IMG/VR virus record: IMGVR_UViG_2681813316_000016 | Location: 1 to 13,071 of that record | Source: a virus | Taxonomy: Duplodnaviria; Heunggongvirae; Uroviricota; Caudoviricetes | Length of the DNA stretch: 13,071 nucleotides | Reading direction: 5' to 3' (one strand) | Shown: piece by piece, positions 1 through 13,071 of the stretch | Numbering within the stretch: the first letter of the stretch is position 1 | How the letters are laid out: every line of letters starts with the position of its first letter | The notes under the pieces: model-generated | What the model was told of the DNA's origin: nothing | What the model saw: only the letters and a program-made list of their open reading frames with translations | The model's database searches: none | Program-made: the position numbers and the translations under genes

Positions 1-287
1 GATTCAAGGCATTTACGGGAGAAAAAATCGGCTCAAACATGAAGAAATGAAATGACTGAGTCAGCCGAGAAGAATTTCCCCGCTTATTCGCACCTTCCTT
101 AGGTGTTAGCAGAATATAGCATCAAAGTCGAAACCGGTAGAAAAAATATTGGTGATTATTTCGCTGCATTTGGAACTGGAACAACAATGATTATTAGCAT
201 GATTGCTTTTTCCAGTCATAAGAATGAGTCGTGTTAATTTTTTCTATTCAATAGGAAATTATCATGTCATCAGAATATGAACAACTA

Positions 288-380
288 CGGTGACTTCTGC
301 GCTAAACGGGGACGTTTATGCGCACATACAATCCAAACTCTCTTCTCCCTCCACAGATGCAGAAATACACCTGCGATTTT
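288..380. repeat. Direct repeat copy 1 (~93 bp), near-identical to 2611..2703
   Basis: Read directly: cggtgacttctgcgctaaacggggacgtttatgcgcacatacaatc...cacctgcgatttt recurs at 2611..2703 with about 5 mismatches by eye; includes a GGGGA Shine-Dalgarno plus ATG (318). Confidence 0.8.
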
Positions 381-458
381 TTGCATTCGGTGTTTTTGGC
401 AGCCAAGAACAGGGAGTCTCTGTTTGTCTGGCGGCTAAAGGTGATATGGAAATCGTGA
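318..458 (+). CDS. Hypothetical small ORF (46 aa); N-terminal ~21 aa paralogous to the ylcH-like ORF at 2641
   Basis: ATG 318 preceded by GGGGA; first ~21 codons lie inside repeat copy 1 ([21 protein letters not shown]), then diverge. May be a non-functional duplicate. Confidence 0.2.
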
Positions 459-627
459 TGTCTTAGCCTAAAGTAGTTGCAACAGTTGGAGCGATTATGG
501 TGGTAGTAGTGATCATCGCGCCCCCCATATGCAAGGGTTGACGACATTATTTATCCGGCGCTATATTCTGTGCGTTGCCGCAAAATCGGCGCACGGGATT
601 GGCGTCCCGGACATCAAAACGACGCAT

Positions 628-648
628 AACCGCGTTCGCGGTTTTTTT
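628..648 (+). terminator. Candidate intrinsic terminator (short GC stem ACCGC/GCGGT, tetraloop, run of 7 T)
   Basis: aaccgcgttcgcggttttttt read directly; lies inside the 5' extension of track ORF 575..1420. Confidence 0.4.
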
Positions 649-811
649 ATGCGCAGTGCACGTCTACACAAAAATTATGGTGGGCTGTGTGAGGGCTTCT
701 TCGGAAGCGCCGGATTTCGTTTTGACCGGTTACGCCAACCTTGCACAGTCCACCACCAGTCGATTGGCGTCGTCGGTGGTGATAGCTCAAATTCAAAACG
801 AGATTATCGCT

Positions 812-1420
812 ATGGTCACTCAGCTCGCATTCCGCGATGTAAAATTCACTCCTATAAATCACAACAACCAGATCTGGTTTACCAGCAAAGAATTGGCGGC
901 AGCATTAAAATATGCCAGCACCAAAGCAGTAACCGACATCTACAACAAAAATATTGATGAGTTTACTGACGGAATGTCTCAGGTCGTCGAATCAACGACC
1001 TCAGGAAATTATCGTAAGAAGACTCGCATTTTCTCCCTCCGTGGCGCCCATCTGATCGCCATGTTCGCCCGCACTCCTGTGGCCAAAGAATTCCGCCGCT
1101 GGGTGCTGGATATTCTCGATCGAGAAATTCAACAATCCCCAATCACAAAACAATTCACTGATAACGAACTTTGCACACTTGCTTGGTTATGGCGGGCAAG
1201 TGACACAATGTTAACCGCTTGCCAAAACGTCACTCCGCTTCTTCAGGTAGCAAAACACCGCGAAGCCGGTCGCTTCACTTCAATCGAACAAGAATATCCC
1301 CGGATACTCAATAAGGCACAGGCAATCCTTGCCAGAGAAACGGCACATGTAAAATTCCGGCCGTGGCAGGATGATAAGTGGAGTCGAGTATTGACGCATT
1401 TACGTTCTGAACGGCTGTAA
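812..1420 (+). CDS. Bro-N domain protein (phage antirepressor / Roi-like DNA-binding protein)
   Basis: Track ORF 575..1420; N-terminus from ATG 812 (MVTQLAFRDVKFTPINHNNQIWFTSKELAAALKY...IFSLRGAHLIAMFARTPVAKEFRRWVLDIL) matches the Bro-N pattern. Start uncertain (ATG 812 or 677); the 628..648 terminator-like hairpin argues against 575. Confidence 0.6.
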   Translation: MVTQLAFRDVKFTPINHNNQIWFTSKELAAALKYASTKAVTDIYNKNIDEFTDGMSQVVESTTSGNYRKKTRIFSLRGAHLIAMFARTPVAKEFRRWVLDILDREIQQSPITKQFTDNELCTLAWLWRASDTMLTACQNVTPLLQVAKHREAGRFTSIEQEYPRILNKAQAILARETAHVKFRPWQDDKWSRVLTHLRSERL

Positions 1421-1720
1421 TAAAGTTGCGGGAGAGAAATGCCGCTAGTATTTTGTAATTAATTGAATGCTGACGGTTTAATGAGAAGTCAAGAACACTA
1501 CTTGTACTATAATCGTTCGATGTTAGTGAGGGTTTGATGCAAAAAAATGAAGTGATTGACCCTAAATTTGCGCGATCAGCGACAGATTGTACACCGAGAT
1601 CCTGTGGGCTGGAATTTGCAGAGAAATACCGAAAATGATATCCAATATTGTTTTCAGTTCCTACATCATACCTGATAAGGGTATAATCATAAAAATTAGG
1701 ATAATTCAAGTTATAATTGT

Positions 1721-2137
1721 ATGAATAAAAACGACCTTGAAGCATTATCTGACACTAGGCTTAATGAGGCCAAATGCTTGCTTGATCATGGCTTTTTTCA
1801 TGGTGCATATTATCTTTGTGGGTATGCAGTTGAATGTGCATTGAAGGCCTGTATTGCCAAGTCATTTTTACAACATGAGTTTCCAAACAAAAAAGTCGTA
1901 AATGATTCATATACTCATGATTTGTCGCAACTTCTCAAAATTGCCAACTTACATCAAATTTTGATTGCTGACGCAAAAAATGATGTTTCGTTGGAGATTA
2001 ACTGGTCGGTCGTTAAAGACTGGAGCGAGCAATTTAGATACGACAATAACATAAGTAAAGCTATGGCCGAACAATTGTTTGATGCTGTAGGTGACCAAAA
2101 TTCTGGAGTTTTGAAATGGGTAAAAGCACACTGGTAA
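1721..2137 (+). CDS. HEPN-like domain protein (138 aa), first gene of an AT-rich two-gene cargo cassette
   Basis: Track ORF; core GAYYLCGYAVECALKACIAK...SYTHDLSQLLKIANL resembles the HEPN helical signature (A-x-E-x-ALKA ... H-x-L-x-x-L); no canonical R-x(4-6)-H seen; visibly AT-rich; no obvious Shine-Dalgarno at ATG 1721. Confidence 0.55.
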   Translation: MNKNDLEALSDTRLNEAKCLLDHGFFHGAYYLCGYAVECALKACIAKSFLQHEFPNKKVVNDSYTHDLSQLLKIANLHQILIADAKNDVSLEINWSVVKDWSEQFRYDNNISKAMAEQLFDAVGDQNSGVLKWVKAHW

Positions 2138-2517
2138 TCGGCAGAGAGTTGACAAAAGATATGGAATTCTCAGGTCAATTTTTGTTAAAAAAACTCAAGT
2201 TACAGAATTTAACTATTGATGCTGCAATGTGGTTTTATTACCCAGATCTATCTTGGAGATATATTTTAGTTATCAGTGACTTCTCAGAACGTGGGCCGGC
2301 AGAAATATATAGAAAAATCAGTGAGATAAATAGAAATAGCATATCAAAAAAGTATAAGCCGATACCATTAGAAGCAATTGAGGCTAAGGGGGATTCAGCT
2401 TTTGTTTATAAAATGTTAAAAGGATTTGCTAGAGTCAACGATGGTAAAGTTCGCGTTTCTAATTCTATGGTAAATGGTTTAGAAATCGTTGACTGTCTGA
2501 TCTATGAGTTAAAATAA
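2116..2517 (+). CDS. Uncharacterized protein (133 aa; 118 aa if started at ATG 2161), partner of the HEPN-like gene
   Basis: Track ORF; start 2116 overlaps upstream gene by 22 nt, with GGAG about 8 nt upstream; no recognisable nucleotidyltransferase GS..DxD motif; AT-rich; no family recognised. Confidence 0.5.
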   Translation: MGKSTLVIGRELTKDMEFSGQFLLKKLKLQNLTIDAAMWFYYPDLSWRYILVISDFSERGPAEIYRKISEINRNSISKKYKPIPLEAIEAKGDSAFVYKMLKGFARVNDGKVRVSNSMVNGLEIVDCLIYELK

Positions 2518-2588
2518 GAAATCTCTTGCTGGGTATCATTATTGTTTAAATGACTTTTGATTTTCAATAATCAACTTGTCATAATTAA

Positions 2589-2617
2589 GTCACCGGAGTT
2601 TGAACTCCTCCGGTGAC
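2589..2617. other. Strong inverted repeat (gtcaccggag / ctccggtgac, 10-bp arms) at the left edge of repeat copy 2
   Basis: Read directly; not followed by a T-run so not a typical intrinsic terminator; absent from the equivalent position of copy 1. Confidence 0.6.
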
Positions 2618-2703
2618 TTCTGCGCTAAACGGGGACGTTTATGCGCACATACAATCTAAACTATCTTCTCCCGTCACAGATGCAGAAATGCACCTGCGAT
2701 TTT
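2611..2703. repeat. Direct repeat copy 2 (~93 bp), partner of 288..380
   Basis: Same offset (2323 bp) for repeat start and for the embedded ATG (318 vs 2641). Confidence 0.8.
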
Positions 2704-2742
2704 CTTTATCCAGCGTTTGACCTCTGCGGAGGTGAAGCGTGA
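2641..2742 (+). CDS. ylcH: Small protein (33 aa), YlcH-like, translationally coupled to ninB/ybcN
   Basis: GGGGA Shine-Dalgarno 5 nt upstream of ATG 2641; stop TGA 2740..2742 overlaps GTG start of next gene (GTGA); position immediately upstream of ybcN matches DLP12 ylcH as recalled. Symbol from memory, unverified. Confidence 0.4.
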
Positions 2743-3194
2743 ACCTCCCACAAGACGGCATCAAACTGCATCGCGGTAACTTCACCGCTATCGGTCAGCA
2801 GCTCCAGCCTTATTTGGAAGACGGCAAGTGCTTTCGCATGGTGCTTAAACCGTGGCGCGAGAGACGCAGTCTTTCCCAGAATGCACTCAGCCACATGTGG
2901 TACAGCGAAATCAGTGAATACCTCATCAGCAGGGGTAAAACGTTCGCCACTCCAGCTTGGGTAAAAGATGCTCTCAAACACACATATCTCGGTTATGAAA
3001 CCAAAGACCTGGTTGATGTCGTAACCGGTGATATCACCACTATCCAGTCGTTACGCCATACCTCCGATCTTGATACCGGAGAGATGTATGTCTTCCTGTG
3101 TAAGGTTGAAGCCTGGGCGATGAATATTGGTTGCCATCTGACTATTCCGCAGAGCTGCGAGTTCCAGCAGCTCCGCGACAAGCAGGAGGCGTAA
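2739..3194 (+). CDS. ybcN: NinB/Orf-family recombination protein (YbcN-like, 151 aa)
   Basis: Track ORF; GTG start with GGAGGTGA upstream; [12 protein letters not shown] resembles lambda NinB RSLDQNRKLWA motif; synteny with ninE-ybcO-rusA. Confidence 0.8.
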
Positions 3195-3364
3195 TGGCTA
3201 CACCGCTTATTCGTGTCATGAACGGACACATCTACAGAGTACCAAATCGTCGTAAGCGTAAACCTGAGCTGAAGCCATCCGAAATACCAACACTGCTCGG
3301 GTATACCGCCAGCCTGGTTGATAAAAAATGGTTGCGACTGGCAGCAAGGAGGAGTCATGGCTGA
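3194..3364 (+). CDS. ninE: NinE-like protein (56 aa)
   Basis: ATG 3194 overlaps ybcN stop (TAATG), GGAGG upstream; in-frame part of track ORF 3131..3364; C-terminus YTASLVDKKWLRLAARR resembles lambda NinE as recalled. Confidence 0.55.
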   Translation: MATPLIRVMNGHIYRVPNRRKRKPELKPSEIPTLLGYTASLVDKKWLRLAARRSHG

Positions 3365-3647
3365 TTTGAGAAAAGCAGCGCGTGGTCGGGAATGCCAGGT
3401 AAGAATCCCTGGCGTATGTAATGGCAACCCTGAAACGTCTGTACTGGCACATATCCGGCTGACTGGATTGTGCGGCACCGGTACCAAACCGCCAGACCTG
3501 ATTGCCACCATTGCATGTTCTGCCTGCCACGACGAAATCGACCGCCGCACACATTTTGTCGATGCTGCATATGCAAAAGAATGCGCGCTGGAAGGTATGG
3601 CGAGAACACAGGTTATCTGGCTGAAAGAGGGGGTTATTAAGGCGTGA
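3357..3647 (+). CDS. ybcO: YbcO-like protein (DUF1364, Cys-rich putative nuclease)
   Basis: ATG 3357 ([23 protein letters not shown]...) within track ORF 3318..3647, GGAG upstream; Cys pairs CQV..C and CSAC suggest zinc binding; matches recalled DLP12 YbcO. Confidence 0.75.
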
Positions 3648-4006
3648 ATACCTACAGCATCACATTACCCTGGCCTCCGAGCAATAATCGCTATTACCGC
3701 CATAATCGCGGGCGCACGCACGTCAGCGCAGAGGGGCAGGCATACCGCGATAACGTCGCCCGAATCATTAAAAACGCAATGCTGGATATCGGCCTGGCTA
3801 TGCCTGTGAAAATCCGTATTGAGTGCCACATGCCGGATCGCCGTCGCCGTGACCTGGATAATCTGCAAAAAGCCGCTTTTGACGCACTCACTAAAGCAGG
3901 TTTCTGGCTAGATGATGCTCAGGTCGTTGATTACCGCGTTGTGAAGATGCCTGTTACCAAAGGTGGGAGGCTGGAACTGACCATCACCGAAATGGGGAAT
4001 GAATGA
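3644..4006 (+). CDS. rusA: RusA Holliday-junction resolvase (120 aa)
   Basis: Track ORF; [36 protein letters not shown]... matches E. coli RusA as recalled; GTG start overlapping ybcO stop. Confidence 0.95.
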
Positions 4007-4143
4007 TGTTTGAGTTTAATATGGCAGAACTTCTTCGCCACCGCTGGGGGCGTCTGCGCTTATATCGTTTCCCCGGTTCTGTTTTGACCGATTACCGAAT
4101 ACTGAAGAATTACGCCAAAACCCTGACAGGAGCAGGAGTATGA
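4003..4143 (+). CDS. ylcG: YlcG-like small protein (46 aa)
   Basis: ATG 4003 overlapping rusA stop; [46 protein letters not shown]; position between rusA and the Q homolog as in DLP12. Confidence 0.55.
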
Positions 4144-4228
4144 AGTCAGAGATAACAATCAACTAATACTGTTTTGTTGATTTTTGCTTGTAATTGGCGT
4201 TCTGGTCTGATTTTTGTGGAGTAAGTTG

Positions 4229-4612
4229 ATGCGTGATATTCAGATGGCTCTTGAGCGTTGGGGAGCGTGGGCGGCTAATAATCATGAAGATGTGACCTGG
4301 TCGTCCATTGCCGCCGGTTTTAAGGGATTAATTCCTTCAAAAGTAAAATCTCGCCCACAATGTTGTGACGATGACGCGATGAGCATTTGCGGGTGCATGG
4401 CCCGTCTGAAAAAGAACAACAGCGATTTGCACGATTTATTAGTAGATTATTATGTAGTCGGTATGACATTCATGTCACTGGCAGGTAAGCATTGCTGCTC
4501 TGATGGTTATATCGGGAAAAGGTTACAGAAGGCTGAGGGTATAATTGAAGGGATGTTAATGGCATTAGATATCCGGTTAGAGATGGATATCGTTGTTAAT
4601 AACTCTAATTAA
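4229..4612 (+). CDS. quuD: Late-gene antiterminator Q homolog (QuuD-like, 127 aa)
   Basis: ATG 4229 within track ORF 4214..4612, GGAG upstream; [24 protein letters not shown]...; Cys-rich centre; location upstream of the lysis cassette. Confidence 0.75.
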
Positions 4613-4645
4613 TATGCCAATTGTTTACTAAAAATTATTAAAAAT

Positions 4646-4663
4646 GGGGCGTTGAGACGCCCC
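4646..4663 (-). terminator. Intrinsic terminator hairpin (GGGGCGT / ACGCCCC, 7-bp stem, 4-nt loop), U-run on the minus strand
   Basis: Read directly; on the minus strand the stem is followed by ATTTTTAATAATTTTT; on the plus strand an A-tract precedes it. Lies between convergent quuD and porin gene. Confidence 0.5.
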
Positions 4664-4801
4664 CAAAAATAAAGGGTAATATATAACAGAAGGTTTATAT
4701 AGTTAGAAGCAAGGTTGTGCTTCTAAAGGAAGTGGCTTGAGGGAGCCACTTATATGTTGGGGAGGGAACGCCTCCCGCAACATATCTTTTTCGTAATCAG
4801 A

Positions 4802-5899
4802 TTAGAACTGGTAAACCAGACCTACAGCAACGATGTCATCAGTGCTTACACCGAGTGCTTTAGTGAAGTCATTTTTGTCAAGCAGGTTGATTTTGTAATC
4901 AACGAAAGTAGACATATTTTTGTTGAAGTAATAGGTTGCACCTACATCAACATATTTGACTAAGTCCTGATCGCCCCATACTCCAAGATCCTTACCTTTA
5001 GATTGCAGGTAAGCAACGGACGGACGCAGACCGAAATCGAACTGATATTGTGCAACAGCTTCGAAGTTTTGGGCTTTATTAGCAACGAAGTGATCAGCAA
5101 ATACAGTCATATTCTGGGTTTCAGAATAGGTAGTGGCCAGGTAAATGTTGTTAGCGTCATATTTCAGACCTGCGGCCCAAACTTCTGCATTTTTACCGGA
5201 AGCAAATACTTCAGGAAGAACTTTCCCTGCATTAACTTGAGTGTCGGTACGATCAGATTTCGCATAAGTTGCACCGATACCGAATCCTTCGTATTCATAG
5301 GTAGCAGAGAAACCGAAGCCATCACCGTTACCTTCAGTGTAGTTATCGAAATCGCTACGATCGTTTTTGCCTTGGTACTGAGCAGCAAAGTTCAGACCAT
5401 CAACCAGACCAAAGAAGTCGTTGTTACGATAGGTTGCAACACCAGTGGTGCGACCAGTCATGAACACATCTGTTTGGGTCCAGGTATCGCCACCGAATTC
5501 TGGCAGAACGTCAGTCCACGCACCGATGTCGTATGCTACACCGTAGTTACGGCCGTAATCGATGGAGCCGTAGTCACCGAATTTCAGGCCAGCGAAGGCA
5601 AGACGGGTTTTATCTTTGGAGGAACCTTGAGATTCAGCGCGGTTGCCTTTGAATTCATATTCCCACTGACCGAAACCAGTCAGTTGATCGTTGATTTGGG
5701 TTTCACCTTTGAAGCCAAGACGGGCATAAGTAGTATCACCATCATCTGCATCATTAGAGGAGAAGTAGTGCTTAGCATTAACTTTCCCGTACAGATCCAG
5801 CTTGTTACTGTCTTTATTATAAATTTCAGCTGCCTGAGCAGACATCGCCATCAGTACTGATGCAGCTACAGCAGAAATTGCCACTGTTAATTTTTTCAT
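4802..5899 (-). CDS. nmpC: Outer-membrane porin, NmpC/OmpD family (365 aa, intact, with signal peptide)
   Basis: Track ORF; signal peptide [23 protein letters not shown] then [16 protein letters not shown]...; porin-typical aromatic-rich strands and C-terminal VYQF. Confidence 0.9.
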
Positions 5900-6180
5900 C
5901 GTGAGCCCTTTTTTTTGAACTATTATTAAAAAATGATGTCACTGCGCGATAAATATTCATCTAATCAATGTGATTATTTCAAGATGTAAGTTTTGGTTTC
6001 TCGTTTAATTTGTGAAGTAGATCTCTATTTTTATCTAAACTTTTTTCTATCGAATCCTATTCATGGCTCTTGGCTGAATAAAAATAAATCTATTAGCCAA
6101 TTTATATTAATGGCTGTTATTTATAAGCGCTCTATAATTTGAAGGTTCAATTTAAACTGGCTAAAAATAACGCTGGAAAT

Positions 6181-6202
6181 TATTTGTTGGTTATTTGTTG
6201 AG
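6181..6202. repeat. Tandem 11-bp direct repeat (ttatttgttgg / ttatttgttga)
   Basis: Read directly in the AT-rich region upstream of the porin gene; one helical turn per unit suggests a protein-binding site. Confidence 0.4.
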
Positions 6203-6269
6203 ATTTGCTTATGTATTTGTAGTGGTGTTTTCAATACTCGGTAGCATTCTCGCAAATATCATTTAGTGG

Positions 6270-6297
6270 TTTACGTACGTAAAAAATTGGTTATGCT
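6270..6297 (+). promoter_or_regulatory. Candidate late promoter (pR'-like): TTTACG / TTACGT ... TATGCT
   Basis: Hexamers read by eye with about 15-16 bp spacing; only supported by the downstream plus-strand terminator and the position upstream of the lysis cassette. Confidence 0.25.
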
Positions 6298-6327
6298 GTT
6301 AAGAGTGGTTACTTCGTCACACAGCTT

Positions 6328-6360
6328 AAACCCGCCGTCGAGCGGGTTTTTCCATTTTTT
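6328..6360 (+). terminator. Intrinsic terminator (AAACCCGC / GCGGGTTT stem, 6-nt loop, T-run); candidate tR'
   Basis: Read directly; no plus-strand gene upstream, so it would end a short leader transcript, as with lambdoid tR'. Confidence 0.55.
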
Positions 6361-6472
6361 GAGTCTCGATATTAGCTGATAACCCAATACCTGAGTTATT
6401 CACTGACTCCGAGTCTGTTACGTTTCGTAGTATTCCCTCAATTTACACCCGCTTTGTCTGCGAGGTGGGGTT

Positions 6473-6688
6473 ATGAAATCCATGGATAAGTTAACAACGG
6501 GTGTCGCCTATGGCACCTCAGCAGGTAGTGCCGGGTACTGGTTTTTACAGCTGCTCGATAAAGTCACGCCCTCACAGTGGGCAGCAATAGGTGTGCTGGG
6601 TAGCCTGGTATTTGGCCTGCTGACGTACCTGACAAACCTTTATTTCAAGATTAAAGAAGATAAGCGCAAGGCTGCGAGAGGTGAATAA
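6473..6688 (+). CDS. essD: Class II holin / pinholin, phage 21 S-like (71 aa), with dual-start motif MKSM
   Basis: Track ORF; [26 protein letters not shown]...[19 protein letters not shown] closely resembles S21 as recalled; two transmembrane segments; ATGs at 6473 and 6482. Confidence 0.9.
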
Positions 6689-7185
6689 TGCCTCCATCAT
6701 TACGAAAAGCTGTTGCTGCTGCTATTGGTGGCGGGGCTATTGCTATAGCATCTGTGTTAATCACTGGCCCAAGTGGTAACGATGGTCTGGAAGGTGTGAG
6801 ACATAATCCTTACAAAGACATAGTTGGTGTATGGACTGTATGTTACGGGCATACAGGAAAAGACATCATTCCCGGTAAAACGTATACCGAAGCAGAGTGC
6901 AAAGCCCTCCTGAATAAAGACCTTGCCACTGTCGCCAGACAAATTAACCGGTACATCAAAGTCGATATACCGGAAACAACGCGCGGCGCTCTTTACTCGT
7001 TCGTCTACAACGTGGGTGCTGGCAATTTCAGAACATCGACGCTTCTTCGCAAAATAAACCAGGGTGATATTAAAGGCGCATGTGATCAGCTACGGCGCTG
7101 GACATACGCTGGCGGTAATCAATGGAAAGGACTGATGACTCGCCGTGAGATTGAGCGTGAAGTCTGTTTGTGGGGGAAACAATGA
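6688..7185 (+). CDS. rrrD: SAR endolysin (phage 21 R-like lysozyme, 165 aa)
   Basis: Track ORF; N-terminal Gly/Ala-rich signal-anchor-release segment [20 protein letters not shown]; start overlaps holin stop (TAATG). Confidence 0.9.
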
Positions 7186-7640
7186 GCAGAGTAACCGCGA
7201 TTATCTCCGCTCTGGTTATCTGCATCATCGTCTGCCTGTCATTGGCTGTTAATCATTACCGTGATAACGCAATCGCCTACAAAGAGCAGCGCGATAACAA
7301 GGCCAGTGAACTAGAGAAGGCGAACGCCACCATCGCTGACATGCGGAAGCGTCAACGTGATGTAGCAGAACTCGACGCAAGATACACAAAGGAGCTTGCT
7401 GATGCTAACGCGACTATCGAAAGTCTCCGTGCTGATGTTTCTGCTGGGCGTAAGCGCCTGCAAGTCGCCGCCACCTGTGCAAAGTCAACGACCGGAGCCA
7501 GCGGCATGGGCGATGGAGAAAGCCCAGGACTTACAGCAGATGCTGAACTCAATTATTACCGTCTCCGAAGTGGAATCGACAAGATAACCGCGCAGGTTAA
7601 CTACCTGCAGGAATACATCAGGACGCAATGCCTGAAATAA
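7182..7640 (+). CDS. rzpD: Rz i-spanin (inner-membrane spanin subunit)
   Basis: ATG 7182 within track ORF 7170..7640, overlapping endolysin stop; N-terminal transmembrane segment then coiled-coil-like charged region. Confidence 0.85.
7396..7587 (+). CDS. rzoD: Rz1 o-spanin lipoprotein, embedded in the +1 frame of Rz
   Basis: Track ORF fully inside Rz; lipobox-like VSAC with Cys22; Pro-rich mature part ([12 protein letters not shown]). Confidence 0.8.
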
Positions 7641-7663
7641 TTTTTTTGCAAATCACAAAGTCC

Positions 7664-7687
7664 ATTTAATGAGCCTCGCGATGCGGG
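7664..7687 (+). terminator. Intrinsic terminator after Rz (GCCTCGC...GCGGGGC stem, 7-T run)
   Basis: gcctcgcgatgcggggcttttttt read directly, about 25 nt after the Rz stop. Confidence 0.6.
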
Positions 7688-7809
7688 GCTTTTTTTACAT
7701 CTGAATTTCACAGCGCATCTCACGCGCATATTACATCACCCGAGCCTTTCAGAAAGTTGAGCCTGAGAACTGCCGTATATGGTGGCGACCATCTCGGGGC
7801 GGCTTTTCT

Positions 7810-8334
7810 GTGAGACAGGCTCACTTTCTAAAAGGTAAAGACGCTATGAACCAATTAGAAGAAAAGCTTCAAAGAATGATTTCCTTATACAAGGAAGATA
7901 ACTGCCAAAAAGTTCCTGAAAACATCGCAGAGTTAATGGAATTGGCAAGTGAATTTTCTGGCATGCTTAAGTCGTCAGGTGTTCGGTCAGCGTTCTTTGT
8001 TGAAATGCTGATGCACGGCGGACTTATGACAACAATGAGACGTGTAATGGAAGACCAGAGAAAAGAACCTCCTCAGGTATACGTTTTGTCATCGAAGAAA
8101 ACTGGGCTAACCAAAATTGGGTATTCATCCAACATTCCACAACGCATCAAATCGCTTGGCAACTCTGGACCAGACTGCTTGAAGCTTGAGTGCCTGATCC
8201 CTGGTGGAAGAGAAACTGAAAACATGCTTCATCGCAAATTTGCCGCAAAGAGAAAGCACGGTGAATGGTTCGCCCTGTCCAAGGATGACATTGAGGGATT
8301 GAAATCTGTAGCGATTACTTCTGATGGCTATTAA
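7810..8334 (+). CDS. T5orf172 / GIY-YIG-like domain protein; cargo gene where lambda carries bor
   Basis: Track ORF (GTG 7810; ATG 7846 would give MNQLEEK...). C-terminal half VYVLSSKKTGLTKIGYSSNIPQRIKSL...ETENMLH...GEWF fits the T5orf172 pattern; N-terminal ~80 aa unrecognised. Confidence 0.6.
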   Translation: MRQAHFLKGKDAMNQLEEKLQRMISLYKEDNCQKVPENIAELMELASEFSGMLKSSGVRSAFFVEMLMHGGLMTTMRRVMEDQRKEPPQVYVLSSKKTGLTKIGYSSNIPQRIKSLGNSGPDCLKLECLIPGGRETENMLHRKFAAKRKHGEWFALSKDDIEGLKSVAITSDGY

Positions 8335-8648
8335 TGCTTGTTTAGAGCAATTTTCATAACAACTCTTCATTACAAAGCCCATCTACTGGTGGGCTTGATA
8401 ATGAAACCGTGATTTACATCCCCACAATCCGGGTATGTAAAAGATAGTTCAGGCGAGAACGGATTTAACTAAATCTGTGCGTCACCAGTTAACGGCAGTA
8501 CCACGAAACAACCCAAGCCAGTAAGTGGGGAAATAACACCGGCAGCCACTGAAAGATGAACCTCCTGCCTTATGGCAAAAAAGATTCTTTGTGGTGGCGG
8601 ACTGATGGAAAGACATCCTAATTTCAGCCAAACATTGAAGGAGTTGTT

Positions 8649-8720
8649 ATGTCAGCAGAAGGTTTCAATAACCCATCAAAATTCCGGGATGAGTGGGATA
8701 GCAGCGTAAAGAGTAAGTGA
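8649..8720 (+). CDS. Hypothetical 23-aa peptide with strong Shine-Dalgarno (GAAGGAG)
   Basis: GAAGGAG 5 nt upstream of ATG 8649; MSAEGFNNPSKFRDEWDSSVKSK; sits in a ~680-bp gap without long ORFs. Sequence only. Confidence 0.2.
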   Translation: MSAEGFNNPSKFRDEWDSSVKSK

Positions 8721-9012
8721 TGCCATCACAAAAGCCATTCCCTACAGAGTGGCTTTGATAATGGCTTATACCCTACACGGGATAACTTAACTGATATCCC
8801 TTTTAAAGGATAAAGGTATTCAAGCCTGACACATCATGCGCTGTATCGTCGCCGTATTCCCGTATTAACAGAGACCGTAGCCCGACGGGGAACTCCTTCT
8901 GCGCGAGTGTGCGGGAATAATCAAAAACGATGCACACTGGGGTTACCGGGTACACATATTTCATCATGCCAGCGAGTCCGGTTCTGGCACGGAAGAAACC
9001 GGACGTTATGAT

Positions 9013-9423
9013 TTAGTGCGGAAATATTTGTGTAGTGTTCTGAATGTTCTCAGTAAAGAGTAATGAATTATCAAAGGTATAGTAATACCTTTTGTTTTCG
9101 TGGATATTTGTAATCCATCTGAAAACCCCTGCTGTAGCAAGATTTTTCCTGTATTCGTAAAATGATAACTCTCCTGATTTGAATCCTTTTAATGTGGCTT
9201 CTATAAGGCATTTATTTTTTGAAAATCTTACATTTACAACCTTACCCTGTCCTTTTATTAAAACCGTATTATCGTTTTCAAGAACAAGATGAATATTCTC
9301 TGTGGCTAAATAGTAAATGTAATGTGAGACATTGTGACGTTTTAGTTCAGAATAAAACCAGTGATAGTTTAAATTATTTCGCACTTTATCGAATATTTGT
9401 TTAAAAATGGCAACCTGAGCCAT
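9013..9423 (-). CDS. ybcV: YbcV-like protein (DUF1398 family, 136 aa)
   Basis: Track ORF 9013..9438; ATG at 9423 ([13 protein letters not shown]...) has AAGG about 7 nt upstream; AT-rich; resembles DLP12 YbcV as recalled. Confidence 0.6.
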
Positions 9424-9427
9424 TGTA

Positions 9428-9453
9428 GTACCTTCCATGTGATATGAAGGTAC
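9428..9453 (-). promoter_or_regulatory. Inverted repeat (GTACCTTC / GAAGGTAC, 8-bp arms, 10-nt loop) enclosing the ybcV Shine-Dalgarno
   Basis: Read directly; in the minus-strand mRNA the 3' arm contains GAAGG just upstream of ATG 9423, so it could be an operator or a translation-sequestering hairpin. Confidence 0.4.
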
Positions 9454-9480
9454 CTAGTCTGCACGATTATCTAAATTGCT

Positions 9481-9714
9481 TCAATCTGGTCTGACCTGCT
9501 TTCTGAGCAATTCAGTAATGTCACTCTTTTCTTTGTTTGCTTCAGGCGAAACTCTTTTTTCTGAGCACAGTCTTCGGCGGCAGGCTTCAATGACCCAGGC
9601 TGAGAAATTCCCGGACCCTTTTTGATCAAGAGCGATGTTAATTTGTTCAATCATTTGGTTAGGAAAGCGGATGTTGCGGGTTGTTGTTCTGCGGGTTCTG
9701 TTCTTCGTTGACAT
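9481..9714 (-). CDS. ylcI: YlcI-like small protein (DUF3950), probable ribbon-helix-helix DNA-binding fold
   Basis: Track ORF; RNIRFPNQMIEQINIALDQKGSGNFSAWVIEACRRRL resembles the Arc/Mnt strand-helix-loop-helix layout; directly upstream of ybcV on the same strand. Confidence 0.55.
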   Translation of the reverse strand: MSTKNRTRRTTTRNIRFPNQMIEQINIALDQKGSGNFSAWVIEACRRRLCSEKRVSPEANKEKSDITELLRKQVRPD

Positions 9715-9779
9715 GAGGTTGTCCCGTATTCAGTGTCGCTGATTTGTATTGTCTGAAGTTGTTTTTACGTTAAGTTGAT

Positions 9780-10100
9780 GCAGATCAATTAATATGATAC
9801 CTGCGTCATAATTGATTATTTGACGTGGTTTGATGGCGTAGATGCACGTTGTGACATGCAGATGATAATTATTATCATTTTGCGGGTCCTTTCCGGCGAT
9901 CCGACAGGTTACGGGGCGGCGACCTCGCGGGTTTTCGCTATTTATGAAAATTTTCCGGTTTAAGGCGTTTCCGTTCTTCTTCGTCGTAACTTGATGTTTT
10001 TATTTAAAATACCCTCTGAAAAGAAAGGAAACGACAGGTGCTGAAAACGAGCTTTTGGGCCTCTGTCGTTTCCTTTCTCTGTTTTAGGCCGTGGAATGAA
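9780..10100 (+). other. Lambda-type cos region (cosQ, cosN, cosB); 12-nt cohesive end GGGCGGCGACCT at 9914..9925
   Basis: ...gatccgacaggttacg / gggcggcgacctcgcgggttttcgctatttatgaaaattttccgg matches the junction of lambda right and left genome ends as recalled; immediately upstream of Nu1. Confidence 0.9.
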
Positions 10101-10102
10101 CA

Positions 10103-10623
10103 ATGGAAGTCAACAAAAAGCAGCTGGCTGACATTTTCGGTGCGAGTATCCGTACCATTCAGAACTGGCAGGAACAGGGAATGCCCGTTCTGCGAGGCGG
10201 TGGCAAGGGTAATGAGGTGCTTTATGACTCTGCCGCCGTTATAAGATGGTATGCCGAAAGGGATGCTGAAATTGAGAACGAAAAGCTGCGCCGGGAAGTT
10301 GAAGAACTGCGGCAGGCCAGCGAGACAGATCTCCAGCCAGGGACTATTGAGTACGAACGCCATCGACTTACGCGTGCGCAGGCCGACGCACAGGAGCTGA
10401 AAAATGCCAGAGACTCCGCTGAAGTGGTGGAAACCGCATTCTGTACTTTCGTGCTGTCGCCGGATCGCAGGTGAAATTGCCAGTACTCTCGACGGGATCC
10501 CCCTGTCGGTGCAGCGGCGTTTTCCGGAACTGGAAAACCGACATGTTGATTTCCTGAAACGGGATATCATCAAAGCCATGAACAAAGCAGCCGCGCTGGA
10601 TGAACTGATACCGGGGTTGCTGA

Positions 10624-10649
<26 letters not shown>
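10103..10649 (+). pseudogene. nu1: Terminase small subunit Nu1, split by an apparent +1 frameshift near 10459..10462
   Basis: Track ORF 10103..10474 ([36 protein letters not shown]...FVLSPDRR*) and ORF 10404..10649 (...IAGEIAS...SEYIEQSG) each match lambda Nu1 in different frames; window has gtcgccggatcgc where lambda has gtcgcggatcgc as recalled. Confidence 0.7.

Positions 10650-13071
<2,422 letters not shown>

Follow-up and report, generated by a model that had tools for sequence, protein, structure and literature searches.

The DNA analysed here (the window: 13,071 nucleotides of a Caudoviricetes prophage, record IMGVR_UViG_2681813316_000016 of IMG/VR, numbered from its first letter) carries an almost identical stretch of sequence twice, on either side of an anti-repressor gene and a HEPN cassette. 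This raises the question of what the repeated sequence is, and of whether it explains how the genes between the copies came to lie there. The explanation to which we give high confidence is that the copies belong to an operon leader and have served as homology arms in lambdoid mosaicism.

The repeat pair and the operon leader

The repeat pair is real and far beyond what chance would produce. As the earlier note on this DNA had described, the two stretches (288-380 and 2611-2703) are near-identical direct repeats; their identity, now computed, is 88/93 positions at an offset of 2323 bp, with mismatches at 334, 340, 350, 351 and 367 (of the types C/T, C/A, T/G, C/T and A/G). No exact repeat in the window is longer than the 46-bp block at 288-333; in shuffled windows (n=100), the longest one averages 13 and never exceeds 16. 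Each copy also bears the Shine-Dalgarno sequence (GGGGA), the ATG (318 and 2641) and the 21 common codons that had been attributed to it. Weaker homology flanks the core (67% over 258-287, 58% over 234-257 and 60% over 381-395), and a repeat search returns a longer alignment of 234-395 with 2557-2718 at 81%. An assembly artefact was rejected, as the arrangement is found in 176 complete genomes.

Table 1. Features of the window, with coordinates and the basis of each assignment.
Feature	Position	Strand	Basis or remark
IS5 end	1..102	.	meets prophage DNA at TTAG (99-102); 98-100% to annotated IS5 in phage P1, phage 434 and many E. coli records
Left leader copy, partly decayed	234-395	+	fused to isrK-C4-ant module side at ~395/396
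Left promoter-like counterpart, TTAATT-17-AATTAT, palindrome decayed	234..262	+	~58% vs 2557-2585
Left hairpin 1, degenerate	266..294	+	6-bp stem (vs 10-12 bp), 17-nt loop
Repeat copy 1 core	288..380	+	3' arm of hairpin 1, hairpin 2, ATG, first 21 codons of ylcH'
Left hairpin 2, GCGCTAAACG-GGGA-CGTTTATGCGC	299..323	+	loop is the Shine-Dalgarno-like GGGA; ATG (318) in 3' arm; exact repeat; fold; covariation across relatives
ylcH' ORF, 46 aa	318..458	+	first ~26 codons homologous to ylcH/orf33; overlaps small hydrophobic ORF
Small hydrophobic ORF	446..541	+	31 aa in phage IdasGreatGrand, 29 aa in SCU-313 type; alignment
Promoter-like site of isrK-C4-ant module, TTGACG-18-TATATT	538..567	+	10/12 match
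isrK-like sRNA with terminator (628-643 plus T-run)	576..648	+	Rfam RF01394, 61.9 bits vs gathering score 50; terminator scan
C4-type antisense RNA	673..760	+	Rfam RF01695, 82.5 bits vs gathering score 45
Anti-repressor gene (Bro-N plus P22AR C-terminal domain), 202 aa	812..1420	+	PF02498 9.6e-14; PF10548 1.9e-16; PHROG anti-repressor Ant families
HEPN-domain protein, 138 aa, first of AT-rich two-gene cassette	1721..2137	+	PF05168 3e-6
HEPN partner gene, 133 aa	2116..2517	+	22-nt overlap with HEPN gene; PHROG 5760, function unknown
Right leader, putative working head of ylcH-ybcN-ninE	2557-2742	+	promoter-like site, hairpins 1 and 2, ylcH
Sigma70-like promoter of right leader, TTGATT-17-CATAAT	2557..2585	+	promoter scan; putative -35/-10 annotated in phage 82
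Hairpin 1, right leader (inverted repeat)	2589..2617	+	covarying 10-12-bp stem, conserved 9-nt loop YYUGAACNN
Repeat copy 2 core	2611..2703	+	88/93 identity with copy 1
Hairpin 2, right leader	2622..2646	+	ylcH start codon within 3' arm; fold and covariation
ylcH/orf33, 33-aa upstream ORF	2641..2742	+	TGA stop overlaps ybcN GTG start at 2739
ybcN (Orf/NinB-family recombination mediator)	2739..3194	+	first long gene of nin operon headed by right leader; PMC4118853

In all probability, judging from sequence comparison, each repeat is a copy of a conserved, structured head, about 160 nt long, that belongs to the orf/ninB operon in lambdoid phages of the phage-82/DLP12 type. The parts of this leader are a promoter-like palindromic -35/-10, hairpin 1, the start-codon hairpin 2 and the first ~26 codons of ylcH, and the same leader is found upstream of ybcN in phage 82, K-12 DLP12, phi80, HK225 and HK639. 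The right copy has the sequence features of a ylcH/orf33 leader, namely adjacency to an Orf/NinB-family gene with a stop-start overlap, the promoter-like -35/-10 and both hairpins. Its -35 forms one half of TTGATT-N6-AATCAA (2557-2574), a conserved palindrome, and the records of phage 82 and phi80 label the counterpart of its hairpin 1 'possible regulator-binding site' and IR4, respectively. Published work on rusA indicates that expression of the DLP12 operon is poor unless a promoter has been inserted (PMC4118853).

The leader was found in 86 of 120 IMG/VR loci (viral contigs). This set was seeded by a 15-mer inside the element, which makes that stretch invariant by ascertainment and passes over leaders that are more distant. 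Among 79 unique leaders, 70 have TTGATT or TTGATA, 69 the 17-nt spacer and 57 the palindrome, and the promoter-like hexamers are conserved although the flanks upstream of the leaders are unrelated. Both hairpins covary in a covariance-model alignment, which replaced a MAFFT alignment: 95.2% of cells are paired vs 77.4% in shuffles, double changes occur at 17/20 pairs, and the covariation score is 0.493 vs 0.166 (0/500 shuffles reach 0.493; slid controls give 0.03-0.07). RNAalifold run on the MAFFT alignment recovered hairpin 1 only in part, because its stem variants were mis-registered there. Hairpin 2 is more stable on the + strand in 8/9 variants; hairpin 1 has no strand bias (16 variants are more stable on each strand), so that it may act at either the RNA or the DNA level. 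The ylcH ORF is 31-34 aa long in 79 of the 82 unique versions with a scorable ORF, all exceptions being left copies, and the ATGA/GTGA stop-start overlap occurs in 80/82; both are conserved ahead of YbcN-type as well as lambda-Orf-type genes, and the ylcH core is without synonymous variation.

A search of Rfam over 200-2800 at E<=1 gave no leader match, only isrK, C4, c4-a1b1 and one chance snoRNA. The searchable literature on ylcH, orf33 and phi80 IR4 yielded nothing on the leader, neither this literature nor the record annotations report a tested function for the element, and ylcH has no family match or informative name. Two terminator candidates were rejected: hairpin 1 as an intrinsic terminator, as the scan makes no call at 2589-2617 and its tail (UUCUGCGC) has no U-run, and the CACAGATGCAGAAATGCACCTGCGATTTT hairpin with its T-run as the terminator of a ~110-nt sRNA, which the scan flags, although K-12 and other alleles replace the T-run with coding-type changes (AATTCTTTG, GATATTTTG). 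The leader would most likely regulate the translation of ylcH and, through the stop-start overlap, that of ybcN. A bolder proposal, which we regard as tentative, is that the ~160-nt ylcH leader is an undescribed, signal- or factor-responsive cis-regulatory unit gating the operon of recombination genes (orf-rusA/rap) in enterobacterial lambdoid phages and, once joined to the anti-repressor module, a portable homology arm that moves accessory or defence-like cargo between backbones.

The left copy and the composite cargo

The left copy retains hairpin 2 intact, while its promoter and hairpin 1 are degenerate; the promoter scan makes no call at 234..262, and the 263-327 fold, which includes both hairpins, has an energy of -19.6 kcal/mol vs -34.4 for the right-hand equivalent. 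It lacks the overlap with ybcN, as the ylcH' ORF runs on into module sequence; ylcH' has no family match or informative name, and in the relative L003 the copy is annotated by PGAP as a truncated pseudogene. Homology to all ylcH alleles stops at about 395 and module-specific sequence begins at 396, an ancient junction common to the cargo-bearing loci. Two contrasts drawn earlier between the copies thus survive in part. The inverted repeat with 10-bp arms before copy 2 is present, overlapping it by 7 nt, but copy 1 has a degenerate version of it and does not lack it altogether; likewise, the downstream copy does continue into a 33-aa ORF coupled to ninB, but the frame of copy 1 is also open.

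Beyond the junction, the small hydrophobic ORF is truncated in the window by a TAG at 464-466 (codon 7), and its stop at full length falls inside the -35 of the isrK promoter-like site; it has no family match and is absent from the protein collection searched. At the other side of the left copy, the IS5 end lies outside the repeat system and truncates the left flank in this strain, and L003, which is free of the IS, aligns with the window from 99 onward.

The 2.3-kb 'cargo' is a composite of at least three separate units (the leader remnant with the small ORF, the isrK-C4-ant module and the HEPN pair) and not the single segment that had been proposed. A promoter-like site and an sRNA terminator belong to the isrK-ant module itself, and homology to the Stx-phage copy of the module begins at 529; a match to the c4-a1b1 model at 561-613 is below threshold (38.4 vs 46.7). 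This module is cargo in the window, not repeat, and its function is a predicted one. Between ant and the right leader lies a further, variable slot, in which relatives hold four different cargos; in the window it is taken by the HEPN pair, whose GC content is 30-39% vs ~50% in the backbone. The scan gave no convincing promoter or terminator of its own for the pair. The HEPN protein has a weak match to PADLOC PDC-M28A (1.8e-7), while its 133-aa partner matches nothing in Pfam, NCBIfam or PADLOC.

Exchange within the leader among relatives

All two-copy loci found (the window, L005, L007, L012, L059, L060 and L071) have the same left junction, spacer and isrK-C4-ant module, and the incomplete loci L096, L119 and L126 have the same left part, their right copy being outside the covered sequence. 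At least five unrelated left flanks precede the same module (97-99% identical), and the sequences switch inside the leader. Identity among six left copies varies along their length: it is 58-65% in the far-upstream flanks, which are unrelated, 61-85% over the promoter and hairpin 1, and 87-100% in the core. In the spacer the copies form groups, with 97-99% identity inside a group and ~80% between groups. In L060, the two copies are only ~77% alike, while its left copy is 92-93% like that of the window, which speaks against the local duplication of ylcH-like sequences that had been assumed.

Sites with a single copy directly upstream of ybcN, which the earlier note had suggested looking for, occur widely (in K-12 DLP12, in phage 82 and in thousands of genomes) and include chimeric ones with the left flank of the window. 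In the E. coli strains NJS001 and STEC799, the window prophage's own left flank is followed by one chimeric leader and no cargo. This leader has the copy-1 sequence up to 333 and then all five copy-2 variants, which places the crossover inside the 46-bp exact block. Compared with L003, these two strains have no differences over ~1 kb leftward, but diverge by 3-4% from ybcN onward; NJS001 is therefore no simple recent deletion derivative, and an inter-phage exchange or a second event is required. The SCU-313 lineage has an equivalent, a cargo-free single left/right chimera in two viral contigs (L056 and L099) and 46 E. coli genomes.

From these comparisons, it appears that recombination within the leader has moved the anti-repressor/HEPN cargo into and out of different prophages; the events are documented as recombination and may be gains or losses. 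The leader would act as a homology arm because its core is nearly identical in many phages. The proposed course begins with an old join at ~395/396, which would have fused the leader to the spacer (with the small hydrophobic ORF) and the isrK-C4-ant module, and which must have been illegitimate and not homologous. Subsequently, the ylcH' of the module would recombine with the ylcH leader of another phage, placing the module and the DNA downstream behind a new left arm, and recombination between the two copies, or of a left copy with a single leader, would remove the 2,323-bp block. The enzymes would be RecA or the phage Red/Orf pathway; Red/RecA exchange over short diverged homology, with a contribution of Orf, has been shown experimentally for lambdoid phages and defective prophages including DLP12 (PMC3945230). 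What was first proposed, gain or loss by homologous recombination between ylcH-like 5' sequences, is upheld in part by the chimeras and the switch points within the repeat, with the corrections that the first left junction is illegitimate, the pair is no local duplication and the segment is composite. At the same time, what the earlier note had named as speaking against its reading, namely that the repeats are a common upstream regulatory element, has been observed, as they are the conserved structured head of orf/ninB operons.

The direction of each event, loss or gain, is inferred only, and the chimeric single-copy loci could be ancestral recipients instead of deletion products. A reading in which there have been gains only, the chimeric loci being ancestral unoccupied sites with their own leader alleles, the module having entered by homologous exchange and the direct repeats never having been deleted, seems to us possible, though improbable. 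It would fit the abundance of the cargo-free form in the SCU-313 lineage (46 genomes vs roughly 123 with cargo), the left copies with lineage-specific promoter and hairpin 1, as expected if they derive from the recipient, and the right side of NJS001, which is not closely derived from the window prophage. However, the only leader that NJS001 has, in the window lineage, is degenerate in its promoter, palindrome and hairpin 1 (6-bp stem), whereas canonical promoter hexamers and a strong stem persist in the great majority of the other single leaders in the survey; decay during a period of redundancy explains this more easily. Moreover, deletion between direct repeats of 93-160 bp with a 46-bp exact block is mechanistically easiest.

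That the left copy is a working regulatory duplicate, driving or gating ylcH' and the small hydrophobic ORF and perhaps isrK-ant, with its similarity kept by selection and recombination incidental, is quite unlikely. Its core is better conserved across lineages than the adjoining spacer, which could reflect function instead of repeated recombination; hairpin 2 is intact in 5/6 left copies, in L071 and L059 the promoter and hairpin 1 are still canonical or close to it, an in-frame indel of 3 nt leaves ylcH' open, with both changes in its conserved tail synonymous, and the hydrophobic ORF remains an ORF across an in-frame 6-nt indel. Nevertheless, the ylcH' ORF is not conserved in relatives (L005 has an ATA start codon, together with a GGTGA loop, and a frameshift in L071 leads to a different 40-aa product), the promoter, palindrome and hairpin 1 of the window are degenerate, the window type, in ~176 genomes, has the TAG at codon 7 of the hydrophobic ORF, and the isrK module, with a promoter of its own, works in Stx phages without the leader.

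Finally, direct repeats flanking accessory genes and an inverted repeat adjoining one copy might evoke a dedicated mobile element that left the pair behind, be it as a target-site duplication, as the att sites of an integrated cassette or as the repeat pair of a diversity-generating retroelement. Such an origin is extremely improbable: a transposon, IS or integron cassette was rejected on the grounds that no transposase, integrase or other recombinase gene lies between the repeats, that the repeat is a conserved leader of 93-160 bp and that the L060 pair is so dissimilar, a retroelement because the five differences are not adenine-specific and no reverse transcriptase gene is present, and an att site at a tRNA because the tRNA/tmRNA scan found no genes, and, furthermore, the leader occurs once in most related phages surveyed and the inverted repeat is also found at single-copy sites.

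Significance and comparison with known systems

The arrangement is ordinary homology-driven lambdoid mosaicism, with clear before-and-after examples, and the uncharacterised structured leader is a modest by-product of its study. It offers a clean natural example of accessory-gene trade among lambdoid prophages in which the homology is supplied by a cargo-borne operon leader, and both the cargo-bearing and the cargo-free chimeric forms exist in sequenced E. coli, including Shiga-toxin-producing strains. This should aid the reading of prophage variation in the ren-ninB slot, where anti-repressor, HEPN and defence-like genes are found. The leader, which is widespread, supported by covariation, absent from Rfam and the searchable literature and located ahead of phage recombination genes, is a ready experimental target.

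Several known systems resemble parts of the locus. Lambda tR2, between ren and ninB, has the same position just upstream of an orf/ninB gene and a strong hairpin, but it is a classical GC-rich stem followed by TTTTTATTT with no upstream ORF, whereas hairpin 1 has the tail UUCUGCGC and a conserved loop, with a promoter-like site shortly before it and hairpin 2 and ylcH after it. The HEPN pair shares with HEPN-MNT toxin-antitoxin systems a small HEPN protein, an overlapping two-gene cassette and an AT-rich accessory prophage segment; however, the HEPN gene comes first, and membership was rejected, as the partner matches no nucleotidyltransferase or other family in Pfam, NCBIfam or PADLOC. Juhala et al. 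reportedly described 'moron' accessory cassettes in 2000, and the HEPN pair may be one of these: its GC content deviates from that of the backbone and relatives hold other genes in its slot, but the scan gave it no convincing promoter or terminator. The module has the same order of parts as the c4-icd-ant system of the immI region of phages P1 and P7. The order of promoter, isrK-like sRNA with terminator, C4-type RNA and Bro-N anti-repressor is also that of isrK-orf45-anrP in Gifsy-1 (PMC4825925), with the difference that the window has no separate orf45 but 45 codons from ATG 677 in frame with ant, with no intervening stop.

The closest likeness of copy 2 and its flanks is to the region upstream of orf33-orf151 in phage 82 (GenBank X92588), ylcH-ybcN of DLP12 and IR4 of phi80. 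It is the same region (~95% over 2555-3300), with the same putative -35/-10, inverted repeat, ribosome-binding site and 33-aa ORF overlapping the orf151/ybcN start; those phages have one copy, whereas the window has a second, partial copy 2,323 bp upstream, fused to the anti-repressor module. As in the lambdoid mosaicism by relaxed homologous recombination described by De Paepe et al. 2014 (PMC3945230), the exchange points lie in a short conserved stretch between unrelated flanks, with a rise in identity at the joint, accessory genes of deviating GC content and the involvement of DLP12-type prophages. The difference is that the homology arm of the window is a specific structured leader attached to the cargo, which thus arrives with a left arm of its own and gives rise to direct repeats at each new site.

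The repeat pair and its prophage setting

The direct repeats at 288-380 and 2611-2703 lie 2,323 bp apart and are near-identical, as the earlier note had claimed from reading the sequence: 88 of the 93 positions agree, the mismatches between the copies falling at 334, 340, 350, 351 and 367. The 46-bp exact block at 288-333 is the longest exact repeat of the window, whereas the longest found in 100 shuffles averaged 13 and never exceeded 16. Outside this core the similarity is weaker (67% over 258-287, 58% over 234-257 and 60% over 381-395) and then disappears. Each copy contains a GGGGA and an ATG, and 21 codons are common to both. The inverted repeat noticed at 2589-2617 is real and overlaps the right copy by 7 nt; the left copy was thought to lack it, but carries a degenerate version at 266-294. 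Similarly, only the right copy was said to continue into an ORF, one of 33 aa coupled to ninB, but the left copy also runs on, in an open frame of 46 aa at 318-458 (ylcH′). A transposon, an integron cassette and a retroelement repeat were each considered as the identity of the pair and rejected.

The window comes from an E. coli prophage of the lambdoid, DLP12/phage-82-like kind. Its sequence from 2555 on matches both K-12 DLP12 and the phage 82 record X92588 at about 95% identity, and the genes run in the order ylcH/orf33, ybcN/orf151, ninE, ybcO, rusA, ylcG and Q. On the left, the IS5 end lies within or beside a reverse-strand gene that is intact in L003 (E. coli NIST0056), a near-identical relative without the IS (99.7% over window 99-3300), in which the natural flank consists of O, P, one reverse-strand gene and then the first repeat. 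The interval from the replication genes to the leader is highly variable among related loci (L004, L007/L012, L006, L008-L010), and may contain an alpha/beta hydrolase with EmrE, PD-lambda-1/DUF4041 (SNIPE-associated), Rha, an N15 gp45-like gene or DNA polymerase III theta, a diversity that would fit an accessory or defence hot spot that has the leader as its right boundary.

A structured leader upstream of ylcH

The earlier note had set a common upstream regulatory element against a recombination scar, and the former description applies: many lambdoid phages have the repeated sequence as the conserved head of their orf/ninB operon. When viral contigs were searched with a 15-mer taken from it, 120 loci were recovered, and the element is present in 86; such a set is biased towards leaders that contain the 15-mer, and the true spread may be wider. 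Phage 82, DLP12, phi80, HK225 and HK639 have a single leader directly upstream of a ybcN-type gene; in the phage 82 record a putative -35/-10 is marked and the inverted repeat appears as a “possible regulator-binding site”, while the phi80 record names it IR4.

The leader begins with a promoter-like site, TTGATT-17-CATAAT, upstream of which the flanks are unrelated between phages. The -35 is TTGATT or TTGATA in 70 of 79 unique leaders, and the 17-nt spacer is found in 69. This hexamer is also one half of a palindrome, TTGAT(T/A)-N6-(A/T)ATCAA (57 of the 79; window 2557-2574), that, judged by its sequence, looks like an operator. Its halves covary, with TTGATA..TATCAA in phi80. An FNR box is TTGAT-N4-ATCAA, and the N6 spacing does not fit it. 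In the window, transcription is predicted to start at about 2589-2592. As work on rusA implies low expression of the DLP12 operon in K-12 (PMC4118853), the leader promoter may be weak or repressed.

Two hairpins follow. Hairpin 1, the inverted repeat mentioned above, has 44 sequence variants with stabilities from -5 to -23 kcal/mol, and all but two of them are computed to fold optimally into a single clean stem, mostly of 7-14 bp, that closes a roughly 9-nt loop (YYUGAACNN); one further variant, that of the related locus L007, folds differently. Hairpin 2 (nine variants) has a GGGA loop and carries the ylcH start codon, ATG or GTG, in its 3′ arm. In a covariance-model alignment of 103 instances, 48 of them distinct, 95.2% of all cells were paired, compared with 77.4% in shuffles, and 17 of 20 pairs had changes on both sides. 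The covariation score was 0.493, against 0.166 in shuffles (none of 500 reached the observed value) and 0.03-0.07 with slid partners; such an alignment is fitted to the model and thus favours structure, but the slid controls are still far lower. In the window, the right-hand hairpins reach -34.4 kcal/mol (z = -6.9) and the left-hand pair -19.6 (z = -3.9). For hairpin 2, eight of the nine variants fold more stably on the + strand; the variants of hairpin 1 have no such strand bias, so this hairpin might act either as RNA or as DNA. No Rfam family matched the leader at E<=1.

The ylcH frame is preserved across several 3-nt indels. Among 82 unique versions with a scorable ORF, 79 encode 31-34 aa, the three exceptions all being left copies, and 80 end in ATGA or GTGA, the stop overlapping the start of the next gene. 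Among loci L015-L134 (e.g., L021, L030, L035 and L120), this gene is of the YbcN type (151 aa) or of the lambda-Orf/NinB type (145-149 aa). As two very different Orf-family genes stand behind the same leader and ylcH, the leader is more conserved than the gene that it heads. From the position of the start codon within a covarying hairpin and from the conserved stop-start overlap, we infer that the leader could control the translation of ylcH and, through coupling, that of the orf gene. Nothing on ylcH was found in the searchable literature.

Codons 12-21 of ylcH, CACAGATGCAGAAATGCACCTGCGAT (window 2677-2702 and 354-379), show almost no synonymous variation, although the leaders are elsewhere only about 75% identical. 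As this near-lack of synonymous change extends outside the 15-mer seed, it suggests a further constraint at the nucleotide level. RNAalifold proposes a possible alternative partner for CUGCGC, the 5′ arm of hairpin 2, namely G(A)UGCAG within these codons; the positions involved are invariant and, consequently, present no covariation.

The DNA between the copies

The enclosed DNA, originally taken for a single cargo segment, is composite.

Features of the left flank and of the DNA between the repeat copies (window positions unless stated)
Feature	Position	Remarks
IS5 element end	1-102	adjoins prophage DNA at TTAG 99-102, 186 bp upstream of the left copy
Small hydrophobic ORF	446-541; L005 about 2659-2754; L007 about 2650-2739	between left repeat and isrK promoter
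Promoter-like site of module	538-567	good match
isrK-like sRNA	576-648	61.9 bits
C4-type RNA	673-760	82.5 bits
Anti-repressor gene (ant)	812-1420	Bro-N and P22AR-C domains
HEPN gene	1721-2137	GC 30-39% (with partner) vs about 50% in backbone
HEPN partner, 133 aa	2116-2517	GC 30-39% (with HEPN gene) vs about 50% in backbone

The left copy resembles ylcH alleles no further than 395, after which a spacer with a small hydrophobic ORF begins. This ORF is MEIVMSWPKVVATVGAIMVVVVIIAPPICKG (31 aa) in phage IdasGreatGrand and has 29 aa in the SCU-313 type, another lineage that carries the isrK-C4-ant module; in the window it is truncated by a TAG at 464-466. It belongs to no family and has no entry in the protein collection. 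Its stop falls within the -35 of the isrK promoter-like site, and the ylcH′ frame overlaps it in a mok/hok-like layout. In NZ_CP039834.1 (O157:H7 MB41-1), about 1.3 kb (about 1786544-1787877) separate window positions 380 and 400, which suggests an IS-sized insertion right at the repeat/spacer junction.

The layout of the module resembles the isrK-orf45-anrP locus of Gifsy-1 (PMC4825925). From the ATG at 677 to 811 there are exactly 45 codons that overlap the C4 RNA, stop-free and in frame with the ant start; this stretch recalls orf45, fused in the window to the anti-repressor frame. In Stx phages the same module is found elsewhere in the nin region, with homology starting at window 529, at its own promoter, and the module is thus self-contained. 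Additionally, the Rfam family “a1, b1 targets of C4 antisense RNA” matches 561-613 below its gathering score (38.4 vs 46.7 bits). This match overlaps the isrK-like RNA and hints at a mode of action like that of P1 immI. The HEPN slot is occupied in relatives by a 169-aa protein, a 118-aa protein or three ORFs, one of which encodes a DNA polymerase III theta homologue. In L059, a viral contig with two copies, identity to the window is 98-100% over 3039-4612, a stretch that covers the second half of ant, the HEPN pair and the DNA up to the right leader, while the left repeat, spacer and isrK/C4 are only about 85% identical, a difference that would imply a crossover inside ant.

Recombination at the leader

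Four lines of evidence from sequence comparison argue that the repeat pair is a recombination substrate. The left junction, the spacer and the ant module are identical in arrangement at every two-copy locus (the window, L005, L007, L012, L059, L060 and L071), and the truncated loci L096, L119 and L126 have the same left part, their coverage stopping before the right copy. As this arrangement is common to all two-copy loci and the spacer is present once per genome in 301 E. coli genomes, the ylcH′::spacer junction appears to have had a single origin, which must have been an illegitimate join. In a segment-wise comparison of six left copies, the far-upstream flanks were unrelated (58-65%, the background level), the promoter and hairpin 1 were 61-85% identical and the core 87-100%, and the spacers formed groups, 97-99% identical within each. 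These identities place the same module behind at least five unrelated left arms, with the switch inside the leader. Local duplication can be rejected as the source of the pair, as in L060 the right copy has a different hairpin-2 type and is 76-78% like the window repeat, compared with 92-93% for the left copy.

The empty site anticipated by the earlier note, with one copy upstream of ybcN, does exist. A synthetic junction query recovered two cargo-free genomes, NJS001 and STEC799, whose sole leader follows copy 1 up to 333, including the degenerate hairpin 1, and then has all five copy-2 variants, followed by ylcH-ybcN. Both show zero differences from L003 over about 1 kb leftward, and they diverge by 3-4% once ybcN begins; the arrangement of the window, with cargo, is found in 176 genomes. 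Comparable chimeras are present in 46 E. coli genomes of the SCU-313 lineage and in two viral contigs, with roughly 123 genomes of this lineage having the cargo. Experiments have demonstrated Red- or RecA-dependent exchange between lambdoid phages and DLP12-type prophages over short, diverged homology, with a contribution of Orf (PMC3945230), and this provides a tested mechanism for such joints.

Such single-copy forms may have arisen by deletion or may be ancestral sites that the cargo had not entered. The promoter, palindrome and hairpin 1 of the NJS001 leader are decayed, unlike those of the great majority of other single leaders, which fits, although the argument is weak, a leader that decayed while redundant and later lost the cargo. 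The divergence on the right side shows that more than one event, or exchange between phages, must have taken place.

The left-copy core is better conserved than the spacer, and a residual regulatory role is possible. However, the start codon is lost in L005, the frame is shifted in L071, the upstream features are degenerate in the window, and the window type has an interrupted hydrophobic ORF; because of these defects, we read the left copy mainly as a relic that would have persisted through repeated recombination with intact leaders.

The recombination finding is sound but ordinary in kind, and the most interesting by-product is a structured leader without prior characterisation. Lambda itself does not have this element, and the classical tR2 terminator occupies its position. 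Copy 2 has all the sequence-level features of the phage 82 orf33/DLP12 ylcH upstream region, while copy 1 has only part of them. The process is an instance of the homology-driven mosaicism for which lambdoid phages are well known, with the peculiarity that a copy of a conserved operon leader travels with the cargo as its left homology arm.

Follow-up and report, generated by a model that had tools for sequence, protein, structure and literature searches.

A strictly paired HEPN gene cassette in lambdoid prophages: a candidate toxin-antitoxin or abortive-infection module

The window analysed here, a stretch of 13,071 nucleotides, is a DLP12-like lambdoid prophage of Escherichia coli. Reading from the left, the order is a Bro-N/P22AR_C gene, a two-gene cassette, the NinB-like gene ybcN, ninE, ybcO, rusA, ylcG and Q. 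To the right of Q lie a porin gene on the opposite strand, then the lysis genes and then the terminase. The cassette consists of ORF A (1721-2137, plus strand, ATG start, 138 aa) and ORF B (2116-2517, plus strand, ATG start, 133 aa). The original prediction had placed this pair between the Bro-N gene and ninB and had called it more AT-rich than its flanks, and both statements hold. The GC content is 35.2% across positions 1421-2552 and 47.3% in the remaining window, and GC3 is 0.35 for ORF A and 0.31 for ORF B, compared with 0.58-0.61 for ybcN, rusA and terL. RefSeq annotates ORF A as a ‘HEPN domain-containing protein’ (WP_001038620.1) and ORF B as a ‘hypothetical protein’ (WP_000520500.1). 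This annotation, together with hundreds of homologues of each protein across phyla, identifies both ORFs as genuine genes and excludes chance ORFs.

The AT-rich insert extends beyond the two genes. ORF A is preceded by an AT-rich non-coding region (1421-1720, plus strand, GC 0.357) that likely contains a promoter, and ORF B is followed by a short 3' tail (2518-2552, plus strand), after which homology to the DLP12/phage 82 backbone restarts at about position 2553. Phage 82 (X92588) and approximately 2660 genomes of E. coli share only this backbone with the query, at window positions 2553-2640 (about 1133-1220 of the query). Two signals in this region were considered as cassette elements and rejected, as they belong to the conserved phage backbone. 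One is a perfect 12-nt inverted repeat (AAGTCACCGGAG / CTCCGGTGACTT) that forms a hairpin (2587-2619, plus strand) and is shared with DLP12 and phage 82. The other is a promoter-like site in the same shared backbone (2557-2585, plus strand), in which TTGATT and CATAAT are separated by 17 nt, with a TG upstream. The phage 82 record annotates the shared segment with a possible regulator-binding site and with -35 and -10 signals.

Several other features of the window were recorded. Rfam matches at gathering level identify an isrK Hfq-binding sRNA (576-648, plus strand, 61.9 bits) and a C4 antisense RNA (673-760, plus strand, 82.5 bits). Because both lie directly before the Bro-N/P22AR_C gene, they point to an RNA-regulated antirepressor locus. 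The coding sequence of that gene is 812-1420 (plus strand) according to RefSeq, and the 281-aa ORF that starts at 575 is over-extended. Following the Rz gene, a gene at 7810-8334 (plus strand) encodes a 174-aa protein with MUG113/T5orf172 (GIY-YIG-like) domains, which weakly matches the PADLOC candidate PDC-S57 (E 7.9e-6); a related prophage in strain E2865 carries iss and an IS3 element instead of this gene region. There are two more AT-rich islands. The first (5701-6450) is non-coding and lies between the OmpC/NmpC-like porin gene (4802-5899, minus strand) and the holin gene. The second (8951-9550) contains a DUF1398 gene (9013-9438, minus strand, E 3.3e-43), which is followed by a DUF3950/YlcI-like gene (9481-9714, minus strand).

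The cassette appears to have its own promoter. A perfect -10 box, TATAAT, is located at 1682-1687 (plus strand), 39 nt 5' of the ORF A ATG. Eleven distinct variants from enterobacteria share this hexamer, 37-40 nt before the ATG, although their upstream sequences have otherwise diverged; most of them, the window not among them, have a TTACAA -35-like hexamer 18 nt further upstream. A generic promoter scan upstream of ORF A called no promoter, having missed this site because the -35 in the window is weak; no cassette-specific terminator was called either, and the promoter showed no inverted repeat. We consider it likely that the box at 1682-1687 serves the cassette itself. A deviant GC content, variable presence at a fixed slot and a conserved -10 box of its own are features of morons, and by these signs the cassette is built like a moron that has its own promoter.

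Variable presence is evident in E. coli. Of 5426 complete E. coli genomes, 190 contain ORF A and 190 contain ORF B, always as one copy on the chromosome, compared with the roughly 2660 genomes that have the flanking backbone. A cassette query spanning both genes was at least 80% covered in one place in 186 genomes. In DLP12 of K-12, ybcK-ybcL-ybcM occupy the equivalent slot. The chromosomal position of the cassette differs among E. coli genomes. In strain E2865 it lies at about 0.62 Mb, where it adjoins intD and a tRNA-Arg gene, and several O157:H7 strains have it near 1.86 Mb, so more than one lambdoid prophage must carry it. Among the matches listed (H43-H66), most carriers have genomes of 5.4-5.8 Mb and come from cattle and humans. 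The E. coli carriers include O157:H7 and other large-genome strains, which are likely Shiga-toxin-producing.

Klebsiella prophages carry the module in the same lambdoid slot as E. coli, flanked by the replication genes and the RusA/Q block. In Acinetobacter, the module is found after the lysis genes of an unrelated prophage, where it adjoins the integrase and is preceded by a terminator-like hairpin. In other viral contigs its position varies: it may, for example, have UmuC and an IS3 transposase as neighbours, or precede the terminase by a few genes. These locations bear on the possibility that the module serves the phage lytic programme or counter-defence instead of protecting the lysogen, being expressed from pR together with its nin-region neighbours and, for example, cleaving or sequestering host RNAs or signalling nucleotides. 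Such a role would fit the window copy, which is part of the delayed-early rightward operon, shares its orientation and has the replication genes to one side and Q to the other, as the nin region is rich in accessory genes that are active during lytic growth. However, the enterobacterial copies have a conserved -10 box of their own, the Acinetobacter copy lies behind a hairpin and outside the early operons, and most members of the family are chromosomal, with no phage genes nearby. We therefore regard a lytic role as quite improbable.

The junction between the two genes is highly conserved. ORF A and ORF B overlap by 22 nt (2116-2137), as the original prediction had proposed on the assumption that ORF B starts at 2116. 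That start is supported by related loci, since, among 77 scorable loci from many phyla, 69 have exactly the same overlap and a start codon in the corresponding place. The ATG of ORF B lies on the Trp133 codon of ORF A (A TGG), and Leu6-Val7 of ORF B (CTG GTA) lie on Trp138 and the stop codon of ORF A (TGG TAA). From the sequence, we read a Shine-Dalgarno element for ORF B, GGAG, at 2105-2108 (plus strand), 7 nt 5' of its ATG and embedded in ORF A codons Gly129-Val130 (GGA GTT). Most of the 77 junctions have GGAGT or GGGGT at the equivalent place, and the ORF A family has an invariant G129. As the Shine-Dalgarno element and the start of ORF B both fall inside the 3' end of ORF A, translational coupling of the two genes is implied.

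Trp133 and Trp138 are nearly invariant in ORF A, and Met1, Leu6 and Val7 are invariant in the close ORF B family. These five residues are encoded, in two frames, by the same 22 nucleotides, and part of the apparent terminal conservation in both proteins may thus reflect the overlap. An invariant 22-nt overlap with mutually constraining frames illustrates neatly how a translational-coupling device can be conserved. One locus from a metagenome-assembled genome (MAG), L065, contains an ORF A-ORF B fusion (4946-5777). It results from a single inserted T (aaATTGGG versus aaATGGG) in a MAG assembly; it is probably an assembly or sequencing indel, and we discarded it as Rosetta-stone evidence.

Relatives of ORF A were found in at least 585 species-representative genomes from about 13 phyla. 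They occur in Acidobacteriota, Planctomycetota, Chloroflexota, Desulfobacterota, Bacteroidota, Verrucomicrobiota, Nitrospirota, Gemmatimonadota, Latescibacterota, Poribacteria and Methylomirabilota, as well as in Gamma- and Betaproteobacteria. A single Aenigmatarchaeota MAG also has a relative, which may reflect contamination of the MAG. We counted pairing from the ORF A side, that is, in loci retrieved through ORF A relatives. Counted in this way, an ORF of the B family lies immediately downstream on the same strand in all 80 of the best loci from the at least 585 genomes. The same order is found in 41 of 41 viral contigs, at ORF A identities down to 27%, and in every locus that we looked up individually. 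Loci with ORF A only or ORF B only, from which the dispensable partner might be read, did not turn up in this count from the ORF A side (121 loci, 80 genomic and 41 viral). One MAG contains two copies of the module (L060 and L063).

The two proteins also change together. Pairwise identities of ORF A and ORF B are correlated across 69 pairs (Mantel r 0.73), a value reached in 0 of 2000 permutations. ORF A is more conserved than ORF B in 98.8% of the pairs, with mean identities of 48.5% and 32.1% respectively. By these alignment statistics ORF A and ORF B co-evolve, with ORF B evolving faster, and the distribution of the pair marks it as a strictly conserved, ancient and horizontally mobile two-gene unit. 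The original interpretation, in which the cassette was a candidate novel defence or toxin-antitoxin module, is partly supported by these data; the module is a widespread autonomous cassette and not a phage-specific invention.

ORF A had been described as ‘HEPN-like’. The HEPN assignment stands, but ‘like’ proved too weak: ORF A is a bona fide, single-domain classical HEPN protein of the HEPN-T/AF0298-like class. It matches Pfam PF05168 over residues 12-118 with 27.8 bits (gathering score 22; E 3e-6), and most of its homologues have a precomputed match to the same family. Its AlphaFold model is confident (pLDDT 93.9), and the helical-bundle fold superposes on solved HEPN domains. ORF A did not match DUF86 (PF01934), and PDB sequences gave no match to it even when the family profile was used.

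The conserved residues suggest which part of ORF A may be catalytic. R13, E38, K42, H66, R106 and Y107 are invariant among 41 diverse homologues (45-80% identical); Y107 directly follows R106, and this ‘RY’ is a general feature of PF05168. As had been noted at the outset, the canonical R-x4-6-H motif is absent: in the ORF A alignment, R106 has no histidine 4-6 residues on, and H66 has no arginine 4-6 residues before it. This does not exclude HEPN membership, because the same departure has been described for the AF0298-type subclass of HEPN-T proteins, which keep the basic residue of the motif, lose its histidine, and have a second strongly conserved histidine in a more N-terminal position as part of a possible alternative active site (PMC3710099). 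ORF A has this known pattern, with R106 as the motif arginine, H66 as the N-terminal histidine and E38 as the acidic residue of helix 2. Thus, H66 (the histidine of SYTHDL) and R106 fit the description of the alternative site, which is itself a prediction in the literature that we found (PMC3710099). We predict that ORF A is the RNase effector of the pair.

ORF B belongs to a family that has no name. It gave no match to Pfam, NCBIfam or PADLOC models, and in PHROGs it corresponds to phrog_5760, listed as of unknown function. A word-indexed search identified only 32 close relatives, all from enterobacteria and Acinetobacter. A profile search of 1.84 billion representatives recovered 798 clusters at E<=1e-3, nearly all of which are stand-alone proteins of 120-150 aa. 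The long members of the family were inspected for domain fusions and yielded none that was informative, as their tails are of low complexity; one of them, on visual inspection, seems to read through into a neighbouring YegP-like gene. The family profile found no PDB sequence. W39, W47, G60 and Y130 are invariant, and L12, G20, L27, Y65, R113 and D126 are nearly so. The predicted structure is compact (pLDDT 89), and neither ORF B nor ORF A has a detectable DNA-binding domain (HTH, RHH or AbrB). We conclude that ORF B is an alpha/beta protein of a family of about 130 aa and the obligate partner of ORF A, and we predict that it acts as a non-enzymatic antitoxin or regulator.

The origin of ORF B is less clear. 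It could descend from a minimal nucleotidyltransferase (MNT) that has degenerated and lost its catalytic function, the module then being a HEPN-MNT system that was rearranged and that neutralises its toxin by simple binding rather than AMPylation. Such a descent bears only on where ORF B came from and is compatible with a toxin-antitoxin or abortive-infection function. The ORF B model does have a weak topological resemblance to MNT. However, RimP, RbfA, BolA and uS3-type domains score nearly as high against it, Foldseek against the PDB gave no significant match (best E 0.08), and hhalign gave a probability of 0.1% for the ORF B family against a genuine MNT profile. None of 64 diverse family members matches any Pfam family, including NTP_transf_2 and Polbeta. 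The family alignment contains neither GS...DxD nor any other catalytic constellation, in agreement with the observation, made at the start on the window protein, that the nucleotidyltransferase motif is missing. MNT descent is accordingly a lead rather than a finding, and we consider it rather unlikely. A genuine MNT gene (LFGS...DYDL; PF01909/PF18765 relatives) was seen at one locus, L077 of a Bryobacterales MAG (5921-6304, plus strand), about 145 nt downstream of the ORF A-ORF B pair. It is the sole gene with an MNT motif among 88 loci, and its presence may be a coincidence.

We also considered whether the roles might be reversed, with ORF B as the toxic effector and the HEPN protein as its antitoxin or regulator. 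In many type II systems described in the literature the antitoxin gene comes first, and the ORF B protein of the window is basic (pI 9.3). Across the family the charges are the other way round, ORF A being typically basic (median pI 8.8) and ORF B acidic (median pI 5.9); compared with 68 other pairs, the enterobacterial pair of the window reverses this typical pattern, with a pI of 5.8 for ORF A. Reversed roles are also difficult to reconcile with the absence of a catalytic constellation in ORF B, whose invariant residues are W, W, G and Y, with its faster evolution, and with the retention in ORF A of the Glu/His/Arg set that is typical of HEPN nucleases. We think that such an assignment is highly improbable. 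Nevertheless, a simple toxin-antitoxin model does not explain the charge reversal in the window pair. The window ORF B is also only 12-32% identical to environmental ORF B proteins, compared with 45-56% for ORF A.

The genes that surround the module vary from locus to locus. The 150 genes flanking 75 loci match 179 Pfam families, none of which occurs in more than five loci. Most of these genes are housekeeping genes (DHDPS, PrmA, EF-P and dehydrogenases). PADLOC showed no enrichment of defence genes among the flanking genes, and toxin-antitoxin and mobile-element genes were likewise not enriched. One locus sits among PIN, HicB and Fic genes. As the neighbours are unrelated and non-recurrent, they suggest no third component and give no defence-island signal, and because those outside the enterobacteria are housekeeping genes, guilt by association lends defence no support.

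A housekeeping setting might suggest that the pair forms a non-toxic complex with a cellular or regulatory function, such as the binding of RNA or nucleotides, in which HEPN acts as a ligand-binding module, as in sacsin and in the C-terminal domains of nucleotidyltransferases. This would agree with the existence of non-catalytic HEPN-T members in the literature, with the missing R-x4-6-H motif of ORF A, with neighbours that are often co-oriented (the upstream gene is on the same strand in 51 of 75 loci, and the median gaps are 86 and 39 nt), and with the stable-looking, globular nature of ORF B. A housekeeping complex, however, would predict a stable genomic context and vertical inheritance. 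Instead, the module is sporadic in at least 13 phyla and has no conserved neighbour, it is present twice in one genome, and unrelated temperate phages have captured it repeatedly. In addition, E38, H66 and R106 are strictly conserved at the predicted active site. On balance, we find a non-toxic complex unlikely.

We give about an even chance to the proposal that the module is an autonomous toxin-antitoxin or abortive-infection unit, in which ORF A would be an RNase toxin and ORF B its protein antitoxin. The proposal draws on the HEPN identity of ORF A and its conserved polar residues, the strict pairing, coupling and co-evolution of the two genes, the faster evolution of the second partner, the typical combination of a basic ORF A with an acidic ORF B, the sporadic and mobile spread, and the repeated capture by temperate phages. 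Several points speak against it: the alternative active site is itself only a prediction in the literature that we found, ORF B is compact and well folded and has no DNA-binding domain, there is no association with defence islands, the charge is reversed in the window pair, and no single-gene loci turned up to show which partner is dispensable.

Our model for how such a unit could work has three parts. The first concerns the effector. We propose that ORF A dimerises and cleaves RNA by means of R106 and H66, helped by E38 and K42. The second part addresses how this activity might be controlled. ORF B would be made in step with ORF A through translational coupling and would bind ORF A, holding it inactive by non-enzymatic means; we infer this mode of silencing because ORF B has no catalytic motif. 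The final part involves release. If ORF B were lost or titrated, the RNase would be freed and growth would be arrested. The trigger could be phage shut-off of host expression, loss of the element, or a phage product that binds ORF B. As a result, the lysogen population may be shielded from other phages, the element may be stabilised, or both.

More tentatively, and with a little more doubt than belief, we suggest that the module represents a new HEPN toxin-antitoxin or abortive-infection family. Such a family would combine an AF0298-type RNase, acting through the alternative Arg/His site, with a new, non-enzymatic partner fold and an ancient 22-nt overlap kept across about 13 phyla, and it would have been recruited by temperate phages of E. 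coli, Klebsiella and Acinetobacter to exclude competitors.

HEPN RNases are central effectors in bacterial immunity and toxin-antitoxin systems. To our knowledge, no activity has been demonstrated for the classical PF05168/AF0298 class, whose known partners are all nucleotidyltransferases. What is new here is a HEPN protein of the PF05168 class with an obligate partner from an unnamed family of about 800 clusters, in reversed order and in a fixed overlapping architecture. At least 585 species have the module, and prophages of clinically important bacteria carry it. If it proves to be toxic and protective, it would reveal a new mode of neutralisation for HEPN systems, provide a tractable E. coli model for the proposed alternative HEPN site (H66/R106), and give a function to a family of proteins now labelled ‘hypothetical’.

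How does the module compare with known systems? No system in PADLOC-DB v2 has both ORF A and ORF B as matching components, in line with the earlier view that the pair fits no characterised architecture. The nearest entry is PDC-M28, a phage-defence candidate that the module matches weakly and through ORF A only. All 41 ORF A relatives match its PDC-M28A profile (138 positions; best E 7.5e-12), and ORF A itself matches profile positions 10-108 with an E of 1.8e-7. Such weak, partial matches indicate that PDC-M28A and ORF A belong to related but distinct HEPN-T families. Among 64 ORF B relatives, not one gave a convincing match to a PADLOC model. We found no paper that mentions PDC-M28, and a literature search on both accessions, PDC-M28, lambdoid or moron HEPN proteins, NetFlax and TT1696/AF0298 returned no description of the pair.

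The type VII HepT/MntA systems (Shewanella SO_3166/3165 and the Aphanizomenon HEPN-MNT pair) are likewise mobile and tightly linked and have a small, single-domain HEPN protein. However, their HEPN protein belongs to the DUF86 type and has a canonical R-x4-H, whereas ORF A is a PF05168 protein with an alternative histidine. Their partner, MNT, has the GS...DxD motif and AMPylates the toxin, whereas ORF B has neither the motifs nor any similarity to MNT profiles. Finally, the MNT gene lies upstream in these systems, whereas HEPN comes first in all 121 loci checked here; the reversal of the classical MNT-HEPN order that had been seen in the window holds throughout these loci. TT1696 (1ufb), AF0298 (2hsb) and ST0689 (1wol) share their HEPN class with ORF A but not its partner, as the literature pairs these HEPN-T proteins with an upstream MNT.

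AbiV is of interest because, according to the literature, it has its alternative histidine position in common with AF0298-type HEPN proteins. AbiV has been reported to be an RNase whose activity is lost in the motif arginine mutant R91A, and to have AF0298 and TT1696 as its closest structural relatives (bioRxiv 10.1101/2024.05.05.592566). We found no RNase test of the AF0298 class itself in the literature. AbiV differs from ORF A in that it has 201 aa and a reported RNA antitoxin, whereas ORF A has 138 aa and a protein partner, and no AbiV model in Pfam or PADLOC matched ORF A.

Compared with type II toxin-antitoxin systems in general, the module likewise consists of two small, co-oriented, overlapping genes that are inherited as a unit, and it has a sporadic, mobile distribution in unrelated contexts, including prophages of three genera. 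It departs from them in having no autoregulating, DNA-binding antitoxin: most type II antitoxins are labile and autoregulating, whereas ORF B is compact, confidently folded and free of a DNA-binding domain. RnlA-RnlB and LsoA-LsoB are systems in which a HEPN RNase toxin comes first and a protein antitoxin second, and which act in abortive infection against T4. The module shares with them a gene order in which the toxin, here a predicted one, comes first, and carriage on E. coli prophages or plasmids. In sum, although it is a member of no named system, the module appears to work most like the HEPN toxin-antitoxin systems.

Follow-up and report, generated by a model that had tools for sequence, protein, structure and literature searches.

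The stretch of DNA analysed here, a window of 13,071 nucleotides, very probably carries at 6270–6353 the Q-dependent late unit, consisting of pR′ and a leader terminator, of a DLP12/qsr′-type lambdoid prophage. Judged by sequence comparison, it is an ordinary pR′ module of the 933W type, the same kind of unit as the one that drives Shiga-toxin expression in 933W, which has become displaced from its Q gene by a porin cassette. That the unit is of a kind already known follows from how common the locus is: the window's intergenic region is 99% identical to that of DLP12 in K-12 and is found in 2,665 of 5,426 complete E. coli genomes. The segment running from Q to the lysozyme gene is present at 90–99% identity in dozens of sequenced phages, one of them a derivative of phage 434 (434B) that acquired it. 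In the two records that were inspected, the RefSeq record of K-12 and that of 434B, the pR′ homologue carries no annotation. The features discussed below are the following, in window coordinates.

4229–4612, plus strand: intact Q antiterminator gene quuD (127 aa; PF06530, E = 8e-52)
4613–4801, minus strand: porin 3′ UTR, with a minus-strand intrinsic terminator at 4646–4663 (terminator scan)
4802–5899, minus strand: intact porin gene of the nmpC/lc/OmpD-like type (PF00267, E = 1e-156)
5917–5948, plus strand: the published 'essDp', with sigma-E-like GAACT (5917–5921) and TCACT (5939–5943) and an inferred +1 at about 5948, as far as the published primers and the hexamers place it
6180–6201, no strand assigned: tandem 11-mer TTATTTGTTGG TTATTTGTTGA, 10 of 11 positions matching, in the AT-rich region upstream of the porin (TRF: 6180–6200, period 11, 1.9 copies)
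6270–6283, no strand assigned: perfect 14-bp palindrome TTTACGTACGTAAA, centred at -27.5 and overlapping the -35 element, a candidate Q-binding element
6270–6297, plus strand: pR′ homologue with -35 TTTACG (6270–6275), a 16-bp spacer and -10 TATGCT (6292–6297), from alignment to the pR′ of 933W and VT1-Sakai
6298–6327, plus strand: conserved initial transcribed region GTTAAGAGTGGTTACTTCGTCACACAGCTT with a weak 4-bp hairpin (6305–6308/6317–6320), from conservation and folding
6304, plus strand: predicted transcription start, an A 7 nt past the -10 element, equivalent to base L004:A746 of Sakai
6328–6353, plus strand: intrinsic terminator AAACCCGCCGTCGAGCGGGTTT, stem 6328–6335/6342–6349, U-tract 6347–6351 (scan and fold)
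6473–6688, plus strand: P21-type holin (PF04971, E = 2e-35)
6688–7185, plus strand: lysozyme (PF00959, E = 2e-48)

An intact cognate Q lies upstream of the unit on the same strand, 1,688 nt from the leader and thus not adjacent to it, and the lysis and late genes, represented by the holin and the lysozyme, lie downstream on the strand of the promoter. An earlier note on this DNA had placed the end of Q at 4612 and an intact, inverted porin gene between Q and the late unit, and the PF06530 and PF00267 matches bear out both placements. The length of QuuD is counted here from the methionine of MRDIQ, which replaces the TTG start of the open reading frame. The protein is 77% identical to Q933W and belongs by sequence to the Q21 family (PF06530), matching the Q21 structures 6jnx and 6p18 with E = 3e-7 as a single sequence and 8.5e-10 as a profile. 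The same porin gene (nmpC in K-12) is disrupted by IS5 in K-12 and in 434B. Porin and holin are separated by an AT-rich intergenic region of 573 bp, and the claim that no plus-strand gene precedes the terminator stands, as 5900–6472 holds no plus-strand open reading frame longer than 49 aa. The region at 4613–4801 probably corresponds to the porin 3′ UTR RNA IpeX, reported by Castillo-Keller et al. 2006. Also in the gap between Q and porin, at about 4744–4795, the plus strand has a long imperfect hairpin followed by T5, which could stop transcription leaving Q before it enters the porin gene in antisense. As to how this arrangement arose, a self-contained porin cassette comprising promoter region, gene, 3′ UTR and terminator would have been inserted, facing the other way, in the interval from the end of Q to the -35 region, leaving Q and the pR′ unit about 1.7 kb apart.

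The evidence for the promoter comes from homology, which is observed directly. A distant BLAST of 6000–6472 against phage records returned 356 matches, most of them covering only 6269–6351. This stretch is 77–78% identical to 933W, VT1-Sakai and phi24B, in which the matching sequence is annotated as promoter, qut and terminator right after Q, and 85–96% identical to other lambdoid phages. In the alignment to the Stx phages the -35 TTTACG is identical, the -10 reads TATGCT in the window and TATCAT in the phages, the AAGAGTGGTTAC that follows the -10 is identical, and a CCCGCC...GCGGG hairpin with a U-tract is common to both. Because promoter and activator together have their homologues in a late unit that has been characterised experimentally, the pR′-type interpretation is supported, and with it the proposal of a lambdoid pR′-qut-tR′ arrangement made in the earlier note. 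The promoter-like hexamers to which that note had pointed hold up by alignment to annotated pR′ sequences, and not by consensus: the consensus scanner listed no sigma-70 site in 5900–6472, TTTACG-16-TATGCT scoring 8 of 12, one under the cut-off, such that the promoter is recognisable by homology only. Across five DLP12-type lineages the hexamers at 6270–6297 are unchanged.

The start site can be carried over from the Stx phages. Sy et al. (PMC7547250) identified the pR′ start in Sakai by dRNA-seq, with the 3′ end at tR′ lying 258 nt downstream, and reported an RNase E cut between GU and AUU at +173 of the transcript. In the Sakai sequence a single base, the A before GTGG, fits both distances (258 nt, and the unique GUAUU at +173), so that the position of the mapped start in the homologue is likewise directly established. 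By homology with 933W and Sakai, then, the window holds a predicted sigma-70 promoter, the base equivalent to the mapped start being A6304. The interval directly after quuD (4613–4800) was considered as an alternative site for the late promoter and rejected, since it has no promoter-like site and no copy of the leader and contains the minus-strand terminator of the porin; beyond 6298–6316, no second leader copy was found elsewhere in the window. A side observation concerns the sequence just upstream of the palindrome, where most relatives (e.g., 933W, L002 660–700) have an A-tract at about -46 to -38 that resembles a proximal UP-element subsite. The window lacks this tract because porin-cassette DNA begins right at -36.

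A different promoter has been published for these lysis genes, the sigma-E-dependent 'essDp' (Rueggeberg et al. 2013 and 2015), with a start at about 5948 by the porin start codon; were it the lysis-gene promoter, 6270–6353 would be a relic or a mere barrier, a reading that we consider distinctly unlikely. In the cloning details of Pasqua et al. (PMC7918800), the fragment spans -121 to +650 relative to the lysis-operon promoter as Rueggeberg et al. 2015 had defined it, and the primers given there map to 5827 and about 6596 of the window, with both ends placing +1 at about 5948. As far as these details go, the locus is the same one (K-12, 99% identical) and so is the claim that QuuD controls the lysis cassette, whereas the published start lies about 355 bp upstream of 6304 and is assigned to sigma-E. 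The sequence GAACT-N17-TCACT, 18–44 bp from the start codon of the opposite-strand porin, does resemble a sigma-E promoter and coincides with the inferred essDp start. In the 2015 work of Rueggeberg et al., RpoE reportedly drove transcription in vitro, and Q-dependent expression is said to have required the -35 region. However, the essDp region is porin-cassette DNA and is absent from 933W, 1720a-02 and other phages that have Q directly beside pR′, and a region that is absent where a related Q abuts pR′ cannot be the target of this Q family. In addition, the site overlaps the porin 5′ UTR and ribosome-binding region, which by itself could account for its conservation; both of its hexamers are changed in strain A23; and known Q proteins of the family are loaded where polymerase pauses close to a sigma-70 promoter (PMC6606751). 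The two promoters are compatible and not mutually exclusive, and essDp may be a real, additional, stress-responsive promoter whose transcripts would meet the terminator at 6328–6351. A Q-dependent start at about 6304 in place of the published sigma-E start at about 5948 would alter the design and the reading of reporter and deletion experiments on the cassette.

Between pR′ and the late genes there is an intrinsic terminator at 6328–6351, the presence of which is again directly demonstrated. The note's plus-strand intrinsic terminator is confirmed by scan and fold, which place its stem at 6328–6349 and its U-tract up to about 6351. The hairpin has eight pairs, five of them G-C, a 6-nt loop and the tail TTCCATTTTT, and the UUUUU at 6347–6351 is followed by CCAUUUUUU. 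When the RNA of 6304–6358 was folded, the hairpin appeared in both the MFE and the centroid structures, and the predicted terminated RNA is about 48–50 nt long. In 4100–7000 the scan listed 4 terminator-like sites, compared with 2.4 ± 1.4 in shuffles, and gave 6328–6349 as the only one on the plus strand between porin and holin. Rfam searches of 4550–6500 at gathering and permissive thresholds returned no family; a Trp-leader match on the terminator, the only one above noise, was dismissed as a chance match. The supplements of PMC7815308 contain no K-12 3′-end data for the DLP12 locus.

The terminator is conserved in position. Among the matches listed, a strict terminator ends at +42 to +58 in 61 of 70 unique leaders, and the remaining nine have the same hairpin with a single change. 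Several leader variants carry unrelated hairpin sequences at the terminator's position, which argues that termination itself is under selection. Within five DLP12-type lineages (84–99% identity), 6268–6351 is invariant save for two substitutions, one in the small 5′ hairpin and one in the terminator stem. The latter is a G>T change in the 3′ arm in the E8 lineage (L013; GAGCTGG, at the equivalent of window position 6344), which breaks a G-C pair and probably weakens termination, and it recurs in at least 16 IMG/VR loci, a common DLP12 lineage. Strain A23 is homologous from the porin up to and including the terminator, and right after the U-tract the homology gives way to a different late region with a methyltransferase and a lambda-type holin; this stop directly past the U-tract marks the unit as a module boundary.

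It may be asked whether the hairpin terminates at all. It could instead be a pause or RNA element of the conserved leader, acting in Q loading or transcript stability, in which case DLP12-type prophages would be without a true tR′, and a weak promoter or other silencing would keep their lysis genes down. We regard this as unlikely, even though the 258-nt primary transcript of Sakai crosses the homologous hairpin, there with a longer U-tract, to reach a downstream terminator (PMC7547250). The leader is also conserved far beyond what a terminator requires, a frequent lineage has a mismatch in the stem, and low-level expression of the DLP12 lysis genes in K-12 has been reported (PMC7918800). The hairpin nevertheless has canonical terminator features, and relatives in which the 3′ part of the leader is different carry unrelated terminator hairpins at an equal distance. 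Moreover, we infer that an RNA of about 50 nt could escape RNA-seq size selection, so read-through in the Stx phages is no measure of termination efficiency.

We retain 6328–6351 as a terminator, while its strength is a matter of interpretation. Since Stx transcripts pass the homologous hairpin to +258, this hairpin may be leaky as the sole terminator; with no second plus-strand terminator in the window before the holin, silencing of the lysis genes may likewise be leaky or need other factors. The tR′ label of the earlier note thus holds in part: hairpin and U-tract are homologous to the first hairpin of the Stx phages, but the tR′ that was mapped there is the one at +258.

The Stx phages 933W, Sp5 and Sp15, the source of the small RNA StxS, are a close term of comparison. 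They have the same -35, a similar -10 and the same palindrome type as the window, and a nearly identical initial transcribed sequence with a matching first hairpin and U-tract. They differ in that their -35 lies within the 3′ end of Q and the Q stop is 18 nt ahead of the leader motif (in 933W, in the promoter spacer), whereas 1,688 nt including the porin intervene in the window. The second terminator at +258 and the 74-nt StxS segment are both missing from the window: a search for this terminator and for the 74-nt RNase E product gave no plus-strand terminator before 6473 and no Rfam match, and since homology to 933W ends at about 6351–6360, the window is without a StxS homologue. The pR′ biology of Stx phages, with constitutive firing in lysogens and a short leader RNA, would extend to many non-Stx prophages.

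The initial transcribed region is kept across phages that differ in -35, spacer and Q clade, and 6298–6327 is presumed to be the pause and Q-loading segment. Pausing there is an interpretation: a by-eye search of the leader for a -10-like sigma-dependent pause element gave no convincing assignment, the best candidates, TTACTT and TACTTC at +6 to +12, matching the -10 consensus poorly (933W has TACATT and phi467 TAACTT). For the conservation of the leader beyond the needs of a terminator, the likeliest explanation is that these phages have in common a segment for pausing and loading that fits the conserved N-terminus of Q; a role as a recombination junction or as a small RNA is a less likely alternative.

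Whereas the leader is conserved, the sequence upstream of the -10 differs among relatives. A scan of viral contigs with the leader motif found at least 119 loci, which together with the loci fetched earlier gave 68 unique promoter-leader variants; a scan of genome contigs with a 14-base pattern gave chance matches in unrelated phyla only. The matches listed comprise 52 unique upstream segments, and in 43 of these the longest perfect palindrome has its centre at -27.5 or -28, compared with 1.2% of shuffles. Six palindrome types were found, TTTACG(TA/AT)CGTAAA, GCGTACGC, GCGGTCCGC, TGGAATTCCA, TTCGTTACGAA and TGTTATAACA, usually with an A-tract after each. When the Q proteins are clustered at 68% identity, the clusters map one-to-one onto palindrome type (113 loci among the matches listed), a pairing that is directly observed; the type of sequence just 3′ of the terminator reassorts freely among the same clusters. 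Physical linkage of Q to a nearby site could add to this association, and the same Q-palindrome pairs are kept where differing insertions of up to 2.9 kb hold them apart.

Within Q itself, the N-terminal half is conserved across clusters and residues of about 62–100, the helix-turn-helix, are variable, a division that at the level of sequence mirrors the conserved leader and the variable palindrome. We infer from these patterns that the palindrome is bound by Q, and it is proposed as the candidate Q-binding element of the QuuD/Q933W branch. One IMG/VR contig (L116) encodes a Q chimera: its first 35 residues bear no relation to Q (by eye they are LexA-like, which is a guess), and fused to them is a helix-turn-helix half of the QuuD type. 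The palindrome that goes with this chimera is still of type A, TTTACAATCGTAAA, which suggests that it is the C-terminal half of Q that sets DNA specificity.

The comparison with phage 21 is instructive here. QuuD and Q21 are members of one protein family (PF06530), and the two systems would share their logic, with a DNA site inside the promoter (in the window a candidate), a pause close to the promoter (in the window a presumed one) and a terminator. The site of Q21 consists of two direct TGAGCA repeats, with mutated base pairs at -21 and -13 (PMC6606751). When such an element was looked for between -35 and -10, 6270–6297 (TTTACGTACGTAAAAAATTGGTTATGCT) showed neither TGAGCA nor a direct repeat; where the Q21 site has direct repeats, the window promoter has an inverted repeat centred at -27.5. 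The proteins differ accordingly in build: Q21 has 162 aa and a helix-turn[loop]-helix, whereas QuuD with its 127 aa is 35 aa shorter, and its profile alignment to Q21 ends before the long loop of the latter. The pR′-qut-tR′ unit of lambda (6S RNA) would be alike in that its late promoter fires constitutively, its leader RNA is short and terminated, and Q lets transcription run on into the lysis genes. The Q of lambda comes from an unrelated protein family, and its leader measures 194 nt; the window differs in that its predicted leader is about 50 nt and its Q is not adjacent to the promoter.

Taken further, and tentatively, the Q proteins of the QuuD/Q933W branch may read a dyad site centred at -27.5 or -28 that overlaps the -35, by means of a short canonical helix-turn-helix and probably as a symmetric dimer, in a loading geometry unlike that of Q21 or lambda Q. 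There would be at least six Q/palindrome specificity classes using one shared leader, and opposite-strand cargo and defence genes, which stay outside late transcription, would land preferentially at the junction of Q and its site. We would place the whole of this proposal somewhat short of an even chance. The pairing of Q clade and palindrome offers a simple, testable specificity code for the Q alleles that are used as STEC markers and may merit follow-up.

A sequence of events can be envisioned for the window. Sigma-70 RNA polymerase would initiate constitutively at A6304 by way of TTTACG-16-TATGCT, and as long as Q is absent most transcripts would end at the 6328–6351 hairpin and U-tract. 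Once made, QuuD would bind the promoter DNA, the likeliest site being the 14-bp palindrome at -34 to -21, and load on polymerase that is still inside the conserved initial transcribed region; the loaded QuuD would then allow read-through into the holin, endolysin and spanin genes. The unit would in this way set the timing of lysis gene transcription in DLP12-type prophages, whose intergenic region is found in about half of the complete E. coli genomes.

The inverted porin is one case of a general pattern of opposite-strand cargo. Among the matches listed, Q adjoins the leader (6–41 nt) in 29 loci and is 0.6–2.9 kb away from it in 84, and the open reading frames in the gap (L016–L134), which represent more than 30 unrelated families, lie with few exceptions on the opposite strand. 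The porin occupies the gap in 40 loci, always with the type A palindrome and promoter, again among the matches listed; other cargo includes a KAP-family NTPase, a KwaB-like protein, an AAA_15/AAA_21 ATPase and NA37-type proteins. The interval from Q to pR′ looks like a hotspot for morons or anti-phage defence, and it is worth mining for cargo and defence genes. Known moron cargo, namely lc/nmpC of PA-2 and DLP12 and stx, is similar: in each case an accessory gene that brings its own promoter and terminator has been inserted into the late regulatory region. However, stx lies downstream of pR′-tR′ on the same strand and under Q control, whereas the porin and more than 30 other cargo families among the matches listed are found upstream of pR′, where they face the other way and escape Q-dependent transcription.

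The earlier note had also drawn attention to the tandem 11-bp repeat as a possible regulator site for either of the divergent units. The repeat is there, as TRF finds it, but the regulatory part of the suggestion fared less well, and that the two copies form a pair of operator sites through which a regulator acts on the porin promoter or pR′ is in our view very improbable. Its appeal lies in the two adjoining copies being about one helical turn apart and in their position between divergent units. An equally good adjacent repeat arose in 27 of 1000 dinucleotide shuffles of the 573-bp intergenic region; the rarity of comparable repeats, 2.7% of shuffles, speaks for an operator to some extent, and it makes the repeat only mildly unusual. 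In K-12 (G>T), E8, 1W and A23 the first copy has been altered, the second being mostly retained, and the flanks are no less conserved than the repeat. Furthermore, the repeat occupies -124 to -103 relative to the pR′ start, and no pR′ homologue without the porin has it. With copies degenerate in K-12 and other lineages, nothing supports a paired regulator site. Aligned with the regulatory region of K-12 ompC, the porin upstream region shows no real homology, so no OmpR box can be read into the 11-mer.

Three further observations lie outside the unit. At 6436/6437, in the 5′ leader of the holin, a 17-bp segment (CTGCTTTTTTGCGATAC) present in NCTC9087, E8 and phage 1W is missing from the window and from K-12. 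Far upstream on the plus strand, Rfam gives gathering-level matches to isrK at 576–648 (61.9 bits) and, at 673–760 (82.5 bits), to C4 antisense RNA, an RNA of the P1/P7 type in antirepressor control.

Follow-up and report, generated by a model that had tools for sequence, protein, structure and literature searches.

The best-studied of the T5orf172 proteins, Odn (Gp88) of the lytic vibriophage ICP1, cleaves DNA in conflict with a competing element: its N-terminal RepA_N DNA-binding domain directs cleavage to the replication origin of a satellite, its C-terminal T5orf172 domain keeps the catalytic Arg and Glu, and the nuclease activity shown for that domain is lost in the Glu-to-Ala mutant equivalent in position to the Glu considered below (PMC8263062). 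In a treatment of phage homing endonucleases T5orf172 is considered a subfamily of GIY-YIG, with T5orf172 genes of ICP1, T5-like and other phages being documented or putative homing endonuclease genes often situated near terminase genes and at exchange boundaries (PMC10448857). The paper on Ssn GIY-YIG proteins mentions neither T5orf172 nor MUG113.

The other pertinent body of knowledge concerns a place rather than a protein. Among E. coli prophages the region after Rz is hypervariable, the slot there being occupied by an opposite-strand bor or iss, by Rha-family, KilA-N (in some cases together with HkbL), Gp49 or DUF6979 genes, or by nothing at all. Transcribed on the opposite strand from a promoter of its own, bor is expressed in the lysogen, its product being an outer-membrane lipoprotein. 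In P22 and phi80 the occupant is Rha and in HK620 it is the pair HkbK-HkbL. In P22 the late transcript extends from lysis genes into head genes (PMC2629481), and rha, the P22 occupant of the slot, is reported to belong to the late operon and to be detrimental to phage growth when IHF is absent (PMC4936722, citing Henthorn & Friedman 1995). Rha-ORF11CD3 and KilA-N-ORF11CD3 proteins belong to the domain-swapping ‘Bro network’ (PMC10111431), and the Rha- and KilA-N-type cargo of the slot (L002 973-1736; HK620 hkbK) has a common C-terminal ORF11CD3 that ends with IPGLP. What then is to be made of a T5orf172 gene in this position?

The stretch of DNA analysed, the window, is 13,071 nt long and is from a lambdoid, DLP12-like, E. 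coli prophage that from 3558 onward shares 98.5% identity with one in strain EM18-18-42. Its gene order is Q, porin (−), S, R, Rz/Rz1, the T5orf172 gene, DUF1398 and YlcI/YnfO (−), nu1 and the large terminase. Initial annotation had placed a plus-strand ORF, 7810..8334, after Rz/Rz1 where DLP12-type prophages have opposite-strand bor, and both the ORF and the correspondence of the position are as described. The two occupants share the slot between spanin genes and packaging region, as does iss, but bor and the T5orf172 gene are unrelated in sequence and in expression logic. The gene is real, and its start is ATG 7846 rather than the GTG at 7810 from which it had been called: AAAAGG at 7830-7835 precedes this ATG, PGAP and the annotators of HK106 (gp64) chose it, and the alternative cargo genes in other prophages begin at the same ATG codon. 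The GTG was rejected as a start and sits within the leader hairpin considered below. Also rejected was an antisense ORF, 8125..8382, which is absent from the RefSeq annotation and lies opposite a plus frame that is under purifying selection. For the plus frame dN/dS against the Salmonella orthologue is 0.15-0.16 and is similar for the two domains, so the gene is a real and selected one with both of its halves under purifying selection.

The gene is already annotated, and in well-known phages, with the domain call being routine. The RefSeq/PGAP name for its product, WP_016245257.1, is ‘GIY-YIG nuclease family protein’, and gp64 of HK106 is the same protein (98.8% identical). It matches PHROG 4284 (E 2e-87), a family of unknown function, and a search of the protein against NCBIfam gave no match. 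The combination of an orphan helical domain with T5orf172 is a new architecture within a known kind of nuclease. As with Odn, there is an N-terminal accessory part and a C-terminal T5orf172 domain with catalytic Arg and Glu kept, the protein is phage-encoded, and rha-like or Bro-N gene pairs feature in the neighbourhood. Unlike Odn, the accessory part is an orphan acidic helical bundle instead of a RepA_N domain, and the gene belongs to a temperate lambdoid phage, in its late operon, instead of to a lytic vibriophage. The coordinates of the features are collected in Table 1.

Table 1. Features in and around the slot after Rz/Rz1, in window coordinates
Feature	Position	Strand	Description and basis
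Intrinsic terminator after Rz	7671..7696	+	GAGCCTCGC-GAT-GCGGGGCTT, then T-run; terminator scan
Structured 5' leader	7744..7845	+	~100 nt, conserved; fold and covariation
Cassette block, apparently exchanged	7797..8371	+	Pairwise comparison with HK106
CDS	7846..8334	+	162 aa plus stop; WP_016245257.1, two-domain protein
N-terminal domain	7846..8061	+	aa 1-72; three-long-helix bundle, orphan by sequence
C-terminal domain	8062..8331	+	aa 73-162; T5orf172/MUG113, GIY-YIG-like beta-beta-alpha-beta-alpha fold
3' hairpin	8366..8405	+	Core AAGCCCATC-TACT-GGTGGGCTT at 8375-8396

The assignment of the C-terminal part to T5orf172 is borne out by the domain search, in which Pfam matches above cut-off span aa 78-151: MUG113 (PF13455) at 56.5 bits against a cut-off of 22.3 (E 4.4e-15, aa 90-151) and T5orf172 itself (PF10544) at 40.7 bits against a cut-off of 20 (E 3.6e-10, aa 78-150). 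Proteins of the epsilon34-type lineage likewise exceed the MUG113 and T5orf172 cut-offs. The generic GIY-YIG profile, PF01541, is sub-threshold (12.5 bits versus a cut-off of 22.6, E 0.19) and covers only aa 77-104. The AlphaFold2 model of the whole protein has two domains and is confident (mean pLDDT 87), and in structure comparison of the modelled C-terminal domain GIY-YIG nucleases rank first, with UvrC-N, T4 EndoII and Eco29kI following at lower scores. In the model the predicted beta-beta-alpha-beta-alpha core superposes on solved GIY-YIG domains. A profile search against PDB sequences yielded no relatives, and hhalign of the domain against an I-TevI sequence was uninformative, with a probability of 1.7%.

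The residues that had been proposed as catalytic (Y in VYVL, R in QRIKSL and E in ETENMLH) are invariant in two lineages that are 33% identical. Judged over 10 family members plus the epsilon34-type lineage (33% identity), the invariant set comprises Y79, K90-I-G92, R100, E123/E125, H129 and H138-G-E-W-F142, with the second motif reading KIG, i.e. with Lys in place of the second Tyr of the classical YIG. The classical GIY-YIG proteins (I-TevI, T4 Seg/EndoII, SLX1, UvrC-N and PD-T4-3) thus share with this one a predicted fold and the positions of the core Tyr, Arg and Glu, but the similarity is below the Pfam threshold, KIG substitutes for YIG and the partner domains are different.

The N-terminal part had been described as unrecognised, and so it is: its ~75 aa match nothing in Pfam or NCBIfam. 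With this domain as the profile, a search through 1.84 billion representative proteins brought back six, all of its own family, which makes transfer of a function impossible. In the AlphaFold2 model its helices are at residues 3-20, 23-43 and 49-71; it is mildly acidic (pI 5.3), and its structural neighbours are designed bundles and protein-interaction domains of the MIT type, not DNA-binding folds. When aa 25-68 were aligned by hhalign with the 89-aa HkbL of HK620 the probability was 92% (E 7e-7), and the two are probably homologous to judge from this alignment. In the same slot the small ORF hkbL overlaps hkbK, a KilA-N gene, at its 3' end, and the hkbK-hkbL pair is common in Stx phages. The shape and charge of the N-terminal domain suggest a module for partner binding or oligomerisation more than one for binding DNA.

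How is the gene expressed? Initial annotation had it lying between a terminator after Rz and a hairpin beyond its 3' end, and hence being an independent transcription unit of the prophage. Both structures are present, with the stem of the first at 7671-7691 and its T-run extending to ~7696, not at 7664..7687, and with the core of the second at 8375-8396 (extended, 8366-8405) rather than at 8384..8406. The former is also annotated as rho-independent in HK106 and epsilon34 and is kept at loci with other cargo. The latter is strong (−22.2 kcal/mol, z = −6.1) and from 8368 onward is common to Rha- and KilA-N-bearing loci, and on the plus strand no U-tract follows it; the terminator scan was silent for it on both strands. 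A scan for sigma-70-like promoters between the Rz terminator and the ATG (7697-7845) found none, the scan being consensus-based such that a weak or non-sigma-70 promoter in 7697-7743 could escape it, and in the curated HK106 and epsilon34 records the terminator is the only feature annotated there, with no promoter. A moron is expected to have its own promoter and a downstream terminator, and here there is no promoter-like site and a hairpin that lacks a U-tract. The notion of an independent unit is therefore not upheld: nothing promoter-like was seen, the gene runs in the direction of a Q-dependent late operon, one clear terminator and one terminator-like hairpin precede it, and a conserved hairpin pairs its Shine-Dalgarno sequence. 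The lack of a promoter-like site, the late-operon orientation and the sequestered Shine-Dalgarno point to late, Q-modified transcription with translation limited by the leader, and from these features we conclude that the T5orf172 gene would be expressed in this manner. A gene constitutively expressed from the prophage would look different.

The leader deserves attention in its own right. Its outer helices are formed by pairing of 7744-7757 with 7823-7836, the strands being GCCUUU.AGAAAGU and ACUUUCU.AAAGGU, and they take in the Shine-Dalgarno AAAGG (7831-7835); inside them are P2 (GAGCCTG/CAGGCTC) and P3 (AGAA/TTCT), and the core is a GC hairpin, 7772-7803, which is followed by TTTTCT and is terminator-like. 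The fold of the window leader has z = −3.2, the same architecture is the minimum-energy fold in 11 of 12 diverse leaders, and distant versions in which both strands of a helix are changed still keep it. R1, a covariance model built on this structure, gives 88 matches in 88 sources, with a score of 110 bits for the window. In the covariation alignment, which is one fitted to the model and for which most loci were fetched by a pattern that fixes helix P2, 92.6% of cells are paired and compensatory double changes occur in 24 of the 34 pairs; none of 500 shuffles was as high, and slid controls gave 3-11 pairs. Rfam has no match in window 7600-8500 even at E<=1, and matches to the IHF consensus, looked for because IHF reportedly controls rha, were no better than chance.

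Of 5426 E. coli genomes 906 have the leader module (the 150 nt 5' of the ATG), as do 153 phage records, with Escherichia, Salmonella, Klebsiella, Enterobacter, Pantoea and Providencia among the phage hosts. What follows the leader varies. Among 87 viral loci the ORF at the leader ATG is of the Rha type in 47, of the KilA-N type in 16 and T5orf172 in four, with other Bro-like or miscellaneous proteins making up the rest, so the T5orf172 gene is a minority cargo. Some phages have two copies of the leader (L026, L051, L076 and L089).

Leaders 100% identical to that in the window precede Rha or KilA-N from the same ATG. When the window is compared with a Rha-bearing locus homology extends from Rz to 7853, 8 nt into the CDS, and resumes at 8368, which is 34 nt past the stop codon and at the foot of the strong hairpin; junctions recur at 7850/7853 (the ATG plus 5-8 nt) and 8368 in comparisons with Rha or KilA-N loci. 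Initial annotation had commented that T5orf172 domains are usually fused to Bro-N or KilA-N and had pointed to the separate Bro-N gene at 812..1420. That was in the right direction, but the relevant link is to the CDSs that replace the T5orf172 gene at its ATG, Rha-ORF11CD3 and KilA-N-ORF11CD3, rather than to the distant Bro-N gene. Between the window and HK106 there are 30 differences in 7690-7796, two in 7797-8371 and eight in 8372-8452, and on this comparison the block 7797..8371 is seemingly a recently exchanged one. A near-identical block, diverged flanks and recurrent junctions together indicate that the CDS behaves as a cassette swapped by recombination in conserved flanks.

The CDS occurs in 82 of the 5426 complete E. 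coli genomes (1.5%), with one copy in each and with 81 copies being at least 99% identical, and two cultivable phages, HK106 and Chlobot, have it as well. The orthologues of Salmonella and Klebsiella prophages (73-83% identical) and a 48%-identical relative are all between lysis genes and terminase. The epsilon34-type lineage (T5b; epsilon34 gp68, WP_001058931), at 33% identity, is in the same slot in the P22-like epsilon34, in g341c and in E. coli prophages, and one relative with 35% identity is located elsewhere. In a Klebsiella locus (L147, 3001-4187) the T5orf172 gene is followed by an overlapping gene for a 232-aa Endonuclease_NS protein (PF01223), giving two tandem nucleases in the slot after the lysis genes.

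The reading that we prefer, one that we would credit about as readily as doubt, is of an accessory gene of the lambdoid late operon that provides, as a swappable cassette, a throttled small two-domain endonuclease for late DNA cleavage. With its Tyr, Arg and Glu intact, the C-terminal T5orf172/MUG113 domain would make the product a putative endonuclease. Rather than being a self-transcribed moron, the gene would be reached only by Q-antiterminated late transcription that passes a clear terminator and then a hairpin resembling one, with translation being throttled by the pairing of the Shine-Dalgarno within the ~100-nt leader hairpin. Leader, slot and start codon would serve Rha-ORF11CD3, KilA-N-ORF11CD3 and T5orf172 genes interchangeably, with recombination, at the 3' hairpin and inside the conserved leader, exchanging one for another. 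The protein would probably carry out low-level cleavage late in lytic growth, with possible targets being the DNA of a competing phage, of a satellite or of the host, or branched DNA. We infer that the protein is an active endonuclease that acts in lytic growth, and our leading guesses as to its role are conflict with competing elements, as for Odn, or selfish spread.

A more ambitious reading can be put forward only tentatively. In it the leader would represent an undescribed class of cis-regulatory RNA, an SD-sequestering hairpin with an embedded terminator-like stem, that gates swappable, potentially toxic, cargo where the lysis cassette ends, in lambdoid phages from many genera of enterobacteria; the cargo in the present case would be a late nuclease that functions in mobile-element conflict, the protein with its HkbL-like domain and T5orf172 being guided by a partner rather than by a DNA-binding domain of its own.

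Might the gene instead be a free-standing homing endonuclease, one that cuts the slot or a neighbouring gene in phages where the slot has Rha or KilA-N or is empty, and is then copied in by repair? The homing endonucleases with T5orf172 that are described from ICP1, T5-like phages and others share with it the nuclease family, frequent siting near terminase or at exchange boundaries and a modular domain organization (PMC10448857); the gene is polymorphic for presence and absence at a fixed locus near terminase genes, and a 575-bp block is near-identical in the unrelated phage backgrounds of the window and HK106. We nevertheless think homing unlikely. There is no recognisable sequence-specific DNA-binding module, be it zinc finger, NUMOD or HTH, the extra domain being an acidic three-helix bundle, whereas T5orf172 homing endonucleases are multi-copy and nearly always carry CapR, DUF723 or DUF4397 zinc-finger repeats (87% of them; PMC10448857), of which the window protein has none. 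Further, the gene is single-copy, is restricted to 1.5% of E. coli genomes and is a minority cargo of its leader, and the junctions are exactly at the start codon and the 3' hairpin with another CDS being replaced, for which recombination in conserved flanks is a better fit than insertion with co-conversion tracts.

Less probable again is domestication with loss of cleavage, whereby the T5orf172 protein would bind DNA to regulate or modulate phage development and would be the functional equivalent of the Rha or KilA-N protein that it replaces. The idea draws on the interchangeability, at the same ATG and behind the same leader, with ‘regulatory’ proteins of the Bro network, on the resemblance of the N-terminal domain to HkbL, whose small ORF partners that of the KilA-N protein HkbK, and on the precedent of PLE CapR, a domesticated repressor of the T5orf172 family (PMC8096241, PMC10448857). 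Rha and HkbK, with which the T5orf172 gene shares slot, leader, start codon and 3' junction, are DNA-interactive or regulatory proteins, whereas the window protein has a nuclease domain; a Pfam search for Bro-network domains (Bro-N, KilA-N, Rha, ANT and ORF11CD3) found none in it. Invariance of the putative catalytic Tyr, Arg and Glu over deep divergence is not what would be expected had catalysis been lost, and the Endonuclease_NS gene that comes next in the Klebsiella locus suggests a DNA-degrading context.

As to defence, for superinfection exclusion there is one weak, domain-level PADLOC match, to candidate family PDC-S57 (E 6.9e-6, aa 73-146), and in PADLOC-DB 2.0 no defence system with partner genes was found, the neighbours being lysis and packaging genes. 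The earlier reading, that of a moron expressed in the lysogen from its own promoter as a stand-alone defence or superinfection-exclusion nuclease, is accordingly the least probable of those considered and one that we doubt strongly, since besides the lack of a promoter-like site in a late-operon gene behind one clear and one terminator-like hairpin, and the sequestered Shine-Dalgarno, the same leader precedes Rha, known as a late-operon gene (PMC4936722), the PADLOC match is limited to the T5orf172 domain, and there is no adjacent immunity or modification partner gene.

Returning to the preferred late-operon endonuclease, taken alone the gene is one more uncharacterised T5orf172 nuclease among the accessory genes of temperate phages, and its presence in the cultivable HK106 and epsilon34 makes it easy to test. 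The by-product is more novel than the gene: the leader RNA is widespread and is outside Rfam. That hundreds of E. coli prophages, Stx phages included, have one leader with a hidden ribosome binding site in front of Rha, KilA-N or nuclease genes that exclude one another gives a concrete handle on the old question of what the late genes of the ‘Rha/Bro-network’ do and how they are restrained, and the locus shows how cassette exchange at the slot proceeds.

Several other parts of the window merit mention. At 576-760 (+) Rfam identifies isrK (576-648, 61.9 bits) and C4 antisense RNA (673-760, 82.5 bits), immediately 5' of the 812-1420 gene, whose product has Bro-N and P22_AR_C and is of the antirepressor type; the ensemble is reminiscent of an RNA-controlled antirepressor module of the P1/P7 immI or P4 kind. 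In the nin region 1721-2137 (+) encodes a HEPN-domain protein (Pfam E 3e-6; PADLOC candidate PDC-M28A, E 2e-7), and the gene overlaps 2116-2517 (+), a downstream 133-aa ORF that has no family match; the two may be a toxin-antitoxin or abortive-infection pair. Between Q and the holin gene, 4802-5899 (−) encodes a general porin of 365 aa that is OmpC/NmpC-like. An opposite-strand porin is typical lysogenic-conversion cargo in DLP12-type prophages. The small terminase gene, nu1/nohD (10103-10649, +), has at 10460 a C that the intact gene of EM18-18-42 lacks and is in consequence split into ORFs 10103..10474 and 10404..10649, due to which the prophage may be defective, a sequencing error being the other possibility. 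Downstream of the 3' hairpin core, 8397-9012 comprises ~600 bp with no annotated gene and has mosaic junctions at 8416/8483 and 8622/8725; at the second of these ~100 bp in the window corresponds to a Gp49-family gene in other prophages, and some other prophages go from Rz straight to 8721.

Follow-up and report, generated by a model that had tools for sequence, protein, structure and literature searches.

The Qin prophage of E. coli carries next to nohA a pair of small genes, ynfO and ydfO, and homologous genes, ylcI and ybcV, are found at the same cos-adjacent position in phage lambda and in the prophage DLP12. A structure has been determined for YdfO by NMR (2HH8), and it had been claimed for the locus described here that neither family has an assigned function, with which the literature searched agrees, as none was found there. 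What is published concerns mostly expression. Under certain conditions, transcripts of ydfO, ybcV and ylcI have been reported for K-12 and BL21(DE3), in MG1655 RNA-seq identified ybcW-ylcI as a convergent excludon (PMC12288877), ionic-liquid shock raises the ydfO transcript about 100-fold (PMC4077768), and ybcV and ybcW go up more than 1000-fold when H-NS is perturbed by MotB of phage T4 (PMC7827196). The lambda orthologue of ybcV, lambdap78, is dispensable for lytic growth as determined by CRISPRi (PMC10695390). Its neighbour ybcW (lambdap79) activates the Vulcan NADase defence, and lambda phages that escape this defence delete ybcW by recombination with Qin (bioRxiv 10.64898/2026.09.04.749371). 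A published protection from oxidative stress by YdfO overexpression was rejected, as it traces to a paper on yfdO and is a mix-up of names.

The pair described here is one of these already catalogued, uncharacterised ynfO–ydfO / ylcI–ybcV pairs by the cos site of lambda-like phages, and its arrangement is that of ynfO–ydfO in the Qin prophage. The explanation that we favour, with a probability of roughly 55%, is that the locus is a Qin-type accessory block of two separable parts, a backbone regulator gene ylcI and a cargo cassette with ybcV. Such a block would lie leftward between the lysis cassette and cos of lambda-like phages, and its conserved backbone would consist of the right genome end, a leader of 199 bp, the core of ylcI, and the small open reading frame orf54.

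Gene identities and cassette boundaries

In the window, by which the whole analysed stretch of 13,071 nucleotides is meant, both ORFs could be confirmed on the minus strand, one of 77 aa at 9481-9714 and one of 141 aa at 9013-9438. The first-pass annotation had described a ylcI-like ORF followed by an AT-rich ybcV-like ORF at a distance of 42 nt, and this is indeed how far the ATG at 9438 is from the stop codon of ylcI. That ATG has no Shine-Dalgarno sequence and is an alternative to the RefSeq start at 9423, from which ybcV (9013-9423, minus strand) encodes 136 aa and begins 57 nt behind the ylcI stop codon; both ORFs are in the same frame, with a TGA and a TAG between them. The annotation of phage ev099 and of RefSeq prophages shows the same layout with 57 nt, and of 5426 complete E. 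coli genomes, 2184 contain the junction, at 2305 places in total.

The gene identities that had been proposed hold as well. YlcI belongs to DUF3950 (Pfam 5e-21; PF13132 with 74.6 bits at a cut-off of 25) and to NCBIfam NF041551 (35.7 bits, cut-off 30), near-identical proteins bear the name YlcI/YnfO in RefSeq, and the protein is 100% identical to the YlcI/YnfO annotated in RefSeq for ETEC1720. YbcV belongs to DUF1398, the family with the YdfO fold (Pfam 3e-43; PF07166 with 147 bits, cut-off 22), and phmmer aligned its residues 1-135 with the sequence of 2HH8 at 2.9e-67. An AlphaFold2 model of YbcV from an alignment of 25 sequences was rejected (pLDDT 48); with a TM-score of only 0.26 to 2HH8, the structure of a real homologue, it must be wrong, and the other Foldseek hits obtained with it were discarded. 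All five ybcV alleles compared have exactly 136 codons, dN/dS is 0.18-0.35 in diverged pairs of ybcV (dS ≥0.38) and about 0.12-0.28 in the ylcI core, and judged from these comparisons both are real genes under purifying selection.

In agreement with the earlier description, the pair adjoins cos. The 12-nt cohesive end of cosN (GGGCGGCGACCT) can be read from the sequence at 9914-9925, the mature right genome end is at 9913, which corresponds to lambda 48502 in blastn, and the leader from this end, the cosQ side, to the ylcI start codon covers the 199 bp at 9715-9913 on the minus strand. A search upstream of ylcI gave no minus-strand sigma-70 promoter that matches the consensus at 9 or more of 12 positions. 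The leader contains inverted repeats at 9784-9816 and 9862-9878, which cannot be singled out since the leader is conserved throughout in the copies compared, and no Rfam family was matched within 8300-10200.

Within YlcI, residues 1-54 form a conserved core and residues 55-77 an allele-specific tail. YnfO-type proteins of the Qin type are 97-100% identical to the window YlcI and share the 77-aa form with its tail, and gene families, order, strand and tight junction are the same as well. YdfO is 76-78% identical to the YbcV of the window, the ybcV allele in the window being a distinct type that is about 24% diverged. In lambda and DLP12 the core of YlcI is homologous (94-96% aa identity), and so is ybcV (76%), but there the two genes are about 690 bp apart, and ybcW lies between them in the opposite orientation. 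The blastn alignment of window and lambda consists of two blocks, 9913-9552 with 48502-48141 and 9501-9000 with 47531-47029, and between them a Qin-type segment of 50 nt (9502-9551, minus strand), which encodes YlcI residues of about 55-71, replaces the 609 bp of lambda that bear ybcW. The lambda YlcI differs in its tail and has 64 aa; its ORF (48109-48303, complement) is missing from the annotation of J02459/NC_001416. The window already has an arrangement without ybcW, and this is the genotype that lambda phages acquire by recombination with Qin when they escape the Vulcan NADase defence.

A low-GC cassette of about 600 bp (8956-9551, minus strand) comprises the YlcI tail, ybcV, and two hairpins. 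Its boundaries follow from blastn comparisons with BP-4795, JL05 and 705R7, in which only 9714 to about 9552 and about 8955 to 8836 align and the 600 bp between them do not. The GC content is 0.29-0.35 both for ybcV, as compared to 0.43-0.55 around it, and inside the cassette, as compared to 0.43-0.5 in its flanks. Downstream of ybcV, orf54 (8803-8967, minus strand, 54 aa), which was recognised by tblastn and blastn across loci, is found also behind ylcI in phages without ybcV; it has no family match in Pfam, PHROG, NCBIfam or PADLOC. The cassette is thus present or absent between homologous flanks and deviates in base composition, as is characteristic of morons, and on this sequence evidence ybcV behaves as an optional inserted cargo on a moron-like insertion/deletion cassette between the ylcI core and orf54. 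No consensus promoter of its own was found in the cassette, and a stem-loop with an 8-bp stem that follows the ybcV stop codon and precedes orf54 (8976-9004, minus strand) is not an obvious terminator, as it lacks a U-tract. In the favoured explanation, YbcV would be a non-essential cytoplasmic DUF1398 protein with the YdfO fold, encoded on an AT-rich moron-like cassette that was inserted downstream of the ylcI core, and ybcV, having no evident promoter of its own here, would probably be transcribed by read-through from ylcI.

The hairpin at the ybcV start

It had been noticed that an inverted repeat at 9428-9453 covers the Shine-Dalgarno sequence of the ATG at 9423, and the perfect 8-bp arms with GAAGG inside could be verified. 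On the minus strand the arms (9428-9435 and 9446-9453) form a perfect stem of 8 bp, with an additional G·U pair and a loop of 10 nt, and the 3' arm GAAGGTAC holds the GAAGG, 7 nt before the ATG. For the hairpin alone, folding predicts -11 to -12.6 kcal/mol and a probability of 0.12 that the Shine-Dalgarno sequence is unpaired, and the common alleles are with about -3 kcal/mol some 8 kcal/mol weaker and have the Shine-Dalgarno sequence open with a probability of about 0.4. In the window allele, such a stable hairpin would be expected to damp the translation of ybcV.

Could the hairpin have been selected to control the translation of ybcV, for example by coupling it to ribosomes or to temperature? 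The stable stem lies exactly over the Shine-Dalgarno sequence, an 8-bp arm on that position occurred in only 3.1% of 1000 dinucleotide shuffles, a C-rich, anti-Shine-Dalgarno-like tract upstream is kept in all alleles, and the existence of alleles with 5/8, 7/8 and 8/8 pairs may represent a compensatory series. On the other hand, the exact 60-mer with the hairpin occurs in no more than 133 (13%) of the 1023 records from E. coli with this junction type, and the perfect arm in 2 of about 73 IMG/VR loci that encode the same YbcV with 99-100% identity (about 3%). The alleles of Qin, lambda, DLP12 and Tritos have no perfect stem. The 5' arm is a C-tract in most relatives and lies in a stretch that varies in length and sequence; in Qin there is a C-tract where the window has GGTACCTTC, and it is this exchange that generates the window hairpin. 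Perfect 8-bp inverted repeats are moreover common in the AT-rich ybcV region, with four observed in 1.1 kb versus 1.3±1.5 expected. Selection for translational control is thus unlikely, and according to the alleles compared the hairpin is a minority allele and not a conserved regulatory element. As to its origin, the hairpin may have arisen from a quasi-palindrome by template switching, although the intermediate 7/8 allele and a first base that is not templated speak against one single event of this kind. What counts against the favoured explanation is that stem pairs were gained stepwise (5/8, 7/8, 8/8), which may be due to selection of the hairpin in the lineage of the window.

YlcI as a putative DNA-binding protein next to cos

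The suggestion that YlcI is a ribbon-helix-helix (RHH) protein appears plausible, as there is a motif of K-N-IRFP, a helix, GSGNFS, and a second helix, together with weak but recurrent profile matches. The family alignment shows a conserved strand-helix-GxxxS-helix motif, a HicB-like PHROG is matched by 8 of 17 family members, with 8e-5 as the best E-value, and PHROGs of Arc-like repressors by up to 4 of 17 (7e-4 to 3e-2). In hhalign, the IRFP and helix A of YlcI are in register with the FNLRWP of Arc, at an E-value of 0.024 and a probability of 2%, and a single-sequence AlphaFold2 model of low confidence (pLDDT 54) has helices at residues 19-32 and 38-49 behind an extended N-terminus. Like Arc and Mnt of P22 and the RHH domains of the HicB type, YlcI is small and has a basic N-terminal arm, and its (N/G)-IRFP strand, aligned with that of Arc, is followed by a helix, a G-x-x-x-S turn, and a helix. 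It differs from these proteins in that no HMMER, Pfam or PDB match is significant: Pfam searches at E≤10 with all 17 members gave only DUF3950 and Terminase_2 and no RHH family, a PDB profile search with the family alignment gave no RHH match, and a Foldseek search of the PDB with the low-confidence model gave nothing meaningful. YlcI may thus be regarded as a putative RHH DNA-binding protein, probably a dimeric one of the Arc/HicB-like type. In the favoured explanation it would most likely be a transcription regulator that is made antisense to the late operon, i.e. while the late genes are silent, and its target would be either its own leftward unit or elsewhere.

The position of ylcI could also point to a DNA-binding factor associated with cos or packaging that has ybcV as an unrelated neighbour. 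Such a factor would bind near the right end and either shield or mark cos or silence the packaging genes in the prophage. Whether the terminase is of the Nu1/A or of the HNH-TerS-TerL type, ylcI always lies immediately upstream of the packaging module and is antisense to it. A leader of 199 bp separates its start from the mature right end, and this leader is near-invariant when lambda, ETEC1720, L185, the Nu1 of which is only 31% identical, and a decayed copy are aligned. Tritos has lost ylcI together with a swap of the packaging module. Furthermore, satellites that hijack packaging, cf-PICIs and PICIs, carry members of the YlcI family, and two of these proteins from satellites have the DNA-binding domain of a small terminase subunit as fusion partner, with Terminase_2 above its cut-off and a match to SF6 G1P (2CMP) at an E-value of 1.6e-4. 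However, two DNA-binding domains may be fused without acting in one pathway, and some homologues have no packaging genes nearby (one at a chromosomal TonB/CopC locus, one in an ICE). Cosmids that carry only cos are packaged, and in lambda genetics the terminase is the only phage-encoded factor known to be required at cos. A role as cos or packaging factor is hence quite unlikely. In the PICI satellites, the YlcI relatives are antisense, beside the integrase and divergent from the replication/packaging operon, which is a repressor-like position. A broader idea would be that YlcI/DUF3950 proteins are an unrecognised class of cos-acting RHH regulators in lambdoid phages and PICI/cf-PICI satellites, for which ybcV is a mere cargo. 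Such proteins would in all cases be encoded beside the packaging module, on the strand opposite to the main lytic or packaging operon, and they would silence or shield the packaging region during dormancy or take part in the contest of phages and satellites for packaging; this idea must be regarded as improbable, too.

Association of the two genes and comparison with known systems

As the small RHH-like protein is encoded ahead of a protein of the DUF1398 family, it had been suggested that the two genes resemble an autoregulated toxin-antitoxin or defence pair. YlcI would then be an RHH antitoxin or autorepressor with a C-terminal tail that neutralises the effector YbcV, in a toxin-antitoxin, abortive-infection or other defence system. 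The upstream gene is in fact small and RHH-like, its product is similar to HicB antitoxins in their DNA-binding domain, spacing is tight and orientation is shared, and the AT-rich block is in a cargo position. In nearly all sampled Nu1-type loci ylcI is found upstream of ybcV, and the 77-aa tail travels with the tight junction, with about 2170 full-length matches of ylcI versus about 2175 junction matches. The latter two aspects count to some extent against separable parts in general, as the near-universal ylcI upstream of ybcV in Nu1-type phages and the coupling of the tail to the tight junction fit a functional pair as well.

The genes are nevertheless often found apart. According to tblastn, 155 phage records have a YlcI homologue and 43 a YbcV homologue, so that at least 112 of the 155 have YlcI without YbcV. 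Also BP-4795, 705R7, Stx phages and the strain JL05 have ylcI alone, and the same is true for many E. coli prophages. In the E. coli genomes, ylcI DNA was found at 8365 places versus 3411 for ybcV. Tritos, an isolated phage, and L213 show the reverse, with ybcV but no ylcI in the stretches analysed, which cover the syntenic position; for Tritos this is true of either end of the record. The arrangement is tight in the window and in Qin-type loci; in the lambda and DLP12 types the genes are separated by ybcW and the YlcI tail is a different, shorter one, and in the Tritos type ylcI is absent. There is also no co-variation, as identical YlcI proteins are encoded beside YbcV alleles that are 24% apart. 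DUF1398 was never found beside distant YlcI homologues. No toxin family was matched, and PADLOC-DB v2, which covers known and candidate defence proteins, gave no match for YlcI or orf54 and for YbcV only a chance-level match to Csx23 (E 0.023, 12.7 bits). Knock-down of lambdap78 had no effect on plating (PMC10695390).

Apparent fusions of the two proteins are artefacts of gene calling: in the family P0134 (761 members) the gene call reads through the in-frame TGA. The family P0130 has the same read-through join (…RPDWSNLD…), the check at the DNA level being made for P0134. Distant DUF1398 contexts were also sought, but the scan of genome contigs was discarded since it returned mostly lambda DNA contamination, in the form of contigs of about 3.5 kb, which probably are the lambda control amplicon of nanopore sequencing, and of spike-ins of about 48 kb; scans of viral contigs returned only near-identical loci. 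On the comparative data, the proposal of a toxin-antitoxin or defence pair is unsupported and very improbable, and it is not expected that toxicity tests would be worth the effort.

The finding adds little by itself, as two catalogued y-genes of E. coli prophages have been re-discovered. Its value lies rather in the distinction of ybcV/ydfO as a mobile moron cassette from ylcI as conserved cos-proximal backbone, by which the two genes merit separate study, and in the YlcI family, which ties the unannotated right-end ORF of lambda to satellites and to the DNA-binding domains of terminases and offers a cheap and testable lead in a phage genome that has been studied as thoroughly as that of lambda.

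When the block is compared to known systems, type II toxin-antitoxin operons with RHH antitoxins, such as RelBE, ParDE and HicAB, are alike in that a small RHH-like gene precedes a larger one, the spacer being short in the allele of the window. The window pair differs from them by the lack of obligate co-occurrence, of a known toxin fold or family, and of co-variation, and by the separation of the homologous genes in lambda and DLP12. Phage morons such as bor and lom of lambda, which are cargo genes expressed from the prophage, are a further parallel for ybcV. Common features are a presence/absence polymorphism between conserved flanks, low GC content, an orientation opposite to the late operon, dispensability for lytic growth, and silence unless H-NS is perturbed; ybcV differs from them in having no recognisable promoter of its own, no U-tract terminator, and no known host phenotype.

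The two leftward genes before cos

The window represents the late region of an E. coli phage or prophage that resembles lambda and DLP12; here the Q antiterminator is followed by a minus-strand porin gene, holin (6473-6688), lysozyme (6688-7185), Rz (7170-7640), a plus-strand T5orf172-domain ORF (7810-8334), three minus-strand ORFs and the cos cohesive end (GGGCGGCGACCT, 9914-9925), beyond which lie Nu1/nohD and the large terminase. Both ORFs under study are as the first-pass annotation had described them: ylcI (9481-9714, minus strand, 77 aa) matches NCBIfam YlcI_YnfO_N and Pfam DUF3950 (5e-21), and ybcV (9013-9438, minus strand) matches Pfam DUF1398 (3e-43) and encodes 141 aa, or 136 aa if translation begins at the ATG at 9423. 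The latter start, chosen also by RefSeq, has GAAGG 7 nt upstream, the alternative ATG at 9438 has no Shine-Dalgarno (SD), and exactly 136 codons are found in 5/5 ybcV alleles compared. Both genes are under purifying selection: dN/dS is about 0.12-0.28 in the core of ylcI and, among diverged pairs, 0.18-0.35 in ybcV.

Further ORFs of the window deserve mention. The ORF at 7810-8334 lies between Rz and the leftward genes; it encodes T5orf172/MUG113 domains, which belong to a GIY-YIG-like nuclease family, and weakly matches the PADLOC candidate PDC-S57 (8e-6). In related prophages its place is taken by KilA-N or Rha-type genes. In the nin region, a 133-aa ORF (2116-2517, plus strand) that matched no family shares 22 nt with a HEPN-domain ORF (1721-2137, plus strand, Pfam 3e-6); together they may form a toxin–antitoxin or defence pair of HEPN type.

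The YlcI family is small: at 50% identity, 1.84 billion proteins contain 112 clusters of it, many of which are error-laden lambda reads. Its conserved core follows a basic arm and consists of K-(N/G)-IRFP-x2-L(I/L)ExI, a variable stretch and NFSAWV(I/L)(E/D)AC-x2-KL, which is a strand-helix-turn-helix pattern as in ribbon-helix-helix (RHH) proteins. By hhalign the core is in register with FNLRWP… of Arc (E 0.024, low probability), 8/17 members match the HicB-like phrog_497 (best 8e-5), and up to 4/17 match three different Arc-like repressor PHROGs. Pfam and PDB sequence and profile searches gave no RHH match, and Foldseek with a low-confidence AF2 model of YlcI found nothing. Judged by its sequence, YlcI is likely an RHH protein, as had been proposed, with the motif and the PHROG matches in favour and the Pfam, PDB and Foldseek results against.

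A probable backbone gene and cargo cassette

In 5426 complete E. coli genomes, DNA matches to ylcI occur in 8365 places, to ybcV in 3411 and to the tight junction of both in 2305, and tblastn of 50,697 phage records found YlcI in 155 and YbcV in 43. Without ybcV, ylcI is present in Stx phages such as BP-4795 and in 705R7, where it lies antisense to the late operon between Rz and HNH-terS-terL, and in strain JL05, where it is followed by a remnant of orf54 (the 54-aa minus-strand ORF at 8803-8967 after ybcV) and iss/bor. In phage Tritos and locus L213, ybcW-ybcV adjoin a different terminase, and YlcI is absent at both Tritos record ends and elsewhere in the fetched stretches of both (tblastn E≤10, family HMM). 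The window aligns with BP-4795, JL05 and 705R7 only in the ylcI core (9714 to about 9552) and in orf54 (about 8955-8836), and the roughly 600 bp in between, with a GC of 0.29-0.35, are an insertion/deletion cassette that contains the YlcI tail, both stem-loops and ybcV. Distant YlcI homologues are found near integrases, in an ICE, at a chromosomal TonB/CopC locus and in PICI-like satellites, and in none of these contexts is there a DUF1398 gene beside them. An obligate two-component system is thus not what the comparative results describe. The separate occurrence, the cassette and the distant contexts together suggest that ylcI is a conserved backbone gene and ybcV an optional, moron-like cargo cassette, an architecture to which we assign a probability of about 0.55.

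Most likely, YlcI would be a small transcription regulator of RHH type that belongs to the cos-proximal backbone, with its gene read in antisense to the late operon; the regulator role is our inference. In MG1655 RNA-seq, ybcW-ylcI form a convergent excludon (PMC12288877), so ylcI is transcribed. The ybcV gene would be a dispensable, H-NS-silenced moron. T4 MotB, which perturbs H-NS silencing, raises ybcV and ybcW more than 1000-fold (PMC7827196), acute ionic-liquid stress raises the ydfO transcript about 100-fold (PMC4077768), and lambdap78 is non-essential by CRISPRi (PMC10695390). In the window arrangement ybcV would be read through from ylcI, and in the window allele its translation would be damped by a hairpin over the SD.

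This hairpin, already seen in the first-pass annotation, is present as a perfect inverted repeat (9428-9435/9446-9453), has a folding energy of about -11 kcal/mol and keeps the SD mostly paired (unpaired probability 0.12). The 5' arm reads GCCCC(C)TC (5/8 complementary) in ev099, ETEC1720 and loci of the Qin type, in about 73 IMG/VR loci with the same YbcV (99-100% identical) it varies in sequence and length, being perfect in 2 and 7/8 in 5, and the stem is absent from the lambda, DLP12 and Tritos alleles. The exact 60-mer occurs in 133 of the 1023 complete E. coli genome records having this junction type, common alleles have a weaker fold of about -3 kcal/mol in which the SD is open with a probability of about 0.4, and shuffled sequence yields an arm over the SD in 3.1%. 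From the allele survey, fold energies and shuffles it follows that the hairpin is real and probably lowers ybcV translation in the window allele; as a control element it is not conserved. A selected translational element, for which the perfect stem speaks and against which the variable arm speaks, is unlikely, and would be compatible with the backbone and cargo architecture.

YlcI, cos and phage satellites

The 199-bp leader (9715-9913) from the right genome end to the ylcI ATG is near-invariant even where Nu1 is only 31% identical, and no minus-strand sigma-70 consensus promoter was seen in it. Its best sigma-70-like match (9851-9878, plus strand, GTGACA-16-TATCAT, 10/12) points rightward to cos/nu1, on the strand opposite ylcI, and overlaps the 17-bp palindrome ATGATAATAATTATCAT. 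Two satellite YlcI members (protein clusters P0330 and P0305) are fused to the N-terminal DNA-binding domain of small terminase (Terminase_2 above the gathering score; SF6 G1P 2CMP at E 1.6e-4), and in the PICI-like elements that carry them their genes adjoin the integrase and diverge from the primase/TerS/capsid operon. In cf-PICI vB_KppS-Ant and Pasteurella Pmp7, YlcI-like ORFs are antisense within the main operon, and the PICI/cf-PICI ORFs of the family (fetched loci L093 5590-6363, L094-L098, L226 7364-7537 and L223 4778-5032) are antisense or divergent to it, next to the integrase. In two of these records a long opposite-strand ORF is annotated in place of the YlcI-family ORF. In E. coli CP027459 (L093 6641-9534), the satellite integrase abuts a 61-aa truncated Terminase_2 fragment that belongs to the prophage next to it. 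This fragment lies immediately downstream of the prophage's HNH gene and own ylcI, and the satellite may have inserted into the terS region of the prophage.

A role of YlcI at cos or in packaging, with no connection to ybcV, is improbable, though it would fit the leader and the terminase fusions. This putative tie of YlcI to cos, small terminase and satellites is the sole lead worth pursuing.

YbcV and the known relatives of the pair

A toxin–antitoxin or defence pair, as proposed at first reading from an RHH-like protein ahead of a DUF1398 effector, is very improbable, since the genes occur apart, an identical YlcI (RefSeq-annotated YlcI/YnfO of strain ETEC1720) adjoins a YbcV allele 76% identical to the window's, and no defence or toxin family matches YbcV credibly. 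What had been observed is confirmed overall, and its interpretation is supported only in part. The literature searched assigns no function to either family, in agreement with the earlier statement. By inspection YbcV has no signal peptide and no hydrophobic segment, and its AF2 model is wrong (TM 0.26 to the homologue structure 2HH8).

Several statements in databases and in the literature are misleading. The DUF1398 labels 'head protein', which spread from PHROG 413 to RefSeq phage records such as NC_001416 lambdap78, and 'putative envelope protein' have no support in sequence features or in the literature searched. Oxidative-stress resistance by YdfO overexpression (PMC4077768 citing PMC3105296) is a name mix-up, as the cited paper concerns yfdO (CPS-53) and does not contain ydfO. 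The DUF3950+DUF1398 'fusion' P0134 (233 aa, 761 member sequences) seemed to tie the two genes together but is a gene call through the in-frame TGA between ylcI and ybcV, as checked in the DNA (L007 1274-1975), and P0130 (177 aa), judged from its protein sequence, has the same read-through join. Lambda right-end DNA in assemblies labelled Kitasatospora, Flavobacterium, Pedobacter, Cohnella, Bradyrhizobium and others (L191-L219) is contamination. It occurs at the ends of ~48-kb contigs or as contigs of ~3.5 kb, which are probably the nanopore lambda control amplicon. It makes both families seem to have a wider range of hosts, and many error-laden protein clusters share this source.

Both genes are already known and annotated, and functionally uncharacterised. 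Phage ev099 carries the window's own YbcV allele, annotated, the K-12 Qin prophage has the same arrangement as ynfO–ydfO, with a YdfO (NMR structure 2HH8) 78% identical to the window YbcV, and phage lambda and DLP12 have the same genes. Window 9913-9552 is 94% identical to lambda 48502-48141 (lambda 48502 being window 9913) and window 9501-9000 is 83% identical to lambda 47531-47029, whereas in between 50 window-specific nt (9502-9551, YlcI residues ~55-71) replace 609 bp of lambda (47532-48140) with ybcW (lambdap79) on the other strand, which the window lacks. At its 3' end, the gene for the 77-aa YlcI (final codons QVRPD-stop) shows homology to the leader of lambda ybcV. The lambda ylcI ORF (complement 48139-48303, full ORF to 48109; lambda locus L001 2772-2936) has 64 aa, is 94-96% identical to the window core and is not annotated in J02459 or NC_001416, and its homologues in other genomes are named YlcI/YnfO. 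According to a 2026 preprint (bioRxiv 10.64898/2026.09.04.749371), the Vulcan NADase defence is activated by lambdap79, and lambda phages that escape it have deleted ybcW by recombination with Qin. As such a recombination yields exactly the ybcW-less junction of the window, the window already has the 'escaper' arrangement.

Follow-up and report, generated by a model that had tools for sequence, protein, structure and literature searches.

A Single-Base Insertion Disrupts the Terminase Small-Subunit Gene nu1 in a Contig of a Lambdoid Escherichia coli Prophage

Introduction

The question raised by this locus is whether a lambdoid prophage that keeps its cos site and the gene for the large terminase subunit has lost the small subunit, Nu1, through one extra base, and whether that base is a real mutation. 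An earlier note had placed a single extra C near position 10460 of the sequence and had concluded that, if this is real, the prophage cannot package DNA by itself. The term window is used here for the whole stretch of DNA analyzed, which is 13,071 nt in length and corresponds to the entire contig CYBQ01000053.1 of the draft assembly GCA_001284265.1 (identified by exact-protein look-up). As set out below, the frameshift is best read as a real loss of function by ordinary pseudogenization, with a probability of about 0.65 on the evidence of the assembled draft contig.

Prophage Context of the Window

The window is the late region of a lambdoid, DLP12/lambda-like prophage of E. coli. Its genes are arranged in the following order:

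Start: antirepressor gene (Bro-N/P22_AR_C), followed by a HEPN-domain gene and its 133-aa neighbor
Next: ybcN, ninE, ybcO, rusA, ylcG and Q, followed by a porin gene on the opposite strand
Then: holin, lysozyme and Rz genes, followed by a T5orf172 gene and by the DUF1398 and DUF3950 genes
End: cos, nu1, A, W and the 5′ part of B

Several elements upstream of cos are described here as observations in their own right. Two Rfam matches, isrK at 576–648 (plus strand, 61.9 bits) and C4 antisense RNA at 673–760 (plus strand, 82.5 bits), lie immediately 5′ of the Bro-N/P22_AR_C antirepressor gene (812–1420), and together they make up a P1/P7 immI-like or Gifsy isrK-type control module within a lambdoid prophage. 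Secondary BLAST matches reveal a 115-nt direct repeat (266–380 and 2589–2703, 89.6% identity), one copy of which is located 5′ of the isrK/C4 region while the other overlaps the start of a 33-aa ORF that precedes ybcN. The HEPN-domain gene (138 aa) overlaps the 133-aa gene, which has no family match, within 1721–2517 on the plus strand. In PADLOC, the HEPN protein weakly resembles the candidate defense family PDC-M28A (E = 1.8e-7), and the two genes may form a toxin–antitoxin or defense pair in the nin region. The T5orf172/MUG113-domain gene (7846–8334, plus strand), which is located between Rz and cos, has a weak match to PADLOC PDC-S57. The porin gene (4802–5899, minus strand) encodes a 365-aa protein of the OmpC/NmpC type and is located between Q and the holin gene, the place occupied by the stx genes in Stx phages; the porin is a common exact allele that occurs on at least 1000 contigs.

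The Frameshift in nu1

Pairwise alignment with lambda and multiple alignments with intact E. coli alleles identify exactly one indel in nu1 (10103–10649), the addition of one C at 10460/10461, where the window has GTCGCCGGATC and lambda and all other aligned alleles have GTCG-CGGATC. The extra C described in the earlier note is thus borne out at the nucleotide level. The resulting features are as follows:

10103–10474, plus strand: N-terminal fragment of nu1, 123 aa, consisting of native residues 1–119 followed by PDRR and a stop
10404–10649, plus strand: frame-2 ORF, 81 aa, consisting of 19 out-of-frame residues followed by native Nu1 residues 120–181 (the rest of the gpA-binding region)
10460–10461, plus strand: CC dinucleotide with the one-base insertion, a single C in all other alleles; the alignment column is filled in 1/80 sequences only, the window

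Frame 1 runs from the ATG at 10103 to the TGA at 10472–10474 and encodes the 123-aa product with the C-terminal end ...FVLSPDRR, whereas frame 2 holds the native Nu1 C-terminal sequence RIAGEIAS...EQSG through 10649. The Pfam family Phage_Nu1 (PF07471) is split accordingly between the two ORFs, the first of which covers profile positions 1–119 (E = 1e-74) and the second 119–164. These translations and the divided Pfam match confirm that neither half of Nu1 is missing and that the two are read in different frames. The earlier note is also right that the site is no long homopolymer: the insertion changes C to CC, and the longest run in the zone of frame overlap is A5.

The N-terminal fragment contains the winged helix-turn-helix (wHTH) DNA-binding and dimerization domain and is homologous to lambda Nu1, as indicated by the Pfam and PDB matches. 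Residues 1–98 match PDB 6HN7 chain B (1e-58) and differ from the crystallized lambda domain at two positions, and residues 1–68 match 1J9I; the solved Nu1 structures cover residues 1–98 (6HN7), 1–68 (1J9I) and 1–55 (7LW0). The window has no continuous Nu1 ORF of the usual length (about 181 aa) extending through the C-terminal TerL-binding region, as the frame meets a stop after 123 aa. The location typical of nu1 is kept, between cosB (R3, R2 and R1) and gpA, with the start of gpA overlapping the end of nu1. Judged by its sequence, the gene belongs to the lambda Nu1 family, but it has no continuous ORF and is a Nu1 pseudogene.

cos and the Other Packaging Genes

The elements surrounding nu1 are as follows:

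9914–9925, plus strand: cosN, GGGCGGCGACCT, the exact lambda 12-mer, the same in 73/80 aligned alleles
9964–9981, plus strand: cosB R3, a Nu1-binding site with the core CGTTTCC at 9966; it has the majority sequence (59/80) and no difference from lambda inside the element
10017–10034, minus strand: cosB R2, with the core GGAAACG on the plus strand at 10027; identical in 74/80 alleles and to lambda
10062–10080, plus strand: cosB R1, with the core CGTTTCC at 10067; identical in 70/80 alleles and to lambda
10624–12549, plus strand: gpA, terminase large subunit, 641 aa, with a GTG start and an ORF open without a stop codon
12546–12752, plus strand: gpW, head–tail joining protein, intact, 68 aa; an exact allele found on at least 1000 contigs
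12749–13071, plus strand: 5′ part of the portal gene B (gene call), cut by the contig end and carrying the private change A22V (12813)

The arrangement is that of lambda, with about 97.6% nucleotide identity over cos–nu1 and the same cosN, R3, R2 and R1. The GTG start of gpA at 10624 is located within the last 26 nt of nu1, which ends at 10649, and in lambda gene A likewise starts with GTG 26 nt inside the end of nu1. The difference from lambda is that the reading frame of nu1 in the window ends after 123 aa, leaving the C-terminal 62 residues, part of the gpA-binding region, out of frame.

The earlier view that cos, gpA, gpW and the start of gpB are intact holds in most respects: cosN and the R elements have the majority sequence, gpW is an exact allele, and the ORFs are open. 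It needs qualification for two of the proteins. gpA is intact as an ORF but has four private amino-acid changes at sites without protein variation in the 79 relatives described below, and its exact protein was found on CYBQ01000053.1 only (exact-protein look-up); the start of gpB is open but has one private amino-acid change.

Occurrence of the Insertion in Other Genomes

Exact matches to the 27-mer with the inserted C are absent from the GTDB species genomes, from IMG/VR and from the JGI metagenome contigs. When a 71-nt query was compared by BLAST with complete E. coli genomes, the best identity among 4,023 matching records was 97.2%, which corresponds to the gap plus a mismatch at 10486. Full-length nu1 alleles sampled across the ranking of matches from complete genomes span 546 nt in 51/51 cases. 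The record H192 appeared to be a gapless match and was rejected, as its alignment has no insertion and its nu1 is fused by deletion to a J remnant.

The alignment set consisted of 79 relatives (lambda, four RefSeq loci and 74 IMG/VR loci), or 80 sequences with the window. In 79/79 relatives nu1 is 546 nt in length with its first stop at codon 182, the window being the sole exception, and the intact form is therefore the selected state. Conservation of the same frameshift as a split gene in many intact phages, which would speak against a disrupted gene, was looked for and was seen in 0/79 relatives. At the protein level, the exact 123-aa product is recorded on this contig only, and exact-protein look-up found no record of the 81-aa frame-2 product.

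The rarity of the insertion has to be read together with that of the prophage. Exact proteins encoded by rare alleles in the window occur on few contigs (Q on 5, YbcN on 8, T5orf172 on 3), and the prophage lineage itself is rare, so that the age of the insertion can hardly be judged from its being unique. The antiterminator Q (4229–4612, plus strand) is a rare allele found in about 4 samples, and is set apart from the other QuuD proteins sampled by A7, P36 and S52. The cos–nu1 stretch as such is matched in 4,603/5,426 complete E. coli genomes, at a median of 2 places per genome.

Single-base deletions were observed in the 5′ part of the portal gene B in two of the aligned loci, L085 (at window position 12781) and L029 (at window position 12891). 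One-base lesions in the packaging module are therefore not unique to the window.

Recoding, a Split Gene, or a New Role

A functional reading of the locus, in which nu1 is expressed by +1 frameshifting, works as a two-piece gene, or yields a truncated fragment that acts as a packaging-interference protein, is very unlikely. In the first variant, full-length Nu1 would be made by a +1 shift within 10401–10474, for example at CGC-AGG-UGA, where the rare Arg codon AGG immediately precedes the UGA stop (10469–10474). In this zone, however, there is no recognized +1 motif, no prfB-type CUU-UGA site and no run longer than A5; the RNA 3′ of the site folds no better than shuffled sequences (z = −0.89), and Rfam has no match in the frameshift region of nu1. 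Moreover, the P-site codons CGC and AGG would be expected to re-pair poorly in the +1 frame. Conservation is a feature of programmed recoding sites and of functional split genes, whereas the insertion is found nowhere else among the genome, viral and metagenome contigs, the 4,023 E. coli records and the 79 relatives. This absence makes programmed slippage unlikely, as the earlier note had also judged it to be, and a programmed frameshift was rejected on the combined grounds of motif, run length, RNA structure and conservation.

In the split-gene variant, the 81-aa ORF would be translated from a start of its own, and AGGAG is indeed present 7 nt 5′ of the ATG at 10404. The AGGAG–ATG combination is present in 46/79 intact alleles (47/80 with the window), which marks it as a fortuitous, neutral polymorphism, and a split gene was rejected on this basis. 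The genes next to nu1 also have the appearance of relaxed constraint rather than of a preserved function.

The interference variant draws on the fact that the N-terminal fragment has the complete DNA-binding and dimerization domain. Rpp, a TerS-binding packaging redirector of E. coli PICIs, heterodimerizes with the same TerS domain and blocks lambda packaging (PMC6739421). By analogy, a 123-aa Nu1 expressed late could sit on cosB or dimerize with the Nu1 of another phage, and the packaging of a superinfecting or co-resident lambdoid phage might be poisoned as it is by Rpp. As in the Rpp complex (6HN7), the truncated product would have a wHTH able to pair with the TerS of a helper and would have no TerL-binding tail (PMC6739421). 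The fragment is the phage's own DNA-binding domain, unlike Rpp, which is a diverged mimic, so that the likeness is one of analogy only; and, also unlike Rpp, it has no sign of selection, conservation or altered cos. Conservation as a gene, by which a protein of the Rpp/Ppi type would be recognized, is not seen for a product confined to a single contig. It is likewise very unlikely that the 123-aa Nu1 serves as a dominant-negative small terminase or, in a weaker variant, that leaky +1 frameshifting at CGC-AGG-UGA yields sufficient full-length Nu1 for the prophage to stay viable.

Sibling Contigs and Private Substitutions

Through the Q and T5orf172 proteins, sibling contigs were found in three other samples, and these are 100% identical to the window over 99–10377:

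Window 99–7479: CYEI01000040.1 (GCA_001285545.2), 100% identical
Window 7410–10377: CYEI01000071.1 (GCA_001285545.2), 100% identical
Window 99–10000: metagenome contig of ERZ27269966, 100% identical
Window 2627–5912: Logan contig of SRR28368623, 100% identical

This identity shows the first 10.3 kb to be accurately assembled. All sibling contigs stop at or before 10377, short of 10460, and therefore neither confirm nor refute the insertion. Other proteins encoded by the window are common as well, 8/10 of those tested being exact alleles on at least 1000 contigs, and on these grounds the idea that the whole contig is error-rich was rejected for the 5′ 10 kb. Positions 1–98 are unmatched in the siblings, which align from 99; the contig edge here probably falls on a repeat junction.

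Besides the extra C, the window has six further private substitutions, all of which are located 3′ of 10377, are nonsynonymous and occur in 0/79 relatives:

10486: I128T in nu1 (native frame)
11349: H242Q in gpA
11994: M457I in gpA
12282: D553E in gpA
12453: S610R in gpA
12813: A22V in gpB

The sites of 5/6 substitutions are invariant across the 79 relatives. In four of the six, the third base of the codon has become A. The ratio of 6 nonsynonymous to 0 synonymous changes differs (Fisher p = 0.0014) from the 34 to 75 counted for singletons in the remaining 72 distinct sequences and fits the neutral nonsynonymous fraction of 0.75 (binomial p = 0.18), a pattern that random sequence errors would also give. 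The ratio can thus be explained by a lack of selective constraint on the packaging module or by a local problem of sequence quality. When the private changes are set aside, the terminase segment corresponds to the allele found in E. coli strain 873.10 (locus L007) with four further differences. The stretch 10650–13071 has a best match of 99.6% in complete genomes, with no indel, and none of these matches is better than the L007 allele. A chimera of two alleles was rejected, since the segment matches a single allele and has no mosaic pattern.

Real Mutation or Assembly Artifact

An assembly error had been allowed for from the start and is retained as the main rival to a real mutation; it is unlikely, though considerably less so than the functional readings discussed above. 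Two forms of it can be distinguished. The extra C, and perhaps the six substitutions too, may have arisen in short-read assembly, scaffolding or gap filling; or the contig may wrongly connect the late region with a decayed terminase region that belongs to a different, cryptic prophage of the same genome, in which case the prophage's own nu1 would be intact. Both forms suit a region with several near-identical prophage copies: the window is a complete 13,071-bp draft contig, and the cos–nu1–A region is multi-copy in most E. coli genomes. Sibling contigs end at 10000 and 10377, at the beginning of the conserved region, and this points to branching of the assembly graph. Private differences number 0 in 99–10377 and seven in the 2.7 kb after 10377, and neither the insertion nor the exact gpA protein occurs in any other sample. 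An artifact or mis-join is thus favored by the position of all seven changes in the multi-copy stretch where sibling assemblies break, and by the unmatched first 98 nt of the contig, which suggest that its edges are repeat junctions.

A real mutation is favored by the adjacent 10 kb being perfect, as consensus errors at about 0.26% would be very unusual beside 10 kb of 100% accuracy, and the lesion is a change from C to CC with no long homopolymer. It is also favored by the nature of the substitutions: the collapse of two ordinary copies would give known polymorphisms, yet 5/6 are new bases at the invariant sites. The segment is otherwise a single known allele, with no chimeric pattern. One frameshift and six amino-acid changes with no silent change have the look of an unconstrained packaging module, and also that of random errors. 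The case is one of ordinary prophage decay, or possibly of an assembly error, in a very well known gene, and involves no new mechanism.

Comparison with Known Prophages

Among described prophages, the closest parallel is Sp4 of E. coli O157:H7 Sakai, in which nu1 is disrupted by an IS element and the DNA is still packaged (Asadulghani et al., 2009; PMC2669165). The terminase of Sp14, which has a near-identical cos, is the most likely source of this activity (PMC2669165), and packaging with a terminase from a co-resident prophage has a precedent in Sp4. Both Sp4 and the prophage in the window are lambdoid and combine an inactivated nu1 with a usable cos and an otherwise lambda-like packaging and head region. 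They differ in the lesion, which is a 1-nt frameshift in the window and an IS insertion in Sp4.

A second group for comparison consists of nohA and nohD, the Nu1 homologs in the cryptic prophages Qin and DLP12, which are the same gene; RefSeq labels the nearest intact alleles nohA or nohD. Many E. coli proteins consist of about 93–98% of Nu1 fused to fragments of Lom, gpU, gpW/FII, J or tail fiber, and loss of the Nu1 C-terminus is therefore a common fate in cryptic prophages. These fusions (P0012–P0065; L005, 1501–2121) arose by deletion in cryptic prophages in which nu1 (nohA/nohD) stays open. In such remnants gpA and the head genes have been removed by large deletions, whereas the window keeps gpA, gpW and gpB in their normal order, and, compared with the nohA/nohD remnants, the frameshift is its only structural lesion.

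Consequences for Packaging

Residues 1–98 of TerS form a soluble dimeric DNA-binding domain, and TerL binding depends on residues 100–181 (Fillol-Salom et al., 2019; PMC6739421). If the frameshift is real, the C inserted in codon 120 of nu1 would shift the frame by +1, and the 123-aa product would retain the winged-helix DNA-binding and dimerization domain that recognizes the cosB R elements while losing most of the gpA-binding C-terminal region (residues 100–181). Terminase would then not be anchored at cos, and packaging of the prophage's own DNA would not be started. From this known domain layout, we infer that the prophage would be unable to package DNA by itself, as the earlier note had held. 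Translation would also end 150 nt before the start of gpA, and any translational coupling to gpA would probably be lost. The six private amino-acid changes in nu1, A and B suggest that the packaging module is no longer under purifying selection.

As cosN and cosB are intact, the element would remain packageable with Nu1 of the same specificity supplied by another lambdoid phage in the same cell. Such a helper should often be present, since cos–nu1 occurs in most complete E. coli genomes and typically at two places.

For draft assemblies in general, single-base lesions in the repeated cos–nu1–A region need confirmation at the level of reads before they are given biological meaning. If the frameshift is real, the prophage should be scored as packaging-defective and helper-dependent, which would alter predictions of its induction and transfer. 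The finding matters little beyond annotation, and would add one more case to the pool of defective prophages of the type known from E. coli O157.
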